Shown here: positions 1 to 64,000 of the stretch, piece by piece | How positions within the stretch are numbered: position 1 is the first letter of the stretch | How the letters are laid out: each line of letters opens with the position of its first letter | Notes under the pieces: generated by a model | Database searches by the model: none | What the model was told of the DNA's origin: nothing | Seen by the model: only the letters and a program-made list of their open reading frames with translations | Position numbers and translations under genes: made by a program | Source: Escherichia coli | GTDB taxonomy: Bacteria > Pseudomonadota > Gammaproteobacteria > Enterobacterales > Enterobacteriaceae | Strand: one strand, 5' to 3' | Assembly: GCF_050320075.1 (NCBI RefSeq) | Contig: NZ_CP190018.1 | Length of the DNA: 64,000 nt

Positions 1-2280
1 ATGGCCGTTAAAGCCTCCGGGCGTTTTGTCCCTCCGTCAGCATTTGCCGCAGGCACCGGTAAGGCGTTTACCGGTGCTTATGCATGGAACGCGCCACGCG
101 AGGCTGTCGGGCGCGAAAGACCCCTTACACGTGACGAGATGCGTCAGGTGCAAGGTGTTTTATCCACGATTAACCGCCTGCCTTACTTTTTGCGCTCGCT
201 GTTTACTTCACGCTATGACTACATCCGGCGCAATAAAAGCCCGGTGCACGGGTTTTATTTCCTCACATCCACTTTTCAGCGTCGTTTATGGCCGCGCATT
301 GAGCGCGTGAATCAGCGCCATGAAATGAACACCGACGCGTCGTTGCTGTTTCTGGCAGAGCGTGACCATTATGCGCGTCTGCCGGGGATGAATGACAAGG
401 AACTGAAAAAGTTTGCCGCCCGTATCTCATCGCAGCTTTTCATGATGTATGAGGAACTCTGCGATGCATGGGTTGATGCACATGGCGAGAAAGAATCGCT
501 GTTTACGGATGAGGCTCAGGCGCATCTGTATGGTCATGTTGCTGGCGCTGCACGAGCTTTCAATATTTCCCCTCTCTACTGGAAAAAATACCGTAAAGGA
601 CAGATGACCACGAGGCAGGCATATTCTGCCATTGCCCGTCTGTTTAACGATGAGTGGTGGACTCATCAGCTTAAAGGTCAGCGTATGCGCTGGCATGAGG
701 CGTTACTGATTGCTGTCGGGGAGGTGAATAAAGACCGTTCTCCTTATGCCAGTAAACATGCCATTCGTGATGTGCGTGCGCGCCGCCAGGCAAATCTGGA
801 ATTTCTTAAATCGTGTGACCTTGAAAACAGGGAAACCGGCGAGCGCATCGACCTTATCAGTAAGGTGATGGGAAGTATTTCTAATCCTGAAATTCGCCGG
901 ATGGAGCTGATGAACACCATTGCCGGTATTGAGCGTTACGCCGCCGCAGAGGGTGATGTGGGGATGTTTATCACGCTGACCGCGCCGTCAAAGTATCACC
1001 CGACACGTCAGGTCGGAAAAGGCGAAAGTAAAACCGTCCAGCTAAATCACGGCTGGAACGATGAGGCATTTAATCCAAAGGATGCGCAGCGTTATCTCTG
1101 CCGCATCTGGAGCCTGATGCGCACGGCATTCAAGGATAATGATTTACAGGTCTACGGTTTGCGTGTCGTCGAGCCACACCACGACGGAACGCCGCACTGG
1201 CATATGATGCTTTTTTGTAATCCACGTCAGCGTAACCAGATTATCGAAACCATGCGTCGCTACGCGCTCAAAGAGGATGGCGACGAAAGAGGAGCCGAGC
1301 GAAACCGTTTTCAGGCGAAACACCTTAACCGGGGCGGTGCTGCGGGGTATATCGCGAAATACATTTCAAAAAATATCGACGGCTATGCACTGGATGGTCA
1401 GCTCGATAACGATACCGGCAGACCTCTGAAAGATACTGCCGCGGCTGTTACTGCATGGGCGTCAACGTGGCGCATCCCGCAATTTAAAACGGTTGGTCTG
1501 CCGACAATGGGGGCTTACCGTGAACTACGCAAATTGCCTCGCGGCGTCAGCATTGCTGATGAGTTTGACGAACGCGTCGAGGCTGCACGCGCTGCCGCAG
1601 ACAGTGGCGATTTTGCGTTGTATATCAGTGCGCAGGGTGGGGCAAATGTTCCGCGCGATTGCCAGACTGTCAGAGTCGCCCGTAGCCCGTCGGATGAAGT
1701 TAACGAGTACGAGGAAGAAGTCGAGAGAGTGGTCGGCATTTACGCGCCGCATCTCGGCGCGCGTCATATTCATATCACCAGAACGACAGACTGGCGCATT
1801 GTTCCGAAAGTTCCGGTCGTGGAGCCTTTAACTTTAAAAAGCGGCATCGCCGCGCCTCGGAGTCCTGTCAATAACTGTGGAAAGCTCACCGGTGGTGATA
1901 CTTCGTTACCGGCTCCCACACCTTCTGAGCACGCCGCAGCAGTGCTTAATCTGGTTGATGACGGTGTTATTGAATGGAATGACCAGGAGGTCGTGAGGGC
2001 GCTCAGGGGCGCATTAAAACGAGGTCTGAGAAGACCAAACCGTCAGCAAAGAAACGGAAGCCCGTTAAAACAGCATGAAATGGCACCATCGGCCAGACTG
2101 ACCCGGTCAGAACGAATGCAAATTACCCGTATCCGCGTTGACCTTGCTCAGAACGGTATCAGGCCGCAGCGATGGGAGCTTGAGGCGCTGGCGCGTGGAG
2201 CAATTGTAAATTACGACGGGAAAAAATTCACGTATCCAGTCGCTGATGAGTGGCGGGGATTCTCAGCAGTAATGGAGTGA
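1..2280 (+). CDS. A: Phage replication initiation protein (P2 gpA-like, rolling-circle nickase)
   Basis: 759-aa ORF at the position and size of P2 A (761 aa), immediately before the cargo island and cos; starts at window edge so the N-terminus could extend upstream. Confidence 0.8.
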   Translation: MAVKASGRFVPPSAFAAGTGKAFTGAYAWNAPREAVGRERPLTRDEMRQVQGVLSTINRLPYFLRSLFTSRYDYIRRNKSPVHGFYFLTSTFQRRLWPRIERVNQRHEMNTDASLLFLAERDHYARLPGMNDKELKKFAARISSQLFMMYEELCDAWVDAHGEKESLFTDEAQAHLYGHVAGAARAFNISPLYWKKYRKGQMTTRQAYSAIARLFNDEWWTHQLKGQRMRWHEALLIAVGEVNKDRSPYASKHAIRDVRARRQANLEFLKSCDLENRETGERIDLISKVMGSISNPEIRRMELMNTIAGIERYAAAEGDVGMFITLTAPSKYHPTRQVGKGESKTVQLNHGWNDEAFNPKDAQRYLCRIWSLMRTAFKDNDLQVYGLRVVEPHHDGTPHWHMMLFCNPRQRNQIIETMRRYALKEDGDERGAERNRFQAKHLNRGGAAGYIAKYISKNIDGYALDGQLDNDTGRPLKDTAAAVTAWASTWRIPQFKTVGLPTMGAYRELRKLPRGVSIADEFDERVEAARAAADSGDFALYISAQGGANVPRDCQTVRVARSPSDEVNEYEEEVERVVGIYAPHLGARHIHITRTTDWRIVPKVPVVEPLTLKSGIAAPRSPVNNCGKLTGGDTSLPAPTPSEHAAAVLNLVDDGVIEWNDQEVVRALRGALKRGLRRPNRQQRNGSPLKQHEMAPSARLTRSERMQITRIRVDLAQNGIRPQRWELEALARGAIVNYDGKKFTYPVADEWRGFSAVME

Positions 2281-2545
2281 ACGTCGCCAGTTGCGAAAAT
2301 TATTTACAGGGGGCAGCGTTAAGCATCTAAAGATCTTGTTCTATGATTAGAATGTTTCCTCGTTGCACTCTCGTATAGTTATTTAATGGGAAGATGTACT
2401 CTATATGTTGTGTTTTGGTGATAAATGAAGCCAAAGGAAGGAGATTTTGCTTGATTGATGGGCGCTCTTTGCTATACACCTTGTATTGAGAAGGAGAAGT
2501 AATCAAGGATTAAGCTGGCTTTTGTCAAAAATCTGAAAAGCTTTT

Positions 2546-2575
2546 TTGACTGAATACGATAGCGAGTTGTACTAT
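2546..2575 (+). promoter_or_regulatory. Putative sigma70 promoter (TTGACT-N18-TACTAT) for the first cargo operon, overlapped by an inverted repeat GTCAAAAA...TTTTTGAC
   Basis: -35 TTGACT at 2546-2551 and -10 TACTAT at 2570-2575 read directly; inverted repeat arms at 2524-2531 and 2543-2550. Confidence 0.3.
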
Positions 2576-2609
2576 TTGCGCCCTCAAAAGTAACCGGCGG
2601 CTGGGTAAA

Positions 2610-2984
2610 ATGGGGAAGCAAGGCAAAGGCAAAGGCAACAAAAATCAGGTTAAGGTTACGTGGGCTCAGGCGTGGCGGGATGTAATGATAAGAGCCATGT
2701 CTAATGGTCAGTTGATACCTATTACCATCAGTATTATTTTAATGATTGCTGCATGGAGGTTACCAAAAACAGACTTGTCCAATTTAGCCTTCTCTATTGT
2801 TGATGGCTTTAAGGAGCATTCCTTGGTTGGTTGGGCTATCTCGGTAATAGTGGGTTTGGCTTGGTCTGCACATGCGCGAATCATGAGGCGCTGTTTTAGT
2901 TCCGAGGCACAGAGAATCGGTAACGAGAAAACAAAGTATCAACAAAGACAGACCACTCAAGCCTTGGGTACAAGTGATAAATAG
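2610..2984 (+). CDS. Small membrane protein, 124 aa, two predicted TM helices, basic Lys/Gly-rich N-terminus (cargo)
   Basis: ORF track; hydrophobic stretches LIPITISIILMIAAW and LVGWAISVIVGLAWSA; AT-rich relative to phage backbone; start codon choice uncertain. Confidence 0.55.
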   Translation: MGKQGKGKGNKNQVKVTWAQAWRDVMIRAMSNGQLIPITISIILMIAAWRLPKTDLSNLAFSIVDGFKEHSLVGWAISVIVGLAWSAHARIMRRCFSSEAQRIGNEKTKYQQRQTTQALGTSDK

Positions 2985-3004
2985 TTGTTTATTTAGGAGT
3001 TATT

Positions 3005-3562
3005 ATGCTGACAGTGCTGTTTTATGTGCTGTTGGGTTTAGGCGCAGCACACTTCATTTACGAGCGAATCATTTTGCCGTCCATCCGACTTCATTATAGA
3101 AACCAATTGTTTGCGCTTCGTGATGTCGCTAGGAGGAAAATCATTGATGGAGGTTCCGATACTTCCATGCAAGCGGCAACACTTGTGCATGACTCATTGA
3201 ATAACGCTATCAATAGATTGCATTTACTCACGTTGCCAAACAAATTTCGTGCTCAAAAGCGTATGGCAGAAAACCATGCAATAAGGCAGAAAATTCGGCG
3301 TGAGATAGATGTTTTCAAACGCTGTGATGATAGAGAAGTTGTTGATGTACTGTTTAAATCCGGTCGGATACTTGAAAATGTACTGTTATTCAATAGCTTA
3401 ATGTTATTGCTTTACATGTTTCCATTTGTCCTTGCTGTATGGTTCTGTGTTAGGGTCATAAAGACAGCAAGTAGTTTAGTACAGTGGGTCAAAGGAAGAG
3501 ATTTAGAGGAAGCTATAATGCTGCTTCCTGATACTCAGGTTGAAAAGGTTGTATACGCATAA
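3005..3562 (+). CDS. Membrane protein, 185 aa, hydrophobic N-terminal and C-terminal segments (cargo)
   Basis: ORF track; AGGAG-like RBS 7 nt upstream of ATG; 20 bp after the preceding ORF, so co-operonic; hydrophobic segments MLTVLFYVLLGLGAAHFIY and LMLLLYMFPFVLAVWFCV. Confidence 0.65.
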   Translation: MLTVLFYVLLGLGAAHFIYERIILPSIRLHYRNQLFALRDVARRKIIDGGSDTSMQAATLVHDSLNNAINRLHLLTLPNKFRAQKRMAENHAIRQKIRREIDVFKRCDDREVVDVLFKSGRILENVLLFNSLMLLLYMFPFVLAVWFCVRVIKTASSLVQWVKGRDLEEAIMLLPDTQVEKVVYA

Positions 3563-3590
3563 AAATCACCCCTTAGGGGGTGATTTTTTT
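3563..3590 (+). terminator. Rho-independent terminator after the two-gene membrane operon
   Basis: aatcacccc-TTAG-ggggtgatt stem-loop followed by T7 run immediately after the stop codon. Confidence 0.6.
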
Positions 3591-3801
3591 ACATGACTTT
3601 TGATTAGCTGACATTGTAAATCCGCATGTATCAGATGCATTGTTTTGCATGTGGAAATGGGTGTTTTCACTGCCAGCTATCGCTACATGTAGCAAAAACA
3701 CGGGCTTAATAAGAAATCATTCTGCCATAAGGCATAACTTCCCCGCGTGCTCAGGTATTGACGTCATAGATATGGATCTTTTTTAATCAAGGTATGGTAT
3801 T

Positions 3802-4749
3802 ATGAAGATATTTATTAGTTGGTCAGGTCAGGACAGCCTGGAGATAGCAAAAGTATTACGGGATTGGATACCGAATGTTATTCAAGTAGCTGAGCCGTAC
3901 GTATCAGCGGAAGATATTGATAAAGGCACTCGCTGGGCGACTGATATATCAAAGGAACTTGATGACTCTTCTTATGGGATTATTTGCCTTACAAAAAATA
4001 ATATTAATGCACCGTGGATAAATTTTGAGGCGGGTGCTTTAGGTAAAAAGGTTGATAAGAGCCGGGTTAGTCCTTTCTTGTTTAAAATTAAACCATCTGA
4101 GATAACAGGCCCAATATTACAATTCCAGTATACTCGTTCGGATGATAAGAACGATATTTTGAAGTTGATGTTGTCAATAAATAATCAAGCAGGATTTTTG
4201 ACTGAAGAACGCTTAACTAAAGCTTTCGAGCAATGGTGGCCAAGTTTAGAGCGTGAGTTAGATAACATTCAAGATATTAACCCTGTAGATAAAGATTCCA
4301 CTAAAAAAACAAAAGGTGATTCGACTTCTGAGATACAAAATCTTTCCAAAATTGTTGAAAGTTTGCTGGATATTAGCCGAACAAATCACCAATTATTGCG
4401 TGATCCAGCATCATTATTGCCAGAAGAATATGTTAGCAAAATAATAAACAGGGAAGGGCGTAAAGAAACTGTTTTAAAAATTGTAGCTTCTGATTTATTA
4501 TCCATGCATCATTCACTAATTCGTGTAAAAAGAAGATTTATTCGCCGTGGTATTGATGAAACATCTAGGAGCGAGTTAATTGAATCATTAAATAAAATGA
4601 TAATGGATTGTTCTAGAGTAATCGCTCACTTAGATAATTATTGTGGGGCTTCATCAAACAATATGTTCAATAGTGCGCTTAGATTGCGGACCAGAAATTT
4701 AATTGACATGATGGATGAGGAGGATGCAGAACGGGATGAAATGGAATAA
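3802..4749 (+). CDS. TIR-like domain protein, 315 aa: N-terminal TIR-like fold (~130 aa) plus helical C-terminal domain of unknown function (cargo, candidate defence protein)
   Basis: N-terminus MKIFISWSGQDS...GIICLT...APWINFEAGAL matches the bacterial TIR/TIR-like signature (FISYS-type strand 1, conserved W..E.G motif) by eye; no HMM search run. Confidence 0.65.
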   Translation: MKIFISWSGQDSLEIAKVLRDWIPNVIQVAEPYVSAEDIDKGTRWATDISKELDDSSYGIICLTKNNINAPWINFEAGALGKKVDKSRVSPFLFKIKPSEITGPILQFQYTRSDDKNDILKLMLSINNQAGFLTEERLTKAFEQWWPSLERELDNIQDINPVDKDSTKKTKGDSTSEIQNLSKIVESLLDISRTNHQLLRDPASLLPEEYVSKIINREGRKETVLKIVASDLLSMHHSLIRVKRRFIRRGIDETSRSELIESLNKMIMDCSRVIAHLDNYCGASSNNMFNSALRLRTRNLIDMMDEEDAERDEME

Positions 4750-4797
4750 TCAATTTTGACTAATCATAAATAATTTTGCATATATAAACTTATAATG

Positions 4798-4830
4798 CCG
4801 CAGCCGCTATTTTTCAGCGGCTGTATATCG
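4798..4830 (+). terminator. Putative terminator downstream of the TIR-like gene
   Basis: cagccgct-atttttc-agcggctg stem-loop followed by a short T-containing tract; weaker than the other terminators. Confidence 0.35.
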
Positions 4831-5293
4831 CTTATAATGGGTATGTTATTTTTATTTTGATAAAATCATTAAAATTGTCGATGTTATATGAATGCACATG
4901 TATTATTAATGTTAGAAGATTATGCCTGCTTACGGCTATTGTGCTGAATTCAACTATGAACGCATCAGTATTAAAATCGTTCCATGAAATGTTCTTCGTC
5001 TACAGCAGATGATGGGCAACGAAAAAATGACGCTGAGTGAGTTGGTCGGGGAGAATTGTTAGAGGTATTTATGGAGTGGTTTAATAATATCGGTCAATCC
5101 TGAGTTGCAGCATCACATAGACGATAGGGAATCTCTCCAGTCGTTCTGGAATGGCAGCGTTGAACAACAAGCACAGCGAGGCGTTAGATGCCCATCAGAT
5201 TGACACAGAGGGTTTATGAATCGCTGGGATTTACTTAGTTTGAAAAATAATATATTTATATGTTTTTGTATTGTGTTTGTTAAGGAGTTTGGA

Positions 5294-5500
5294 TTGAAAA
5301 GAAAACTGATTTGTGTTATGGCTTTTTGGGGGGCGTTGCTGGCTGGTTGTAATGAGAGTAATAAAAAAGAAGTTGAGGGTTGTATTGAAAGAGGTGTCCA
5401 ATATTTTATAGAGATTGGTTCTTACCCTAAATTAAGTGATGGGCGTGATGCTGTGAAAGTTGCTACTGAACGTTGTAATAGAACAATAACGGCTTTCTGA
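5294..5500 (+). CDS. Small putative lipoprotein (about 68 aa precursor), signal peptide with lipobox LAGC (cargo)
   Basis: In-frame TTG at 5294 with TAAGGAG RBS 7 nt upstream gives MKRKLICVMAFWGALLAGC; the track starts at 5216 and an ATG lies at 5318; stop overlaps next start (TGATAATG). Confidence 0.45.
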   Translation: MKRKLICVMAFWGALLAGCNESNKKEVEGCIERGVQYFIEIGSYPKLSDGRDAVKVATERCNRTITAF

Positions 5501-5502
5501 TA

Positions 5503-6420
5503 ATGGATTATACGAGCTATATAATAGGACAGCTTCAGGTTGAGGATATTATTGATGCAATTAAAGGCGTTAATAATACTAATGTCATAAAAGATTATGT
5601 GCTGCCTGTAGTATTACCAATTATATCTTCTGTGCTGAGTTACTTTATTGCAACTAGGTTGTTTTATCGGCAGGAGTACCTTAAAGCACAAAGAAGAAAG
5701 GTAAGCGTTGTAAATAAATGTATTTATGACTACTTTTCTGCAATGACAACGTTGTTGCAAATTAAAGGGAATTATTATGGTGGGGTAAGTATAAGTGAAA
5801 ATCCTATCGAGAGGGCTTTAGCTTTTCCTGTTGTGGTTTTTTCTGGTGCTCCTCTATCATCAGATTTAAGTGAGTTGGCCTGTATATTGAGTCAAAAGGG
5901 AGTAGGGAATAATAGAGAGCCAGCAAAGACTACTAACTGGGGGGATGCTTTTGCTGTTAGTGATATAGCAAGAAGGTTTAACAGCCTATTGGCTGCATTA
6001 AATGTTAGGAATGATTTTGATGACACCTATAGAGGAATGATTATTGAATCAACAGGTTCACCTTTGCCTACGATGCGTTTTAAAAATGATGATATTGTTA
6101 ATGCTATAGGTAGTAATAAGGCAGCTTATTACATTGATATTACTGAGCAAATAATGATTATGATAGATGTTTTGTTGCTTGATATTAATCTGTTGCTCAA
6201 AGAGTTGCCATTGTATGCTGAATCGCTGTTTGACAAAAGAGTAATGCAAGAAGATTCAGGGATTCTTAAATTCAATGATTTGCACGAACGTTTTCCTCTA
6301 CTTATGAAACCTGTAACGCCACCTTCGATTAAACTCATGTCTGATTATTTGGGGTACAGTGAAGATGAGATCTTACGACGCTATCCATACCCGTTCTTTA
6401 ATATGCATGATTGTGAATGA
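5503..6420 (+). CDS. Hypothetical protein, 305 aa, single N-proximal TM helix, no domain recognised (cargo)
   Basis: ORF track; translationally coupled to the upstream lipoprotein ORF; hydrophobic segment VLPVVLPIISSVLSYFIATRLFY; strongly AT-rich. Confidence 0.65.
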   Translation: MDYTSYIIGQLQVEDIIDAIKGVNNTNVIKDYVLPVVLPIISSVLSYFIATRLFYRQEYLKAQRRKVSVVNKCIYDYFSAMTTLLQIKGNYYGGVSISENPIERALAFPVVVFSGAPLSSDLSELACILSQKGVGNNREPAKTTNWGDAFAVSDIARRFNSLLAALNVRNDFDDTYRGMIIESTGSPLPTMRFKNDDIVNAIGSNKAAYYIDITEQIMIMIDVLLLDINLLLKELPLYAESLFDKRVMQEDSGILKFNDLHERFPLLMKPVTPPSIKLMSDYLGYSEDEILRRYPYPFFNMHDCE

Positions 6421-6524
6421 ATGTGCATATGTCAGAAGCCGTTTTTATTGTCAGTTATCGTCAGTGCTGGCGCGCTCTTGGAGTGTTCATGCAACTGCAT
6501 TAAAACCGCCCCACGAAGCGGGCG

Positions 6525-6543
6525 GGCGAGGCGGGGAAAGCAC
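6525..6543. other. cos: Phage cos site (19-nt P2-type cohesive end GGCGAGGCGGGGAAAGCAC)
   Basis: Exact 19-mer read in sequence, preceded by a GC hairpin, located between the cargo island and portal gene as in P2. Confidence 0.7.
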
Positions 6544-6713
6544 TGCGCGCTGGCGGTGGTGATGATTTTATTTTTTCAGCGTCTGAGCGCGTCGTGATGG
6601 CGTTTAGATTGTGCGCCGGGGCGTTGGTGTGTCTGCGGGGTGTTTTGTACAGTGGCGAGCGTGTGAGGGCGTGATGACGGGGGTGTAAAAAAGCCGCCCG
6701 CAGGCGGCGATGT

Positions 6714-7748
6714 TCAGCCGTTGTCAGTGTCCAGTGAGTAGTTTTTAAAGCGGATGACCTCCTGACCGAGCCAGCCGTTTATTTCCCGAATCCTGTCCTG
6801 TAACGGGATAAGCTCATTGCGGACAAAGACCTTTGCCACTTTCTCAATATCGCCCAGTGACCCGACGTTCTCCGGCTTGCCGCCCATCAACTGAAAGGGG
6901 ATGCGGTGCGCGTCCAGCAGGTCAGCGGCGCTGGCTTTTTTGATATTAAAAAAATCGTCCTTCGTTGCCACTTCACTGAGCGGGATAATTTTAATGCCGT
7001 CGGCTTTCCCCTGTGGGGCATAGAGAAACAGATTTTTAAAGTTATTGCGGCCTTTCGACTTCACCATGTTTTCGCGAAGCATTTCGATATCGTTGCGATC
7101 CTGCACGGCATCGGTGACGTACATGATGTATCCGGCATGCGCGCCGTTTTCGTAATACTTGCGGCGGAACAGCGTGGCCGACTCATTCAGCCAGGCAGAG
7201 TTAAGGGCGCTGAGATATTCCGGCAGGCCGTACAGCTCCTGATTAATATCCGGCTCCAGCAGGTGAAACACGGAGCCGGGCGCGAAAGGTGTCGGCTCGT
7301 TGAAGGACGGCACCCACCAGTAAACATCCTCCTCAACACCACGGCGGGTATATTTTGCCGGTGAGGTTTCCAGTCTGATGACCTTACCGGTGGTGCTGTA
7401 GCGCTTTTCCAGAAACGCATTACCGAACACCAGAAAATCCAGCACAAAGCGGCTGAAATCCTGCTGGGAAAGCCACGGGTGCGGAATAAACGTTGAAGCC
7501 AGAATATTACGTTTGACGTAAATCGGTGAGCTGTGATGTACGGCAGCACGCAGGCTTTTTGCCAGACCGGTAAAGCTGACCGGTGGCTCATACCATCTGC
7601 CGTTACTGATGCACTCGACGTAATCCAGAATGTCACGGCGGTCGAGTACCGGCACCGGCTCACCAAAGGTGAATGCCTCCATTTTCGGGGCGCTGGCGGT
7701 CATTGTTTTTGCCGCAGGTTGCGGTGTTTTCCCTTTTTTCTTGCTCAT
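6714..7748 (-). CDS. Q: Portal protein (P2 gpQ-like)
   Basis: 344 aa, same length and position as P2 Q; start overlaps stop of terminase gene by 1 nt. Confidence 0.9.
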   Translation of the reverse strand: MSKKKGKTPQPAAKTMTASAPKMEAFTFGEPVPVLDRRDILDYVECISNGRWYEPPVSFTGLAKSLRAAVHHSSPIYVKRNILASTFIPHPWLSQQDFSRFVLDFLVFGNAFLEKRYSTTGKVIRLETSPAKYTRRGVEEDVYWWVPSFNEPTPFAPGSVFHLLEPDINQELYGLPEYLSALNSAWLNESATLFRRKYYENGAHAGYIMYVTDAVQDRNDIEMLRENMVKSKGRNNFKNLFLYAPQGKADGIKIIPLSEVATKDDFFNIKKASAADLLDAHRIPFQLMGGKPENVGSLGDIEKVAKVFVRNELIPLQDRIREINGWLGQEVIRFKNYSLDTDNG

Positions 7749-9520
7749 CAGTAAAACTCCAGAATGGTGGATGTCAGCGGGGTGCTGATACCGGCGGTGA
7801 GTGGCTCATTTAACAGGGCGTGCATGGTTGCCCAGGCGAGGTCGGCGTGGCTGGCTTCCTCGCTGCGGCTGGCCTCATAGGTGGCGCTGCGTCCGCTGCT
7901 GGTTATGGTCTTGCGGATAGCCATAAACGAGCTGGTGATGTCGGTGGCGCTGACGTCATATTCCAGACAGCCACGGCGGATGACGTCTTTTGCCTTGAGC
8001 ACCATTGCGGTTTTCATTTCCGGCGTGTAGCGGATGTCGCGCGCGGCGGGATAGAACGAGCGCACGAGCTGGAACACGCCGACACCGAGGCCGGTGGCAT
8101 CAATACCGATGTATTCGACGTTGTATTTTTCGGTGAGTTTGCGGATGGATTCCGCCTGAGTGGCAAAGTCCATGCCTTTCCACTGGTGACGCTCAAGTAT
8201 TCTGAATTTGCCACCGGCCACCACCGGCGGTGCCAGTACCACGCATCCGGCGCTGTCGCCACGGTGTGACGGGTCGTAACCAATCCATACCGGACGTGAG
8301 CCGAACGGATTGGCGGCAAACGGCGCATAGTCTTCCCATTCTTCCAGCGTGTCGACCATGCAGCGTTGCAGCTCCTCAAACGGGAACACCGATGCCTTGT
8401 CGTCAACAAATTCACACATGAACAGGTTTTTAAAATCGTCGGCGCTGTTTTCGCGTTTGAGCTGCTCAATGTCGAACAATGTGCAGCCGCCTTTCAGGGC
8501 GTCCTCAATGGTGACAATCTGCCGCCACTGGCCGTCCGCACAGAGAAGACCACCGGCAAGGGCGTTATGACTGACGTCGATTTCCACACGTTCGGCGGCG
8601 CTGGCGCGTCCCCGGTTGAACAGTTCACCCGACCAGAACGGGTAGGCGTCGTGCGCCAGCGTGGACGGGGTGGAGAAATAGGTCGAGCGCAGGTGACTCT
8701 GTGAGGCCATACCTGATGCCACCTTACGCAGTACCTGAAAATTCGGGATCCAGAAAATCTCGTCGACGTACAGGTCGCCGTTATGGCTCTGTGCGGTGTT
8801 GGAGTTGGTGCCGAGAAAAATCAGTTTTGCGCCGTTATTGCCCAGGACAATCGGGTCACCGGTCAGGTCAACGTCAACCAGCCGGGCAAAGGCGATGATG
8901 TATTCGCGGAACACATACGCCTGCGTTTTACTGGCCGACAGAAAAATCTGGTTATGACCGGTTTTCAGGGCGCGCAGCAGCGCCTCGCGGGAAAAATAAA
9001 ACGTCGCGCCAATCTGGCGGGATTTCAGGATATCGCGGATGCGGTGCTCAAGCCCGGCGCGATACCAGTGCAACTGATAGTCGAAAGACTGCTCAAAGAA
9101 AATCTGCTCCAGCTTTTCGATGGCCTCGTCACTGAAAAAATTCTTTTTCGGTTTGCGACGCCCGCCTTTGTTGCGGTTAGCAACGTTCGGATTAAGGTCT
9201 GCCTCGTTGCCGGTCTGACTGTAGCGGTTGACCCGCGCCAGTCGTTCAATCTGGCGTCCGAGCAGGTCAATTTCCTTGAAGTCACCGCCGGTTTTCTGCG
9301 GTTTTATGATGAGCTGGGTCAGCCGCGCTTCCAGACTCATTTCGACACGGCTGATGGGGGCAACGCTGTCCCAGCCGTCGCGCTGTTTCCAGCTCTGCAC
9401 CGTCGGGCGTTTCATCTGCAACATGGCGGCAATCTGCGGCACGGAAAACCCCTGCCAGTACAGCTGCGCCGCCTGACGACGCGGGTCGTGTAAAAGAGTG
9501 GTGTCTGTGGTGATGGTCAT
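7748..9520 (-). CDS. P: Terminase large subunit (P2 gpP-like)
   Basis: 590 aa from ATG at 9520 with GAGGT RBS (track ORF starts 30 nt further upstream); divergent from the O-N-M operon as in P2. Confidence 0.9.
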   Translation of the reverse strand: MTITTDTTLLHDPRRQAAQLYWQGFSVPQIAAMLQMKRPTVQSWKQRDGWDSVAPISRVEMSLEARLTQLIIKPQKTGGDFKEIDLLGRQIERLARVNRYSQTGNEADLNPNVANRNKGGRRKPKKNFFSDEAIEKLEQIFFEQSFDYQLHWYRAGLEHRIRDILKSRQIGATFYFSREALLRALKTGHNQIFLSASKTQAYVFREYIIAFARLVDVDLTGDPIVLGNNGAKLIFLGTNSNTAQSHNGDLYVDEIFWIPNFQVLRKVASGMASQSHLRSTYFSTPSTLAHDAYPFWSGELFNRGRASAAERVEIDVSHNALAGGLLCADGQWRQIVTIEDALKGGCTLFDIEQLKRENSADDFKNLFMCEFVDDKASVFPFEELQRCMVDTLEEWEDYAPFAANPFGSRPVWIGYDPSHRGDSAGCVVLAPPVVAGGKFRILERHQWKGMDFATQAESIRKLTEKYNVEYIGIDATGLGVGVFQLVRSFYPAARDIRYTPEMKTAMVLKAKDVIRRGCLEYDVSATDITSSFMAIRKTITSSGRSATYEASRSEEASHADLAWATMHALLNEPLTAGISTPLTSTILEFY

Positions 9521-9693
9521 GAATACCTCGCCGTGATGAATACACGGCAAGGCTACTGAGTCGCGCCCCGCGATTCGCTAAGGTGCTGTTGTGTCAGTGA
9601 TAAGCCATCCGGGACTGATGGCGGAGGATGCGCATCGTCGGGAAACTGATGCCGACATGTGACTCCTCTAATCACTATTCAGGACTCCTGACA

Positions 9694-10548
9694 ATGGCAA
9701 AAAAAGTCTCAAAATTCTTTCGTATCGGCGTTGAGGGTGACACCTGTGACGGGCGTGTCATCAGTGCGCAGGATATTCAGGAAATGGCCGAAACCTTTGA
9801 CCCGCGTGTCTATGGTTGCCGCATTAACCTGGAACATCTGCGCGGCATCCTGCCTGACGGTATTTTTAAGCGTTATGGCGATGTGGCCGAACTGAAGGCC
9901 GAAAAGATTGACGATGATTCGGCGCTGAAAGGCAAATGGGCGCTGTTTGCGAAAATCACCCCGACCGATGACCTTATCGCGATGAACAAGGCCGCGCAGA
10001 AGGTCTATACCTCAATGGAAATTCAGCCGAACTTTGCCAATACAGGCAAATGTTATCTGGTGGGGCTGGCCGTCACCGATGACCCGGCAAGCCTCGGCAC
10101 GGAATACCTGGAATTCTGCCGCACGGCAAAACACAACCCCCTGAACCGCTTCAAATTAAGCCCTGAAAACCTGATTTCAGTGGCAACGCCTGTTGAGCTG
10201 GAATTTGAAGACCTGCCTGAAACCGTGTTCACCGCCCTGACCGAAAAGGTGAAATCCATTTTTGGCCGCAAACAGGCCAGCGATGACGCCCGTCTGAATG
10301 ACGTGCATGAAGCGGTGACCGCTGTTGCTGAACATGTGCAGGAAAAACTGAGCGCCACTGAGCAGCGCCTCGCTGAGATGGAAACCGCCTTTTCTGCACT
10401 TAAGCAGGAGGTGACTGACAGGGCGGATGAAACCAGCCAGGCATTCACCCGCCTGAAAAACAGTCTCGACCACACCGAAAGTCTGACCCAGCAGCGCCGC
10501 AGCAAGGCCACCGGCGGTGGCGGTGACGCACTGATGACGAACTGCTGA
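9694..10548 (+). CDS. O: Capsid scaffolding protein (P2 gpO-like)
   Basis: About 284 aa from internal ATG (MAKKVSKFFRIGVEG...); position between P and N. Confidence 0.85.
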   Translation: MAKKVSKFFRIGVEGDTCDGRVISAQDIQEMAETFDPRVYGCRINLEHLRGILPDGIFKRYGDVAELKAEKIDDDSALKGKWALFAKITPTDDLIAMNKAAQKVYTSMEIQPNFANTGKCYLVGLAVTDDPASLGTEYLEFCRTAKHNPLNRFKLSPENLISVATPVELEFEDLPETVFTALTEKVKSIFGRKQASDDARLNDVHEAVTAVAEHVQEKLSATEQRLAEMETAFSALKQEVTDRADETSQAFTRLKNSLDHTESLTQQRRSKATGGGGDALMTNC

Positions 10549-10609
10549 CCGGAGGCGTCAGTCAGTCCGGGAAAACCTTCACGATTAACTCTTTATTTCA
10601 GGAAAAACT

Positions 10610-11683
10610 ATGCGCCAGGAAACCCGCTTTAAATTTAATGCCTACCTGTCCCGTGTTGCCGAGCTGAACGGCATCGACGCCGGTGATGTGTCGAAAAAAT
10701 TCACCGTTGAACCGTCGGTCACCCAGACCCTGATGAACACCATGCAGGAGTCCTCTGACTTTCTGACCCGCATCAACATTGTGCCGGTCAGCGAAATGAA
10801 AGGGGAAAAAATTGGTATCGGTGTCACCGGCTCCATCGCCAGCACCACCGACACCGCCGGTGGCACCGAGCGTCAGCCGAAGGACTTCTCGAAGCTGGCG
10901 TCTAACAAGTACGAATGCGACCAGATTAACTTCGATTTTTATATCCGCTACAAAACGCTGGACCTGTGGGCGCGTTATCAGGATTTCCAGCTCCGTATCC
11001 GTAACGCCATTATCAAACGCCAGTCCCTTGATTTCATCATGGCCGGTTTTAACGGCGTGAAGCGTGCAGAAACCTCTGACCGCAACAGTAATCCGATGTT
11101 GCAGGATGTGGCGGTCGGCTGGCTGCAGAAATACCGCAATGAAGCCCCGGCGCGTGTGATGAGCAAGGTCACTGACGAGGAAGGTCACACGAACTCTGAG
11201 GTCATCCGCGTGGGTAAGGGCGGTGATTATGCCAGCCTTGATGCACTGGTGATGGATGCGACCAACAACCTGATTGAACCGTGGTATCAGGAAGACCCTG
11301 ACCTTGTGGTGATTGTGGGGCGTCAGCTACTGGCGGACAAGTATTTCCCCATCGTTAACAAGGAGCAGGACAACAGCGAAATGCTGGCCGCTGACGTCAT
11401 CATCAGCCAGAAACGCATCGGTAACCTGCCGGCGGTACGCGTCCCGTACTTCCCGGCGGATGCGATGCTCATCACGAAGCTGGAAAACCTGTCCATCTAC
11501 TACATGGATGACAGCCATCGCCGCGTGATTGTGGAAAACCCGAAACTCGACCGCGTGGAGAACTACGAGTCAATGAACATTGATTACGTGGTGGAAGACT
11601 ACGCCGCCGGTTGTCTGGTGGAAAAAATTAAGGTCGGTGATTTCTCCACACCGGCTAAGGCGACCGCAGAGCCGGGAGCGTAA
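10610..11683 (+). CDS. N: Major capsid protein (P2 gpN-like)
   Basis: 357 aa, P2 N size and position. Confidence 0.9.
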   Translation: MRQETRFKFNAYLSRVAELNGIDAGDVSKKFTVEPSVTQTLMNTMQESSDFLTRINIVPVSEMKGEKIGIGVTGSIASTTDTAGGTERQPKDFSKLASNKYECDQINFDFYIRYKTLDLWARYQDFQLRIRNAIIKRQSLDFIMAGFNGVKRAETSDRNSNPMLQDVAVGWLQKYRNEAPARVMSKVTDEEGHTNSEVIRVGKGGDYASLDALVMDATNNLIEPWYQEDPDLVVIVGRQLLADKYFPIVNKEQDNSEMLAADVIISQKRIGNLPAVRVPYFPADAMLITKLENLSIYYMDDSHRRVIVENPKLDRVENYESMNIDYVVEDYAAGCLVEKIKVGDFSTPAKATAEPGA

Positions 11684-11686
11684 CCG

Positions 11687-12430
11687 ATGACGAGTCCCGC
11701 ACAGCGCCACATGATGCGGGTCTCGGCAGCGATGACCGCGCAGCGGGAAGCCGCCCCGCTGCGACATGCAACTGTCTATGAGCAGATGCTGGTCAAGCTG
11801 GCCGCAGACCAGCGCACACTGAAAGCGATTTATTCAAAAGAGCTGAAGGCCGCGAAAAAGCGCGAACTGCTGCCGTTCTGGTTGCCGTGGGTGAACGGCG
11901 TGCTGGAGCAGGGCAAAGGCGCACAGGATGACATTCTGATGACGGTCATGCTGTGGCGTCTGGATACCGGCGATATTGCCGGTGCGCTGGAGATTGCCCG
12001 TTATGCCCTGAAATACGGTCTGACCATGCCGGGTAAACACCGCCGCACCCCGCCGTATATGTTCACCGAGGAGGTCGCGCTCGCGGCCATGCGCGCCCAC
12101 GCGGCCGGTGAGTCTGTGGATACCCGCCTGCTGACGGAGACCCTTGAACTGACTGCCGCTGCTGACATGCCTGATGAAGTGCGTGCAAAGCTGCACAAAA
12201 TCACCGGTCTGTTTCTGCGTGACGGTGGTGATGCCGCCGGTGCGCTGGCTCACCTGCAACGTGCGACACAGCTCGACTGTCAGGCAGGCGTCAAAAAAGA
12301 GATTGAGCGACTGGAGCGGGAGCTGAAACCTAAGCCGGAGCCGCAACCCAAAGCGGCCACCCGTGCCACGCGTAAGACCCGGAGCGTGACACCGGCAAAA
12401 CGTGGACGCCCGAAAAAGAAAGCCAGTTAA
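11687..12430 (+). CDS. M: Terminase small/endonuclease subunit (P2 gpM-like)
   Basis: 247 aa, P2 M size and position. Confidence 0.85.
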   Translation: MTSPAQRHMMRVSAAMTAQREAAPLRHATVYEQMLVKLAADQRTLKAIYSKELKAAKKRELLPFWLPWVNGVLEQGKGAQDDILMTVMLWRLDTGDIAGALEIARYALKYGLTMPGKHRRTPPYMFTEEVALAAMRAHAAGESVDTRLLTETLELTAAADMPDEVRAKLHKITGLFLRDGGDAAGALAHLQRATQLDCQAGVKKEIERLERELKPKPEPQPKAATRATRKTRSVTPAKRGRPKKKAS

Positions 12431-12529
12431 CAACCGAATGCGCCCCGCGCCAGGGCGGCACGCCGGTCAGTGAGGGTGAATCACCTGACACTGCACCGGC
12501 GTCCACCGCCCGACTTTTCAGAGGTAGTC

Positions 12530-13039
12530 ATGATGACGCTGATTATTCCGCGAAAGGAGGCTCCCGTGTCCGGTGAGGGTACGGTGGTCATCCCGCAACC
12601 GGCAGGCGACGAGCCGGTGATTAAAAACACGTTCTTTTTTCCCGATATCGACCCGAAGCGCGTCCGGGAACGTATGCGCCTTGAGCAGACCGTCGCCCCC
12701 GCCCGTCTGCGTGAGGCCATCAAGTCAGGCATGGCGGAGACGAATGCGGAGCTGTACGAGTACCGCGAACAGAAAATTGCCGCCGGTTTTACGCGTCTGG
12801 CGGACGTCCCGGCGGACGATATCGACGGTGAAAGCATCAGGGTTTTTTACTACGAGCGCGCCGTGTGTGCGATGGCGACCGCGTCGCTTTATGAGCGTTA
12901 CCGCGGCGTGGATGCCAGTGCGAAAGGCGACAAAAAGGCTGACAGCATTGACAGCACCATTGATGAATTGTGGCGGGATATGCGCTGGGCGGTGGCGCGT
13001 ATCCAGGACAAGCCGCGCTGCATCGTGAGTCAAATCTGA
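12530..13039 (+). CDS. L: Head completion/stabilisation protein (P2 gpL-like)
   Basis: 169 aa from ATG at 12530 with GAGGT RBS (track ORF uses upstream GTG). Confidence 0.85.
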   Translation: MMTLIIPRKEAPVSGEGTVVIPQPAGDEPVIKNTFFFPDIDPKRVRERMRLEQTVAPARLREAIKSGMAETNAELYEYREQKIAAGFTRLADVPADDIDGESIRVFYYERAVCAMATASLYERYRGVDASAKGDKKADSIDSTIDELWRDMRWAVARIQDKPRCIVSQI

Positions 13040-13242
13040 TGAAGACCTTTGCGCTACAGGGCGACACGCTCGACGCCATTTGTGTCCGGTATTACGGGCG
13101 CACTGAGGGCGTGGTTGAGACCGTGCTTGCCGCAAATCCGGGACTGGCTGAACTGGGTGCGGTGCTGCCGCACGGCACCGCCGTCGAACTGCCCGACGTT
13201 CAGGCCGCGCCCGTGGCTGAAACTGTCAATCTGTGGGAGTAA
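13039..13242 (+). CDS. X: Tail protein X (P2 gpX-like)
   Basis: 67 aa MKTFALQGDTLDAICVRYYG...; start overlaps L stop (TGATG). Confidence 0.8.
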   Translation: MKTFALQGDTLDAICVRYYGRTEGVVETVLAANPGLAELGAVLPHGTAVELPDVQAAPVAETVNLWE

Positions 13243-13245
13243 CGC

Positions 13246-13527
13246 ATGACAGCAGAAGAAAAAAGCGTCCTGTCGCTTTTCATGATTGGGGTGCTGATTG
13301 TTGTCGGCAAGGTGCTTGCCGGTGGTGAACCCATCACCCCGCGTCTGTTTATCGGGCGCATGTTGCTCGGTGGTTTTGTCTCGATGGTTGCCGGTGTTGT
13401 TCTGGTGCAGTTTCCTGACCTGTCACTGCCTGCGGTGTGCGGCATCGGCTCCATGCTGGGTATCGCCGGTTATCAGGTGATTGAGATTGCCATTCAGCGC
13501 CGCTTTAAGGGCAGGGGGAAACCGTAA
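13246..13527 (+). CDS. Y: Holin (P2 gpY-like)
   Basis: 93 aa, hydrophobic helices, first gene of lysis cassette. Confidence 0.8.
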   Translation: MTAEEKSVLSLFMIGVLIVVGKVLAGGEPITPRLFIGRMLLGGFVSMVAGVVLVQFPDLSLPAVCGIGSMLGIAGYQVIEIAIQRRFKGRGKP

Positions 13528-14024
13528 TGCCGGTAATTAACACGCATCAGAATATCGCCGCCTTTCTCGACATGCTGGCCGTGTCCGAAGGGACGGCGAA
13601 TCACCCGCTGACGAAAAGCCGGGGTTATGACGTGATAGTCACCGGAGTGGACGGAAAGCCGGAAATTTTCACCGACTACAGTGACCACCCGTTCGCGCAT
13701 GGCCGACCGGCGAAGGTGTTTAACCGTCGCGGTGAAAAATCCACGGCCTCCGGTCGCTATCAGCAGCTTTACCTGTTCTGGCCGCACTACCGCAAACAGC
13801 TTGCCCTGCCGGATTTCAGTCCGTTGTCACAGGACAGACTCGCCATTCAGTTGATCCGCGAACGCGGTGCGCTGGATGACATCCGGGCGGGACGCATTGA
13901 GCGCGCCATTTCACGCTGTCGCAATATCTGGGCGTCCCTGCCGGGTGCCGGTTACGGTCAGCGTGAGCATTCACTGGAAAAACTGGTCACCGTCTGGCGT
14001 ACCGCTGGCGGCGTACCGGCTTAA
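13527..14024 (+). CDS. K: Endolysin / lysozyme (P2 gpK-like)
   Basis: 165 aa, P2 K size and position. Confidence 0.85.
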   Translation: MPVINTHQNIAAFLDMLAVSEGTANHPLTKSRGYDVIVTGVDGKPEIFTDYSDHPFAHGRPAKVFNRRGEKSTASGRYQQLYLFWPHYRKQLALPDFSPLSQDRLAIQLIRERGALDDIRAGRIERAISRCRNIWASLPGAGYGQREHSLEKLVTVWRTAGGVPA

Positions 14025-14038
14025 ACGGAGTAAACACC

Positions 14039-14464
14039 ATGAAGAAATTATCCCTTTCACTGATGCTGAACGTGTTGCTGGCGCTGATGCTGGCACTGTC
14101 CCTGATTTACCCGCAGAGCGTGGCCGTCAGTTTTGTCGCTGCCTGGGCGATTCTGGCGACGGTTATCTGTGTGGTTGCCGGTGGTGTCGGCGTGTATGCC
14201 ACTGAGTATGTACTTGAACGCTACGGGCGGGAGCTGCCGCCGGAATCGCTGGCCGTGAAGATTGTCACGGCGCTGTTTTTGCAGCCGGTGCCGTGGCGCA
14301 GGCGGGCGGCGGCTCTGGTGGTGATGGTGGCGACGTTTATCTCGCTGGTCGCTGCCGGGTGGATTTTTACCGCGCTGATTTATCTCGTGGCGTCGCTGTT
14401 TTTCCGGCTGATACGTAAAGCCTGTCGTCAGCGTTTTGAGGGGCGGGAACCATGTCAAAGCTGA
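14039..14464 (+). CDS. lysA: Lysis-timing membrane protein (P2 LysA-like)
   Basis: 141 aa, multiple TM segments, position after K. Confidence 0.75.
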   Translation: MKKLSLSLMLNVLLALMLALSLIYPQSVAVSFVAAWAILATVICVVAGGVGVYATEYVLERYGRELPPESLAVKIVTALFLQPVPWRRRAAALVVMVATFISLVAAGWIFTALIYLVASLFFRLIRKACRQRFEGREPCQS

Positions 14465-14877
14465 TGACTGTGCTGGTTGTGTTGTTATCACTGGCGGTGG
14501 CCGGTCTGTTTCTGGTGAAACATAAAAATGCCACCCTGCGCACCTCACTGGACAGGGCGAACAACGTCGCCAGTGAACAGCAGACGACCATCACCATGCT
14601 GAAAAATCAGCTTCATGTTGCGCTCACCAGGGCAGACAAAAACGAGCTGGCGCAGGTGACTCTGCGTCAGGAACTGGAAAACGCCGCGAAGCGTGAAGCA
14701 CAGCGCGAGAAAACCATCACGAGATTACTCAATGAAAACGAAGATTTTCGCCGCTGGTACGGTGCTGACCTGCCTGATGCTGTGCGCCGGTTGCACCAGC
14801 GCCCCGCCTGCACTGACGCCAGTGATTGTCCACAACGCCTGCCCGAAAGTGAGCCTTTGCCCGATGCCGGGCAGTGA
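14452..14877 (+). CDS. lysB: i-spanin (P2 LysB-like)
   Basis: 141 aa with N-terminal TM and coiled-coil, position. Confidence 0.75.
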   Translation: MSKLMTVLVVLLSLAVAGLFLVKHKNATLRTSLDRANNVASEQQTTITMLKNQLHVALTRADKNELAQVTLRQELENAAKREAQREKTITRLLNENEDFRRWYGADLPDAVRRLHQRPACTDASDCPQRLPESEPLPDAGQ

Positions 14878-15022
14878 CCCGCAGACGAACGGCGATTTAA
14901 GTGCTGATATCCGGCAGCTTGAGAACGCGCTGGCACGCTGTGCCAGCCAGGTAAAAATGATTAAACACTGTCAGGACGAAAACGATGCTCAAACCCGACA
15001 GCCTGCGCAGGGCGCTGACTGA
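14732..15022 (+). CDS. lysC: o-spanin lipoprotein (P2 LysC-like), starts in +1 frame inside lysB
   Basis: MKTKIFAAGTVLTCLMLCAGC lipobox signal; overlapping-gene arrangement typical of spanin pairs. Confidence 0.65.
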   Translation: MKTKIFAAGTVLTCLMLCAGCTSAPPALTPVIVHNACPKVSLCPMPGSDPQTNGDLSADIRQLENALARCASQVKMIKHCQDENDAQTRQPAQGAD

Positions 15023-15452
15023 TGCCGTCACGGTGCTGAAAACCAGTCCCGATATGCTGCGGATATTCGTGGATAACGGGAGTATTGCCTCCACGCTGGC
15101 GGCGTCGTTGTCATTCGAAAAGCGTTACACGCTCAATGTGATTGTGACCGACTTTACCGGTGATTTTGACCTGCTCATCGTGCCGGTGCTGGCGTGGCTG
15201 CGGGAAAATCAGCCCGACATCATGACCACCGACGCAGGCCAGAAAAAGGGCTTCACGTTTTATGCAGACATCAACAATGACAGCAGCTTTGATATCAGCA
15301 TCAGCCTGATGCTGACCGAGCGCACGCTGGTCAGTGAGGTTGACGGCGCACTGCATGTGAAGAATATCCCGGAACCCCCGCCGCCGGAGCCGGTCAACCG
15401 CCCGATGGAGCTTTATATCAATGGCGAACTGGTGAGCAAGTGGGATGAATGA
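14985..15452 (+). CDS. R: Tail completion protein (P2 gpR-like)
   Basis: 155 aa, size and position. Confidence 0.85.
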   Translation: MLKPDSLRRALTDAVTVLKTSPDMLRIFVDNGSIASTLAASLSFEKRYTLNVIVTDFTGDFDLLIVPVLAWLRENQPDIMTTDAGQKKGFTFYADINNDSSFDISISLMLTERTLVSEVDGALHVKNIPEPPPPEPVNRPMELYINGELVSKWDE

Positions 15453-15897
15453 GTTTAAGCGTTTTGAAGACCGGCTGACCGGACTGATTGAGTCGCTGTC
15501 ACCGTCAGGGCGTCGGCGACTGAGTGCCGAACTGGCGAAGCGCCTGCGGCAGAGTCAGCAGCGTCGGGTGATGGCACAGAAAGCCCCGGACGGCACACCC
15601 TACGCGCCACGCCAGCAGCAGAGCGCCAGAAAAAAGACTGGTCGTGTTAAGCGAAAAATGTTTGCGAAACTTATCACCAGTCGTTTTTTGCATATCCGCG
15701 CCAGCCCGGAGCAGGCATCAATGGAATTTTACGGCGGAAAGTCGCCGAAAATCGCCAGTGTGCATCAGTTTGGTCTGTCGGAAGAAAACCGGAAAGACGG
15801 TAAGAAAATTGATTATCCGGCGCGTCCTCTGCTCGGCTTTACCGGTGAGGATGTGCAGATGATTGAAGAGATTATCCTGGCTCACCTTGAGCGTTAG
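15445..15897 (+). CDS. S: Tail completion protein (P2 gpS-like)
   Basis: 150 aa, size and position. Confidence 0.85.
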   Translation: MNEFKRFEDRLTGLIESLSPSGRRRLSAELAKRLRQSQQRRVMAQKAPDGTPYAPRQQQSARKKTGRVKRKMFAKLITSRFLHIRASPEQASMEFYGGKSPKIASVHQFGLSEENRKDGKKIDYPARPLLGFTGEDVQMIEEIILAHLER

Positions 15898-15930
15898 TTT
15901 TATCCAGGCAGAGGCTGATGCGCAATTAAG

Positions 15931-15962
15931 CATTGAGCGGCCGTGCTGGTCGCTCAATATTT
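15931..15962. terminator. Bidirectional stem-loop between convergent S and the reverse-oriented cargo gene
   Basis: Perfect 8-bp inverted repeat attgagcg...cgctcaat with 10-nt loop. Confidence 0.45.
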
Positions 15963-15968
15963 AGAGGT

Positions 15969-16754
15969 TTATGAGTGGTTTTTATTTGATGCTTTGTATT
16001 CTAAAACCTTCTTATTGGCGTAAAGGAATTTTGTATATGACAGGAATATAAGCAGACCTGAAATGAAATAGGTTAGGGATATTATTAATAATGTTTTTTT
16101 GTAGCTGTTATTATCTTTAATCTCCTGACTTAACCATTCGGAGTCCTCCTTGTTTAGCTGTAAGAGCTTATTGCAGGCGATCTCGGGAAGTGTGTCTTTT
16201 ATAAATACGTTTTGCAGACTCTTGCAATCGGCAAGGCTATAAGTTTTATTAAATTCAACCGTTTTATTTTTGAAGGATAAAAGAACTTTGTCACTATAAA
16301 CATAGTACATCATATTTTTATATGGTATACCTATGGCATCCCTTACTATAGCGGATTGTTCATTGTGTATATAACATGCGAAGAGAATATAAATAATACT
16401 GGCCAGAATTACAATTGTTGTTTTAATTATGTGTGGTGGTTTTGTTATGTCACCCCAGAAGCGAGTAAGGAAAAAATACGATGTTTTTAGTTTTCCATCA
16501 ATCAGCCCCTGCTGTATCATTCTCACATCTTCGATGCCTGATACATTGATTCCGTTAATTATTTTAAATAGTTGAATGTCGCGCCATTTTTTGTCGAGCA
16601 TTTTTAACTTTCTGTCTGAATACTCAAGATTGAAATGATGTGCAATAAACCTCATAAGATTACTTTTACCAAAGGTAACAAATGTTAATGCTATTAATAA
16701 AAATAGATACAAAGAGATAAACCACCACGCATTAGTCACATTATCACTGAACAT
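15969..16754 (-). CDS. Integral membrane protein, 261 aa, three predicted TM helices, reverse-oriented moron between S and V (cargo)
   Basis: ORF track; GAGGAG RBS 6 nt upstream of ATG; very AT-rich; opposite strand to the flanking late operon. Confidence 0.7.
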   Translation of the reverse strand: MFSDNVTNAWWFISLYLFLLIALTFVTFGKSNLMRFIAHHFNLEYSDRKLKMLDKKWRDIQLFKIINGINVSGIEDVRMIQQGLIDGKLKTSYFFLTRFWGDITKPPHIIKTTIVILASIIYILFACYIHNEQSAIVRDAIGIPYKNMMYYVYSDKVLLSFKNKTVEFNKTYSLADCKSLQNVFIKDTLPEIACNKLLQLNKEDSEWLSQEIKDNNSYKKTLLIISLTYFISGLLIFLSYTKFLYANKKVLEYKASNKNHS

Positions 16755-16837
16755 TACGCTCTCCTCGAATGTTGTATGGTCGTTCTACAAATGAATCCAG
16801 ATAGCATAACTTTTATATATTGTGCAATCTCACACGC

Positions 16838-17473
16838 ATGAACACTCTCGCAAATATTCAGGAACTCGCGCGCGCACTGCGCAACATGATCCGCACCGGC
16901 ATTATCGTCGAAACCGACCTTAATGCCGGTCGCTGCCGTGTGCAGACCGGCGGCATGTGCACCGACTGGCTTCAGTGGCTGACCCATCGCGCCGGGCGTT
17001 CGCGCACATGGTGGGCACCTTCCGTGGGGGAACAGGTGCTGATTCTGGCCGTGGGTGGTGAACTCGACACGGCGTTCGTTCTGCCGGGGATTTATTCCGG
17101 CGATAACCCCGCGCCGTCTGCGTCGGCGGATGCCCTGCATATCCGTTTCCCTGACGGGGCGGTGATTGAGTATGAACCTGAAACCAGCGCGCTCACGGTA
17201 AGCGGAGTTAAAACGGCCAGCGTGACGGCTTCTGATTCTGTTACTGCCACGGTGCCGGTGGTCATGGTGAAAGCATCAACCCGCATCACCCTGGACACAC
17301 CGGAGGTGGTCTGCACCAACAGGCTGATTACCGGCACGCTGGAAGTGCAGAAGGGCGGGACGATGCGCGGCAACATTGAACACACCGGCGGTGAGCTCTC
17401 ATCAAACGGTAAGGTACTGCATACCCATAAACACCCCGGCGACAGCGGCGGCACAACCGGGGGACCTCTATGA
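16838..17473 (+). CDS. V: Baseplate spike protein (P2 gpV-like)
   Basis: 211 aa from ATG at 16838 (MNTLANIQELARAL...); track ORF begins at an upstream TTG. Confidence 0.85.
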   Translation: MNTLANIQELARALRNMIRTGIIVETDLNAGRCRVQTGGMCTDWLQWLTHRAGRSRTWWAPSVGEQVLILAVGGELDTAFVLPGIYSGDNPAPSASADALHIRFPDGAVIEYEPETSALTVSGVKTASVTASDSVTATVPVVMVKASTRITLDTPEVVCTNRLITGTLEVQKGGTMRGNIEHTGGELSSNGKVLHTHKHPGDSGGTTGGPL

Positions 17474-17817
17474 CTGCGCGTTATCTCGGAATGAATCGCA
17501 GTGATGGCCTGACTGTCACTGACCTTGAGCATATCAGCCAGAGTATCGGCGATATCCTGCGTACCCCCGTCGGCTCACGGGTGATGCGTCGTGATTACGG
17601 CTCGTTGCTGGCGTCAATGATTGACCAGCCGCAGACCCCGGCGCTTGAGTTGCAGATTAAGGTCGCCTGTTACATGGCAGTGCTGAAATGGGAACCCCGC
17701 GTCACCCTGTCATCCGTCACCACGGCGCGCAGTTTTGACGGGCGAATGACGGTCACGTTAACCGGTCAGCACAACGACACCGGCCAGCCACTTTCGTTAA
17801 CCATCCCTGTGAGTTGA
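17470..17817 (+). CDS. W: Baseplate protein (P2 gpW-like)
   Basis: 115 aa, size and position. Confidence 0.85.
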   Translation: MTARYLGMNRSDGLTVTDLEHISQSIGDILRTPVGSRVMRRDYGSLLASMIDQPQTPALELQIKVACYMAVLKWEPRVTLSSVTTARSFDGRMTVTLTGQHNDTGQPLSLTIPVS

Positions 17818-17821
17818 AACC

Positions 17822-18730
17822 ATGCCGATTATCGACCTGAACCAGCTACCCGCACCGGATGTGGTCGAGGAGCTGGACTTTGAAACCATTCTTGCCGAAC
17901 GCAAGGCGACACTGATTTCCCTTTACCCGGAAGACCAGCAGGAGGCGGTCGCCCGTACCCTGACGCTGGAATCCGAACCTCTCGTCAAACTGCTGGAGGA
18001 AAATGCTTATCGTGAGCTTATCTGGCGTCAGCGTGTGAATGAGGCCGCACGGGCGGTGATGCTGGCCTGTGCAGCCGGTAATGACCTTGATGTGATTGGT
18101 GCCAATTACAACACCACACGCCTGATTATCACCCCGGCAGATGATTCGACCATCCCGCCGACACCGGCAGTGATGGAATCTGACACCGATTATCGTCTGC
18201 GTATTCAGCAGGCGTTTGAAGGTTTAAGCGTTGCCGGGTCGGTGGGAGCCTATCAGTATCATGGTCGCAGTGCCGACGGGCGTGTCGCGGATATCTCTGT
18301 CACCAGTCCGTCTCCGGCCTGTGTCACTATCTCCGTGCTGTCCCGCGAAAATAACGGTGTCGCATCCGAAGACCTGCTGGCTGTGGTGCGTAACGCTCTT
18401 AATGGCGAGGACGTCAGGCCGGTGGCTGACCGCGTGACCGTGCAGTCTGCCGCCATTGTTGAATATCAGATAAACGCCACGCTTTACCTTTACCCTGGTC
18501 CCGAAAGCGAACCCATCCGCGCTGCTGCCGTGAAAAAACTGGAAGCGTATATCACGGCACAGCACCGGCTGGGGCGCGACATCCGTCTGTCTGCCATTTA
18601 TGCCGCTTTGCATGTGGAGGGCGTGCAGCGTGTCGAGCTGGCCGCACCGCTGGCCGATATCGTGCTTAACAGCACGCAGGCGTCTTTCTGTACCGAATAC
18701 CGCGTCGTGACCGGAGGCCCGGATGAGTGA
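17822..18730 (+). CDS. J: Baseplate protein (P2 gpJ-like)
   Basis: 302 aa, size and position. Confidence 0.85.
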   Translation: MPIIDLNQLPAPDVVEELDFETILAERKATLISLYPEDQQEAVARTLTLESEPLVKLLEENAYRELIWRQRVNEAARAVMLACAAGNDLDVIGANYNTTRLIITPADDSTIPPTPAVMESDTDYRLRIQQAFEGLSVAGSVGAYQYHGRSADGRVADISVTSPSPACVTISVLSRENNGVASEDLLAVVRNALNGEDVRPVADRVTVQSAAIVEYQINATLYLYPGPESEPIRAAAVKKLEAYITAQHRLGRDIRLSAIYAALHVEGVQRVELAAPLADIVLNSTQASFCTEYRVVTGGPDE

Positions 18731-19253
18731 TTCGCGCCTGCTGCCGACCGGCTCATCACCGCTTGAAGTTGCCGCCGCAAAAGCCTGTGCGGAAATTGAA
18801 AAAACGCCGGTCAGTATTCGTGAGCTGTGGAACCCGGATACCTGTCCGGCAAATCTGCTGCCGTGGCTGGCGTGGGCGTTTTCGGTCGACAGGTGGGATG
18901 AAAAGTGGCCGGAAGCAACAAAACGCGCTGTTATCCGCGATGCGTATTTCATTCACTGCCATAAGGGCACTATAGGCGCAATCCGGCGTGTGGTGGAGCC
19001 GCTCGGCTATCTCATCAACGTGACGGAGTGGTGGGAAAACAGTGACCCGCCCGGCACCTTCCGGCTTGATATTGGTGTACTGGAAAGTGGCATCACAGAG
19101 GCAATGTATCAGGAAATGGAACGGCTTATTGCTGATGCCAAACCTGCAAGCCGTCACCTTATTGGTCTGAACATTACCCGGGACATTCCCGGCTACCTGT
19201 TCGCCGGTGGTGTGGCTTATGACGGCGATGTAATTACGGTTTACCCCGGATAA
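18723..19253 (+). CDS. I: Baseplate protein (P2 gpI-like)
   Basis: 176 aa, size and position. Confidence 0.85.
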   Translation: MSDSRLLPTGSSPLEVAAAKACAEIEKTPVSIRELWNPDTCPANLLPWLAWAFSVDRWDEKWPEATKRAVIRDAYFIHCHKGTIGAIRRVVEPLGYLINVTEWWENSDPPGTFRLDIGVLESGITEAMYQEMERLIADAKPASRHLIGLNITRDIPGYLFAGGVAYDGDVITVYPG

Positions 19254-19263
19254 GTGAGGAATA

Positions 19264-21417
19264 ATGAGCACAAAATTCAAAACCGTTATCACCACTGCCG
19301 GTGCAGCAAAGCTGGCAGCGGCAACCGCACCGGGAGGGCGGAAGGTCAATATTACCACGATGGCCGTCGGGGATGGCGGTGGTAAATTGCCTGTCCCGGA
19401 TGCCGGACAGACCGGGCTTATCCACGAAGTCTGGCGACATGCGCTGAACAAAATCAGCCAGGACAAACGAAACAGTAATTATATTATCGCAGAGCTGGTT
19501 ATTCCGCCGGAGGTGGGCGGCTTCTGGATGCGTGAGCTTGGCCTGTACGATGATGCGGGAACGTTAATTGCCGTGGCGAACATGGCCGAAAGTTATAAAC
19601 CTGCCCTTGCCGAAGGCTCAGGGCGTTCGCAGACCTGCCGCATGGTCATCATCGTCAGCAGTGTGGCCTCAGTGGAGCTGACCATTGACACCACAACGGT
19701 GATGGCGACGCAGGATTACGTTGATGACAAAATTGCAGAGCATGAACAGTCACGACGTCACCCGGACGCCTCGCTGACCGCAAAAGGTTTTACTCAGTTA
19801 AGCAATGCGACCAACAGCACGTCTGAAACACTGGCCGCAACGCCGAAAGCGGTTAAGGCCGCATATGACCTTGCTAACGGGAAATATACCGCACAGGACG
19901 CTACCACAGCGCGAAAAGGTCTTGTCCAGCTAAGTAGTGCGACCAACAGCATGTCTGAAACGCTCGCCGCAACACCAAAAGCCGTTAAGACGGTAATGGA
20001 TGAAACGAACAAGAAAGCGCCATTAAACAGCCCTGCACTGACCGGAACGCCAACGACGCCAACTGCGCGACAGGGAACGAATAATACTCAGATCGCAAAC
20101 ACGGCTTTCGTTATGGCCGCGATTGCCGCCCTTGTAGACTCGTCGCCTGACGCACTGAATACGCTGAACGAGCTGGCGGCGGCGCTGGGCAATGACCCGA
20201 ATTTTGCTACCACCATGACTAATGCGCTTGCGGGTAAGCAACCGAAAGATGCCACTTTGACGGCGCTGGCGGGGCTTGCTACTGCGGCAGACAGGTTTCC
20301 GTATTTTACGGGGAATGATGTTGCCAGCCTGGCGACCCTGACAAAAGTCGGGCGGGATATTCTGGCTAAATCGACCGTTGCCGCCGTTATCGAATATCTC
20401 GGTTTACAGGAAACGGTAAACCGAGCCGGGAACGCCGTGCAAAAAAATGGCGATACCTTGTCCGGTGGACTTACTTTTGAAAACGACTCAATCCTTGCCT
20501 GGATTCGAAATACTGACTGGGCGAAGATTGGATTTAAAAATGATGCCGATGGTGACACTGATTCATACATGTGGTTTGAAACAGGCGACAACGGCAATGA
20601 ATATTTCAAATGGAGAAGCAAACAAGGCACCACAACAAAAGACCTGATGAATCTTAAATGGGATGCTTTGTATGTTCTTGTCAATGCCATTGTAAATGGC
20701 GAAGTCATATCAAAATCAGCAAACGGCCTACGTATTGCTTATGGTAATTACGGATTCTTTATTCGTAATGATGGTTCAAATACATACTTCATGTTGACAA
20801 ACTCCGGTGACAACATGGGGACTTATAACGGATTAAGGCCATTATGGATTAATAACGCTACTGGCGCTGTTTCGATGGGGCGTGGCCTTAATGTTTCAGG
20901 AGAAACACTTTCAGACCGTTTTGCTATTAACAGCGGTAATGGTATGTGGATTCAGATGCGCGATAACAACGCTATCTTTGGGAAAAATATAGTTAACACT
21001 GATAGCGCCCAGGCCTTGCTCCGTCAGGACCATGCCGACCGCAAATTTATGATTGGCGGTCTGGGAAATAAGCAATTTGGCATCTACATGATTAATAACT
21101 CAAGGACAGCCAATGGCACCGATGGTCAGGCGTACATGGACAATAACGGTAACTGGCTTTGTGGTTCGCAAGTTATTCCCGGCAACTATGGCAATTTTGA
21201 TTCCAGATATGTGAAAGATGTTCGACTTGGTTCACAGCAATATTATGGAGTGAACAACTGGCAAACATGGAATTTCCAGTGCCCGTCAGGTCATGTATTG
21301 TCTGGTATTAATGTTCAGGATACAGGGTCCAACTCTGCCGATAATATAGCGGGCGTTTATTACAGACCCGTTCAAAAGTATATAAATGGCACCTGGTATA
21401 ATGTAGCGAGCGTTTAA
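19264..21417 (+). CDS. H: Tail fibre protein (P2 gpH-like), 717 aa with AT-rich C-terminal receptor-binding region
   Basis: Position after I; N-terminus conserved phage-fibre type; composition shifts in the distal half. Confidence 0.85.
19786..20001 (+). repeat. Two imperfect ~84-bp direct repeats inside gene H, encoding a duplicated G(F/L)(T/V)[19 protein letters not shown] motif
   Basis: Repeat copies at about 19786-19869 and 19918-20001 read directly in DNA and protein. Confidence 0.6.
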
Positions 21418-21418
21418 T

Positions 21419-21946
21419 ATGATGCACTTAAAGAACATAAAAGCGGGTAACGCTAAAACACTGGAACAGTATGAGTTAACAAAGAAACACGGAGTTATCT
21501 GGCTTTACTCTGAGGACGGAAAAAACTGGTATGAGGAAGTGAAGAACTTTCAGCCAGACACAATAAAGATTGTTTACGATGAAAATAATATTATTGTCGC
21601 TATCACCAGAGATGCTTCAACGCTTAATCCTGAAGGTTTTAGCGTTGTTGAGGTTCCTGATATTACCTCCAACCGACGTGCTGACGACTCAGGTAAATGG
21701 ATGTTTAAGGATGGTGCTGTGATTAAACGAATTTATACGGCAGAGGAATTGCAGCAGCAGGCAGAAAATCGGAAAGGCAGACTTCTTGCAGATGCTGAAT
21801 CCGTGATTTTGCCGCTGGAGCGCGCTGTCAGGCTGAATATGGCAACAGATGAGGAACGCAGCCGACTGGAAGCATGGGAACGCTACAACGTTCTGGTCAG
21901 TCGTGTGGATACTGCAAATCCTGAATGGCCAGAAATGCCGCAATAA
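21419..21946 (+). CDS. G: Tail fibre assembly protein (P2 gpG-like)
   Basis: 175 aa, immediately downstream of H. Confidence 0.8.
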
Positions 21947-22240
21947 GTTGTATGAGTTCTGGTGGGAGTTTACATATCTATGGCACAGAGTAAAGCCTAA
22001 TCTGACAGTCCGCTCTGTGCCAGGAGCGGACATCCCACACTTCTGCTTCTGTGGCCAAAATCCGTATGCCACTACACTGCTGGCTTTTTAAGCGGCATTA
22101 ATCATATGGCTTCCTGTGAAAACGAAGGGTAAAATGGATAGGTATACGCTATAGAATTATGTATATGCTACATATACTAACAACGAAAGCAGGTTGCAAA
22201 GCAGCCTGTATAATCATCACTTAAGTTCATGGAATAAAAT

Positions 22241-22891
22241 ATGCATACTGGCTTTAAGGGAACTTATGACGCACTTTTGAGGCTTGAGAAGGCTATAGAA
22301 GGTCTGACCATCCAAGATGGGTTGATGACGAATACTCTTGGAGTTGGTGTTCCGGCAATAACATCAGATGACCTAATTGACCAAATAATTTGCATTATTA
22401 ACAAGCTGAAAGCATATGGTGATATTGAACTAACTGAAAAAGAAATTGCCGCTTATTCATCTCTCCCTGAAAAAATTGACACACTCATTAGAGTTCACGT
22501 CCCAGAGTTCTCAGGCGTTAACTCCGCACGAGCTATATCTTCATATATGCTAACACTGGCATATGTTGACCATTTCTTGGATGAATCGTTTACATGGAAG
22601 CGGTTGGATAATGCTAATTTACTTCCTAGAAATTTAAGCAGAAAAATTAAAAGCATGGAGGCGAGAATTAACAAGATTGATCCTGAGATGGATGCTCTTG
22701 AGAGTAAAGTTAAAACGATTAATGATGCTCATGTAGCTGCAGAAAATATACCTATAGACTTAAATGAATTAAAGGAATACAACAAAGAAGCATCTGATTT
22801 AAAGGAGAAGATATCTAAAACTCATTTCAGTTTAGAGTCCCAAGAAGAAGCCGCAAAAAAAATTATTGATGAGTTGCAAGAAAAAATATAG
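22241..22891 (+). CDS. Cargo protein at the Z/fun position, N-terminal part: 216 aa, soluble, coiled-coil-rich C-terminal half; probably the 5' portion of a longer frameshifted gene
   Basis: ORF track; TATAAT-like -10 element about 27 nt upstream; ends in TAG at 22889-22891 directly after an A6 tract. Confidence 0.6.
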   Translation: MHTGFKGTYDALLRLEKAIEGLTIQDGLMTNTLGVGVPAITSDDLIDQIICIINKLKAYGDIELTEKEIAAYSSLPEKIDTLIRVHVPEFSGVNSARAISSYMLTLAYVDHFLDESFTWKRLDNANLLPRNLSRKIKSMEARINKIDPEMDALESKVKTINDAHVAAENIPIDLNELKEYNKEASDLKEKISKTHFSLESQEEAAKKIIDELQEKI

Positions 22892-23016
22892 AGGCTGCCC
22901 GGTATCTGGCTCTTTGCGAAGAGGCTATTAGGGCTTCAACATCGAAAGGCTTAGCAGGAGCATTTGAAATAAAAGCAGATAAGCTTAACCGAAGTATCCA
23001 ACTATGGGTTGCCGGT

Positions 23017-23541
23017 TTGGCAGTTGCTTTGGGGCTTGGTGGTTTAGTCGGATATGAAAGATTGAAAGTTCTTTCTGGGGTTTTGAATAACCCAAATCCC
23101 AGTGCGGTAGTAATACTCACTCAATTACTATTATCTGTTTTTAGCATAGGCGCCCCTCTTTGGTTTGCTTGGATGTCTACAAAACAAATTAATCAACGTT
23201 TCAAACTCGCAGAGGATTATGCTTATAAAGCTTCTGTGGCTAAAGCGTATGAGGGATACAAAAATGAGGCATGCAAGGTATCAGATGGAGAGTTCGAAAA
23301 ACGCTTATTTGATTCTGCGCTAAGTCGACTTGAAGAGGCTCCATTGCGTTTTGTGAAAGATGAAGATCATACTACTCCTTGGACAGAAATGCTTAATTCT
23401 AAGTCGTTTCAAAAATTCTTAGATGCCTCCATTGATAATGTAAATTATGTTAAAGGGATTATAAGTAAGAAAGGCCAATCAGCAGCTAAAGCAAGCAATG
23501 ATGAGGTTAATCACATTGAAAAACTAAAGAATGAAGCTTGA
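23017..23541 (+). CDS. Cargo protein, C-terminal part: two TM helices plus about 130-aa C-terminal domain; reading frame is open back to 22873 with no in-frame ATG or RBS, consistent with fusion to the upstream ORF through a -1 shift
   Basis: Track start is a TTG; hand translation of 22873-23016 is stop-free and continues the coiled-coil (EAARYLALCEEAIRASTSKG...). Confidence 0.5.
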   Translation: MAVALGLGGLVGYERLKVLSGVLNNPNPSAVVILTQLLLSVFSIGAPLWFAWMSTKQINQRFKLAEDYAYKASVAKAYEGYKNEACKVSDGEFEKRLFDSALSRLEEAPLRFVKDEDHTTPWTEMLNSKSFQKFLDASIDNVNYVKGIISKKGQSAAKASNDEVNHIEKLKNEA

Positions 23542-23553
23542 ATTATAATACTG

Positions 23554-23576
23554 CCTCCGCAAGTGCGAGGCTTTTA
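23554..23576 (+). terminator. Rho-independent terminator after the Z/fun-position cargo gene
   Basis: gcctc-cgcaagtgc-gaggc stem-loop followed by TTTT. Confidence 0.6.
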
Positions 23577-23582
23577 CATTAA

Positions 23583-23611
23583 CTGCCCTGCAGTAAATCT
23601 AGGGCAGTTTT
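23583..23611 (+). terminator. Second tandem terminator
   Basis: ctgccct-...-agggcag stem-loop followed by TTTT. Confidence 0.55.
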
Positions 23612-23910
23612 ACGTGCTAGGGGCTGAGTTGGCTAACCGGCTCTTTCAGCAGTCGGTCTGCCGCTATTGAGCTGGGGCTCAACGTGTGTGAGAACGTCAG
23701 ATTCAATACGTAGGTATGGCCTCACTCCTTATTTGAGCACTCGCAATACAGAGCGTTAAAGTGATCGCCTTTCGGTACTGATCTGCGAATGACTTTGGGG
23801 GATTTGCACTCAGGGGAGAGTAACTTCGTGACAACTTCCGCTCTTAGCTAAAAGCAGACTGTCATATTTGATAGCGTTTCGGCTATGTAAATAGTCAGTC
23901 GGAAAATGAG

Positions 23911-23928
23911 TGTGTACAAATCAGGACA
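23911..23928 (+). promoter_or_regulatory. P2 late-promoter activator site (TGT-N12-ACA dyad) upstream of FI
   Basis: tgt-gtacaaatcagg-aca read in sequence about 120 nt upstream of the FI start; P2/P4 late promoters bound by Ogr/Delta carry this dyad. Confidence 0.45.
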
Positions 23929-24051
23929 GGCGGGCTGATTTCCCGCCTTTTCTTTATCTGTTGTTTCATCCCCTGACCAGCCAGGTCAAATAGCGTCTCA
24001 TGTACTACCCAACGGAAAATAGTTGCACCCATTAACCACGGAGTTAAACGG

Positions 24052-25242
24052 ATGAGTGACTATCATCACGGCGTGCAGGTGCTGGAGATTAACGACGGCA
24101 CCCGCGTCATTTCCACCGTATCCACGGCCATTGTCGGCATGGTCTGCACGGCCAGCGATGCGGATGCGGAAACCTTCCCCCTCAATAAACCGGTGCTGAT
24201 TACCAATGTGCAGAGCGCAATTGCAAAGGCCGGTAAAAAAGGCACGCTGGCGGCATCGTTGCAGGCCATCGCCGACCAGTCAAAACCGGTCACCGTTGTC
24301 GTGCGCGTGGAAGACGGCACCGGTGATGACGAGGAAACGAAACTCGCGCAGACCGTTTCCAATATCATCGGCACCACCGACGAAAACGGTCAGTATACCG
24401 GACTAAAAGCCCTGCTGGCGGCGGAGTCGGTAACCGGTGTTAAACCGCGTATTCTCGGTGTGCCGGGGCTGGACACCAAAGAGGTGGCTGTTGCACTGGC
24501 ATCCGTCTGTCAGAAGCTGCGCGCTTTCGGATATATCAGCGCATGGGGCTGTAAGACCATTTCCGAGGTGAAAGCCTACCGCCAGAATTTCAGCCAGCGT
24601 GAGCTGATGGTCATCTGGCCGGATTTCCTCGCATGGGATACGGTCGCCAGTACCACCGCCACCGCGTATGCCACCGCCCGTGCGCTGGGCCTGCGCGCTA
24701 AAATCGACCAGGAGCAGGGCTGGCATAAAACGCTGTCCAACGTCGGGGTAAACGGTGTTACCGGCATCAGTGCCTCTGTATTCTGGGATTTGCAGGAGTC
24801 CGGCACCGATGCTGACCTGTTGAACGAGTCAGGTGTCACAACGCTGATTCGCCGTGACGGTTTCCGATTCTGGGGTAACCGTACCTGCTCTGATGACCCG
24901 CTGTTCCTCTTTGAAAACTACACCCGCACCGCGCAGGTGCTGGCCGACACGATGGCTGAGGCGCACATGTGGGCGGTGGACAAGCCCATCACCGCAACGC
25001 TGATTCGCGACATCGTTGACGGCATCAATGCCAAATTCCGTGAGCTGAAAACAAACGGCTATATCGTGGATGCGACCTGCTGGTTCAGCGAAGAATCCAA
25101 CGATGCGGAAACCCTCAAGGCCGGAAAACTGTATATCGACTACGACTATACACCGGTGCCTCCTCTTGAAAACCTGACCCTGCGCCAGCGTATTACCGAT
25201 AAATACCTGGCAAATCTGGTCACCTCGGTTAACAGCAATTAA
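24052..25242 (+). CDS. FI: Tail sheath protein (P2 gpFI-like)
   Basis: 396 aa, size and position. Confidence 0.9.
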   Translation: MSDYHHGVQVLEINDGTRVISTVSTAIVGMVCTASDADAETFPLNKPVLITNVQSAIAKAGKKGTLAASLQAIADQSKPVTVVVRVEDGTGDDEETKLAQTVSNIIGTTDENGQYTGLKALLAAESVTGVKPRILGVPGLDTKEVAVALASVCQKLRAFGYISAWGCKTISEVKAYRQNFSQRELMVIWPDFLAWDTVASTTATAYATARALGLRAKIDQEQGWHKTLSNVGVNGVTGISASVFWDLQESGTDADLLNESGVTTLIRRDGFRFWGNRTCSDDPLFLFENYTRTAQVLADTMAEAHMWAVDKPITATLIRDIVDGINAKFRELKTNGYIVDATCWFSEESNDAETLKAGKLYIDYDYTPVPPLENLTLRQRITDKYLANLVTSVNSN

Positions 25243-25254
25243 GGAGCCTGACCG

Positions 25255-25773
25255 ATGGCAATGCCGCGCAAACTCAAGTTAATGAACGTCTTTCTGAACG
25301 GCTACAGCTATCAGGGCGTTGCAAAGTCCGTCACGCTGCCAAAACTGACCCGTAAGCTCGAAAACTATCGCGGTGCGGGGATGAACGGCAGCGCACCGGT
25401 AGACCTCGGCCTTGATGACGATGCGCTGTCAATGGAGTGGTCGCTCGGGGGCTTCCCGGATTCGGTTATCTGGGAGCTTTACGCCGCAACCGGTGTGGAT
25501 GCTGTGCCGATTCGTTTTGCAGGCTCTTACCAGCGTGACGATACCGGCGAAACGGTGGCCGTCGAAGTGGTCATGCGTGGCCGTCAGAAAGAAATCGACA
25601 CCGGCGAGGGTAAACAGGGAGAAGACACTGAGTCGAAAATCTCCGTGGTCTGCACCTATTTCCGGCTGACGATGGACGGTAAGGAGCTGGTCGAAATCGA
25701 CACCATCAACATGATTGAGAAGGTGAACGGCGTCGACCGGCTGGAGCAACACCGCCGCAATATCGGCCTGTGA
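25255..25773 (+). CDS. FII: Tail tube protein (P2 gpFII-like)
   Basis: 172 aa, size and position. Confidence 0.9.
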   Translation: MAMPRKLKLMNVFLNGYSYQGVAKSVTLPKLTRKLENYRGAGMNGSAPVDLGLDDDALSMEWSLGGFPDSVIWELYAATGVDAVPIRFAGSYQRDDTGETVAVEVVMRGRQKEIDTGEGKQGEDTESKISVVCTYFRLTMDGKELVEIDTINMIEKVNGVDRLEQHRRNIGL

Positions 25774-25829
25774 TTTTCATCCGGTCAGCCAGGCTGACCG
25801 GTTAACCCTGATTCAGAAGTGAGAAAACC

Positions 25830-26105
25830 ATGAACAAAGAAAATGTGATTACCCTGGACAATCCGGTCAAGCGTGGTGAGCAGGTTATCGAACAGGTCAC
25901 GCTGATGAAACCCAATGCCGGGACGCTGCGCGGTGTCAGTCTGGCTGCGGTCGCAAACTCCGAAGTCGATGCACTGATTAAAGTGCTGCCGCGCATGACG
26001 GCACCGATGCTGACTGAGCAGGAGGTCGCCGCGCTGGAGCTGCCTGACCTTGTGGCGCTGGCCGGTAAGGTGGTCGGTTTTTTGTCGCCGAACTCGGTGC
26101 AGTGA
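25830..26105 (+). CDS. E: Tail assembly chaperone (P2 gpE-like)
   Basis: 91 aa; contains slippery T TTT TTG near its 3' end. Confidence 0.8.
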   Translation: MNKENVITLDNPVKRGEQVIEQVTLMKPNAGTLRGVSLAAVANSEVDALIKVLPRMTAPMLTEQEVAALELPDLVALAGKVVGFLSPNSVQ

Positions 26106-26257
26106 CGTTTCCGAAAAATCTCTCGGTCGATGACCTGATGGCGGATGTGGCAGTGATATTTCACTGGCCGCCATCAGAACTGTATCCCATGAGCCTGACC
26201 GAACTCATCACATGGCGCGAAAAGGCGCTCCGGCGAAGCGGAAACACGAATGAGTAA
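25830..26257 (+). CDS. E+E': Tail assembly chaperone frameshift product (P2 gpE+E'-like), -1 programmed frameshift at T6G (26078-26084)
   Basis: Slippery heptamer TTTTTTG in zero-frame phase T TTT TTG; -1 frame stays open to TAA at 26255-26257, overlapping the T start; same arrangement as P2 E/E'. Confidence 0.65.
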
Positions 26258-28697
26258 CAATGTAAAATTACAGGTATTGCTCAGGGCTGTTGACCAGGCA
26301 TCCCGCCCGTTTAAATCCATCCGCACAGCGAGCAAGTCGCTGTCGGGGGATATCCGGGAAACACAAAAATCACTGCGCGAGCTGAACGGTCAGGCATCCC
26401 GTATTGAGGGATTCCGCAAGACCAGTGCACAGCTCGCCGTGACTGGTCATGCACTTGAAAAGGCTCGGCAGGAAGCAGAAGCCCTTGCCACACAGTTTAA
26501 AAACACCGAACGTCCGACCCGTGCTCAGGCGAAAGTGCTGGAATCCGCAAAGCGTGCGGCGGAGGACTTACAGGCGAAATATAACCGCCTGACGGATTCC
26601 GTTAAACGCCAGCAGCGGGAACTGGCCGCTGTGGGAATTAATACCCGCAATCTTGCACATGATGAGCAGGGACTGAAAAACCGTATCAGTGAAACCACCG
26701 CACAGCTTAACCGTCAGCGCGACGCGCTGGCGCGTGTCAGTGCGCAACAGGCAAAACTTAACGCAGTCAAACAGCGTTATCAGGCCGGAAAGGAGCTGGC
26801 CGGAAATATGGCCTCGGTGGGCGCTGCCGGTGTGGGGATTGCGGCGGCGGGAACGATGGCCGGAGTTAAGTTGCTGATGCCCGGTTATGAGTTTGCGCAG
26901 AAAAACTCAGAATTGCAGGCCGTGCTCGGAGTGGCAAAAGACTCCGCCGAAATGACCGCACTACGCAAACAGGCGCGCCAGCTCGGCGACAATACCGCCG
27001 CTTCGGCGGATGATGCGGCCGGTGCACAGATAATCATCGCGAAAGCGGGTGGGGATGTTGATGCCATTCAGGCGGCAACGCCGGTCACGCTGAATATGGC
27101 GCTGGCGAACCGCCGCACGATGGAAGAAAACGCCGCCCTGCTGATGGGGATGAAATCCGCCTTTCAGCTTTCAAACGATAAGGTCGCTCATATCGGGGAT
27201 GTTCTCTCCATGACGATGAACAAAACCGCCGCCGATTTTGACGGCATGAGCGATGCGCTGACCTATGCCGCACCTGTGGCAAAAAATGCCGGTGTCAGCA
27301 TTGAAGAAACCGCCGCAATGGTCGGGGCGCTGCATGATGCAAAAATCACAGGCTCAATGGCGGGGACGGGAAGCCGTGCCGTGTTAAGCCGCCTGCAGGC
27401 ACCGACGGGAAAAGCATGGGATGCACTCAAAGAGCTTGGAGTGAAAACCTCAGACAGCAAGGGAAACACCCGGCCAATATTTACCATTCTGAAAGAAATG
27501 CAGGCCAGTTTTGAGAAAAACCGGCTCGGTACTGCCCAGCAGGCTGAATACATGAAAACTATTTTCGGGGAGGAGGCCAGCTCAGCCGCCGCCGTGCTGA
27601 TGACTGCCGCCTCAACCGGAAAGCTGGACAAACTGACCGCTGCGTTTAAAGCCTCAGACGGGAAGACCGCCGAGCTGGTAAATATCATGCAGGACAACCT
27701 CGGCGGTGACTTTAAAGAGTTTCAGTCCGCTTATGAGGCGGTGGGGACAGACCTGTTTGACCAGCAGGAAGGCGCACTGCGTAAGCTCACACAGACGGCC
27801 ACAAAGTATGTGTTAAAACTCGACGGCTGGATCCAGAAAAACAAATCACTGGCGTCAACCATTGGCATCATTGCCGGTGGCGCGCTGGCGCTTATTGGCA
27901 TCATCGGTGCAATTGGTCTTGTAGCCTGGCCGGTTATCACCGGCATCAATGCCATCATCGCGGCAGCAGGCGCAATGGGTGCAATCTTCACGACGGTTGG
28001 CAGTGCCGTTATGACTGCTATCGGGGTGATTAGCTGGCCGGTTGTGGCCGTGGTGGCTGCCATTGTCGCCGGGGCGTTGCTTATCCGTAAATACTGGGAG
28101 CCTGTCAGCGCATTCTTTGGCGGTGTGGTTGAAGGGCTGAAAGTGGCATTTGCGCCAGTGGGGGAACTGTTCACGCCACTTAAGCCGGTGTTTGACTGGC
28201 TGGGCGAAAAGTTACAGGCCGCGTGGCAGTGGTTTAAAAACCTGATTGCCCCGGTCAAAGCCACCCAGGACACCCTGAACCGTTGCCGTGATACGGGCGT
28301 CATGTTCGGGCAGGCACTGGCTGACGCGCTGATGCTGCCGCTTAATGCGTTCAACAAACTGCGCAGCGGTATTGACTGGGTACTGGAAAAACTCGGTGTT
28401 ATCAACAAAGAGTCAGACACACTTGACCAGACCGCCGCCAGAACTCAAGCCGCCACGTATGGCAGCGGTGGTTATATTCCGGCGACCAGCTCTTATGCAG
28501 GCTATCAGGCTTATCAGCCGGTCACGGCACCGGCTGGCCGCTCTTATGTGGACCAGAGTAAAAACGAATATCACATCAGCCTGACGGGTGGTACTGCACC
28601 GGGGACACAGCTTGACCGCCAGTTACAGGATGCGCTCGAAAAATACGAGCGGGATAAACGTGCGCGTGCCCGTGCCAGCATGATGCATGACGGTTAA
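26250..28697 (+). CDS. T: Tail tape measure protein (P2 gpT-like)
   Basis: 815 aa, Ala/Gly-rich helical and TM segments, position after E/E'. Confidence 0.9.
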   Translation: MSNNVKLQVLLRAVDQASRPFKSIRTASKSLSGDIRETQKSLRELNGQASRIEGFRKTSAQLAVTGHALEKARQEAEALATQFKNTERPTRAQAKVLESAKRAAEDLQAKYNRLTDSVKRQQRELAAVGINTRNLAHDEQGLKNRISETTAQLNRQRDALARVSAQQAKLNAVKQRYQAGKELAGNMASVGAAGVGIAAAGTMAGVKLLMPGYEFAQKNSELQAVLGVAKDSAEMTALRKQARQLGDNTAASADDAAGAQIIIAKAGGDVDAIQAATPVTLNMALANRRTMEENAALLMGMKSAFQLSNDKVAHIGDVLSMTMNKTAADFDGMSDALTYAAPVAKNAGVSIEETAAMVGALHDAKITGSMAGTGSRAVLSRLQAPTGKAWDALKELGVKTSDSKGNTRPIFTILKEMQASFEKNRLGTAQQAEYMKTIFGEEASSAAAVLMTAASTGKLDKLTAAFKASDGKTAELVNIMQDNLGGDFKEFQSAYEAVGTDLFDQQEGALRKLTQTATKYVLKLDGWIQKNKSLASTIGIIAGGALALIGIIGAIGLVAWPVITGINAIIAAAGAMGAIFTTVGSAVMTAIGVISWPVVAVVAAIVAGALLIRKYWEPVSAFFGGVVEGLKVAFAPVGELFTPLKPVFDWLGEKLQAAWQWFKNLIAPVKATQDTLNRCRDTGVMFGQALADALMLPLNAFNKLRSGIDWVLEKLGVINKESDTLDQTAARTQAATYGSGGYIPATSSYAGYQAYQPVTAPAGRSYVDQSKNEYHISLTGGTAPGTQLDRQLQDALEKYERDKRARARASMMHDG

Positions 28698-28711
28698 GGA
28701 GGTGACGAAAA

Positions 28712-29191
28712 ATGATGCTCGCGTTAGGTATGTTTGTTTTTATGCGCCAGACGCTGCCACACCAGATCATGCAGCGTGAATCAGATTATCGCTGGCCGTC
28801 AAATTCCCGTATCGGTAAACGGGATGCCTACCAGTTTCTCGGCGTTGGCGAGGAAAACATGACGCTGGCCGGTGTGCTTTATCCCGAACTGACCGGCGGC
28901 AAGCTGACGATGACCACGCTCAGGCTGATGGCAGATGAAGGCCGGGCGTGGCCGTTGCTGGATGGCACCGGCATGATTTACGGCATGTATGTCATCAGCA
29001 AGGTGAGTGAAACAGGGAGTATTTTCTTTGCAGACGGCACACCACGGAAAATTGATTTTACGCTGTCGCTCACCCGCGTTGATGAGTCACTGGCCGCGCT
29101 TTATGGCGATATCGGTAAACAGGCGGAATCGCTCATCGGTAAGGCTGGCAGTATGGCGACTAAATTCACGGGTATGACGGGGGCGGGATAA
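28712..29191 (+). CDS. U: Tail protein (P2 gpU-like)
   Basis: 159 aa, size and position. Confidence 0.85.
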   Translation: MMLALGMFVFMRQTLPHQIMQRESDYRWPSNSRIGKRDAYQFLGVGEENMTLAGVLYPELTGGKLTMTTLRLMADEGRAWPLLDGTGMIYGMYVISKVSETGSIFFADGTPRKIDFTLSLTRVDESLAALYGDIGKQAESLIGKAGSMATKFTGMTGAG

Positions 29192-30354
29192 TGCTGGATG
29201 CGCTGACATTTGATGCAGGCAGTACGCTGACGCCGGATTACATGCTGATGCTCGACAGCAGGGATATTACCGGCAATATCAGCGACCGTCTGATGAGCAT
29301 GACCCTGACGGATAACCGGGGCTTTGAGGCTGACCAGCTTGATATTGAACTGAACGATGCCGACGGGCAGGTCGAGCTACCGATTCGTGGCGCTGTCCTG
29401 ACGGTGTATATCGGCTGGAAAGGTTTTGCCCTGGTATGCAAAGGGAAATTTACCGTTGATGAGGTTGAACACCGGGGCGCGCCGGATGTGGTTACCATCC
29501 GCGCCCGGAGTGCAGATTTTCGCGGGACGCTCAATTCCCGCCGTGAAGGCTCCTGGCATGACACCACGCTCGGTGCGATTGTTGAGGCGATAGCCTCCCG
29601 TAACAAGCTGGAAGCCAGTATCGCTCCGTCACTGGCCGGAATTAAAATCCCGCACATCGACCAGTCGCAGGAGTCCGATGCGAAATTCCTGACCCGTCTT
29701 GCAGAACGCAACGGCGGTGAGGTGTCGGTAAAAATGGGAAAACTGCTGTTTCTCAAAGCGGGGCAGGGGGTGACGGCCAGCGGTAAAAAAATCCCGCAGA
29801 TTACCATCACCCGCAGCGATGGCGACCGTCACCATTTTGCGATTGCTGACCGTGGAGCCTACACCGGTGTAACGGCAAAGTGGTTACACACCAAAGACCC
29901 GAAGCCTCAAAAGCAGAAGGTAAAACTGAAACGCAAAAAGAAAGAAAAACACCTGCGCGCACTGGAGCACCCGAAAGCGAAACCGGTCACGCAGAAGAAA
30001 GCGCCAAAAGTACCGGAAGCGCGCGAAGGTGAATACATGGCCGGTGAAGCTGACAACGTTTTTGCCCTGACTACGGTATATGCCACAAAAGCGCAGGCCA
30101 TGCGCGCCGCTCAGGCAAAGTGGGACAAACTGCAACGGGGCGTCGCGGAGTTCTCCATCAGCCTGGCTACCGGTCGGGCAGATATTTACACGGAAACACC
30201 GGTTAAAGTGTCAGGCTTTAAGCGCGTCATAGACGAGCAGGACTGGACAATCACTAAGGTGACACATTTTCTGAATAATAGCGGCTTCACGACGTCCTTA
30301 GAGCTTGAGGTCAGGCTTTCTGATGTGGAGTACGAAACAGAAGATGATGAGTGA
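29191..30354 (+). CDS. D: Tail protein (P2 gpD-like)
   Basis: 387 aa, size and position. Confidence 0.85.
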   Translation: MLDALTFDAGSTLTPDYMLMLDSRDITGNISDRLMSMTLTDNRGFEADQLDIELNDADGQVELPIRGAVLTVYIGWKGFALVCKGKFTVDEVEHRGAPDVVTIRARSADFRGTLNSRREGSWHDTTLGAIVEAIASRNKLEASIAPSLAGIKIPHIDQSQESDAKFLTRLAERNGGEVSVKMGKLLFLKAGQGVTASGKKIPQITITRSDGDRHHFAIADRGAYTGVTAKWLHTKDPKPQKQKVKLKRKKKEKHLRALEHPKAKPVTQKKAPKVPEAREGEYMAGEADNVFALTTVYATKAQAMRAAQAKWDKLQRGVAEFSISLATGRADIYTETPVKVSGFKRVIDEQDWTITKVTHFLNNSGFTTSLELEVRLSDVEYETEDDE

Positions 30355-30435
30355 TGTTTATTATTTATCTGTTTGTTTTATAAGGATAAATTAACTAAAA
30401 TGGCACCATCAACAAAACCGGAAGAGGTGCTCGCG

Positions 30436-30654
30436 ATGTTTCATTGTCCTTTATGCCAGCATGCCGCACATGCGCGTACAAGTCGCTATATCACTGACAC
30501 GACAAAAGAGCGTTATCACCAGTGCCAGAACGTGAATTGCAGCGCCACGTTCATCACTTATGAGTCGGTACAGCGATACATCGTTAAGCCGGGAGAAGTC
30601 CACGCCGTAAGGCCGCACCCGTTGCCGTCAGGGCAGCAAATTATGTGGATGTAA
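30436..30654 (+). CDS. ogr: Late gene transcriptional activator Ogr (zinc-finger, Cys4)
   Basis: 72 aa MFHCPLCQHAAHARTSRYITDTTKERYHQCQNVNCSATF... with C-x2-C...C-x4-C motif; GAGG RBS; track ORF extended upstream. Confidence 0.85.
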   Translation: MFHCPLCQHAAHARTSRYITDTTKERYHQCQNVNCSATFITYESVQRYIVKPGEVHAVRPHPLPSGQQIMWM

Positions 30655-30664
30655 TTACAAACAG

Positions 30665-30691
30665 AAAGCCCCTCAGTCGAGGGGCTTTTTT
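30665..30691 (+). terminator. Rho-independent terminator after ogr
   Basis: aaagcccctc-agtc-gaggggcttt followed by TTTT. Confidence 0.7.
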
Positions 30692-30754
30692 GTCGATGTG
30701 GTCAATGTGTGGACGTGACCAGAAATAAATCCTTTTATTTCATCGTATTACGCG

Positions 30755-30842
30755 TAAAAAATAAGCCCGTGTAAGGGAGATTACACAGGCTAAGGAGGTG
30801 GTTCCTGGTACAGCTAGCATTTTATGGGTTATGTTTTTCAGC
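30755..30842 (-). ncRNA. cyaR: CyaR (RyeE) Hfq-dependent sRNA
   Basis: Reverse complement reads GCTGAAAAACATAACCCATAAAATGCTAGCTGTACCAGGAACCACCTCCTTAGCCTGTGTAATCTCCCTTACACGGGCTTATTTTTT, which matches my memory of E. coli CyaR; sits between yegQ and the ogr-type gene as in K-12. Confidence 0.7.
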
Positions 30843-30926
30843 GAAACGGATGATAACCTTAATAAATGCAGCTGTATGTGATCGGTTTCTAAGAATTTTC
30901 CATCCGGGAAAAATAATCGAAATTAA

Positions 30927-32288
30927 TCACTTACCGTGTGGGTTACGCGTGGTTTCCCCGGAGAAATTACGCATCAGCAGAGCGTAATTGAGCTCAAGAT
31001 CCTGCGGGACCGGGAGCCACACAGTATAACCATCGCCTGGTGCGACCGGCATCGCTTCACCTATGGCGTTTTCCATGTGCTCAAGGGTAAAGTTAATGTT
31101 GCCTTGCGGCGTCATCAGCTCAAGGCTGTCGCCAACGGAGAATTTATTTTTCACCGCTACCGCCGCGAGGTCCCCCTTGCGCTCACCGGTAAACTCACCA
31201 ACAAACTGCTGGCGGTCAGAAACTGAATAACCGTATTCGTAGTTCTGATAATCGTCGTGAGTATGACGACGCAGGAAACCTTCGGTATAGCCACGATGCG
31301 CCAGACCTTCCAGAGTTTCCAGCAGGCTGGTATCGAACGGTTTGCCCGCAGCGGCGTCATCGATAGCTTTACGGTAAACCTGTGCGGTGCGTGCGCAATA
31401 GTAGAAAGATTTAGTACGGCCTTCGATTTTCAGCGAATGCACGCCCATTTTGGTCAGGCGTTCTACATGGGCGATGGCGCGCAGATCTTTCGAGTTCATG
31501 ATGTAAGTGCCGTGCTCATCTTCAAACGCGGTCATATACTCGCCCGGACGCTGGGCTTCTTCGATCATAAACACTTTGTCGGTTGGCGCGCCGATACCCA
31601 GCGTCGGCTCAACATTTTGCACCGGAATCGGCTCGTACTTGTGTACGATGTTGCCAACGTCATCTTCTTTCCCTTCCTGGACGTTGTACTCCCAGCGGCA
31701 GGCGTTGGTGCAGGTACCCTGGTTCGGATCGCGCTTGTTGATATAGCCAGAGAGCAGGCAGCGACCGGAGTAGGCCATGCACAGTGCGCCGTGAACGAAG
31801 ATCTCGATCTCCATATCCGGCACCTGATTGCGGATCTCTTCAATCTCTTCCAGCGACAGCTCGCGAGAGAGGATCACGCGGGTCAGGCCCATTTGCTGCC
31901 AGAATTTCACCGTCGCCCAGTTTACGGCGTTAGCCTGCACCGAGAGGTGGATCGGCATTTCAGGGAAGTGCTCACGCACCAGCATAATCAGCCCTGGATC
32001 GGACATAATCAGCGCATCCGGCCCCATTTCCACCACCGGTTTCAGGTCACGGATAAAGGTTTTCAGCTTGGCGTTGTGCGGTGCAATGTTGACCACGACA
32101 TAAAACTTTTTCCCCAGCGCGTGGGCTTCATTGATGCCGAGCTGAAGATTTTCGTGGTTGAATTCGTTGTTGCGCACACGCAGGGAGTAACGCGGCTGGC
32201 CCGCATAAACAGCATCTGCGCCATAAGCGAAAGCGTAACGCATATTTTTCAGCGTTCCCGCCGGGGAAAGGAGTTCCGGTTTAAACAT
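30927..32288 (-). CDS. yegQ: Peptidase U32-family protein YegQ
   Basis: 453 aa, K-12 synteny downstream of baeR-yegP. Confidence 0.9.
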   Translation of the reverse strand: MFKPELLSPAGTLKNMRYAFAYGADAVYAGQPRYSLRVRNNEFNHENLQLGINEAHALGKKFYVVVNIAPHNAKLKTFIRDLKPVVEMGPDALIMSDPGLIMLVREHFPEMPIHLSVQANAVNWATVKFWQQMGLTRVILSRELSLEEIEEIRNQVPDMEIEIFVHGALCMAYSGRCLLSGYINKRDPNQGTCTNACRWEYNVQEGKEDDVGNIVHKYEPIPVQNVEPTLGIGAPTDKVFMIEEAQRPGEYMTAFEDEHGTYIMNSKDLRAIAHVERLTKMGVHSLKIEGRTKSFYYCARTAQVYRKAIDDAAAGKPFDTSLLETLEGLAHRGYTEGFLRRHTHDDYQNYEYGYSVSDRQQFVGEFTGERKGDLAAVAVKNKFSVGDSLELMTPQGNINFTLEHMENAIGEAMPVAPGDGYTVWLPVPQDLELNYALLMRNFSGETTRNPHGK

Positions 32289-32434
32289 AATTCTCTCGTT
32301 CTGATGACAGGTCAGATCCGCTTCACCTGATGAAGCGGTTAGGGGAGTGCCCCCACTTTAAGGGCGGGCATTGTAGCGCTGTGGGGGGATCTGGTAAAGC
32401 GCCGGACGCCAACAACCCACGCCCGGCATCGTAA

Positions 32435-32767
32435 TTACGTATTGTCTTTCACCGTCTGGCTTGTGCCATTGGCTTTAACGGAGGCAATTCCGGTTTCACG
32501 AGATTGCGCGGTGGCGTACATCTGGCTGGAGCCGATAATTTGATGATTAGCGGCTTTCAGATTGAAATAGAATTTGCCGTTACTTGCCGTTTTTTTCTCA
32601 TAGCGTTCTTCTTGCGGGCTGTTGCTACGCACCGACGCGATGCCCTTTTCCGCAGAGGCTTTTGAGGTATAAAGCTCGCTGGTGAGGATAGTCTCACCAT
32701 TGCCCGCTTTTAGCACAAACCGGAACTGATTATCACTGCTCTTACTGAGTTCAAACCAACCAGCCAT
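32435..32767 (-). CDS. yegP: DUF1508/UPF0339 family protein YegP
   Basis: 110 aa from MAGWFELSK...; internal duplicated motif; synteny. Confidence 0.85.
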   Translation of the reverse strand: MAGWFELSKSSDNQFRFVLKAGNGETILTSELYTSKASAEKGIASVRSNSPQEERYEKKTASNGKFYFNLKAANHQIIGSSQMYATAQSRETGIASVKANGTSQTVKDNT

Positions 32768-32912
32768 AATGACTCCTTGATTGAAATTGTGTATCGAAAA
32801 CAGCATCTAAAGGTGCTGTTTACCGATTAAAGTATGAGCGATTTTCTGATGCCTGCCAGGGCGGAGAGATAATGTCAGTTTGCTGACCATGCGTGGGATA
32901 ATGTTGCTAAAA

Positions 32913-33635
32913 CTAAACGATGCGGCAGGCGTCGGCTTCCCAGCGGTAACCGACGCCATAAACGGCGCGGATAAATGACTGTTCGGCGTCGAGAGATTCC
33001 AGCTTGCGGCGCAGGTTTTTAATGTGGCTGTCGATGGTGCGGTCGGTTACTACGCGGTAGTCGTCATAAAGATGATTGAGCAATTGCTCGCGGGAGAACA
33101 CTTTTCCTGGTTCGTGAGAGAGCGTTTTCAGCAGACGAAATTCCGCAGGCGTCAGGTCAAGCATTTTACCGCGCCATGAAGCCTGAAAACGACCTTCGTC
33201 GATAATCAACGGGCTTTCAGCATCCTGTTGCTGCAACTCGCGCTGCGGTTTGCAACGGCGCAAAATGGTTTTGACGCGCGCTACCACTTCCCGTGGGCTG
33301 TACGGCTTACAGATATAATCATCTGCGCCAATCTCCAGCCCCAGCAGGCGATCGATCTCTTCGATTTTTGCCGTCACCATCACGATCGGAATGTCAGAAA
33401 AACGACGAATTTCCCGGCACAGCGTCAGGCCATCGGTGCCAGGGAGCATCAGATCTAACAGGATCAGATCCGGTGGTGTCTGGCGCACATACGGCAGTAC
33501 CTGATCGCCGTGGCTGATAAGCGTCGGCGCATAGCTCGCAGCACGCAGATAATCAATGAGCAACTGCCCCAGCTTCGGTTCATCTTCCACGATCAAAATA
33601 CGCGGTGTGTTTTCGTCGATTGGTAACTCGGTCAT
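32913..33635 (-). CDS. baeR: Response regulator BaeR (OmpR family)
   Basis: 240 aa, receiver plus winged-helix domains; downstream of baeS. Confidence 0.9.
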
Positions 33636-35035
33636 ACTTCTCTCTGTAAATCCCGTTCCAGCGGTAACTCTACTGTAATGCTTACCCCGCCAAAAGGCGA
33701 ATGGGCAGCAATAATGCGACCATTATGTGCTTCAACAATGTTCAGGCAAATCGCCAGCCCCAGCCCGGAACCGCCGCTGGCACGGTTGCGGGAACCTTCG
33801 GTGCGATAAAAACGTTCAAACAATTTTTGTAGCTGATCGTCACTGACACCTGGCGCACTGTCGGCAAAGGTCAGGCGCACCGTTTTGTCGCGCTGCCCGG
33901 CAGAGATTTGCAGGCTGCCGCCGCTGTCAGTGTAGCGCAGGCTGTTTTCCAGTAAGTTATTGAATAACTGCATTAAACGGTCGCGATCGCCAAATACGGT
34001 AATACTGTCTGGCAGGGAAAATTGCAGTTTCAGGCCACGACTGGCGAATCGTTCGCGAAATGCGCCGCCCGCCACTTCCAGCAGTGGGATCAAATCTACC
34101 GGTGCTTTTTGATAGGCGAGAGCGCCTTCATCAGACATCGACAACTGATGGAGATCGTCAACCAGTTTGGTCAGTGTACCGACCTCCGCCTGTAAAGACG
34201 CCACCGTCTCCGGCGTGAATTTACGCACGCCATCCTGAATGGCTTCCAGTTCACCGCGCAGCACCGCTAATGGCGTACGCAGTTCGTGAGAAATATCGGC
34301 CATAAAATCGCGCCGCATTTGCTGGTTTTTCTCCAGTGTGCTGGCAAGCTGGTTGAAGTCTTGCGCCAGTTTGCCCAGTTCATCTTCACTGGTGGGCGTT
34401 ACGCGGGTAGTGAAATCGCCCGCCGCCAGTTTGTGCGTGCCATCGACAAGTCGTTTTACCGGTGCCAGTAAACCGCGCGCCAGCAGAAAAGTGGCAAGTG
34501 CCGCGAGTAACGTTGCCAGGGCGACAATCAACCAGCTGGTTTGCCGCTGTTGTTTATCGAAATTGATATCAGTATTGCGCGTTAACCGCTCAACGGGGGA
34601 GGCGATCACCGCGCCAACTTCCGCACCGTTGACCAGAATGGGTCGCCGTGTACCGTCAGGTGGAATCGGCGCTCGCGGACCAACCAGCACTTTGTTGTTT
34701 TGATCAACCACCCAGAACTGGGTACGCCAGCCGTGCGGTGGCATACCCGGGCCGGGTTTATCTTCCGAATTATCGTGTTCAAATGAACGCAGGATCTGAA
34801 AGACAAAGCGATCATTGTTGCGCAGGAAGCGCCAGTTGCCATGCTGCGCATACTGCTCGCCAAGCGCATCACTTAACAGTTGTAATCGCTGTTCATTACC
34901 ATGCTTGATGTAATCAATAAAGCCACGCTCAAAACTGATACGCACCGCCCAGTGCATACTGATCAGCAAGACAATGCAGGTGGCGAAAATCGCCAGAAAC
35001 AGTTTGCCGGTAATACCGGGTCGCCAGAACTTCAT
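33632..35035 (-). CDS. baeS: Sensor histidine kinase BaeS
   Basis: 467 aa, HAMP/HisKA/HATPase motifs, synteny. Confidence 0.9.
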
Positions 35036-36447
35036 TGCGCGCTCCTTTTTCGCCGCGAAATAGCTACATTTTGATGCGTATCGTTCGGCACTCTGGCAAA
35101 GATGAACGCCGGAAGGGCGATGATCAACGCCATGCTAAGCCAGGTGTACATAAAGACGGTTTGTGTGGTGCCGCTGTCGACGCTGACATGCTGTGAACCA
35201 AAAAGTCCCAGCAACAGCCCGGCGATAGTGACGCCGATACTCATCGACAATTGCATAATCATCGACAGCAGGCTGTTGCCGCTGCTCGCCAGATTGTCCG
35301 GGAGATCTTTCAGCGTCAGGGTGTTCATGGAGGAGAAACGCGTCGAGTTGACCATCCCTTGTAAAAACAGGACGAACGGCAAAACGTAGTACCAGCCCAG
35401 CAGGGCGGTAGTCATAAACAACAGGGTGACCAGCGACAGACCCAGCGTGGTCGCTACCAGTACCCGACGATAACCAAAGCGATTCACCACCTGTACCACA
35501 ATTCGCTTCATTCCCATGCTGCCAAGCACCATCGGGATCATCATCAGTCCGGCATGAAACGGCGAGAAACCGAGGCCAATTTGCAGGAAAACCGGTGTCA
35601 TAAAGGGCAACATGCCACTGCCAATACGTCCGGCAAAGCTCCCCGCCAGGCCCAGCGAAAAGGTACGAGTACGGAACAGTTTCAGACTGAACAGGGCACG
35701 GTTGTTATTTCTGGCGTGCAGCAGATAAAGCACCAGTGCCACCACGCCAACTGCGACCAGGCCTGCAATCGTCAGCGGCGATAAACCTGTACCTTTACTG
35801 CCGTCCAGCGCCAGGGTTAATACCGCCATGCCAACCGCCAGCAATAAAAATCCGGAGAGATCAAAGCGCCGCGTCTGCATGGTGTAGTTTGGCATTAACA
35901 GCAATGTGGCGATCGCACCGATAATCCCCACCGGAATGTTGATCAAAAAGATCCAGTGCCACGATGCGTACTCCACCAGCAGACCGCCGAGCGCCGGACC
36001 GAGCAGCGGACCGACCTGACCGGGTAACGTGACAAAGGTCATCGCCGCCATATATTGCTCGCGCGGTACGATTTTCATCACCGTCAATCTGCCGACCGGC
36101 ACCATCATCGCGCCGCCAACGCCCTGTAACGCGCGTGCCAGCAACAGTTCGTTCAGCGTGCCGGAAAGCGCGCAAAACAGTGAACCGAGAGTAAACAGCA
36201 CGATGGCGGTAAAGAAAATATTGCGCACGCCGACTTTGTCCGCCAGCCAGCCGCTGGCGGGCAGCATCACCGCCACGGTCAGCACATAAGAGACAATGAC
36301 CATGTGCATATGCAACGGACTTTCCCCGAGGCTTTGCGCCATTGAGGGAAGGGCGGTGTTTACGATGGTGGTGTCCAGCGACTGCATAAAGAAGCCGAAA
36401 GCCACAATCCACAATTGCCAACGGGTGCTGTCGGGAAGATCTGTCAT
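35032..36447 (-). CDS. mdtD: MFS transporter MdtD
   Basis: 471 aa polytopic membrane protein, synteny. Confidence 0.9.
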
Positions 36448-39400
36448 TTACTCGGTTACCGTTTGTTTAGGTTTACGCGAAAAACGCAGCCGCAGACGGT
36501 CGAAAAAGAGATACACCACCGGCGTGGTATACAGCGTAAGGAGCTGGCTCATTACCAGTCCGCCGACAATGGTGATCCCCAGGGGTTGCCGCAGCTCCGA
36601 GCCGTCGCCGCCCGACAACACCAGCGGCAGCGCGCCAAACAGCGCCGCCAGGGTAGTCATCATAATCGGGCGAAAACGCAGCAGACAGGCCTGGAAAATA
36701 GCTTCCTGCGGCGTCAGGTTACCGTGCCGTTGGGCTTCAAGCGCAAAATCGACCATCATAATGGCGTTTTTCTTCACGATGCCGATTAATAGCATGATCC
36801 CTATCAGGGCGATTAGGCTGAACGGGGCATTGAACAGCTCCAGCGCCAGCAGCGCTCCAACACCCGCCGAGGGCAGGGTGGAGAGAATCGTCAGCGGGTG
36901 CACATAACTCTCGTAAAGGATACCCAGCACGATATACACCGTGGCGATGGCGGCGATAATCAGGATCACCTGTGAGTTCATCGTCTCCTGGAACACCTGC
37001 GCTGTTCCGGCAAAACTGCCGCGCACCGTCGAAGGCACACCAAGCTGGGTCATTGCGCGATCGATCGCCGCACTGGCGTCCGAGAGCGATTTTCCGGTCG
37101 GCAGGTTGAACGAAATGGTCGAGGCCGCCGATAATCCCTGATGATTCACCGATAGTGGGGCATTCGCCGGTTGCCATTTAGCGAAATACGACAGCGGGAT
37201 CGCTTTGCCTTCGTTATTGATAACGAACATTTTTTCCAGCGCACTGATGTCCTGGGTATAGCGCGGATCCACTTCCATCACCACTTTATACTGGTTCATC
37301 GGCTGGTAAATGGTCGAGATTTGCCGCTGACCGAAGGCGTTATTTAACAGACTGTTGGCGGCTTGTACGTCGATTCCCAGCCGTGCCATGGTGTCGCGAT
37401 CGTAAACCAGATTCATCTCCGCGCCGTTATCCTGCTGATCGGAGTTCACGTCCGCCAGTTCCGGCAATGTCGCCAGTTTTTTGCGGATTTTCGGCTCCCA
37501 TTCGCGCAGTGCCGCCAGGTCGTCGGATAACAACGTGTACTGATAACTGGCGTTAGACTGACGTCCGCCAACGCGAATATCCTGTACCGCCATCAGGAAC
37601 AGATTCGCCCCCGGTTCTTTCGCCAGCTTCACCCGCAGACGGTCGATAATTTGCTGCGCCGTTTCGCTGCGTTCGTCGCGTGGCTTGAGGGTGATAAACA
37701 TCATCCCGCTGTTCACTCGCGAACCGCCTGTAAAGCCGGTGACATTATCCACTGCCGGATCGTCACGGATAATTTTCATGAAATCCTGCAACTTACCGCG
37801 CATCGCCTGAAACGAAATACTCTGATCCGCCTGAATCCCGCCCATCAACACGCCAGTGTCCTGCTCCGGGAAGAAGGTTTTCGGGATCGAGATATACAGC
37901 CAGATATTCAGCGCAATGGTGCCAAGCAGCACCACGCCCACCAGACGGGTATGATTGAGCACCCATTTCAGTGACTTGCCGTAGCCTTGTTGCAGGGCTA
38001 CCAACATGCGACCAAAACCACGTAGTCGCTTTTGCTCGCGCGGCTTGCTGGCTTTCAGCATCCAGCCACACATCATTGGCGTTAATGTCAGAGAAACCAG
38101 TAACGAAATACCAATGGCGACAGAAAGCGTCACGGCAAACTCGCGTAACAGTCGGCCCGGCAATCCGCCCATCAACAGCAGCGGCAGGAACACCGCCACC
38201 AGTGACAGACTCATCGACAGCACCGTAAAGCCGACTTCGCGAGTACCTTGTAGCGCGGCCTGTAGTGGTTTCATCCCCGCTTCCAGATGACGGGCAATGT
38301 TTTCCAGCACCACGATGGCGTCATCCACCACGAAACCAGTAGCGATGGTGAGCGCCATTAACGACAGGTTATTGAGACTGAATCCGCACAGGTACATCGC
38401 CGCAAACGTACCAATCAGCGAAACCGGCACCACAACGGCGGGAATAATAGTGGCGCGACCCGAGCGCAGGAATAAAAACACCACCAGAATCACCAGCGCC
38501 ACCGAGATAATCAGCGTTTGCTCGACTTCTTCCAGCGAGGCGCGAATGGTGGGGGAGCGATCCTGGGCAATTTGCAGATCAATCGCCGCCGGAATGGTCT
38601 CCTGCAACTCCGGTAATTTTGCCCGGATGCTGTCAACCGTCTGGATAATATTGGCTTCCGGCAGCTTGCGGATCATCAGCAAAATAGCTGGTTTGGCGTT
38701 GGTCATCCCGGCGTTGCGCACATCCTGCACCGAGTCAGTCACCGTCGCCACATCACCCAGACGAACCGCGCCGCCGTTGTTGTAATGAATAATCAACGGC
38801 TGATATTCAGCGGCGGTTTTTAGCTCATCATTGGTCTGGATCTGCCAGCGGTGAGTGCCATCTTCCAGTGCCCCCTGTGGTTTACGCACGTTGGCATTGC
38901 TGATGGCGGTGCGTACGTCGTCCAGCGAGACGCCCTGATTAAACAGCGCCTGCGGATTCAGCCCGACGCGTACGGCGGGCAGTGAGCTGCCGCCGACATC
39001 GACATCACCAACACCGTCGATTTGCGAAATCGTCGGAGCCAGCTGCGTCGAGGCGAAATCGTACAGTTCACCCTGAGAATAAGTATCGGATGTCAGCGTG
39101 AGGATCATAATTGGCGCATCCGACGGGTTCGCTTTGCGATAGGTCGGACGGCTGGGCATCCCACTGGGCAGCAAACTTTGTGCAGCGTTGATCGCCGCCT
39201 GCACATCACGCGCTGCGCCGTTGATATCCCGGTCAAAATCAAACTGCAAAATAATCCGCGTGCTGCCGAGCGAACTACTGGAGGTCATTTCACTAACCCC
39301 GGCAATGCGCCCAAGTGAGCGCTCCAGCGGCGTGGCAACGGAAGACGCCATTGTCTCCGGCGACGCACCGGGCAGCGAGGCGCTGACCATAATCACCGGA

Positions 39401-39525
39401 AAATCGACCTGCGGCAGCGGGGCGACCGGCAGCATACGGAAGCCCAGTATGCCGCAGAGGGTAATGGCGACCGACAGTAAAATCGTCGCCACCGGGCGGT
39501 AAATGAAGAGGGCAAAAAACTTCAC
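36448..39525 (-). CDS. mdtC: RND multidrug efflux permease MdtC
   Basis: 1025 aa RND transporter, synteny. Confidence 0.9.
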
Positions 39526-42500
39526 TTACGCCTCCTCTTCATGGCGAGCAAAGCGACTTTTGGTCCACAATGCCAGGCGGTCGAACAGCAGATAAATCAC
39601 CGGCGTGGTGAACAGCGTCAGCACCTGGCTGACAATCAGACCGCCGACCATGCCGATACCTAACGGACGACGCAGTTCCGCGCCGACCCCGGTACTCAAC
39701 ATCAGCGGCAGCGCGCCAAGCAGAGCCGCCAGGGTGGTCATCAGGATCGGACGAAAACGCAACAGACAAGCCTGGTAGATGGCATCGCGCGGCGACATGC
39801 CTTGCTCGCGCTCAGCAGCCAGCGCGAAGTCGATCATCATGATGGCGTTCTTCTTCACGATACCGATCAGCAAAATAATGCCGATAATCGCAATCACATC
39901 CAGCTCACTTCCGGCAATCATTAATGCCAGCAGTGCGCCGACCCCTGCGGTGGGTAGCGTCGAGAGAATGGTGATCGGGTGAATAAAGCTCTCGTACAGA
40001 ATGCCGAGCACGATATACATCGCCACCACCGCCGCGACAATCAGCCAGACAGTGCTGCCCAGCGCCGACTGGAAGGCGAGGGTGCTGCCCTGGAATTGCG
40101 TGGTGATATCCACCGGCAGATTCAGCGTCTTCTCGGTGTCCATAATCGCCTGCACCGCATCACCCAGCGAATAGTTATCCGGCACGTTAAAGGAGATGGT
40201 CGTTACCGGGAACTGATCCAGATGGTTGATGGAGAGCGGCGCAAAACGCTGCTCAATTTTGGCAATTGAGCTTAGCGGCACCACGCCACCGTCGCTGCTG
40301 GTCAGGCGAATGGTATCCAGCGCCGCGAGGCCTGGGGTATTTTCGGTGTTGTGTTCCAGCACCACGCGATACTGGTTAGCCTGAGTATAAATAGTGGAAA
40401 TCAGCCGCTGACCAAACGCGTTGTACAGGGCGTTATCGACATCCGCCATGCTGATCCCCAGACGGCTGGCGCTGTCGCGATCAACATTGACATACGCCAC
40501 CAGCCCTTTGTCCTGCCAGTCGCTGGAGACATCAGAAAGCTGTGGCAGTTGCTGGAGTTTTTCCATCAACTCTGGCACCCAGGTACTGAGCGCATCCAGT
40601 GAGGTGGCCTGCAAGGTAAACTGGTACTGGGTGCGGCTGACCTGAGTATCGATGGTCAGGTCCTGCGTTGGTTGCAGGAAGAGATCGACGCCCGGCACTT
40701 TATCCACCGCCGTTTGCAGACGGGCGATGACTTTTTGCACCCGATCATCACGTTCATCCAGCGGTTTGAGGTTGATCTGCAAACGCGCACTGTTCAGCGA
40801 CGGGTTAGTGCCATCAACGCCAACAAATGAGGTCAGACTTTGCACTGCCGGATCCTGCAAAATCACGTCCGCGACCTGGCGTTGCCGCTGGGCCATATTG
40901 GCAAAGGAGCTGGATTGCGGTGCCTGCAAAGTGCCCTGAATAATGCCGTTGTCCTGTACCGGGAAGAAACCTTTCGGAATGAACACCCACAGCAGCACGC
41001 TAAGCAGCAGCGTGCTGAGTGCCACGCTTAAGGTCAGCCACGGATGATTCAGCACTTTCGCCAGTCCACGACCATAGGCGGCGATTATCCTGTCGAACAT
41101 TTTTTCCGAGGCACGGGAGAAGCGGTTCTGTTTACGCAACGACTCCTGGCTGAGCATCCGCGCGCACATCATCGGTGTCAGGGTCAGCGACACCACCGCT
41201 GAGATCAAAATCGCTACCGCCAGGGTAATAGCAAATTCGCGGAACAGTCGCCCGACGATATCGCCCATAAACAGCAGTGGGATCAACACCGCAATCAGCG
41301 AGAAGGTCAGCGAGATAATGGTAAAGCCGATTTCACCTGCGCCCTTGAGCGCCGCCGCCAACGGTTTTTCGCCTTTTTCGATATAGCGGGAAATATTTTC
41401 GATCACCACGATGGCGTCATCGACCACGAACCCGGTGGCGATAGTTAACGCCATCAGCGTCAGGTTATTGATTGAAAAATCGAGAAACACCATGACCGCG
41501 AAGGTGCCGATTAACGACAGCGGCACTGCGAAGCCGGGAATGATGGTCGCCGGAATATTGCGCAAAAACAGGTAGATAATCATGACTACCAGCGCGATAG
41601 CCATCATCAATTCAAACTGGGTATCGTTGACCGATGCGCGGATATTGGTGGTGCGATCGGAAAGCACTGTTACCTTCACCGATTTCGGCAGACTCTCGGT
41701 GAGCTGTGGCAGCATCTGCCGGATGCTGTCGGCGATGGAGATAATGTTAGCACCGGGCTGGCGCTGAACATTCATCACAATGGCCTGTTCTTTGTTCGCC
41801 CATGCGCCAAGCCAGCTGTTTTCTGCACCTTGCTCTACGGTTGCGACATCGCCAAGACGAATCGGCGCGCCGTTCTGGTAGGCGATGATTAGCTGGCGAT
41901 ACTCTTCGGCGGATTGCATCTGGTCGTTCGCGGAAAGCGTGACCGCACGGGAAGGGCCGTCGAGGCTACCTTTTGCCGAGTTAACGTTAGCGCCGGTAAT
42001 GGCGGTGCGCACGGTTTCGCTGGTCAGGCCGAGGGCGGCAATCGCCTGAGCGTTAAGTTTGACGCGAACAGCCGGACGCTGACCGCCGGAAAGCGTCACC
42101 AGGCCGACGCCGGAAATCTGCGAGATTTTCTGCGCGACGCGGGTTTCCACCATATCTTCCACTTGCGTCATCGGCATGGCGGTTGAGGTGACGGCGAGCG
42201 TCATGATCGGCGGATCTGCCGGGTTCACTTTGCTGTAAACCGGCGGGTTAGGCAGATCGCTCGGTAGCAGGTTAGTGGCGGCGTTAATCGCGGCCTGCAC
42301 TTCCTGCTCGGCGACATCGAGCGGTAATGTTAGCTGGAACTGTAAGGTGATAACTGACGCACCGCCGGAACTTTGCGACGACATCTGTTTCAGGCCAGAC
42401 ATCTGCCCGAACTGGCGCTCGAGCGGCGCGGTAACGGCAGAGGTCATGACATCCGGGCTTGCACCTGGGTAAAGCGTGACTACCTGAATGGTCGGATAGT

Positions 42501-42648
42501 CCACTTCCGGCAGCGCCGAAACGGGCAGGGCGCGATAACCGATAATCCCGGCGAGTAAGATCGCCACCATCAGCAGCGTGGTGGCGACAGGACGCATAAT
42601 AAACAGGCGAGACGGGCCGCCTGTGCTGCTCGGGGGTAACACCTGCAT
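39526..42648 (-). CDS. mdtB: RND multidrug efflux permease MdtB
   Basis: 1040 aa RND transporter, paralogous to the downstream mdtC. Confidence 0.9.
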
Positions 42649-43895
42649 CAGGAGCGTGCTCCTTTTTTCGCGTATTCGCGGCTGGTGGCTTTCTCTTCTG
42701 GAGTGGTGGCGCTCTGGGCTTCCACCACTTCCACTTTCGCCCCTTCGGTCAGGCGATCAATGCCGTCTGTCACCACGCGATCGCCCGCAGAAATACCTGC
42801 ACGGATCACCACTTTCTGACTGTCCTGAATGCCCGGCGTCACCAGATGTTTGCTGACCTTGTTTTCACTATTCAGCACCCAGACAAAATGGCCTTCATTG
42901 CCCATTTGCAGGGCGGCTGATGGGATCACTACGGCGTTTTGTTCGGTGTCGACTAACATGCGCGCGTTAACAAACTGATTGGGAAACAGCGCATCATCCT
43001 GATTATTAAAGCGTGCTTTCACTTTAATCGTACCGGTTGTGGCATCGATTTGGTTATCGAGGCTTAACAGCGTGCCTTCACTTAATTTCTTCGAGTTGGT
43101 GCGATCCCAGGCTTCTACCACCAGCGGTTTTCCGGCTTTCTGCGCCTGCACGACGGTAGCGATATCGCTTTCCGGCAGGGTAAAGAGCAAATCGATAGGA
43201 TGCGTCTGGGTGATCACCACGATCCCGGTGGTATCACCACTGGAGATTTGGTTACCAACATCAACCTGCTTGAGACCAACGCGACCATCGACTGGTGCGG
43301 TGATGCGGCTCCAGTCGAGTTGCAGCTGCGCGCTGGCGACGCTTGCTTCATCAGCCTTAATGGTGCCTTCGGTTTCACTGACCAGCGCCTGTTGGGCATC
43401 CAGCTCCTGACGGGATACGAGATTGGTTTTTGCCAGTTGCTGATAACGCGCCAGGTCACGGCGGGCGTTAGCAAGCGTGGCTTTATCTTTTGCCAGTTGG
43501 CCCTGGGCTTGTGCTAATGCAACTTTGAACTGGCTGGGGTCAATTTCTGCCAGTAAATCGCCTGCTTTGACCTGCTGGCCTTCCTGGAAATGTAACGCCA
43601 TCAGTTGACCGTCCACGCGGCTGCGCACCGTAACAGTATTAGCGGCGGTAATGGTGCCAAGCCCGGTGAGGTAACGCGGAACTGCCTGTTCTACGGCGGT
43701 CGCCGCCTGAACCGGGGCTAATGGGCCGGAACGCATACCACGGCGACCACTCGCTGGCGATTGCTGCGCTTGTTTCGTCGCCCCTGGGGCTGCACTCCGG
43801 GAGTCATTGCGGCCTTGCCAGAACCAGAATGCGGCGATGGCGGCGATAACCACCACGATTACGATTACCCAACGGGATTTATAACTGCCTTTCAT
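42648..43895 (-). CDS. mdtA: RND efflux membrane-fusion (periplasmic adaptor) protein MdtA
   Basis: 415 aa from MKGSYKSRW...; track ORF over-extended upstream to 44042. Confidence 0.9.
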
Positions 43896-44109
43896 CGTTA
43901 AGAGTTTCTCTTCCTGAAACGTTTCGCGGAATGATACTAGTGTAGCCAGCCAATAAGGGAGAAAAATGGAGGAATTATGAAACACTGTCTGGAATCGTCT
44001 GAATGACGGGCACATTTGCGAGCACGCATCCAGTAATAACACAGGAAACTATTTTATCTACGCGTTAGCGATAGACTGCTTGCATGGCGAAAGGAGGTAA
44101 GCCGAAGAT

Positions 44110-44260
44110 TTCAGCGGGACGCTGAAACGGGAAAGCCCCTCCCGAGGAAGGGGCCTTAAATAAGGAAAGGGTCATGATGAAGCTACTCATCATCGTGGTG
44201 CTCTTAGTCATAAGCTTCCCCGCTTACTAAGACTACCAGGGCGGGGGAAACCCCGCTCTA
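44110..44260 (-). ncRNA. sibB: Sib antisense sRNA antitoxin overlapping ibsB (approximate ends)
   Basis: Known Ibs/Sib type I toxin-antitoxin arrangement; hairpin plus U-tract on minus strand upstream of the ibs start; ends not determined. Confidence 0.45.
44174..44230 (+). CDS. ibsB: Type I toxin Ibs (18 aa hydrophobic peptide MMKLLIIVVLLVISFPAY)
   Basis: Peptide read directly; one of two tandem homologous ~240-bp units between mdtA and yegL. Confidence 0.75.
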   Translation: MMKLLIIVVLLVISFPAY

Positions 44261-44439
44261 CCCTCACTCCTGAAAGTATGCCTTCACGATAAGATTGTCA
44301 ATCTGCAGGCTTTGCAGTCTGCGATCCTGCCAGCAAATATTCTTTGCGAGTCGTTACGCAATAATCACACTTGAAACTATTTTATCCGCAAGTCAGCGAT
44401 AGACTGCATTCAGGGCGAAAGGAGGTAAGCCGACGATTT

Positions 44440-44595
44440 CAGCGGGACGCTAAAACGGGGAACCCTCTCCCGGAGAAGAGGGCTTTTAAATAAGGAAAGG
44501 GTTATGATGAAGCACGTCATCATACTGGTGATACTCTTAGTGATTAGCTTCCAGGCTTACTAAGAACACCAGGGGGAGGGGGAAACCTCTCCCTA
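44440..44595 (-). ncRNA. sibA: Sib antisense sRNA antitoxin overlapping ibsA (approximate ends)
   Basis: As for sibB. Confidence 0.45.
44504..44563 (+). CDS. ibsA: Type I toxin Ibs (19 aa MMKHVIILVILLVISFQAY)
   Basis: Peptide read directly; second tandem unit. Confidence 0.75.
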   Translation: MMKHVIILVILLVISFQAY

Positions 44596-44783
44596 ACCCT
44601 CACTCCTGAAATTATGTCACTCCGCCCTTAGTGTCAATCGACGGCTCTCCGTTCTTGCGAGGCGAATAGCAAAATTTTCTGCGCCGCCGGGCCTAATTCT
44701 GAAAGTTTCTTCGTTTGCTCTTATTTCATTATTGCAATCGGTATGATACCGGACCTCAATAATTCTCTAAGAAAGGATTTCTT

Positions 44784-45443
44784 ATGAGCGAACAAATCAC
44801 GTTTGCCACCAGCGATTTTGCCAGTAACCCGGAACCACGTTGCCCCTGCATTTTGCTGCTGGATGTTTCTGGTTCGATGAACGGTAGACCCATTAATGAA
44901 CTTAACGCCGGATTGATTACCTTTCGCGATGAGCTGCTTGCCGACCCGCTGGCCTTAAAAAGAGTGGAACTTGGTATTGTGACGTTCGGCCCGGTGCATG
45001 TGGAACAACCCTTTACCAGCGCCGCTAATTTTTTCCCGCCCATCCTGTTTGCCCAGGGCGATACACCAATGGGTGCCGCCATTACCAAAGCCCTGGATAT
45101 GGTAGAGGAGCGGAAACGTGAGTATCGTGCAAATGGTATTTCGTATTATCGCCCGTGGATTTTCCTGATCACCGATGGCGCTCCAACCGATGAGTGGCAG
45201 GCTGCCGCCAACAAAGTGTTTCAGGGGGAAGAAGATAAGAAGTTTGCCTTCTTTTCCATCGGTGTTCAGGGGGCGGATATGAAGACGCTGGCCCAAATCA
45301 GCGTCCGTCAGCCTTTGTCTCTGCAGGGATTACAATTCCGCGAACTGTTTAGCTGGTTATCCAGTTCACTGCGTTCGGTTTCCCGCTCCACGCCGGGAAC
45401 GGAAGTTGTGCTGGAAGCGCCAAAAGGCTGGACGTCAGTGTGA
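44784..45443 (+). CDS. yegL: von Willebrand factor A domain protein YegL
   Basis: 219 aa with MIDAS-type motif LLLDVSGSM; synteny. Confidence 0.85.
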
Positions 45444-46201
45444 GCTGGCGTCTGGTTTATGCATCCGCTGTTGGAACGTCGCACATTAGCGCTGATTTAC
45501 CTTGTCAGGATGCCTGCCAGATGCAGGTTGCCTGGCTAAATGACCAGCAGCCATTACTGGTGATGTTCCTTGCTGATGGCGCAGGTAGCGTTTCGCAGGG
45601 AGGAGAAGGCGCGAAGCTCGCCGTCAATGAAGCGATGGCGTTTATGGTGCAAAAAGTACAGGACGGTGAATTGGGGCTTAATGATGTCCTCGCCACAAAT
45701 ATGGTACTGACCATTCGTCAACGACTTTTTGCCGAGGCAGAAGCCAAAGCATTAGCAGTTCGCGATTTTGCCTGCACGTTTCTGGGATTGATTTCATCGG
45801 CTAACGGCACATTGATTATGCAAATTGGCGACGGCGGTGTAGTGGTGGATTTTGGTCGTGGTCTGGAACTGCCGCTCACGCCGATGGTGGGTGAATATGC
45901 CAATATGACGCATTTCATTAGCGATGAAGATGCTGTTTCCAGACTGGAAACTTTCACCAGCACTGAGCGTGCGCATAAAGTTGCAGCATTTACGGATGGT
46001 ATTCAGCGACTGGCGTTAAATATGCTGGATAATTCTCCGCATGTGCCTTTCTTTACCCCGTTTTTCAATGGACTGGCGGCAGCAACGCAGGAACAACTCG
46101 ATTTATTACCTGAATTGTTAAAGCAGTTTTTGTCGAGCCCGGCGGTAAACGAGCGTACCGATGATGATAAAACGTTGGCACTGGCGCTGTGGTTACCATG
46201 A
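45440..46201 (+). CDS. pphC: PP2C-type protein phosphatase YegK (PphC)
   Basis: 253 aa, synteny; start overlaps yegL stop. Confidence 0.8.
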
Positions 46202-48138
46202 AACCCACTTTATATACTGCTACTGGTGAGTGCGTTACGCCAGGCCGTGAACTGGGCAAAGGTGGTGAAGGCGCGGTTTATGATATCGAGGAGTTTGTCG
46301 ATAGCGTCGCCAAGATTTATCACACGCCGCCACCCGCCTTAAAACAGGACAAACTTGCCTTTATGGCTGCGACAGCTGACGCGCAGTTGTTGAATTATGT
46401 CGCCTGGCCGCAGGCAACGCTTCACGGTGGACGAGGCGGAAAAGTTATCGGTTTTATGATGCCAAAAGTTTCTGGTAAAGAACCGATTCATATGATCTAT
46501 AGCCCGGCACATCGTCGCCAGAGTTACCCTCATTGTGCGTGGGATTTTCTACTCTATGTTGCGCGCAATATTGCTTCATCTTTTGCTACGGTTCACGAGC
46601 ACGGGCACGTCGTGGGTGACGTAAACCAGAACAGTTTTATGGTAGGTCGCGACAGCAAAGTGGTACTGATTGATAGCGACTCCTTTCAGATTAACGCCAA
46701 TGGCACACTGCATTTATGCGAAGTCGGCGTGTCGCATTTTACGCCGCCAGAGCTACAAACCTTGTCGTCATTTGTCGGCTTTGAACGCACAGAAAATCAC
46801 GATAATTTTGGCCTTGCGTTGCTGATTTTTCACGTCTTGTTTGGTGGCCGGCATCCTTATTCTGGTGTGCCGCTTATCTCTGATGCGGGTAATGCGCTGG
46901 AGACGGATATTACCCATTTCCGTTATGCCTACGCGTCAGATAATCAGCGACGTGGTTTAAAACCGCCGCCACGATCGATTCCGCTATCGATGTTACCGAG
47001 TGATGTTGAAGCCATGTTTCAGCAGGCATTCACGGAAAGTGGCGTGGCAACCGGGCGTCCGACGGCTAAAGCGTGGGTAGCGGCACTTGATTCTCTGCGC
47101 CAACAGTTAAAGAAATGTCCCGTTTCGGCAATGCATGTTTATCCCGCTCATTTGACCGACTGCCCGTGGTGTGCGCTGGATAATCAAGGCGTTATCTATT
47201 TTATTGATCTCGGCGAAGAGGTCATTACCACCAGCGGTGATTTTGTGCTGGCGAAAGTCTGGGCGATGGTGATGGCGTCAGTAGCACCGCCAGCATTGCA
47301 ATTGCCATTACCCGATCATTTCCAACCGACTGGCAGGCCGCTTCCTTTAGGCCTGTTACGGCGCGAATACATCATTCTGATTGAGATCGCACTGTCAGCG
47401 TTATCGCTGTTGCTTTGCGGCCTTCAGGCAGAACCGCGTTATATTATTTTGGTTCCTGTGCTGTCGGCTATCTGGATTATTGGCAGTCTGACAAGCAAAG
47501 CGTACAAAGCAGAAGTTCAGCAACGCCGTGAGGCATTTAATCGCGCGAAAATGGACTATGACCATTTATTCAGCCAGATCCAACAGTTGGGCGGGCTGGA
47601 AGGTTTTATCGCCAAACGGACGATGCTCGAAAAAATGAAGGACGAAATGCTCGGGTTACCGGAAGAAGAAAAACGTGCTCTGGCAGCACTTCACGACACC
47701 GCAAGGGAACGGCAGAAGCAGAAGTTTCTGGAGGGATTTTTTATTGATGTTGCCTCTATTCCCGGCGTTGGCCCTGCGCGTAAAGCGGCGTTACGGTCCT
47801 TTGGTATTGAAACAGCAGCGGATGTTACCCGTCGTGGGGTTAAGCAAGTGAAAGGGTTTGGTGATCATCTGACCCAGGCAGTTATCGACTGGAAAGCAAG
47901 TTGCGAACGCCGTTTTGTGTTCAGGCCGAATGAAGCGGTAACGCCAGCAGACAGACAAGCGGTAATGGCGAAAATGACCGCCAAACGACATCGGCTGGAA
48001 TCGACGTTGACTGTCGGCGCGACAGAGTTGCAGCGATTCCGCCTTCATGCTCCAGCACGGACCATGCCGTTGATGGAACCGTTACGTCAGGCGGCAGAAA
48101 AACTGGCTCAGGCGCAGGCTGATTTAAGCCGCTGCTGA
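46189..48138 (+). CDS. yegI: Ser/Thr protein kinase-like protein YegI
   Basis: 649 aa, kinase-like N-terminal domain, C-terminal TM and helical region; overlaps yegK stop by 13 nt. Confidence 0.8.
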   Translation: MVTMKPTLYTATGECVTPGRELGKGGEGAVYDIEEFVDSVAKIYHTPPPALKQDKLAFMAATADAQLLNYVAWPQATLHGGRGGKVIGFMMPKVSGKEPIHMIYSPAHRRQSYPHCAWDFLLYVARNIASSFATVHEHGHVVGDVNQNSFMVGRDSKVVLIDSDSFQINANGTLHLCEVGVSHFTPPELQTLSSFVGFERTENHDNFGLALLIFHVLFGGRHPYSGVPLISDAGNALETDITHFRYAYASDNQRRGLKPPPRSIPLSMLPSDVEAMFQQAFTESGVATGRPTAKAWVAALDSLRQQLKKCPVSAMHVYPAHLTDCPWCALDNQGVIYFIDLGEEVITTSGDFVLAKVWAMVMASVAPPALQLPLPDHFQPTGRPLPLGLLRREYIILIEIALSALSLLLCGLQAEPRYIILVPVLSAIWIIGSLTSKAYKAEVQQRREAFNRAKMDYDHLFSQIQQLGGLEGFIAKRTMLEKMKDEMLGLPEEEKRALAALHDTARERQKQKFLEGFFIDVASIPGVGPARKAALRSFGIETAADVTRRGVKQVKGFGDHLTQAVIDWKASCERRFVFRPNEAVTPADRQAVMAKMTAKRHRLESTLTVGATELQRFRLHAPARTMPLMEPLRQAAEKLAQAQADLSRC

Positions 48139-48149
48139 GCCATTTTCTT

Positions 48150-49502
48150 TTAACGAAATACCACTTCTGCCCAGCGTGCCAGCCCGGCGGTGACGGAGCC
48201 AAAGTCATCGCCGCCTGCAATCGGAATGCCCGGCAACTGTTCTGCCAGCGCTTTTTTAATCAGCGGCGAACGGGCGCTACCGCCGGTCAGGTAGATAACG
48301 TCCGGTTTTTCCTGGGCGTTATCCAGCGCCAGTTGCACCTGTTCCAGAATCCGCGCCAGTGGCTGGCTGAGGGCGCTTTCCAGCCCTTGCTGGCTAATCA
48401 GCGTAGCCAGTTCATCGCTGATAAACGGCAGTGAGGCGCGGGTTTCCGCAGTGCTTGAAAGGGCGATTTTGCTCTCTTCTGCGCTACGCACCAGGCGATA
48501 GCTTAAACGCTGACGCCAGACTTTCTGTAACAGGGCCACTTTTTCCGGTTCGCGGGCATCGCGTACCAGATCGTTAAGCAGACGACCGTTGGCACTACTG
48601 TAGAAATCACTCTGTGCAGGAACGTCGTTGATGGCAACCGCATTCCACCACGGCAGAATCGGCAGGGCGATGCCTTTTTCGGTTTCGCCACCCATGCCCA
48701 GTAACGGCATCAGGTTTTTAAACGCCAGCGCGATATCCAGATCGTTACCGCCAATACGGCAACCACTGTGACCCAGCAGGCTGGCTTCACGATCGAGACG
48801 CGAACGCCACTGCGGCCCCATCAGCAGCAATGAACAGTCAGTCGTACCACCGCCGATATCCACCACCAGCACCCGTTTTTCTTCCTGCAAGGTGGCTTCG
48901 TAATCCAGCCCAGCCGCGACCGGCTCGTACTGGAATACCACGTCCCTGAATCCGGCACGCTTCGCCGCGCGTTCCAGAATCCCTTGCGCCTGGGTGTTTG
49001 CTTCATCACCGCCCAGCCCCTGGAAGTTGATCGGACGACCAATCACCGCCTGAGTAATCGCTTCTGGCAGTTGTGCCTGCGCCTGCTGGCGAATGTGCAA
49101 CATCATTGCGCAGACCAGATCCTCAAACAGCGCTACCTGCTGCGGTTTTAAGCCGCTGGCACCGAGGAACGATTTTGGTGATTTCACAAACCACACTTCT
49201 TCTGGATCATCAATGTACTGTGCCAGTGAGGAAAGACCGAACTGCACGCTTTTCGCCGTAACATCGATATCTTCTTCGCGGTTATAACGAATCGCCCGAC
49301 GTAACAGCGCCTGCGTTTCATCGTCGTCTGCCGGAACATCATGATGGCGGTACAGCCATTCGCTTACCGCTTCACGCGTTGGCGCGCAAAGCATTGAAGG
49401 CAGCAGCGTGCTGTCGTTTTCCATTTTTAGCAAATGCGGTTTACCGTCACGCATGACCGCCACTGAACAGTTTGCTGTACCGTAATCAAAACCAATAAAC
49501 AC
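48150..49502 (-). CDS. yegD: Hsp70-family ATPase-like protein YegD
   Basis: 450 aa from GTG (MFIGFDYGTANCSVAV...), actin-fold/Hsp70 motifs; track ORF over-extended. Confidence 0.8.
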   Translation of the reverse strand: MFIGFDYGTANCSVAVMRDGKPHLLKMENDSTLLPSMLCAPTREAVSEWLYRHHDVPADDDETQALLRRAIRYNREEDIDVTAKSVQFGLSSLAQYIDDPEEVWFVKSPKSFLGASGLKPQQVALFEDLVCAMMLHIRQQAQAQLPEAITQAVIGRPINFQGLGGDEANTQAQGILERAAKRAGFRDVVFQYEPVAAGLDYEATLQEEKRVLVVDIGGGTTDCSLLLMGPQWRSRLDREASLLGHSGCRIGGNDLDIALAFKNLMPLLGMGGETEKGIALPILPWWNAVAINDVPAQSDFYSSANGRLLNDLVRDAREPEKVALLQKVWRQRLSYRLVRSAEESKIALSSTAETRASLPFISDELATLISQQGLESALSQPLARILEQVQLALDNAQEKPDVIYLTGGSARSPLIKKALAEQLPGIPIAGGDDFGSVTAGLARWAEVVFR

Positions 49503-49635
49503 GAAATAATCCCCATGCCGGTGAAGAAGGGGCGTGACTTTAGCGAAATGTTGCCGTCGCGACAACCGGAATATGAAAGCAAAGCGCAGCGTCTGAATAA
49601 CGTTTATGCTGAAAGCGGATGAATAAGGAGATGCG

Positions 49636-50484
49636 ATGTATACCCTGAACTGGCAGCCGCCGTATGACTGGTCGTGGATGTTGGGATTTCTCGCCGCCCG
49701 TGCGGTGAGCAGTGTGGAAACGGTCGCGGACAGTTATTATGCCCGTAGTCTGGCGGTGGGCGAATATCGCGGCGTGGTGACTGCTATTCCGGATATAGCC
49801 CGCCATACTCTGCACATAAATTTAAGTGCAGGTTTAGAACCTGTTGCCGCAAAGTGTCTGGCGAAAATGAGCCGCCTGTTTGATCTGCAATGTAACCCAC
49901 AAATTGTTAACGGTGCGTTGGGCAGGTTAGGCGCGGCGCGGCCCGGATTGCGTTTACCCGGCTGTGTTGATGCTTTTGAGCAGGGCGTGCGGGCGATTTT
50001 AGGCCAACTGGTGAGCGTGGCGATGGCGGCAAAATTGACCGCCAGAGTGGCACAGCTTTATGGCGAACGGCTGGATGATTTTCCGGAGTATATCTGCTTC
50101 CCGACGCCTCAGCGGCTGGCAGCAGCAGACCCGCAGGCATTAAAAGCGTTAGGTATGCCGTTGAAACGGGCAGAGGCGCTGATTCATCTGGCAAATGCGG
50201 CGCTGGAGGGCACCTTACCAATGACAATACCGGGCGATGTGGAGCAGGCGATGAAAACGCTGCAAACTTTTCCGGGTATCGGGCGCTGGACGGCGAATTA
50301 TTTTGCTTTGCGTGGCTGGCAGGCGAAAGATGTTTTCCTGCCGGATGATTATCTGATTAAACAGCGATTTCCGGGAATGACACCGGCGCAAATCCGCCGT
50401 TATGCCGAGCGCTGGAAGCCCTGGCGTTCTTATGCGCTGTTGCATATCTGGTATACGGAAGGCTGGCAACCAGACGAAGCATGA
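49636..50484 (+). CDS. alkA: 3-methyladenine DNA glycosylase II AlkA
   Basis: 282 aa, synteny, HhH-GPD family features. Confidence 0.9.
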   Translation: MYTLNWQPPYDWSWMLGFLAARAVSSVETVADSYYARSLAVGEYRGVVTAIPDIARHTLHINLSAGLEPVAAKCLAKMSRLFDLQCNPQIVNGALGRLGAARPGLRLPGCVDAFEQGVRAILGQLVSVAMAAKLTARVAQLYGERLDDFPEYICFPTPQRLAAADPQALKALGMPLKRAEALIHLANAALEGTLPMTIPGDVEQAMKTLQTFPGIGRWTANYFALRGWQAKDVFLPDDYLIKQRFPGMTPAQIRRYAERWKPWRSYALLHIWYTEGWQPDEA

Positions 50485-50489
50485 CGTTG

Positions 50490-50580
50490 GTCGCCGGATG
50501 CGGTGCGAGCGCCTTATCCGGCCTGGGGAATGAGCGATTTGTAGGCATGATAAGACGCGTTAGCGTCGCATCAGGCGATG
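50490..50580. repeat. REP/BIME palindromic repeat cluster
   Basis: gccggatgcggtgcgagcgccttatccggcc and gtaggcatgataagacgcgttagcgtcgcatcaggcg read directly. Confidence 0.7.
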
Positions 50581-50592
50581 GGGAAGCACGCC

Positions 50593-53500
50593 TCAGTTAA
50601 TCGCGAAATAACTACTATTCACCAGCAAATCCAGCGGTTGGGCATCGGCAATCACCTCACCATAAATCAGATCGACGCCGATGCCAGAAAGCGTATCCAT
50701 CACTAAGGGTAAAACGACTGGCCCGGCGATGGTTTTCATCCCGAGTCGCTGAGCGTGCCCCTGAATAATCGTAATCAGCATCTCATCCATCAAATTACCC
50801 TGCACGTTGGCGCATAACTCACCATCAAGTAGCAGGTAATCTGCCATATTCGCTTTCAGCGAGTTGAAGATTTGCAGATCGCGGCCCACCTGGCTGAGCA
50901 CTATCCGACATCCCGCCAGCCGCAGTTTTTGCACGCTTTCTGCGTGATCTAAAATCGCTTCAGCCGGAATAATCAGATGTAATAACCGTGGTGGTAGAGG
51001 GCTATTTTCCAGCTGCTCAAGCAGATCATTCACCAGCGTGGCGCTACTCAAACCGGCAACGGAAAGGGGGAGGGAGATGCTTATGCCTTTACTGGCAACC
51101 GCTTTTGCGGCCTGCTGGAAAAATTCGTGGAATACCCGGCGGTCAAGAGCATGGCTAAGCGCCGGATCGCTGAAGCTACGACGAAATGTTTGTTCATCAA
51201 TAATCTCGCCTTCGCAACTCCAGAGCTTAAGTGAAATCAGCCACAAATTACGCGCTTCCGGGATCCGTGGCGAAGCGACACCGTGGGCGAGCATCATCAA
51301 CTGATTCTCTTTAATCATCCGCCACTGTTCATCAAGCGACATCGCCGCCCGTTCGCTATGTGCGGCAGCTTGCTGCGGTTCGTAAACCGTCACCCGGCCC
51401 CGGCCACCATTTTTGGAGGCATAACAGGCGATATCAGCCTGCGACATCACTTCTGCCGCCTGATGATTGTTGTCATCAATCAAGGTAATCCCGGCACTGG
51501 CACCTACCCGATGCACACGGCCTTCCCATATAAAGTGATAGTCATTCACAGCACTGATAATACGTGTAGCGATAAAACGAGCGCTTTCAACATTGCAGTC
51601 TGGCAGCAGCAGACCAAATTCATCCCCACCGAGTCGCGCCAGCACGTCGCTGGAACGCAGCATACTCAGCATTAACGACGCCAGTTCGCGCAGCAAAGCG
51701 TCACCCGCCGCATGCCCGGCGCTGTCATTCACCGCTTTAAAGCGATCAAGATCGATAAACACCAGGGCATGTCGCTGATGTGTACTGTTTACCGTTTGCA
51801 GCAGGATACGCAGTTGTTTCTCAAAACTGGCGCGGTTGGCGAGATGCGTCAGTGCATCATGGGAGGCGCTGTAGCTCAGCTGGCGCAGCATTTTGCGTGA
51901 TTCGGTAACGTCCTGAATCACCAGAACCGAACCAATATTGCTGCCGTCCAGAGTACTTAACGGCGTAATACTGTAATGCACGTCGTAACTGCCGCCGCTC
52001 CGACAGTGCAACACCACATCTTGCTCGATCGCGGAACGTGAGGTGTCGGCACTGTAAATGTTCTCCATTAATGGTCCGTTGTCGCCAAAAGTAATATGCA
52101 ACACCGTCAGGAGCGGAACACCTAACGCTTCTTCCTGCGTCCAGCCGCTCATCTTCTCCGCCACTGGATTCATAAAGGTAATTTTCATCGCCATATCAAT
52201 ACAGACCACGGCTTCACCGATGGAATCAAGCGTAATGTGCAGGCGCTCTTTTTCCTGAAACAATGCCTCGTTAAGCTGTTTCACTTCGGTCATATCCATA
52301 TTGATGCCGAGGAGACGTTCGACTTCGCCTTCTTTATTCAGTACCCGGTTGGCGAGGGCGCGGATATGGCGAATACCGTCTTTTACGGTAATGCGAAATT
52401 CCAGTTTAAAGGGCGAGCGTGATTGCAACGAATCACGAATCACTTTTTCGGCATGCTGGCGATCTTCCGGCAGCACGCACTCGTACCACACCTGCCAGTT
52501 CGGTTTGATATGTGGAGGAATTTCATACAGCTCGAACATCCGCTTATCCCAGCTAAAAATATTCGGCTTCAACTCCCACTCCCAGATGCCAATCCCGCCC
52601 GCTTCGTTAGCCAGAGTGATGCGCTCCATCAGTTGCTGATTGACCTGTTCGGTGCGTTTTAGCTCGTTAATGTCTTCAATCTGAGCGATAAAATAGAGCG
52701 GCGTGCCATCCGTGTGGCGCACCAGTGAGACGGCAAGCAACGCCCAGACAACATCGCCATTGCGGTTGTAGTAGCGTTTTTCCATTGAATAGGTGTTTAT
52801 TTCACCGCTTATCAGCTTTTCAACCTGTTGGAGATCTTTATTGAGATCCTCCGGCCAGGTCAGTTGCTGAAAGGTGAGTCCGCGCAGCTCTTCCTGACTG
52901 TACCCGAGAAACTGGCAGAGCGCTTTGTTGGTTTGCAGCCATTGTCCCTCGGTGCCCACTAACGCCATACCGATAGCGGAATATTCCATCGCGTTCCGAA
53001 AGTGGGTTTCGCTTTCGGAAATGTGTTTGCGTTCCGCACGAAAGGCATACATCACCATGGTCATGATGTTGGCGGGCAGCAGGATCAGCAAAAACGGTAG
53101 CCACGGCATATGGCTCATCAGGTACGTACGCGGCGTAGCAAGCAGGGAGGGATCCGCGGCCATCATCAGCGACACCATCATCACCGTGGTAAGGAAGATC
53201 AAAAAGGCTTCCATTCGTGGCAGACGCACGGCGCTCCACATCAACAGCACAATAATGAAAGTAAAAGGCCACGGCAGATACAGCATCGAAAGCCAGCTTA
53301 ACGTCAGTGTGATGGCTAACGTGAGCAGCGACTCAAAAAGCAACCGTGGGTTGCGATGGCGCAGCAGATAGTGTGGTTTAAATAACAATCCCAGCGGCAC
53401 CAGTGCCAGAGCGCCGATGGATTCTGACAGTACCCATATCAAAAATGCCCTGAGAGGATCGTCTCCGGGCGTCAGCAGGACAACCAGAACACCCCCCAAC

Positions 53501-53910
53501 AGAGGCGGAACAATGGCGCTGCCGAGTGCCAGACGCAGCCAGTCAGCCAGATTTTGCAAGGGGTTATACCACGGCAGCAATTTACGTAGCAGCACTGCCC
53601 CGACCACGGCTTCAACAATATTGATGGTCGTCCAGGTCATGTTCAGCGAGCTGGTGGAAAAAAGCAGGATGGATGCGGCGATATTTCCCAGCGAACAGCT
53701 CAGCGCAATTCCCGGCCACATGCGCCCGGCATGGCGATAAAACGCCACCATCATGATGGACGTCGGGAACCACAGTGGGGCGAGTTGGGTGCCAAACTGC
53801 GAAAGCTCAAGCGAGAAAAGGGTAAAGATAAACGAGACTAAACCTAAACTGACCAGGTGAAGCAGCGGGTGGGGCAGGGCAATTAATACATGCTGTGATT
53901 GTTTGCTCAT
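50593..53910 (-). CDS. dgcE: Diguanylate cyclase DgcE (YegE): MASE1 membrane domain, PAS repeats, GGDEF, degenerate EAL
   Basis: 1105 aa, synteny and recognisable GGDEF motif region. Confidence 0.9.
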   Translation of the reverse strand: MSKQSQHVLIALPHPLLHLVSLGLVSFIFTLFSLELSQFGTQLAPLWFPTSIMMVAFYRHAGRMWPGIALSCSLGNIAASILLFSTSSLNMTWTTINIVEAVVGAVLLRKLLPWYNPLQNLADWLRLALGSAIVPPLLGGVLVVLLTPGDDPLRAFLIWVLSESIGALALVPLGLLFKPHYLLRHRNPRLLFESLLTLAITLTLSWLSMLYLPWPFTFIIVLLMWSAVRLPRMEAFLIFLTTVMMVSLMMAADPSLLATPRTYLMSHMPWLPFLLILLPANIMTMVMYAFRAERKHISESETHFRNAMEYSAIGMALVGTEGQWLQTNKALCQFLGYSQEELRGLTFQQLTWPEDLNKDLQQVEKLISGEINTYSMEKRYYNRNGDVVWALLAVSLVRHTDGTPLYFIAQIEDINELKRTEQVNQQLMERITLANEAGGIGIWEWELKPNIFSWDKRMFELYEIPPHIKPNWQVWYECVLPEDRQHAEKVIRDSLQSRSPFKLEFRITVKDGIRHIRALANRVLNKEGEVERLLGINMDMTEVKQLNEALFQEKERLHITLDSIGEAVVCIDMAMKITFMNPVAEKMSGWTQEEALGVPLLTVLHITFGDNGPLMENIYSADTSRSAIEQDVVLHCRSGGSYDVHYSITPLSTLDGSNIGSVLVIQDVTESRKMLRQLSYSASHDALTHLANRASFEKQLRILLQTVNSTHQRHALVFIDLDRFKAVNDSAGHAAGDALLRELASLMLSMLRSSDVLARLGGDEFGLLLPDCNVESARFIATRIISAVNDYHFIWEGRVHRVGASAGITLIDDNNHQAAEVMSQADIACYASKNGGRGRVTVYEPQQAAAHSERAAMSLDEQWRMIKENQLMMLAHGVASPRIPEARNLWLISLKLWSCEGEIIDEQTFRRSFSDPALSHALDRRVFHEFFQQAAKAVASKGISISLPLSVAGLSSATLVNDLLEQLENSPLPPRLLHLIIPAEAILDHAESVQKLRLAGCRIVLSQVGRDLQIFNSLKANMADYLLLDGELCANVQGNLMDEMLITIIQGHAQRLGMKTIAGPVVLPLVMDTLSGIGVDLIYGEVIADAQPLDLLVNSSYFAIN

Positions 53911-54227
53911 TACCGCTTTATCCGCAAGACCTGGTCGCCAGTATTCGTTTCTGTGTTTATGCTAGTACAAAAGTTTTACATTTTATATGCGAATTGCTCA
54001 TAAAGTGACGTAAAGGCGGATAATTTGCGCAACTGCGTATAACATTTTTTACCTTACATAAAACTGATCAACGTAATTTGCCCCCGGGAATTCTTTGTCA
54101 ACAATTAACTCTGAGCGCGCGGCAACGCTATTCGACTGGTATCAGACGGATGAAATCCCTATAATTGCCGCGTTTGGCGCTTCGTCGCCCCCTTCCTAAC
54201 ATCCAGGTTAATCAGGTCGCTAAATAT

Positions 54228-54869
54228 ATGACTGATCAGTCTCATCAGTGCGTCATTATCGGTATCGCTGGCGCATCGGCTTCCGGCAAGAGTCTTATTG
54301 CCAGTACCCTTTATCGTGAATTGCGTGAGCAAGTCGGTGATGAACACATCGGCGTAATTCCCGAAGACTGCTATTACAAAGATCAAAGCCATCTGTCGAT
54401 GGAAGAACGCGTTAAGACCAACTACGACCATCCCAGCGCGATGGATCACAGTCTGCTGCTTGAGCATTTACAAGCGTTGAAACGCGGCTCGGCAATTGAC
54501 CTGCCGGTTTACAGCTATGTTGAACATACGCGTATGAAAGAAACGGTGACGGTTGAGCCGAAGAAGGTCATCATTCTCGAAGGCATTTTGTTGCTGACGG
54601 ATGCGCGTTTGCGTGACGAACTTAACTTCTCCATTTTCGTTGATACCCCGCTGGATATCTGCCTGATGCGCCGCATCAAGCGTGACGTTAACGAGCGTGG
54701 GCGTTCAATGGATTCAGTGATGGCGCAATATCAAAAAACCGTGCGCCCGATGTTCCTGCAATTCATTGAGCCTTCTAAACAATATGCGGACATTATCGTG
54801 CCGCGCGGCGGGAAAAACCGCATCGCGATCGATATATTGAAAGCGAAAATAAGTCAGTTCTTTGAATAA
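54228..54869 (+). CDS. udk: Uridine/cytidine kinase
   Basis: 213 aa from [22 protein letters not shown] (P-loop); track ORF over-extended. Confidence 0.9.
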
Positions 54870-54960
54870 GCTTGATAAATTGTGTACCGTTCAGTGATAA
54901 CCTGGTATGCCCTTGACGTAATTGGCGTTAAGGGAGTGATGCGCGAAAGGAGAAAATGCC

Positions 54961-55542
54961 ATGCGTCTGTGTGACCGAGATATTGAAGCCTGGCTTGATG
55001 AAGGCCGTTTGTCGATCAACCCACGTCCGCCAGTGGAGCGTATTAACGGCGCGACGGTGGATGTACGCCTGGGCAATAAATTTCGTACCTTCCGTGGTCA
55101 CACGGCAGCGTTTATCGATCTGAGCGGTCCCAAAGATGAAGTGAGCGCCGCGCTTGACCGCGTGATGAGCGATGAGATCGTTCTCGACGAGGGCGAGGCG
55201 TTCTATCTTCACCCAGGAGAGCTGGCGCTGGCGGTGACGCTGGAGTCGGTGACGCTGCCAGCCGATCTGGTGGGCTGGCTGGACGGGCGTTCCTCACTGG
55301 CGCGTCTGGGGCTGATGGTGCACGTCACCGCGCACCGCATCGATCCGGGCTGGTCTGGTTGCATTGTGCTGGAGTTCTACAACTCCGGTAAGCTGCCGCT
55401 GGCGCTGCGTCCGGGCATGTTAATTGGTGCGCTGAGCTTTGAGCCGCTTTCCGGCCCGGCGGCGCGACCTTACAACCGCCGTGAAGATGCGAAATATCGC
55501 AACCAGCAGGGCGCGGTAGCCAGCCGAATCGATAAAGACTAA
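54961..55542 (+). CDS. dcd: dCTP deaminase
   Basis: 193 aa, synteny. Confidence 0.9.
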
Positions 55543-55563
55543 TTCAGGCCCATTGAGGATACC

Positions 55564-57417
55564 ATGAGACGATTTCTGACGACGCTGATGATACTCCTGG
55601 TCGTGCTGGTGGCCGGGTTATCTGCGTTAGTGTTGCTGGTGAATCCGAATGATTTCCGCGACTATATGGTCAAGCAAGTTGCTGCACGTAGCGGTTATCA
55701 ATTGCAGCTCGACGGGCCACTGCGTTGGCACGTCTGGCCGCAACTTAGTATCCTCTCCGGGCGAATGTCTCTCACCGCCCAGGGCGCGAGCCAGCCACTG
55801 GTTCGCGCAGACAACATGCGTCTGGACGTGGCGCTTTTACCACTGCTGAGTCATCAACTGAGCGTTAAGCAGGTGATGCTAAAAGGGGCAGTGATCCAAC
55901 TGACGCCGCAGACGGAAGCGGTACGCAGTGAAGATGCCCCGGTTGCACCACGCGACAATACCTTGCCGGATCTGTCAGACGATCGCGGATGGTCGTTTGA
56001 TATATCCAGTCTTAAGGTGGCGGACAGCGTGCTGGTGTTCCAGCATGAAGATGACGAGCAGGTGACAATCCGCAATATCCGCCTGCAAATGGAACAAGAT
56101 CCCCAACATCGTGGCTCATTTGAGTTCTCCGGGCGGATTAATCGCGATCAGCGCGATCTCACGATATCCCTTAACGGTACGGTAGATGCTTCTGATTATC
56201 CGCATGATTTAACGGCGGCTATTGAACAAGTTAACTGGCAGTTGCAGGGTGCAGATTTACCAAAACAAGGTATTCAGGGGCAGGGGAGTTTCCAGGCCCA
56301 GTGGCAGGAGTCACATAAACGCCTTTCATTTAACCAAATTAGTTTGACCGCCAATGACAGTACGCTGAGCGGGCAAGCACAGGTCACGCTGACAGAGCAA
56401 CCGGAATGGCAGCTGAGACTGCAATTTCCGCAACTGAATCTTGACAACCTCATCCCGCTTAATGAAACAGCGAACGGTGAAAACGGTACCGCGCAGCAAG
56501 GGCAGAGCCAATCAACGTTGCCGCGCCCGGTCATTTCTTCGCGTATTGATGAACCGGCCTATCAGGGACTGCAAGGCTTTACGGCTGATATTTTGTTGCA
56601 GGCCAGTAACGTGCGCTGGCGCGGAATGAATTTTACAGATGTTGCCACGCAAATGACCAACAAGTCGGGTCTGCTGGAAATTACTCAACTGCAGGGCAAA
56701 CTTAACGGTGGACAGGTTTCACTGCCGGGCACGCTGGACGCGACATCAATAAATCCGCGGATAAACTTCCAGCCACGGCTGGAAAACGTTGAGATTGGTA
56801 CCATTCTGAAGGCGTTTAACTATCCGATTTCGTTGACCGGAAAAATGTCACTGGCTGGTGATTTCTCCGGTGCTGACATAGATGCCGACGCATTCCGCCA
56901 CAACTGGCAAGGACAGGCACATGTCGAAATGACCGACACGCGCATGGAAGGGATGAACTTCCAGCAGATGATTCAGCAAGCGGTAGAACGTAATGGTGGT
57001 GATGTGAAGGCCGCTGAAAACTTCGATAACGTAACGCGTCTTGACCGCTTTACCACCGATTTGACGTTGAAGGATGGCGTCGTGACGTTAAACGACATGC
57101 AAGGTCAATCGCCTGTGCTGGCGCTTACAGGGGAAGGTATGTTGAATCTGGCAGATCAAACCTGCGACACCCAGTTTGATATTCGGGTCGTGGGTGGCTG
57201 GAACGGGGAAAGCAAACTGATTGATTTCCTCAAAGAAACGCCAGTACCGCTGCGGGTTTATGGCAACTGGCAGCAACTCAATTACAGTCTGCAAGTGGAT
57301 CAGTTACTGCGCAAACATCTACAGGACGAAGCGAAACGTCGCCTGAATGACTGGGCCGAGCGGAATAAAGATTCCCGCAATGGCAAAGATGTGAAGAAGT
57401 TGCTGGAGAAGATGTAG
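55564..57417 (+). CDS. asmA: Outer-membrane assembly protein AsmA
   Basis: 617 aa, N-terminal TM anchor, synteny. Confidence 0.9.
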   Translation: MRRFLTTLMILLVVLVAGLSALVLLVNPNDFRDYMVKQVAARSGYQLQLDGPLRWHVWPQLSILSGRMSLTAQGASQPLVRADNMRLDVALLPLLSHQLSVKQVMLKGAVIQLTPQTEAVRSEDAPVAPRDNTLPDLSDDRGWSFDISSLKVADSVLVFQHEDDEQVTIRNIRLQMEQDPQHRGSFEFSGRINRDQRDLTISLNGTVDASDYPHDLTAAIEQVNWQLQGADLPKQGIQGQGSFQAQWQESHKRLSFNQISLTANDSTLSGQAQVTLTEQPEWQLRLQFPQLNLDNLIPLNETANGENGTAQQGQSQSTLPRPVISSRIDEPAYQGLQGFTADILLQASNVRWRGMNFTDVATQMTNKSGLLEITQLQGKLNGGQVSLPGTLDATSINPRINFQPRLENVEIGTILKAFNYPISLTGKMSLAGDFSGADIDADAFRHNWQGQAHVEMTDTRMEGMNFQQMIQQAVERNGGDVKAAENFDNVTRLDRFTTDLTLKDGVVTLNDMQGQSPVLALTGEGMLNLADQTCDTQFDIRVVGGWNGESKLIDFLKETPVPLRVYGNWQQLNYSLQVDQLLRKHLQDEAKRRLNDWAERNKDSRNGKDVKKLLEKM

Positions 57418-57431
57418 GTTACCAGGTGACC

Positions 57432-57478
57432 TGTCCTGTAGGCCTGATAAGACGCGTAAAGCGTCGCATCAGGCGTTC
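57432..57478. repeat. REP element
   Basis: gtaggcctgataagacgcgtaaagcgtcgcatcaggcg read directly. Confidence 0.7.
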
Positions 57479-57868
57479 GTGGCGGCACCATTATATTCTG
57501 AATATGTAAGATCGAAGGCTGTTCCGTTCACTTGATGTTCCTCGTTACTATGGAACGCTCAAGCCGGTGAACGTGCCAGGGTGGCTCAATCGCCACCACC
57601 CTGGCAACCCGGGCTCCCGGCGATAAATCGCCGCTGGCGCGGTTCCCTCATCTTATTCCTTTCGGCTATCGGGTACGGGCGCGAGGTAACATCCCTGTAA
57701 AACGCGCCCTCAGCCCACATCCATGTGGGCTGCCCCGGCCTACAGGAAACGATTCGGCGATTTACAGCCGGACCCACACCCCCGCTGTGATGTCCATGTA
57801 CCACAGACAACGCTTCATTGCTGAAGTTATAAGGCGTTACGCAGCATTGGGTAAAATGGCCGATACCA

Positions 57869-59452
57869 TCACACCTCGTATTCCATCTCGCCATCCTTAT
57901 GCAGCGGAATAATCTGCACCTTCTGCACGCGATGGCTTTCCACCTGCAACGTTTTAAGCAAATAATCCCCCACTTGAACTTCTTCGCCAGGTTTTGGAAT
58001 ACGCTGCAAATATTCCATCAATAGCCCGGCAATGGTGTGATATTCACGTTTTTCATCCAGCGGCAGCGGCACATATTGCACCAGATCCTCCAGCGGCATA
58101 TGACCATTCGCCGTCCAGGAACCGTCCGCATTTTTCTGAATATCATGGCGGGCGTCGATCTCTTCCACTTCGTTCGGTAAGTTACCGGCAATGGTTTCAG
58201 TGACGTCACTTAATGTCACAATCCCTTCCACCGAGCCAAACTCATCCACTACAAAAGCAAAGTGCGTGCGGGCATTACGGAACTGCTCCAGGGCAGGTAA
58301 CAACGGCAAGGTTTCCGGGAACACCAGCGGCTGGCGAATCAACACCCGCAGGTTGAGCGGTTCGCCGCGCAGAGACTGTTGTAGCAGGTCGATAACGTGA
58401 ACAACACCGAGCAAATCTTCTGCGTCATCACCGTCGGTAACCACCACCCGCGTATGCTGATTTCGCTCCAGCAACTGGCGGATTTCTTCTTCCGGCGCGT
58501 TGAGATCGATATGCTCAATATCGTGGCGCGACGTCATAATGCTGCTGACGGTACGCTGATTAAGATTAAGTACCCGCTCAATCATCCGCCGTTCCTGCGG
58601 ATTAAAGATCTGCTGGTTACCATGATCCACCAGCATGGACGCGGTTTCGGCGTCCAGTTCCGCATCTTCTTTTTGCCCGCTAAGCAGGCGCATTACCGCT
58701 TCGGTAGTCCGCTGGCGCAGTGTCTGGTTAGCGGAAAGAAAACGTCGACGGTTAAAGATAGCCAACTGATTGAGCGCCTCGATCATCACCGAGAAACCAA
58801 TGGCAGCGTACAGGTAGCCTTTCGGAATGACGAAGCCGAAACCTTCTGCCACCAGGCTAAAGCCAATCATCAACAGGAAGCTTAAGCAGAGAATAACGAT
58901 GGTCGGGTGACTGTTAACAAATTGCGTTAACGGCTTGCTGGCCATCAACATCAGGCTGATAGCGATAACCACGGCGGCCATCATGACCAGTAAATGGTCG
59001 ACCATCCCGACGGCGGTAATCACCGAGTCGAGTGAGAAGATGGCGTCCAGTACCACAATTTGTGTCACCACCCCCCAGAACTTCGCACCTTTGCGTTGCG
59101 TGGGGTTATTGCTGTCTTTCCCCTCCAGCCGTTCGTTCAGCTCCATCGTGGCTTTGAACAGCAGGAAGAAACCACCAAACAGCATGATTAAGTCGCGGGC
59201 GCTAAAGGTAAACGAGCGAAAGCTGAATAGCGGTTGTGTCAGGGTGACCAGCCAGGAGATTGACGCCAGCAGTAACAGGCGCATTAACATCGCCAGCAGC
59301 AGCCCGGTAACCCGTGCGCGGTCGCGCTGCTTCGGCGGTAGTTTTTCGGCGAGGATGGCAATAAAGACCAGGTTATCAATGCCGAGGACCAGTTCGATCA
59401 CAATCAGCGTGATTAACCCGGCCCAGATAGACGGATCGGCAATCCATTCCAT
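57869..59452 (-). CDS. yegH: Inner-membrane protein YegH (TerC-like membrane domain plus CBS/CorC domains)
   Basis: 527 aa from [13 protein letters not shown]...; synteny. Confidence 0.85.
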
Positions 59453-59920
59453 AGTAAGTACAAAACCTATTCGTTGTATGACAAATGTCACAATTCGATC
59501 ATGGATAAATCAGGGCAAAAATGCAATGTTGCGGCACTATTTATCTCACATTATTTGAGGTTTATAACCTCACATTATCCCTGAATTAAAAGTGGTAATA
59601 ATAAAACATTATTTAAGAAATATCACATGTGGAGACACTATATTAAATATTGTCAACCTAAAGAAACTCCTAAAAACCATATTGAATGACACTTAATATA
59701 ATTCTTAAAAATAGCCAATTACCGAATTGTTACCTTGCCTGCTATTCCGTTAGCTGTAACACTTCCTCCTGCATTATTGGAGAGCCAATATTCAATTACC
59801 ATAATGTCACCTTATATTCGGAAGTTAATTTCCGTAATAACCCTTTCTCATCAACGACTGCATGTTGAGAGGGTTTTAAAAATTAAACTAAATCAGTGTA
59901 TTGGTAGCTAAAAAGCCAGG

Positions 59921-59932
59921 GGCGGTAGCGTG
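59921..59932 (+). promoter_or_regulatory. ops element (GGCGGTAGCGTG) within the JUMPstart region upstream of wza, RfaH-dependent antitermination site
   Basis: Exact ops consensus read in sequence about 180 nt upstream of wza. Confidence 0.65.
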
Positions 59933-60110
59933 TCTGGATGCCTGAAAGACCAGTCTGAATTATTCTGTCAATAGCCTGCGGATGAAATCAATTTTTTTAG
60001 GACTGATGCCAGTTAAATTTTTATTCAATTAACTGCAAGGTAAATGTGCATGGCGACATTGCTATTAATAGTGCACAGGATAATTACTCTGCCAAAGTGA
60101 TAAATAAACA

Positions 60111-61250
60111 ATGATGAAATCCAAAATGAAATTGATGCCATTATTGGTGTCAGTAACCTTGATAAGCGGTTGCACAGTACTTCCGGGCAGCAATATGTCG
60201 ACGATGGGTAAAGACGTCATCAAACAGCAGGACGCTGATTTCGATCTCGACAAAATGGTGAATGTTTATCCGTTGACCCCGCGCCTGATTGATCAATTAC
60301 GCCCACGACCCAACGTAGCGCGCCCCAATATGACGCTGGAAAGTGAGATCGCGAATTACCAGTATCGCGTCGGGCCGGGGGACGTTCTTAATGTCACTGT
60401 CTGGGATCACCCGGAACTCACCACGCCAGCCGGTCAGTACCGCAGCTCCAGCGACACCGGCAACTGGGTACAGCCTGACGGCACTATGTTTTATCCGTAT
60501 ATCGGCAAAGTTCACGTGGTGGGGAAAACGCTCGCTGAAATCCGCAGTGATATTACCGGGCGCTTAGCGACGTACATCGCTGACCCGCAGGTGGACGTTA
60601 ATATCGCCGCCTTCCGCTCGCAAAAAGCCTATATCTCCGGCCAGGTGAATAAATCCGGCCAACAGGCGATCACCAACGTGCCACTGACCATTCTCGACGC
60701 CATCAACGCCGCAGGTGGCCTGACCGACACCGCTGACTGGCGCAACGTGGTGTTAACACACAATGGTCGTGAAGAACGCATTTCATTGCAGGCGCTGATG
60801 CAAAACGGCGACCTCAATCAGAATCGACTGCTTTATCCTGGCGATATTCTCTACGTGCCGCGTAATGATGATCTGAAAGTGTTTGTGATGGGTGAAGTGA
60901 AGAAACAGAGCACCCTGAAAATGGACTTTAGCGGCATGACCCTGACTGAAGCCCTTGGTAATGCTGAAGGCATCGACATGACCACCTCCAACGCCAGCGG
61001 CATCTTTGTCATTCGTCCGCTGAAAGGCGAGAGTGGGCGTAACGGCAAGATTGCCAATATCTACCAGCTGGATATGTCCGATGCCACGTCGCTGGTGATG
61101 GCGACAGAATTCCGCCTGCAACCTTATGACGTGGTGTATGTCACCACCGCACCGGTTTCCCGCTGGAACCGTCTGATCAATCAGTTGCTGCCAACTATTA
61201 GCGGTGTCCGTTACATGACGGATACAGCCAGCGACATTCATAACTGGTAA
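60111..61250 (+). CDS. wza: Outer-membrane polysaccharide export lipoprotein Wza
   Basis: 379 aa, lipobox LISGC, synteny. Confidence 0.9.
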
Positions 61251-61255
61251 TCGTC

Positions 61256-61699
61256 ATGTTTAACAACATTTTAGTTGTCTGTGTCGGCAATATTTGCCGT
61301 TCCCCGACGGCGGAACGCTTACTGCAACGTTATCACCCGGAGCTGAAAGTGGAGTCCGCTGGACTCGGCGCGCTGGTCGGTAAGGGCGCTGATCCTACCG
61401 CTATCAGCGTCGCCGCAGAACATCAACTGTCTCTGGAAGGTCACTGTGCACGGCAAATCAGCCGTCGCCTGTGTCGCAACTACGACCTGATTTTGACCAT
61501 GGAAAAGCGCCATATCGAACGCTTATGCGAGATGGCACCTGAGATGCGCGGCAAAGTGATGCTGTTTGGTCACTGGGATAACGAATGTGAAATCCCCGAT
61601 CCGTATCGCAAAAGCCGGGAAACGTTTGCAGCGGTGTACACATTACTTGAACGGTCTGCCCGCCAGTGGGCGCAGGCATTGAACGCAGAGCAGGTATAA
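61256..61699 (+). CDS. wzb: Low-molecular-weight protein-tyrosine phosphatase Wzb
   Basis: 147 aa, CX5R motif VCVGNICRS. Confidence 0.9.
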   Translation: MFNNILVVCVGNICRSPTAERLLQRYHPELKVESAGLGALVGKGADPTAISVAAEHQLSLEGHCARQISRRLCRNYDLILTMEKRHIERLCEMAPEMRGKVMLFGHWDNECEIPDPYRKSRETFAAVYTLLERSARQWAQALNAEQV

Positions 61700-61701
61700 G
61701 A

Positions 61702-63864
61702 ATGACAGAAAAAGTAAAACAACATGCCGCTCCGGTAACGGGCAGTGATGAAATCGATATTGGTCGCCTGGTTGGCACCGTCATTGAGGCGCGCTGGTGG
61801 GTAATTGGCATCACTGCCGTATTCGCCCTCTGTGCCGTGGTTTACACCTTCTTCGCTACGCCGATATACAGCGCCGACGCACTGGTACAAATCGAACAAA
61901 GCAGCGGCAATTCGTTAGTGCAGGATATCGGATCGGCATTAGCCAACAAACCGCCTGCATCGGACGCCGAGATCCAGTTGATTCGTTCGCGCCTGGTGCT
62001 TGGTAAAACGGTGGACGATCTCGACCTCGATATTGCGGTGAGCAAAAACACGTTCCCGATTTTCGGTGCGGGCTGGGATCGCCTGATGGGACGCCAGAAC
62101 GAGACGGTAAAAGTGACCACCTTTAACCGTCCTAAGGAGATGGCGGATCAGGTGTTTACGCTTAATGTGCTTGATGACAAAAACTACACTTTGAGCAGCG
62201 ATGGCGGCTTTAGCGCCCGTGGGCAAGCGGGCCAGATGCTGAAAAAAGAAGGCGTCACGCTGATGGTTGAAGCTATTCACGCCAGCCCGGGGAGTGAGTT
62301 TACCGTCACCAAATACTCCACGCTGGGGATGATCAACCAACTGCAAAACAGCCTGACGGTAACGGAGAACGGCAAAGACGCAGGCGTACTGAGCCTGACT
62401 TATACCGGTGAAGATCGTGAACAGATCCGCGACATTCTTAACAGCATCGCTCGTAACTATCAGGAACAAAATATTGAGCGCAAATCGGCGGAAGCGTCGA
62501 AAAGCCTCGCTTTCCTCGCGCAACAGTTACCGGAAGTACGTAGCCGCCTTGATGTTGCCGAAAACAAACTGAATGCCTTCCGTCAGGATAAAGATTCTGT
62601 TGATCTGCCGCTGGAAGCGAAAGCGGTGCTCGATTCGATGGTGAACATCGACGCGCAATTGAACGAACTGACCTTTAAAGAGGCGGAAATCTCCAAGCTG
62701 TACACCAAAGTTCACCCGGCGTATCGCACGCTGCTGGAGAAACGGCAGGCGCTGGAAGAAGAGAAAGCCAAACTTAACGGTCGCGTAACGGCGATGCCGA
62801 AAACCCAGCAGGAAATTGTCCGTCTGACCCGCGATGTCGAGTCTGGGCAGCAGGTCTATATGCAACTGCTGAATAAAGAACAGGAGCTGAAAATCACCGA
62901 AGCCAGCACCGTCGGCGATGTGCGCATTGTTGACCCGGCAATCACCCAGCCTGGTGTGCTGAAACCGAAGAAAGGGCTGATTATCCTCGGGGCGATTATC
63001 CTCGGCCTGATGCTCTCTATCGTGGGTGTGCTGCTGCGCTCGTTGTTTAATCGTGGCATTGAAAGCCCGCAGGTGCTGGAAGAACACGGCATTAGCGTCT
63101 ATGCCAGCATCCCGTTGTCGGAATGGCAGAAAGCGCGCGATAGCGTCAAAACCATCAAAGGGATTAAACGCTATAAACAGAGCCAGCTACTGGCGGTGGG
63201 GAATCCAACCGATCTGGCGATTGAAGCCATCCGCAGTCTGCGTACCAGTCTGCACTTCGCGATGATGCAGGCGCAGAACAATGTGTTGATGATGACCGGG
63301 GTTAGCCCGTCAATCGGTAAAACCTTTGTCTGCGCCAACCTGGCGGCGGTGATCAGTCAGACCAATAAACGGGTGTTGTTGATCGACTGCGATATGCGCA
63401 AAGGTTATACCCACGAGCTGTTGGGCACCAATAACGTTAATGGCCTGTCGGAAATTCTGATTGGTCAGGGCGATATTACTACCGCGGCTAAACCGACCTC
63501 TATTGCCAAATTTGACCTGATCCCGCGCGGTCAGGTACCGCCAAATCCTTCTGAACTGTTGATGAGCGAACGCTTTGCCGAACTGGTGAACTGGGCGAGT
63601 AAAAACTACGACCTGGTGTTGATTGATACGCCGCCGATTCTGGCAGTGACCGATGCCGCAATTGTTGGTCGTCATGTCGGAACCACGTTAATGGTGGCGC
63701 GTTATGCGGTCAACACATTGAAAGAAGTGGAAACCAGTCTGAGCCGCTTTGAGCAAAACGGTATTCCGGTGAAAGGGGTGATTCTGAACTCCATCTTCCG
63801 CCGCGCCAGCGCGTATCAGGATTATGGCTATTACGAATACGAATATAAGTCGGACGCGAAATAA
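61702..63864 (+). CDS. wzc: Tyrosine autokinase / polysaccharide co-polymerase Wzc
   Basis: 720 aa from MTEKVKQH...; Walker A and C-terminal Tyr-rich tail YQDYGYYEYEYKSD. Confidence 0.9.
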   Translation: MTEKVKQHAAPVTGSDEIDIGRLVGTVIEARWWVIGITAVFALCAVVYTFFATPIYSADALVQIEQSSGNSLVQDIGSALANKPPASDAEIQLIRSRLVLGKTVDDLDLDIAVSKNTFPIFGAGWDRLMGRQNETVKVTTFNRPKEMADQVFTLNVLDDKNYTLSSDGGFSARGQAGQMLKKEGVTLMVEAIHASPGSEFTVTKYSTLGMINQLQNSLTVTENGKDAGVLSLTYTGEDREQIRDILNSIARNYQEQNIERKSAEASKSLAFLAQQLPEVRSRLDVAENKLNAFRQDKDSVDLPLEAKAVLDSMVNIDAQLNELTFKEAEISKLYTKVHPAYRTLLEKRQALEEEKAKLNGRVTAMPKTQQEIVRLTRDVESGQQVYMQLLNKEQELKITEASTVGDVRIVDPAITQPGVLKPKKGLIILGAIILGLMLSIVGVLLRSLFNRGIESPQVLEEHGISVYASIPLSEWQKARDSVKTIKGIKRYKQSQLLAVGNPTDLAIEAIRSLRTSLHFAMMQAQNNVLMMTGVSPSIGKTFVCANLAAVISQTNKRVLLIDCDMRKGYTHELLGTNNVNGLSEILIGQGDITTAAKPTSIAKFDLIPRGQVPPNPSELLMSERFAELVNWASKNYDLVLIDTPPILAVTDAAIVGRHVGTTLMVARYAVNTLKEVETSLSRFEQNGIPVKGVILNSIFRRASAYQDYGYYEYEYKSDAK

Positions 63865-63869
63865 CGAGA

Positions 63870-63936
63870 TCCGCTGTCGGATGCGATGCTGACGCATCTT
63901 ATCCGACCTCCGTTCGCGCCGCATCCGGCAACAGAA
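63870..63936. repeat. REP element
   Basis: gtcggatgcgatgctgacgcatcttatccgac and gccgcatccggca read directly. Confidence 0.6.
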
Positions 63937-64000
63937 CCCGTAAACAAGCTTATAAACCGGCAGAACATCTCGACACTCCGGGAGAACAACCTATGAAAGA

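Follow-up and report, generated by a model that had tools for sequence, protein, structure and literature searches.

In Escherichia coli K-12, the genes for the phosphatase PphC and the kinase YegI are separated by the small gene yegJ. The strain considered here, of which a 64-kb stretch of DNA was analyzed (hereafter the window), has the two genes directly overlapping, which raises the question of whether yegJ has been lost from this strain or whether K-12 has departed from an older arrangement. The reading that we favor, with a probability of roughly 0.88, is that the three-gene operon of the window has kept its compact, ancestral form and that K-12 carries a derived allele, a 785-bp cassette of single origin that spreads by short recombination tracts.

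Gene organization of the locus

The locus consists of three co-directional genes on the plus strand, as given both by the open reading frame listing and by RefSeq for a genome of 100% identity. The first gene of the triad, yegL (44784-45443), codes for a vWA protein and is followed by pphC, also named yegK (45440-46201), which codes for a PP2C-type Ser/Thr phosphatase of 253 aa. The third gene, yegI (46198-48138), codes for a membrane Ser/Thr kinase of 646 aa, the same length as the REL606 protein (10.1101/819920). Direct reading of the sequence, together with the annotation, places the start codon GTG of pphC on the stop codon TGA of yegL in a GTGA overlap (45440-45443), and the start codon ATG of yegI on the stop codon TGA of pphC in an ATGA overlap (46198-46201). 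On the minus strand, the Hsp70/actin-like ATPase gene yegD (48150-49502; Pfam HSP70) is convergent with yegI, with 11 bp between them. As stated in the initial annotation, phosphatase and kinase genes overlap with no space for a third gene, and yegJ is missing from their junction. The search proposed there, a tblastn of the K-12 YegJ protein, gave no match in the whole 64-kb window (best E = 9.8). The strain thus lacks yegJ, unlike K-12, and the difference is real.

The overlap had been put at 13 nt, a figure that corresponds to the longest possible open reading frame, with the first possible start codon GTG at 46189. The overlap itself stands, but the annotated ATG at 46198, the predicted start of yegI, gives 4 nt (ATGA). 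The shorter length is the most likely one, because it follows from the annotated start, because the NTGA pattern recurs in related loci and because the literature agrees. The 4-nt NTGA overlap at this junction was also seen in four other Escherichia lineages and in Klebsiella spallanzanii, and 19 of 76 homologous loci overall have it. The ATGA overlap of pphC and yegI has been published for REL606 and O157:H7 (10.1101/819920).

Indeed, the difference between strains, including the ATGA overlap, has already been described by Rajagopalan and Dworkin (2018, 10.1101/303594; 2020, 10.1101/819920). In REL606 (E. coli B) and O157:H7, the operon has the same gene order, a yegI gene of 1941 bp coding for 646 aa, a 4-nt ATGA overlap and no yegJ. 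The window shares the ATGA overlap, the 646-aa yegI product and the absence of yegJ that define this type (10.1101/819920), shows no substantive difference from it, and represents another strain with that allele. The finding of a locus without yegJ is therefore correct, ordinary and already published.

Comparison with K-12 and frequency of the two alleles

The K-12 gene order given in the initial annotation is correct, since MG1655 (NC_000913.3) carries alkA, yegD, yegI, yegJ on the opposite strand, pphC and yegL, and an alignment with b2069-b2073 showed that the overlap of the window is absent from K-12. The flanking genes are the same in both, and yegL, yegI and yegD are 99.6-100% identical outside the junction, but MG1655 has a 785-bp cassette where the window has positions 46193-46242. 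According to alignments with MG1655 and a K-12-like genome, the alleles differ by replacement, with 50 bp in the window, on the plus strand, exchanged for the AT-rich cassette in K-12. The 50-bp segment covers the last two codons and the stop codon of pphC, followed by the first 15 codons of yegI. The cassette is composed of a hairpin with an 11-bp stem, yegJ on the opposite strand, whose product is a DUF2314 protein, an upstream spacer of 199 bp with a GC content of 29% and promoter-like sites, and a diverged, homologous version of the first 17 codons of yegI. Its overall GC content is 37.8%, compared with about 51% in the flanks. The PphC protein ends with AE in the K-12 cassette and with LP in the window, each directly before the stop codon, and 17 new yegI codons in K-12 replace the 15 of the window.

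The junction sequence of the window was identified in 3471 of 5426 complete E. coli genomes (64%) and the yegJ cassette in 1937 of them (about 36%). The two counts add up to 5408, below the genome total, which fits mutual exclusivity of the alleles. There were 1943 cassette matches, all chromosomal, and among the matches listed every one adjoins yegI. The compact form without yegJ is the majority form in E. coli, and the K-12 reference represents a minority, derived state. A tight operon of the kinase, phosphatase and VWA genes, as had been suggested, agrees with the anatomy: each junction is a 4-nt overlap (GTGA and ATGA), and many bacteria conserve the gene order; what does not hold is that the arrangement would be special to this lineage, since it is the majority and ancestral form.

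Outside the cassette, 10 of the 17 mismatches between the window and the K-12-like genome fall within 45904-46159 on the plus strand (256 bp, 3.9%), while the other 7 are scattered across about 4.8 kb, and the divergence elsewhere in the flanks is about 0.15%. This patch abuts the cassette and is probably the footprint of a recombination tract that exchanged the allele. We also considered a halo of ancient-haplotype divergence around the cassette, which was rejected for K-12 versus the window, the flanks being near-identical; divergence of 10-13% in the middle of pphC occurs whatever the yegJ state. In four yegJ-positive strains, the cassettes differ by up to 7% and yet have identical boundaries, which is taken to indicate a single origin. 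The K-12 cassette appears to be a derived, old allele that arose once.

Ancestral arrangement and origin of the yegJ cassette

The arrangement in other species provides a polarity for this difference. Escherichia whittamii, two further Escherichia species, the divergent "E. coli" E69 and K. spallanzanii all have the 4-nt overlap and a YegI N-terminus of the window type. Among 76 loci from other bacteria that hold both genes (Burkholderiales, Pseudomonas, Frankia, Myxococcota, Planctomycetota, Paenibacillus and others), the gap between the PP2C and kinase genes is between -35 and +20 nt in 71, and none of the 76 contains yegJ. Of the 79 loci retrieved, 74 have the order vWA-PP2C-kinase, and the tight linkage and shared direction of the three genes extend to distant bacteria. 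Because other Escherichia and K. spallanzanii overlap by 4 nt and the distant loci are mostly compact, the compact arrangement appears to be ancestral and the K-12 arrangement derived.

The chromosomal surroundings tell us more about the triad as a whole. In Citrobacter, Salmonella and Pseudocitrobacter, the order is yegD-ibs-mdtA with neither yegJ nor the triad, and yegD is located next to mdtA without the triad in these genera and in Superficieibacter. Furthermore, yegD is absent from the non-Escherichia triad loci; it is a resident gene outside the mobile triad. This is evidence that the whole triad may be an Escherichia-specific island between yegD and ibs/mdtA, with no representatives of E. 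albertii and E. fergusonii among the PphC relatives found. Superficieibacter, which lacks the triad at this site, has a yegJ orthologue of the same orientation in its yegD-mdtA interval, and the nucleotide identity of this orthologue (75%) is similar to that of yegD (78%) and mdtA (72%). The coincidence is left unexplained by a model in which yegJ was simply inserted into the operon. Superficieibacter would favor a yegJ gene resident before the triad, but the lack of both in Citrobacter, Salmonella and Pseudocitrobacter weakens this candidate explanation.

It could be argued that the K-12 arrangement is ancestral in E. coli and that yegJ was deleted in the lineage of this strain, for which the yegJ orthologue in the yegD-mdtA interval of Superficieibacter and the age of the cassette, copies of which have diverged by up to 7% within E. 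coli, can be cited. We consider this very improbable and largely refuted. A simple deletion cannot make the window allele, because its 50 bp do not occur in K-12, and these 50 bp encode the same N-terminus and ATGA or GTGA overlap as in other Escherichia and K. spallanzanii. The empty sites in Citrobacter, Salmonella and Pseudocitrobacter and the compactness of 71 of 76 other loci also speak against a deletion. Next to no weight can be given to the idea that yegJ only seems absent because of an error in assembly or reading, or that the gene is located elsewhere in the genome. Our view of this genome spans 64 kb, but the window contains no YegJ match, and the junction can be neither chance nor an assembly artefact because the identical sequence recurs in 3471 of 5426 complete genomes. 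That yegJ resides elsewhere is opposed by the cassette matches (1943 of 1943 chromosomal and, among the matches listed, all adjoining yegI) and by junction and cassette counts that sum to below the genome total.

As for the cassette itself, one hypothesis, to which we give slightly less than an even chance, is that it represents the last relic of a much more diverged haplotype, yegL'-pphC'-yegJ-yegI', the outer parts of which were overwritten by recombination with the compact allele. The overwriting would have run inward until it reached heterology, so that the tips remained diverged and the boundaries became sharp where the coding sequence is most conserved. In line with this, the left boundary is located just past the conserved LALALW and the right boundary coincides with the start of the invariant GRELGKGGEG coding stretch. 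The K-12 YegI tip, VFTSTGELTTL, conforms with exact spacing to the pattern of the family, [LF][YFV]T[SA]xG-x4-[ILV]-G, shares only about 55% nucleotide identity with the window tip in a codon-by-codon count on the alignment, and is surrounded by flanks that are otherwise near-identical between window and K-12. Against the hypothesis, no diverged haplotype or donor was found, the yegJ homologues examined outside E. coli are all in an unrelated context without kinase or phosphatase, and an alternative is an insertion in situ after which the first 17 yegI codons changed rapidly and with an AT bias.

Several potential donors were considered. A search with the 40-aa N-terminus of K-12 YegI returned only short E. 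coli fragments, and none of the YegJ homologues at 55-76% identity that were traced to contigs adjoins a kinase or PP2C gene. Variants of YegJ with 78-91% identity were dismissed, since they came only from E. coli assemblies that were frameshifted or of low quality and had the usual K-12 context. A mobile-element origin was likewise rejected, with no phage match for YegJ and with mislabelled E. coli chromosomes as the only close "plasmid" matches. The YegI tip peptide MKTNIKVFTSTGELTTL can be used as a search marker for the donor haplotype.

A bolder hypothesis, which we regard as rather unlikely, is that the cassette is what erosion has left of a second triad haplotype, strongly diverged, that formerly sat at the yegD-mdtA hotspot. 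About a third of E. coli would have retained it, in a long-standing polymorphism of two alleles, because the kinase is uncoupled from phosphatase expression, and perhaps also because of an activity of YegJ, a secreted DUF2314 protein. If true, the yegJ gene of Superficieibacter at the same interval would reflect shared ancestry of the diverged haplotype.

Operon model and its implications

In our preferred reading of a compact ancestral operon and a derived K-12 allele, yegL-pphC-yegI would be a three-gene signaling operon of the TerY-P type that was acquired horizontally. Judging by anatomy only, the three genes may be expressed from one transcript, with each downstream gene translationally coupled to the preceding one, and such coupling would hold the kinase and its antagonist phosphatase at a fixed ratio. 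The AT-rich cassette of 785 bp would have replaced the 50 bp at the pphC/yegI junction once, long ago, bringing a promoter-like stretch of about 200 bp and a 5' tip of yegI that is foreign yet homologous. It would thereby separate yegI from pphC and supply yegI with an upstream region of its own, and it may move between backgrounds by homologous recombination over short tracts. The strain studied here simply has the majority allele. A consensus promoter scan gave no convincing plus-strand promoter inside the operon of the window, the count not being above that of shuffles, and robust transcription of the yeg locus was not detectable in a previous study (10.1101/303594).

Conclusions about YegI and PphC regulation that are drawn from K-12 should be read with the two alleles in mind, since most E. 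coli encode the pair in what is predicted to be a coupled operon. To the published description we add the allele frequencies in 5426 genomes, the polarity, and the exact replacement of 50 bp by 785 bp with a putatively foreign homologous yegI tip, as well as the probable single origin of the cassette, the 256-bp candidate recombination footprint and the triad as a likely Escherichia-specific island. These are modest refinements that reveal no new kind of system and have little significance beyond bookkeeping.

Domain composition and similarity to TerY-P systems

The three proteins differ in how readily they are recognized by domain models. YegL matches the Pfam families VWA (E = 7e-10) and VWA_2 (1.8e-7), and the metal-site motif DxSxS is seen in its translation (LLLDVSGSM), but the match to the PADLOC TerY model is only E = 0.0097; these scores establish a vWA fold but no close kinship with TerY. 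PphC matches PF13672 (PP2C_2) with E = 1e-47 over profile positions 1-204 of 209, and its phosphatase activity and dephosphorylation of YegI have been reported (10.1101/303594). Experimental work has likewise shown kinase activity, Hanks motifs and two membrane helices in YegI (10.1101/819920), as well as autophosphorylation (10.1101/303594; 10.1101/819920). No Pfam kinase family was matched in YegI at E < 0.01. PADLOC kinase models were matched weakly (1.5e-4 to 4e-3), as was the NleH1 kinase of the PDB (E = 0.0094); the glycine loop, GKGGEG, is conserved. The kinase domain of YegI is immediately followed by a C-x5-H-x8-C-x2-C motif (residues 307-325; 47116-47172, plus strand), in which C307, H313, C322, W324 and C325 are invariant in 54 of 54 aligned homologues. 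This is a probable zinc-binding module, with no Pfam zinc-ribbon or OB family matched in YegI.

As presented in the part of PMC11090510 that draws on Anantharaman et al. (2012), the TerY-P triad consists of a vWA protein, a PP2C phosphatase and a Ser/Thr kinase with a zinc ribbon. The yegL-pphC-yegI genes appear to match this set of domains and its order and are just as tightly linked, and in YegI the invariant CHCC motif follows the kinase domain. The vWA-PP2C-kinase triad is widely distributed, including on conjugative megaplasmids. An assignment to a defence system with PADLOC-DB v2 was rejected, since only marginal single-protein matches were obtained; there was no match for PphC, with none of the PP2C models hit, or for YegJ. 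To our knowledge, no defence or tellurite phenotype is known for yegL, pphC and yegI in E. coli. TerY-P was reportedly described by Gao and colleagues in 2020 as an anti-phage module, and the kinase of the defence variant is said to have an OB fold. Unlike in that variant, YegI continues with its two membrane helices and a weak helix-hairpin-helix match (Pfam HHH_5, residues 515-550).

Organization of the yegL-pphC-yegI locus

An ORF listing, together with RefSeq annotation for a genome of identical sequence, shows that the window, part of an E. coli chromosome, carries mdtA on the minus strand, two ibs/Sib toxin-antitoxin units, and then the plus-strand genes yegL (44784-45443; Pfam VWA, 7e-10), pphC, also called yegK (45440-46201; PP2C_2, 1e-47), and yegI (46198-48138; a weak HHH_5 match only), followed by yegD on the minus strand (48150-49502; HSP70) and alkA on the plus strand (49636-50484). 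The order of the three genes is conserved and their junctions overlap: a GTG start overlies the TGA stop between yegL and pphC (...CAGTGTGAGC...), and an ATG start overlies the TGA stop between pphC and yegI (...TTACCATGAAACCC...). The initial annotation had proposed a direct pphC/yegI overlap of 13 nt. The overlap is real, but its length is most likely 4 nt, from the annotated ATG at 46198; the higher figure arose because the longest ORF was taken, from a GTG at 46189. Other Escherichia species, Klebsiella spallanzanii and 19 of 76 homologous loci share this NTGA overlap, which supports the ATG; 4 nt is also the literature value (10.1101/819920). Taking the longest ORF extends yegI (649 vs. 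646 aa), yegD (48150-49565; 471 aa from TTG vs. 450 aa) and mdtA (42648-44042; 464 aa from GTG vs. 415 aa) beyond their annotated starts.

The K-12 gene order against which yegJ had been judged missing is correct: MG1655 (NC_000913.3) has alkA (b2068), yegD (b2069), yegI (b2070), yegJ (b2071), pphC (b2072) and yegL (b2073), with yegJ on the opposite strand between yegI and pphC, and a YegJ search of the whole 64-kb window gave no match. Both the observation and its interpretation were sound, and the result is an ordinary one. The strain difference has already been published (10.1101/303594; 10.1101/819920; restated in PMC13232886), with a compact form and a 4-nt ATGA overlap in REL606, O157:H7 and most pathogenic strains, and yegJ in K-12 strains. 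The restriction of yegJ to K strains (PMC13232886) is too narrow, as 36% of the complete genomes carry the gene, including copies that are 5-7% diverged from K-12.

Two alternative alleles at the pphC/yegI junction

Alignments of the window with a K-12-like genome and with MG1655 were used to map the boundaries of the difference. Homology breaks after ...GCGCTGTGG (window 46192) and resumes at GGCCGTGAACTGGGC (window 46243), leaving 50 bp in the window and 785 bp in K-12, a net difference of 735 bp. Since both alleles hold their own sequence between the breakpoints, the difference is a replacement. The K-12 cassette consists of a pphC tail reading AE* where the window has LP*, a strong hairpin (11-bp stem, -21.5 kcal/mol, z = -4.2), yegJ on the opposite strand (153 aa; DUF2314, 2.4e-25), a 199-bp spacer of 29% GC with 8 promoter-like sites (vs. 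3.0 ± 1.7 in shuffled sequence), and 17 new yegI codons (MKTNIKVFTSTGELTTL) in place of the window's 15. Its GC content is 37.8%, whereas that of the three operon genes is 50-53%. The K-12 YegI tip matches the family N-terminal pattern with exact spacing, at a DNA identity to the window tip of only about 55% (codon count on the alignment with the K-12-like genome), and the cassette is bounded by the coding stretches of highest conservation, LALALW (left) and GRELGKGGEG (right).

A 6.5-kb query around pphC/yegI was 100% identical to several complete genomes and matched 5423 of 5426 E. coli genomes. The 71-bp window junction was found in 3471 of the 5426 complete genomes and the cassette in 1937, always on the chromosome and, among the matches listed, adjoining yegI; the two figures add up to 5408, in keeping with a pair of alternative alleles. 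Identity among cassette copies ranges from 93% to 100%, and the identical boundaries of four divergent E. coli copies (L001, L003, L004 and L005) indicate a single origin. Searches with the K-12 YegI N-terminus, and with YegJ against plasmid and phage sequences, did not find a donor. The origin that we favor, with low to moderate confidence, is that the cassette may be a remnant of a diverged triad haplotype, the rest of which would have been overwritten by recombination up to the heterology. Over about 5.1 kb outside the cassette, 17 mismatches separate the window from the K-12-like genome, and 10 of them lie within 45904-46159, directly adjoining the cassette. This clustering fits a short homologous import that exchanged alleles between otherwise near-identical backgrounds.

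Ancestral state and distribution of the triad

A PphC scan of one genome per species yielded 79 loci. The 4-nt overlap and the window-type YegI N-terminus recur in Escherichia whittamii, two further Escherichia species, the divergent ‘E. coli’ E69 and K. spallanzanii, and YegJ is not encoded at any of the loci outside E. coli. The PP2C-kinase gap is -35 to +20 nt in 71 of the 76 loci with both genes, which include Burkholderiales, Pseudomonas, Frankia, Myxococcota, Planctomycetota, Chloroflexota, Paenibacillus and other groups. This compact spacing, together with the 4-nt overlap in the relatives, argues that the module was originally compact and that the K-12 form is derived. The syntenic site in Citrobacter freundii, Salmonella enterica and Pseudocitrobacter reads dgcE-alkA-yegD-ibs-mdtA, without triad or yegJ, and in the same scan the nearest PphC relatives outside Escherichia were only 62-64% identical; the triad is thus an Escherichia-specific acquired island. 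In other genera, homologs are also found on conjugative megaplasmids.

The sole large PP2C-kinase gap among the non-E. coli loci, 1219 nt in a Melainabacteria MAG (L081, 6768-7988), could be an independent insertion at the same junction. In E. coli SI-NP020 (L005, 5690-6794), yegD has lost its N-terminus to an insertion that starts with a recombinase-family gene.

A probable TerY-P-type kinase-phosphatase module

The triad has the same architecture as the TerY-P triad (defined in PMC11090510), with the vWA, PP2C and linkage features all present. The YegI kinase is backed by the literature; profile searches gave no support, and no kinase family was matched in Pfam. The zinc ribbon is suggested only by a C-x5-H-x8-C-x2-C motif after the kinase domain (window 47116-47172, YegI residues 307-325), in which C307, H313, C322, W324 and C325 are invariant in 54 of 54 aligned homologs. 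No Pfam family covers this segment, which probably represents the TerY-P kinase zinc module. PADLOC defence models gave marginal matches only, so we do not class the triad among known defence systems.

In published work, YegI autophosphorylates as a Ser/Thr kinase of the inner membrane, and it is dephosphorylated by PphC, a Mn-dependent PP2C-like phosphatase (10.1101/303594; 10.1101/819920). Robust expression of the locus was not detected by the original authors (10.1101/303594). The compact allele would be expected to yield a single, translationally coupled message, so that kinase and phosphatase would be made in a fixed ratio. In K-12, the convergent yegJ and the hairpin would end the yegL-pphC message, and both transcription and translation of yegI would depend on the AT-rich spacer for their initiation.

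Relatives and possible roles of YegJ

The closest YegJ proteins outside E. coli (75-76% amino acid identity) are those of Superficieibacter electus and of a related metagenome contig; more distant homologs lie in unrelated contexts. In these two closest cases, yegD and mdtA flank yegJ, which has the K-12 orientation but no accompanying triad, and the nucleotide identity of yegJ (75%) resembles the values for yegD (78-79%) and mdtA (71-72%). Between yegJ and mdtA, the S. electus locus (L085, 6900-11300) holds a toxin-immunity-type cluster (SUKH_5/SMI1, Tli3, Tle3_C, Imm52, DUF1240), so that the yegD-mdtA interval resembles a hotspot for insertions in the Enterobacteriaceae. An envelope or immunity role for YegJ is possible because of these immunity-like neighbors and the signal-peptide-like N-terminus. 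Overexpression of K-12 YegJ reportedly causes toxicity, envelope leakage and induction of yegD, and RNase E is reported as a binding partner from two-hybrid and pull-down experiments (PMC13232886). Given the typical export signal at the N-terminus (MKKILLMLSLLFFTTAGFS), a partner in the cytoplasm is unexpected, and the overexpression phenotype may be due in part to secretion stress.

Other variable segments

The middle of pphC (45493-45892, 400 bp) is hypervariable in Escherichia, with pairwise differences of 8-13% among E. coli strains and 7-22% among species, against only 2-5% for yegL, yegI and yegD when these strains are compared. The variation is mosaic and independent of the yegJ state, because K-12 is identical to the window there; diversifying selection or imports of diverged alleles could account for it. 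Between mdtA and yegL, two Sib antitoxin RNAs (44159-44301 and 44489-44637, minus strand; Rfam RF00113, 142 and 150 bits) lie opposite Ibs toxin ORFs on the plus strand (approximately 44174-44230 and 44504-44563). Three ibs copies are present at this site in E. coli L003 and L005, and one in Citrobacter and Salmonella; the ibs/Sib units are a copy-number polymorphism.

Follow-up and report, generated by a model that had tools for sequence, protein, structure and literature searches.

At positions 44784-49502 of this Escherichia coli chromosome, the genes yegL, pphC (yegK) and yegI make up a phospho-signalling cassette that stands by itself: three translationally coupled genes with the architecture of a TerY-P triad. 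We lean towards reading the region as two unrelated things: a horizontally acquired TerY-P-type triad acting as a conflict or stress switch, and an ancestral yegD gene. All of the genes carry annotation and the biochemistry of two has been characterised, so that the finding itself is already known. The comparison nevertheless sharpens the question posed by the Dworkin laboratory papers, the purpose of YegI and PphC: the functional unit is one of three genes rather than four, with the highly conserved YegL among them, and it is a portable cassette, at times lodged in a defence island or carried by a conjugative plasmid.

Organisation of the locus

The window (the whole stretch of 64,000 nucleotides that was analysed) carries four ORFs precisely where they had been placed (Table 1), and ORF coordinates, RefSeq annotation and Pfam/Foldseek results agree with the gene names and domain types of the original prediction. 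A 5.7-kb region around them matches E. coli YZLc1-3 and other chromosomes at 100% identity, and RefSeq has the same four genes there. The first three ORFs are joined by 4-nt overlaps, GTGA (the pphC start on the yegL stop) and ATGA (the yegI start on the pphC stop), and the stop codons of yegI and yegD lie 11 nt apart. Together the ORFs, domain matches, overlaps and stop spacing are far beyond chance. The predicted grouping of the kinase, PP2C and von Willebrand A (VWA) genes thus stands: in the present strain they form a single operon in its uninterrupted form, with ibs, mdtA and yegD as neighbours.

Table 1. Genes of the locus and segments of YegI (window positions)
Feature	Position	Strand	Length or residues	Remarks
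yegL	44784-45443	+	219 aa	
pphC/yegK	45440-46201	+	253 aa	GTG start
yegI	46198-48138	+	646 aa	
YegI kinase domain	46198-47097	+	aa 1-300	
YegI zinc knuckle (predicted)	47107-47181	+	aa ~304-328	C307-x5-H313-x8-C322-P-W-C325
YegI transmembrane hairpin	47347-47496	+	aa ~384-433	hydrophobic helices H384-408 and H418-430 (model)
YegI cytoplasmic coiled-coil segment	47497-47730	+	aa ~434-511	
YegI probable (HhH)2 DNA-binding module	47734-47910	+	aa ~513-571	
YegI C-terminal long helix	47944-48132	+	aa 583-645	one 63-residue helix in both models
yegD	48150-49502	-	450 aa	GTG start; converges on the triad

The uninterrupted arrangement is also that of E. coli B, the source of the proteins used in the published YegI/PphC biochemistry. 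In K-12, yegJ sits between pphC and yegI, as it does in about 35% of complete genomes. The description of the locus as core K-12 genes is therefore correct in that these are known E. coli genes, but not as regards their arrangement, and K-12 is the wrong test strain for the triad, since yegJ interrupts the operon there.

Protein architecture and resemblance to known systems

YegL is a cytoplasmic TerY-like VWA protein. It matches Pfam VWA (7e-10) and retains an intact MIDAS (D27-x-S29-x-S31, T94, D131), whose residues are conserved in the non-Escherichia loci compared, as well as a conserved C-terminal tail, F-x-W-L-S. BLASTP aligns 181 aa of it with TerY1 from an IncHI2 plasmid carrying a ter operon, at 32% identity and E 1e-27, and tblastn recovers all three TerY paralogues on ter plasmids. 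It is the best-conserved protein of the triad, with a median identity of 65% over 70 non-Escherichia loci. PphC is a PP2C_2-type Ser/Thr phosphatase (Pfam PP2C_2, 1e-47) with 24% identity to the ter-linked PP2C (E 2e-5), with which it shares the C-terminal motif DD(K/R)T-A-LW. In published biochemistry it is a Mn-dependent phosphatase that dephosphorylates YegI.

YegI has no Pfam Pkinase match at E<0.01. However, its AlphaFold AF2 model (pLDDT 94.1, pTM 0.82) matches the kinase domains of PknB, Aurora and Src in Foldseek (E~1e-7, TM to target 0.65-0.73), which at the level of the model confirms an atypical Hanks-type Ser/Thr kinase with a bilobal fold. The protein has been published as an active, Mn/Mg-dependent inner-membrane kinase, autophosphorylated on serines of its DSDS loop, with a two-pass topology in which PhoA-LacZ data place both termini in the cytoplasm. 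YegI and PphC have been described as together forming an on/off switch, YegI adding the phosphates that PphC removes. The kinase motifs are GGEG, VAK39, the catalytic loop G-D141-x-N143 and D159-S-D161-S162-F-Q, with VGDxNQxS and DSDSFQ standing in place of the canonical HRD and DFG. Among 124 family members K39, D141 and D159 are invariant and the other motif residues listed are invariant or nearly so; mutational data for kinase-motif residues exist in the published work.

The four ligands of the CHCC knuckle that follows the kinase domain (C307, H313, C322 and C325) are invariant in 124/124 family sequences, and the model folds this region as a short beta hairpin and then a helix (E304-306, E314-316, H323-329). 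We infer that the knuckle binds metal. Beyond residue 330 the AF2 model is wholly helical. The segment after the coiled coil contains two h-x-G-h-G hairpins, IPGVGPARKAAL and VKGFGDHLTQAV, and is probably an (HhH)2 domain. It scores 20-22 bits against Pfam HHH_5, under the 27-bit cut-off, while 15 of 33 family members give HHH_5 matches (best 8e-6). Residues G523, G525, G553, F554 and G555 are invariant in a seven-sequence alignment, although G553 alone stays above 90% conservation among the 124 family members, and fold searches with this region gave no clear match. The tail of YegI probably binds nucleic acid at the membrane.

According to the summary in the CoCoNuT paper (PMC11090510), the TerY-P triad defined by Anantharaman, Iyer and Aravind (2012) is a contiguous, co-directional set in which a TerY-like VWA and a PP2C accompany a Ser/Thr kinase that leads into a zinc-binding knuckle. 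The E. coli genes reproduce this plan, with a TerY-like MIDAS VWA, an adjoining PP2C and a kinase with a C-terminal CHCC knuckle predicted to bind zinc. They differ from it in that no ter genes, McrBC/CoCoNuT or further DNA-processing genes are linked to them, and in that YegI extends beyond the knuckle into a membrane hairpin, a coiled coil and a probable (HhH)2. The TerY-P anti-phage system of Gao et al. (2020), which according to the accounts in PMC11090510 and PMC7699616 protects against T7-like phages, is in those accounts likewise a stand-alone VWA, PP2C and kinase cassette; the connection of VWA/kinase combinations with phage response drawn in the original prediction is real through this class. 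As described there, its kinase ends in an OB fold, whereas YegI continues into zinc knuckle, transmembrane hairpin, coiled coil, HhH and long helix. Against the PADLOC-DB 2.0 TerY-P models, YegL matched TerY only at E 0.0097 (13.5 bits) and neither PphC nor YegI had a match. No report of a plaque assay for yegLKI was found in the literature searched.

Resemblances extend to other kinase-phosphatase pairs. PknB-PstP and PrkC-PrpC also combine a Hanks-fold kinase with a PP2C from the same operon that dephosphorylates it, but YegI has no extracellular PASTA or other sensor domain, its motifs are divergent (VGD for HRD, DSD for DFG) and its VWA partner is obligatory. In the Pf-prophage KKP system (PMC11341870), which is reported to act in phage defence, a PP2C-type phosphatase similarly restrains a Ser/Thr kinase; compared by description, KKP differs in having two kinases and no VWA and in being prophage-encoded. 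The Deinococcus radiodurans operon DRA0331-0334 (bioRxiv 10.64898/2026.01.23.701218), which its authors discuss in the context of DNA damage, unites a VWA protein, a transmembrane Ser/Thr kinase and a PP2C. Again by description, it differs in having four genes with an FHA protein, another gene order and an FHA-fused phosphatase.

Probable horizontal origin of the triad and ancestry of yegD

In each of the 70 full-length non-Escherichia loci, VWA, PP2C and kinase genes follow one another directly, in constant order and on one strand; these loci cover Burkholderiales, Pseudomonas, Paenibacillus, Bacillus, Frankia, cyanobacteria, Acidobacteria, Methanoregula and others. The distribution of the triad is patchy across bacteria and archaea and includes plasmids: 74 of 83 plasmid records with the triad are genuine non-Escherichia plasmids, mostly conjugative, and the remaining nine belong to E. 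coli and have lengths (four at 4.8-4.9 Mb) that suggest a chromosome filed as a plasmid. The closest YegI proteins outside Escherichia are those of Klebsiella spallanzanii (62% identity) and Piscinibacter (61%), and no YegI homologue was found in Salmonella or Citrobacter. From these comparisons the triad appears to have been acquired horizontally, as a mobile cassette, by an ancestor of Escherichia, and inserted between yegD and ibs-mdtA.

The surroundings of related triads are variable. A survey of 125 flanking ORFs from 15 genera turned up no Pfam or PADLOC family more than twice; since no fourth gene is conserved beside the triad, the kinase itself is likely to be the output. Defence genes surround the triad in about half of the contexts inspected, as a raw share. 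For example, the Piscinibacter triad adjoins an SLFN-helicase, MazG, ScoMcrA, SNase, BrxR and JetABC, that of K. spallanzanii lies near GmrSD, SymE and a type I R-M system, and that of Chromobacterium is next to AbiH and a KAP NTPase inside a Tn7-like element. Avs2, PifA, McrBC and DruM are among the strong PADLOC matches of flanking ORFs. Several other loci have housekeeping surroundings (L096 and L098; elsewhere SecB, LptFG and others).

YegD is an ATPase consisting of the Hsp70 nucleotide-binding domain only. It matches NCBIfam PRK11678 (2e-244) and Pfam HSP70 (2.6e-24), its PDB matches all fall within DnaK residues ~1-383, the nucleotide-binding domain, and by these matches it has no C-terminal substrate-binding domain or lid. 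The original prediction counted yegD as a member of the cluster. A four-gene functional unit, in which YegD would serve for instance as a chaperone or as a partner ATPase of the VWA protein, would accord with the close spacing of the yegI and yegD stop codons, with the listing of yegD-yegI as an overlapping-transcript pair (excludon) in K-12 RNA-seq and with the published rise in yegD mRNA on yegJ overexpression. It is scarcely credible given the co-occurrence data, which largely refute it: no YegD-like gene lies within 10 kb of the triad at any of ~75 non-Escherichia loci examined. Moreover, yegD is on the opposite strand, and the protein is vertically conserved (identity of 86-91% among Enterobacteriaceae, Citrobacter and Salmonella included, and 88-91% in those two genera), whereas close relatives of the triad are confined to Escherichia. 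Citrobacter and Salmonella both have yegD at this position, as alkA-yegD-ibs-mdtA, but lack the triad, and it is on this ground that insertion of the triad beside yegD is assigned to the Escherichia lineage. The adjacency therefore reflects the insertion site of the cassette: yegD is an ancestral enterobacterial gene, unrelated to the module, that flanks this site by happenstance.

Possible roles of the triad in E. coli

The characterisation of the function as poorly understood is justified, what has been published being the biochemistry. On the reading that we favour, the triad would be a conflict or stress switch comparable to TerY-P anti-phage systems, set off by DNA that is foreign or damaged, and may respond to invading DNA. 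In its favour are the TerY-P resemblance, the defence genes near some relatives, the HHH_5 matches in the family, the near-universal presence and low dN/dS of the triad in E. coli, and the overproduction screen cited below. The cytoplasmic tail of YegI, with its zinc knuckle, coiled coil and probable (HhH)2, would place a nucleic-acid-binding module at the membrane; YegL, with its MIDAS intact, could by pure inference be a metal-dependent sensor or adaptor gating YegI, whose output would be phosphorylation of cellular or invader proteins. In E. coli the triad would now be a fixed and almost silent chromosomal resident. Were this conflict-system reading true, a defence-type module would belong to the core genome of E. 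coli and not to its accessory genome. A fixed, single-copy and near-universal chromosomal locus is unusual for a defence system and speaks against a conflict switch, as do the lack of recognition by the PADLOC TerY-P models, the housekeeping surroundings of several related loci and the failure of the YegI/PphC authors to detect expression.

The same conservation counts in favour of an alternative role, namely a domesticated Escherichia pathway of housekeeping signalling for conditions such as DNA damage, stationary phase or envelope stress, in which YegI would phosphorylate endogenous proteins and adjust physiology, with no part in phage or plasmid response. The triad is present, at one fixed locus and in single copy, in 5402 of 5426 complete E. 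coli genomes (99.6%), and other Escherichia species also have it. Its dN/dS of 0.05-0.17, between distant phylogroups, indicates purifying selection. Overproduced YegL and overproduced YegI were each scored as a DNA-damage-up protein in a published screen, and the authors of the YegI/PphC papers saw weak yegI expression in stationary phase and note recurrent yegI mutations in the long-term evolution experiment. The related triads lying between housekeeping genes in some genomes fit as well. We nevertheless regard such a role as unlikely, though a serious contender, because the patchy, cross-domain distribution and plasmid carriage point to a portable, host-independent function, the closest genera are without the triad, and some relatives stand beside strong defence neighbours.

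It is also conceivable that an old insertion has survived here by chance as a silent, slowly decaying remnant with no present function in E. coli. The authors of the YegI/PphC papers could not detect expression under laboratory conditions, scanning for the consensus revealed no strong sigma-70 promoter upstream, and yegJ divides the operon in about 35% of genomes, as described above. Moreover, yegI is broken into two ORFs in representatives of two Escherichia species, and truncated YegI variants occur. This explanation is highly improbable: nearly all E. coli genomes have the three ORFs intact, the dN/dS values are those of constrained genes, and the recombinant proteins are enzymatically active.

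A more specific proposal is that the triad is a working innate-immunity module, belonging to a distinct and very large subclass of TerY-P (about 3,200 clusters at 50% identity, E<=1e-30), in which membrane-anchored YegI senses DNA entering at the inner membrane during phage injection or conjugation by means of its zinc-knuckle and (HhH)2 tail, YegL gates YegI and PphC resets the switch. We hold this to be rather unlikely. Such a module could have been overlooked through being silent in the laboratory, split by yegJ in K-12 and missing from current defence-system HMM sets.

The window also contains a P2-like prophage, which had been described as adjacent to these genes. The prophage is there, but the wording was loose, as its end lies near 30.75 kb and 14 kb and nine genes separate it from yegL.

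The triad and its insertion beside yegD

The window belongs to the E. coli chromosome, in reversed orientation relative to K-12. The original prediction gave yegL, pphC (yegK), yegI and yegD their correct names, and the cluster its exact outer limits, as seen from the ORFs, from Pfam (VWA, 7e-10; PP2C_2, 1e-47; HSP70, 2.6e-24) and from RefSeq annotation. The 5.7 kb around these genes is 100% identical in strain YZLc1-3 and others, in which the same four genes are annotated between ibsA/ibsB-mdtA and alkA-dgcE. All are already known genes, and finding them here is a real but known observation.

Features discussed in the text; positions refer to the window unless another locus is named
Feature	Position	Strand	Description
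yegL	44784-45443	+	219 aa (ORF listing, translation)
pphC/yegK	45440-46201	+	253 aa, GTG start (ORF listing, translation)
yegI	46198-48138	+	646 aa (ORF listing, translation)
yegD	48150-49502	-	450 aa, GTG start (ORF listing, translation)
ibsB-like	44174-44230	+	Ibs type I toxin gene
ibsA	44504-44563	+	Ibs type I toxin gene
P2-like prophage	1-~30755		
PADLOC 'TIR-TM' ORF	3802-4749	+	315 aa
Neighbouring prophage ORF	5503-6420		305 aa
yegJ insertion, K-12 locus (L002)	5987-6711		between pphC and yegI
YegI relative, Sphingobium plasmid pBSY17_2 (L009)	6956-9115		C4 zinc finger
yegI, MOD1-EC7003 (L012)	8671-10620		two ORFs
yegI, E1V33 (L013)	4500-6450		two ORFs

In a genome scan with one genome per species, 80 loci with YegI relatives were recovered and all their ORFs were searched by phmmer with the four window proteins. 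The YegL homologue, PphC homologue and kinase follow in this order, abutting and on one strand, in 70 of the 70 non-Escherichia loci where all three are near full length. YegD-like proteins are confined to six Escherichia loci in this survey, with none among the ORFs of ~75 non-Escherichia loci. YegD identity (90-91% in Citrobacter, 88-89% in Salmonella, 86-87% in other Enterobacteriaceae) has the pattern expected, on sequence grounds, of ordinary vertical inheritance. Salmonella enterica and Citrobacter freundii have the order dgcE-alkA-yegD-ibs-mdtA-mdtB here, without the triad, and no YegI relative was found in either genus; the closest relatives outside Escherichia are those of Klebsiella spallanzanii (62% identity) and the betaproteobacterium Piscinibacter (61%). 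Since the triad has no counterpart at the Salmonella and Citrobacter locus and YegI no relative in those genera, an insertion in the Escherichia lineage placed it between yegD and ibs, and that it lies next to yegD is accidental. The G+C content of the triad (0.48-0.53), lower than that of most of yegD (0.57-0.58) and of the mdt genes (0.54-0.60), fits a foreign origin. The missing YegD-like genes and the triad-less locus speak against yegD being a fourth component; this reading was rejected, and the cluster membership initially assigned to yegD is not upheld.

Two Ibs toxin genes lie between mdtA and yegL in the window; the equivalent place in Salmonella and Citrobacter holds one ibs gene, directly after yegD.

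Form and maintenance of the operon in E. coli

The junctions between yegL stop and pphC start and between pphC stop and yegI start are GTGA and ATGA, respectively. yegI and yegD converge, with their stop codons 11 nt apart (48136-48152) and no terminator-like hairpin between them, so that the two transcripts must overlap; in K-12 RNA-seq data the pair is classed as an 'excludon' (PMC12288877). A promoter and terminator scan gave no signal above shuffled expectation.

The operon does not have the K-12 arrangement implied by the original prediction. In K-12, yegJ sits in opposite orientation between pphC and yegI, as reported by Rajagopalan and Dworkin and in a 2026 RNase E interactome paper, and the insertion was also observed here. 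yegJ (DUF2314) is missing from the window at the 46198 junction. The yegJ segment occurs in 1,899-1,934 of 5,426 complete E. coli genomes (~35%), in some together with IS1, and the window therefore represents the majority, uninterrupted form; it is 98.4% identical to an E. coli B derivative. The insertion is far commoner than the description 'K strains only' would imply.

The triad is single-copy, with at least 80% coverage, in 5,402 of the 5,426 genomes. The dN/dS ratios, taken against a B2 strain and K-12, are 0.05-0.08 for yegL, 0.13-0.15 for pphC and 0.17 for yegI: selection maintains the genes, and they are not in decay. Within the block, pphC differs most between E. coli lineages (91% nucleotide identity; dS 0.29-0.30, against 0.05-0.17 for its neighbours), which suggests recombination or two allele classes of long standing. 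PphC activity is published to differ between B and K strains, and this may be linked to the divergence. In MOD1-EC7003 and E1V33, each the representative of an Escherichia species, yegI appears as two ORFs, reflecting a frameshift, a stop codon or an assembly error; the protein database also contains several truncated forms of YegI that come from long E. coli contigs.

Protein anatomy and likeness to TerY-P systems

Rajagopalan and Dworkin described YegI as an active Mn/Mg-dependent Ser/Thr kinase without HRD and DFG consensus, which phosphorylates itself on DSDS-loop serines, and PphC as an atypical PP2C-like phosphatase which dephosphorylates YegI. They placed YegI in the inner membrane as a two-pass protein with cytoplasmic N- and C-termini, and found no expression conditions, substrates or phenotype.

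YegI has no Pfam Pkinase match at E<0.01; its sole Pfam match, to HHH_5, is sub-threshold. An AlphaFold2 model built from 124 homologues is confident throughout (pLDDT 94.1, pTM 0.82), and Foldseek aligns residues 1-300 with PknB and eukaryotic kinases. Residues C307, H313, C322 and C325, invariant in the 124 sequences, lie on a short beta hairpin plus helix after the kinase domain and form a predicted zinc knuckle. Two hydrophobic helices and an ~80-residue coiled coil follow, then two GhG hairpins, IPGVGPARKAAL and VKGFGDHLTQAV, and in the model a C-terminal helix of 63 residues. HHH_5, sub-threshold over the hairpins in E. coli, matches them in 15 of 33 relatives. A profile of the C-terminal alignment matched L32e and REV1 in PDB sequences over this stretch at E~0.1 only, and coiled-coil matches dominated the fold searches run with the tail alone. 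Together the region is a probable (HhH)2 domain. In the YegI relative of Sphingobium plasmid pBSY17_2, the HhH region is followed by an additional C4 zinc finger of topoisomerase type; such a second nucleic-acid-binding module fits a DNA-related role of the YegI tail.

In YegL the MIDAS motif (DxSxS, T, D) is complete and the C-terminal tail is conserved. The protein shares 32% identity (E 1e-27) with TerY1 encoded on an IncHI2 tellurite-resistance plasmid, and the three TerY paralogues were detected by tblastn on ~2,300 plasmids. PphC is weakly similar (24%, E 2e-5) to the PP2C whose gene follows the terY genes on the plasmid, with which it shares a C-terminal DD(K/R)T-A-LW ending; in both ter-cluster plasmids examined, the region 3' of the PP2C gene is disrupted by IS elements. 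Median identity to E. coli over the 70 non-Escherichia loci is 65% for YegL, 40% for PphC and 39% for YegI. The non-enzymatic VWA protein is thus far more conserved than the phosphatase and kinase, which is unexpected for a mere accessory adaptor.

As described in PMC11090510, TerY-P triads comprise a TerY-like VWA protein, a PP2C and a kinase that bears a zinc ribbon at its C-terminus; they are predicted there to act as a phosphorylation switch that senses metal and is linked to systems of DNA processing and restriction. One variant, with an OB fold at the end of its kinase, is described as a validated anti-phage system against T7-like phages (PMC11090510; PMC7699616). The E. coli triad has the same composition, including a predicted C-terminal zinc element in the kinase. 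However, its kinase carries an extra TM hairpin, a coiled coil and the probable HhH, the triad stands alone, and PADLOC TerY-P models fail on it. No phage phenotype for yegLKI is reported in the literature searched.

Spread, neighbours and possible role

The YegI family comprises 9,705 50%-identity clusters at E<=1e-3 and 3,246 at 1e-30, most members retaining the full 640-650-residue architecture. They are scattered over Proteobacteria, Firmicutes, Actinobacteria, Cyanobacteria, Acidobacteria, Synergistetes, Verrucomicrobia and methanogenic archaea. The triad was found on 83 plasmid records, more than half typed as conjugative. Nine are from E. coli, four of them probably misfiled chromosomal sequence because they are 4.8-4.9 Mb long; the other 74 are non-Escherichia plasmids, including the Pseudomonas megaplasmid pQBR103 and many from Agrobacterium and Rhizobium.

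To survey the neighbours, 125 flanking ORFs from 15 genera were packed in one alignment and scanned with PADLOC and Pfam, which yields family counts without an enrichment statistic. Each Pfam or PADLOC family is seen at most twice among them, so that the triad lacks a conserved fourth partner. Strong PADLOC matches to Avs2, PifA, McrBC and DruM were obtained. Several triads lie in defence islands or mobile elements: the flanks encode an SLFN-type helicase, MazG-like, ScoMcrA, SNase, BrxR and JetABC in Piscinibacter, and GmrSD, SymE and type I R-M in K. spallanzanii, while in Chromobacterium AbiH and a KAP NTPase accompany the triad within a Tn7-like element. Other contexts are plainly housekeeping, and the association with defence genes is suggestive.

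YegI autophosphorylation is reversed by PphC. From the anatomy, YegI would hold a nucleic-acid-binding tail at the membrane, the YegL MIDAS site would sense or bridge a ligand and gate the kinase, and the kinase itself may be the output. In a published overexpression screen, both YegL and YegI were among the proteins that raise endogenous DNA damage, which is compatible with action on or near DNA; MdtA and MdtB scored as well, so that the link lacks specificity. A response to conflict or foreign DNA is the most likely role of the triad. The main rival is a domesticated housekeeping stress pathway, since E. coli has the operon as a fixed part of its core genome.

The prophage described as adjacent to the cluster ends 14 kb from yegL and was rejected as a relevant neighbour. 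It is P2-like, with a gpA-like nicking protein, portal, large terminase, major head, tail sheath, tape measure and tail protein D (PHROGs), and is missing from the otherwise identical YZLc1-3, which diverges at ~30755, just upstream of yegQ. Between its replication and portal genes, the 315-aa ORF matching PADLOC 'TIR-TM' (2.3e-118) is likely to be a prophage-hotspot defence gene; the neighbouring 305-aa ORF has no PADLOC match.

Follow-up and report, generated by a model that had tools for sequence, protein, structure and literature searches.

A fold-conserved intergenic repeat inserted in a REP sequence of Escherichia coli: a diverged member of the TwoAYGGAY class

REPs are palindromes of ~35 bp that occur in hundreds of copies per genome, and MITEs form a general class that includes ERIC/IRU, Correia and RUP. 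RSA (BEE95) designates old, little-studied enterobacterial intergenic repeats of ~150 bp. The RSA unit is given as 150/151 bp, with six copies in K-12 (PMC5172473). The TwoAYGGAY motif was found in human gut sequences, Clostridia and γ-proteobacteria, its authors judging it a probable RNA with no known role (Weinberg et al. 2010, PMC2864571), and the Rfam entry (RF01731) describes a probable, non-cis-regulatory RNA. A CsrA-binding role for this motif was proposed in 2014 on motif grounds (PMC4333381). The SELEX consensus of CsrA is RUACARGGAUGU, in which ACA and GGA are invariant and GGA is placed in a hairpin loop; a single CsrA dimer can span two sites separated by 10-63 nt, optimally by >18 nt, and CsrB, which has about as many repeats, binds ~18 CsrA subunits through them (PMC7652899).

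In this study we analyzed the gap between the convergent genes asmA and yegH in a 64,000-nt stretch of E. coli DNA (NZ_CP190018.1; the whole stretch is referred to as the window). The gap is 451 bp long (57418-57868) and is unannotated in every matching E. coli record. We found that an enterobacterial repeat has inserted into a REP in this gap, that selection has kept the fold of its minus strand, that it is kin to TwoAYGGAY, that its modules form the arms of MITEs in some genera, and that the window copy is a relic devoid of mobile-element ends. The reading we favor, with a probability of roughly one half, combines these features with transcription of the module along with yegH and the presentation of CsrA-type loops on the transcript. 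The element is a genuine, unannotated and dispensable feature and not a new gene. The coordinates are collected in Table 1.

Table 1. Features of the asmA-yegH gap and its flanking genes (window positions; the module is read on the minus strand and its helices are predicted)
Feature	Position	Strand	Remarks
asmA	55564-57417	+	617-aa ORF; name from annotation of matching E. coli records
REP	57434-57478		Directly after the asmA stop codon; right arm clipped by the insertion
REP inverted repeat	57442-57455/57461-57474		Sub-threshold hits of Rfam naRNA4 (REP-derived)
Inserted DNA	57475-57862		388 bp; absent from the empty allele, where CTACATGC stands instead (BLAST against GPEC1186)
Conserved repeat module	~57521-57789	-	5'-(A)CAGCG ... 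GUGAACGGAAC-3'; common to all loci and genera
210-nt core, covariance model R1	57564-57773	-	cmsearch 237.5 bits, E 8e-55
TwoAYGGAY (RF01731) match	57624-57767	-	Model 1-168 (full); 31.5 bits, E 0.015; gathering score 43
GGA hairpin 1	57711-57732	-	RNA CAGCCCACAUGGAUGUGGGCUG, loop AUGGAU; perfect 10-nt inverted repeat CAGCCCACAT/ATGTGGGCTG (57711-57720/57723-57732)
GGA hairpin 2	57677-57709	-	RNA GGGCGCGUUUUACAGGGAUGUUACCUCGCGCCC, loop AGGGAU; helices 7 and 8
P0/P1 closing stems, 5' strand	57755-57771	-	RNA CCGGCUGUAAAUCGCCG; pairs with 57617-57633
P0/P1 closing stems, 3' strand	57617-57633	-	RNA CGGCGAUUUAUCGCCGG
3' hairpin	57574-57606	-	RNA UGCCAGGGUGGUGGCGAUUGAGCCACCCUGGCA; helix 11, 6 of 9 pairs covary; no U-tract after it
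Terminal stem CGUUCAC...GUGAACG	57525-57574	-	Encloses small hairpin GUUCC/GGAAC, 57537-57556
K-12-type deletion	57676-57853		178 bp, between ATCGGGTA and ATTGGGTA; placement ambiguous by 8 bp
yegH	57869-59491	-	540-aa ORF; name from annotation of matching E. coli records

The insertion was delineated by comparison with the empty allele of strain GPEC1186 (L083), in which the 67-bp gap holds only a complete REP (...GCATCAGGCCTAC). Since the window has 388 extra bp in place of the short sequence of the empty allele, the insertion clipped the right arm of the REP; no target duplication around 57475-57862 was visible in this comparison. The REP hairpin of the element that the original prediction had noted at 57432-57478 is real (57442-57474), and only this segment behaves as a REP, the module itself giving no REP-like hit. 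Another REP-like sequence in the window, at 50540-50577, is 92% identical to the REP at 57437-57475. The interval initially singled out as highly structured, 57540-57868, falls mostly within the insertion, but the conserved unit begins ~20 nt further left, and the rightmost part does not belong to it: 57790-57862 is inserted DNA that is unconserved across loci, and 57863-57868 is ordinary sequence by the yegH stop codon. The limits of the module were taken from the aligned heads and tails of copies at unrelated loci, where (A)CAGCG begins 16 nt before the core.

As a hotspot, the asmA-yegH gap exists in at least five forms in E. coli (the window and loci L083, L084, L085 and L001), namely the full allele, the K-12-type deletion, the empty site, a pair of genes for a RelE/ParE toxin and an HTH antitoxin, and a hybrid in which a truncated toxin gene abuts the element. 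The full allele, carried for instance by strain MS8345 (NZ_CP025401, 2222112-2222562), occurs in ~1424-1471 of 5426 genomes (~26%), and the K-12-type allele is the commonest, with ~2770 genomes or about half (estimated as 4191 minus 1424), while the element is missing from this gap in ~23%. BLAST against K-12 loci (L001 and L005) revealed that the K-12-type deletion takes out the 5' half of the module along with the two GGA hairpins. Conservation across Escherichia, which had been proposed as a check, is thus patchy at this position, with the genomes that have neither form carrying an empty site or the toxin-antitoxin pair. Because full, half-deleted and empty alleles coexist, any host function at asmA-yegH must be non-essential. 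This circulation of present, absent and half-deleted alleles is also what would be expected of an inert relic of selfish DNA, whose fold served the mobile element alone, for example by making insertion into terminators tolerable or in its own transposition or regulation, and whose transcript, if any, would be incidental. We regard such a relic as the main rival to the explanation that we favor and as a possible, though rather unlikely, account.

The yohP-dusC locus bears on the same question from both sides. The element there (~270 bp) is oppositely oriented in K-12 (L081, 837-1107) and an O25b:H4 strain (L080, 874-1145; see also L050 and L029), and opposite orientations among strains are in keeping with inert DNA. 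When K-12 and E. whittamii are compared, however, the element is 93.8% identical, as against 92.2% for the flanking gene dusC and 89.5% for mdtQ on the other side, which speaks against an inert relic. An invertible switch was considered for this locus and rejected: the two orientations are 89% identical, compared with 96-98% in the flanks, and the adjoining sequences differ, which indicates that the opposite orientations probably have separate histories.

Queried on its own, the element (57560-57780) has matches in 5425 of 5426 complete E. coli genomes, at a median of three and a maximum of 10 places per genome, nearly always on the chromosome. Four E. coli loci are occupied, yegH-asmA, proX-MFS (ygaY), aqpZ-lysO and yohP-dusC; K-12 has three loci of the family, one of which is half-deleted. 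The suggestion of a cluster of repetitive extragenic elements was therefore right as to the repeat but not as to the cluster, the insertion being a single unit of one dispersed family. Scanning species-representative genomes with a 20-base core pattern gave ~58 true copies in Escherichia, Enterobacter, Pluralibacter, Pseudescherichia, Lelliottia, Leclercia, Kluyvera, Trabulsiella, Silvania, Pseudocitrobacter and Citrobacter, together with two probable distant relatives (Thalassotalea and Alishewanella) and ~16 chance hits. The family is present in at least 12 enterobacterial genera, Klebsiella included. In CP125156.1 (Klebsiella pneumoniae, 5.37 Mb, filed as a plasmid), 13 places match arm 1 of the element, so that Klebsiella has many copies, none of which was picked up by the exact-core pattern. 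Carriage by plasmids or phages was rejected. Of 18066 E. coli places, plasmids account for just 5, and the hits filed as "plasmid" are for the most part records of chromosome size or pieces of chromosomes, every one predicted to be non-mobilizable and none with a transposase under a match. A protein-coding reading was likewise discarded: neither the 102-aa nor the 39-aa ORF matches Pfam, and the copies differ by 1-2-nt indels, in agreement with the original view that the stretch has no credible ORF.

We examined the gene context at the 33 loci where both neighbors could be called, with ORFs of at least 150 aa as gene proxies. Nineteen copies are located between convergent genes, 14 between tandem genes and none between divergent genes, a pattern expected of tolerated insertions and hence of an inert relic. 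Among the tandem contexts, six copies are in sense and eight in antisense orientation, showing no bias, and the copy at aqpZ-lysO is antisense to both neighbors. Orientation relative to neighbors was dropped as a test of RNA function; it carries no information here, since a copy flanked by convergent genes is downstream of one of the two whichever way it points.

The excess of structure on which the original prediction was based was confirmed by folding. The full module (57519-57792, minus strand) has a minimum free energy of -128.9 kcal/mol (z -5.14), and for the 210-nt core the minus strand gives -109.1 kcal/mol (z -5.3) and the plus strand -98.3 kcal/mol (z -4.9), with none of 200 dinucleotide shuffles as stable in either case. 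Both perfect inverted repeats that had been quoted are present, one of 11 nt (TGCCAGGGTGG/CCACCCTGGCA, 57574-57584/57596-57606) forming the arms of the 3' hairpin and the other GGA hairpin 1, and the two strands of the closing stems constitute a long-range 17-nt inverted repeat that is 88% complementary. The predicted core consists of a rod closed by P0/P1, a three-way junction with the two GGA hairpins, a small hairpin and the 3' hairpin.

Extreme stability on both strands, in a position between two converging 3' ends and beside a REP, might suggest a barrier or insulator of the REP/BIME kind for the RNA 3' ends of the convergent genes, where the fold itself stops 3'-to-5' exonucleases or read-through and no loop-binding protein is involved. 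The preference of the family for convergent intergenic regions, and the finding, described below, that intact MITE relatives reside inside terminator hairpins, would fit such a barrier. We nevertheless consider it improbable. The 3' hairpin lacks a U-tract and no terminator was called, the empty allele manages with the REP alone, and stability by itself leaves unexplained both the GGA loops shared with distant TwoAYGGAY RNAs and the asymmetry between the strands.

Covariation was evaluated with 30 distinct copies and a 66-pair structure taken from the minimum-energy fold of the window copy itself, using as controls the same structure with the 3' partners slid by 1-3 columns. Paired combinations filled 92.2% of the cells, compared with 38-44% in the slid controls, and changes on both sides were seen in 26 of 66 pairs, compared with 5-11. 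The covariation score was 0.232 (0.03-0.08 in the slid controls), a value reached by none of 500 shuffles, and RNAalifold independently detected compensatory changes in 20 of 51 pairs. Among the individual helices, helix 1 (P0/P1) has 14 pairs, five with both-side changes, and in GGA hairpin 1 six of nine pairs covary, positions 45 and 46 being replaced by tandem G.A in Enterobacter. Families 1A and 2 share the conserved tail motif GUGAACGGAAC, in place of which family 1B has a covarying GCGCUCCUU...AAGGAGCGC. Since the pattern by which copies were gathered from other species was exact and included hairpin 2, the invariance of this hairpin among them partly reflects how they were found. The maintenance of the fold through compensatory changes across the barely alignable families 1A, 1B and 2 speaks against an inert relic, as does the intact fold of copies that have lost their terminal repeats.

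The mismatch types in paired positions tell the two strands apart. In a model-fitted alignment of 67 near-full copies, G.U/U.G combinations outnumber A.C/C.A by 130 to 32 and G.A/A.G outnumber C.U/U.C by 95 to 34 in paired cells. These counts are subject to the non-independence of the cells and to the fitting of the alignment to the model; after three doubtful end pairs were dropped, the ratio of G.U to A.C was 64:23. The excess of G.U over A.C means that the constraint falls on the minus strand of the window, which is co-directional with yegH. This points to a requirement for the minus strand to fold, with a constraint that probably acts on RNA, or at least on single-stranded nucleic acid. 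We know of no need of an IS4-type DDE transposase for a single-stranded or RNA constraint, and the strand-specific G.U excess is accordingly another point against the inert relic. The idea of an unannotated structured RNA put forward in the original prediction was thus half right, in that the fold is conserved, covaries on one strand and is related to TwoAYGGAY.

The kinship with TwoAYGGAY was not evident from an Rfam scan at permissive E-values, in which no entry reached its gathering score in the window. Within the element, TwoAYGGAY alone gave a meaningful match, which extends along the full model on the minus strand but scores 31.5 bits; other hits in the window were naRNA4, which is the REP, and mir-2071, which is noise. 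The aqpZ and proX copies score 30.6 and 28.2 bits, respectively. Covariance model R1, built from copies of family 1 only, provided the connection. At 60-98 bits (E 1e-12 to 1e-21), it recognizes over its whole length (model 1-210) the much more diverged modules of family 2. These occur in Pseudocitrobacter, Kluyvera, Lelliottia, Citrobacter and Pseudescherichia and have identical helices of different sequence (e.g., CCGCGAAGCGG vs GUGCGAAGCAC and GGCGAUUU vs CCGAUUUC). Two family-2 modules (L062, 5670-5733; L021, 2218-2281) score 49.2 bits against the TwoAYGGAY model, above the Rfam cut-off of 43. Because modules detected by R1 pass this cut-off, the window element is a diverged homologue of accepted TwoAYGGAY hits, and we assign it on these sequence comparisons to the TwoAYGGAY class as a diverged member, although it misses the formal Rfam threshold.

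The features of the element agree with this assignment. Two adjacent terminal hairpins carry loops of the AYGGAY type (AUGGAU and AGGGAU) on covarying stems, and both are closed by a junction stem and by a long outer P1 stem (57617-57633 with 57755-57771); the pattern A-N-GGA-Y is common to both loops. Multiple copies in γ-proteobacteria are also a shared property, the excerpt of the original alignment available to us listing at least five copies from Psychromonas ingrahamii (PMC2864571), and the tandem G.A pairs in the stem of Enterobacter copies resemble those reported for the motif. The element differs from the motif in the greater size of the enterobacterial module (~270 nt), to which a further small hairpin, a 3' hairpin and a conserved terminal stem ending in GUGAACGGAAC belong, and in that loop 2 of the window copy, AGGGAU, has G in place of Y; the authors' Psychromonas rows in the same excerpt have AGGGAC in loop 2 (PMC2864571). 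Another difference is that the Rfam entry gives neither a function nor a link to mobile DNA. Both the motif class and the general class of structured intergenic repeats and MITEs are already known. What appears to be unrecorded in the literature that we searched is the near-universal presence of sub-threshold copies in E. coli, the ~270-nt architecture and the packaging in IS4-type MITEs: a full-text search for the loop sequences returned no papers, and reviews of enterobacterial small repeats contained nothing of the size or type of this element. The insertion thus partly corresponds to a known repeat family, the outcome that had been named as refuting the original prediction; yet its structure is under selection and is not mere filler.

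The link to mobile DNA came from the family-2 genera, in which one family-1 and one family-2 module are arranged head-to-head, with their 5' ends facing and 40-92 nt apart. In Pseudocitrobacter and Kluyvera, the module pair is bounded by 18-bp terminal inverted repeats TAATGCTGGTCAGTTAAG, giving elements of 591-633 bp. The element at L062 (5273-5905, 633 bp) has perfect 18-bp terminal repeats and a perfect 13-bp direct duplication TCCCTTACGGGGG, that at L075 (6195-6785, 591 bp) has an 11-bp duplication with one mismatch, and that at L021 (1821-2453) has IS4-like 18-bp terminal repeats and no clear duplication. At both L062 and L075, the element has gone into a hairpin loop, and a T-run comes after the hairpin. 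The single IS4 of K-12 has the ends TAATGCCAGTCAGTTAAG and TAATGCCGATCAGTTAAG and a 12-bp flanking duplication, and the terminal repeats of the MITEs are identical to its IRL at 16 of 18 positions. In Lelliottia (L027), an exact IS4 end is located 106 nt beyond the module; IS4-like ends were found at L062, L021, L075, L077, L056 and L027. Judged by their sequences, the Pseudocitrobacter and Kluyvera elements are IS4-type MITEs with TwoAYGGAY modules as arms. Since the arms are inverted, a transcript entering from either side would contain one module in the folding sense. These intact versions in other genera are also in line with an inert relic in E. coli. In Enterobacter (L042, L066-L068, L007 and L037), the module is part of a ~480-bp unit bracketed by a 30-bp REP-like inverted repeat CCCTCTCCC...GGGCTGAGGGWTCCCCA, which is a carrier distinct from the IS4 type.

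No IS4-like end, with up to five mismatches allowed, was found within 350 nt of the window copy or of any E. coli copy. Candidate decayed remnants of IS4 ends (CAATGCTGCGTAACG at ~57833-57851, and TAATGTCATCAGGTCC beside yohP in K-12) were set aside as too weak to claim. The window copy has neither terminal repeats matching an IS nor an 11-13-bp target duplication of the kind made by IS4, and it looks like an immobile relic that became inserted into the REP. Like MITEs, the family is multi-copy and intergenic, with filled and empty sites and dispersed copies, and is never found between divergent genes. It differs from them in that the E. coli copies are single arms, not inverted pairs, without ends or target duplication, and in that the interior is under structural selection, whereas we know of no ordinary MITE whose interior is so constrained. 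Likewise, the element resembles REPs and BIMEs in being extragenic, palindromic, situated at gene 3' ends and polymorphic among strains, and one REP adjoins it; it differs as a multi-helix unit of ~270 bp with 1-10 copies per genome and no REP sequence similarity. The P0/P1-closed domain of ~155 nt recalls RSA (BEE95), but RSA has six copies in K-12 as compared with three loci here. In this comparison, which was made by length and copy number only, RSA/BEE95 does not fit well as an older name for the family.

Termination was another function that the original prediction had offered, in the form of a hub serving both convergent genes, and this was not supported. No terminator-like site was detected on either strand in 57350-58000, the structure does not combine a G+C-rich hairpin with a following U-tract, and no sigma-70 promoter consensus was found within the element on either strand; a lone promoter-like match in this region, at 57937-57966 on the plus strand, is inside yegH. 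With no promoter or terminator of its own, and lying on the same strand 80 nt downstream of the yegH stop codon, the module is most likely part of the yegH 3' UTR and co-transcribed with this gene, as predicted from its placement. An independent small-RNA gene with its own promoter, for instance a CsrB-like sponge, is very improbable. The two strong GGA hairpins and the Rfam description of TwoAYGGAY as a probable RNA that is not cis-regulatory would suit such a gene, but the missing promoter and terminator consensus would not, and the sequence 5' of the module is unconserved between loci. Moreover, no ncRNA is annotated under any E. coli match, and two GGA hairpins compare poorly with the ~18 CsrA subunits bound by CsrB (PMC7652899).

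The two loops, ACAUGGAUGU and UACAGGGAUGU (RNA CCCACAUGGAUGUGGG and UUUUACAGGGAUGUUACC), have GGA motifs 28 nt apart, within the 10-63 nt that one CsrA dimer can span. Loop 2, UUACAGGGAUGU, agrees with the SELEX consensus at 11 of 12 positions, and loop 1 matches its ACA, GGA and UGU. With GGA in the loop, consensus flanks and this spacing, both loops fit the CsrA-binding consensus, and binding is predicted on that ground. The same three properties are shared with CsrB, CsrC and RsmZ, from which the element differs in that it has just two such hairpins, lacks its own promoter and terminator and shows no sequence homology. Several observations weigh against the favored reading. Hairpin 1 has a 9-bp G+C-rich stem and a 4-nt loop in the minimum-energy fold and is stabler than typical SELEX ligands. 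The window copy is below the Rfam gathering score, and the commonest allele, the K-12 type, has neither GGA hairpin. In the excerpt available of a published K-12 CsrA table, asmA, ybjE (lysO), dusC and ygaY are marked "No" in all four evidence columns, where these genes flank K-12 copies or, for ygaY, the proX site, and the asmA-yegH copy of K-12 is the one without GGA hairpins. This table, as far as the excerpt goes, is also compatible with an inert relic.

The mechanism that we propose for the favored reading would run as follows. Transcription of yegH would continue 80 nt past the stop codon into the module, whose RNA would fold into the P0/P1-closed rod and the three-way junction with its two hairpins, followed by the 3' hairpin and the terminal stem. 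Loops ACAUGGAUGU and UACAGGGAUGU would then present a near-ideal dual site for one CsrA dimer, or for another reader of ANGGA loops, and binding would tether the protein to the transcript or, together with the stable fold, shield its 3' end. We regard CsrA docking as the best single mechanism but place it well under even odds, because the K-12 table is negative, the element is dispensable and one E. coli copy is antisense. A broader and decidedly doubtful possibility is that the modules are functional cargo: MITEs of the IS4 type and others would carry orientation-proof pairs of docking RNAs into terminators, and once the ends had decayed, single modules would persist in E. coli 3' UTRs (yegH, proX and dusC) as strain-variable tethers or sponges for CsrA. 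Should this be true, an RNA motif that has been an orphan for 16 years would gain a vehicle as well as a biochemical role.

For TwoAYGGAY, an orphan since 2010, function can now be tested directly in the best-equipped model organism, given diverged unannotated copies in almost every E. coli, strand-specific selection on the fold, and arms of IS4-type MITEs with clean target duplications in sister genera. The natural asmA-yegH alleles (full, loop-deleted, empty and toxin-antitoxin-replaced) constitute a ready comparison set. If the loops bind CsrA, they would add a strain-variable layer to the Csr network; if they do not, the element would still exemplify a structured repeat missed by annotation pipelines and Rfam thresholds.

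Two further observations were made in other species. In the copies at L049 (8484-8768, E. whittamii) and L013 (3237-3521, Pseudescherichia), a nested insertion of ~75 nt interrupts the closing stem on its 3' strand; the insert has a CCCCAGGGAUGGGG hairpin of its own and a sub-threshold match to Rfam AaHKsRNA22 (33 bits). At L021, a bacterial small SRP RNA gene (6852-6948, 69.8 bits) is located a few kb from the Pseudocitrobacter element and is unrelated to it.
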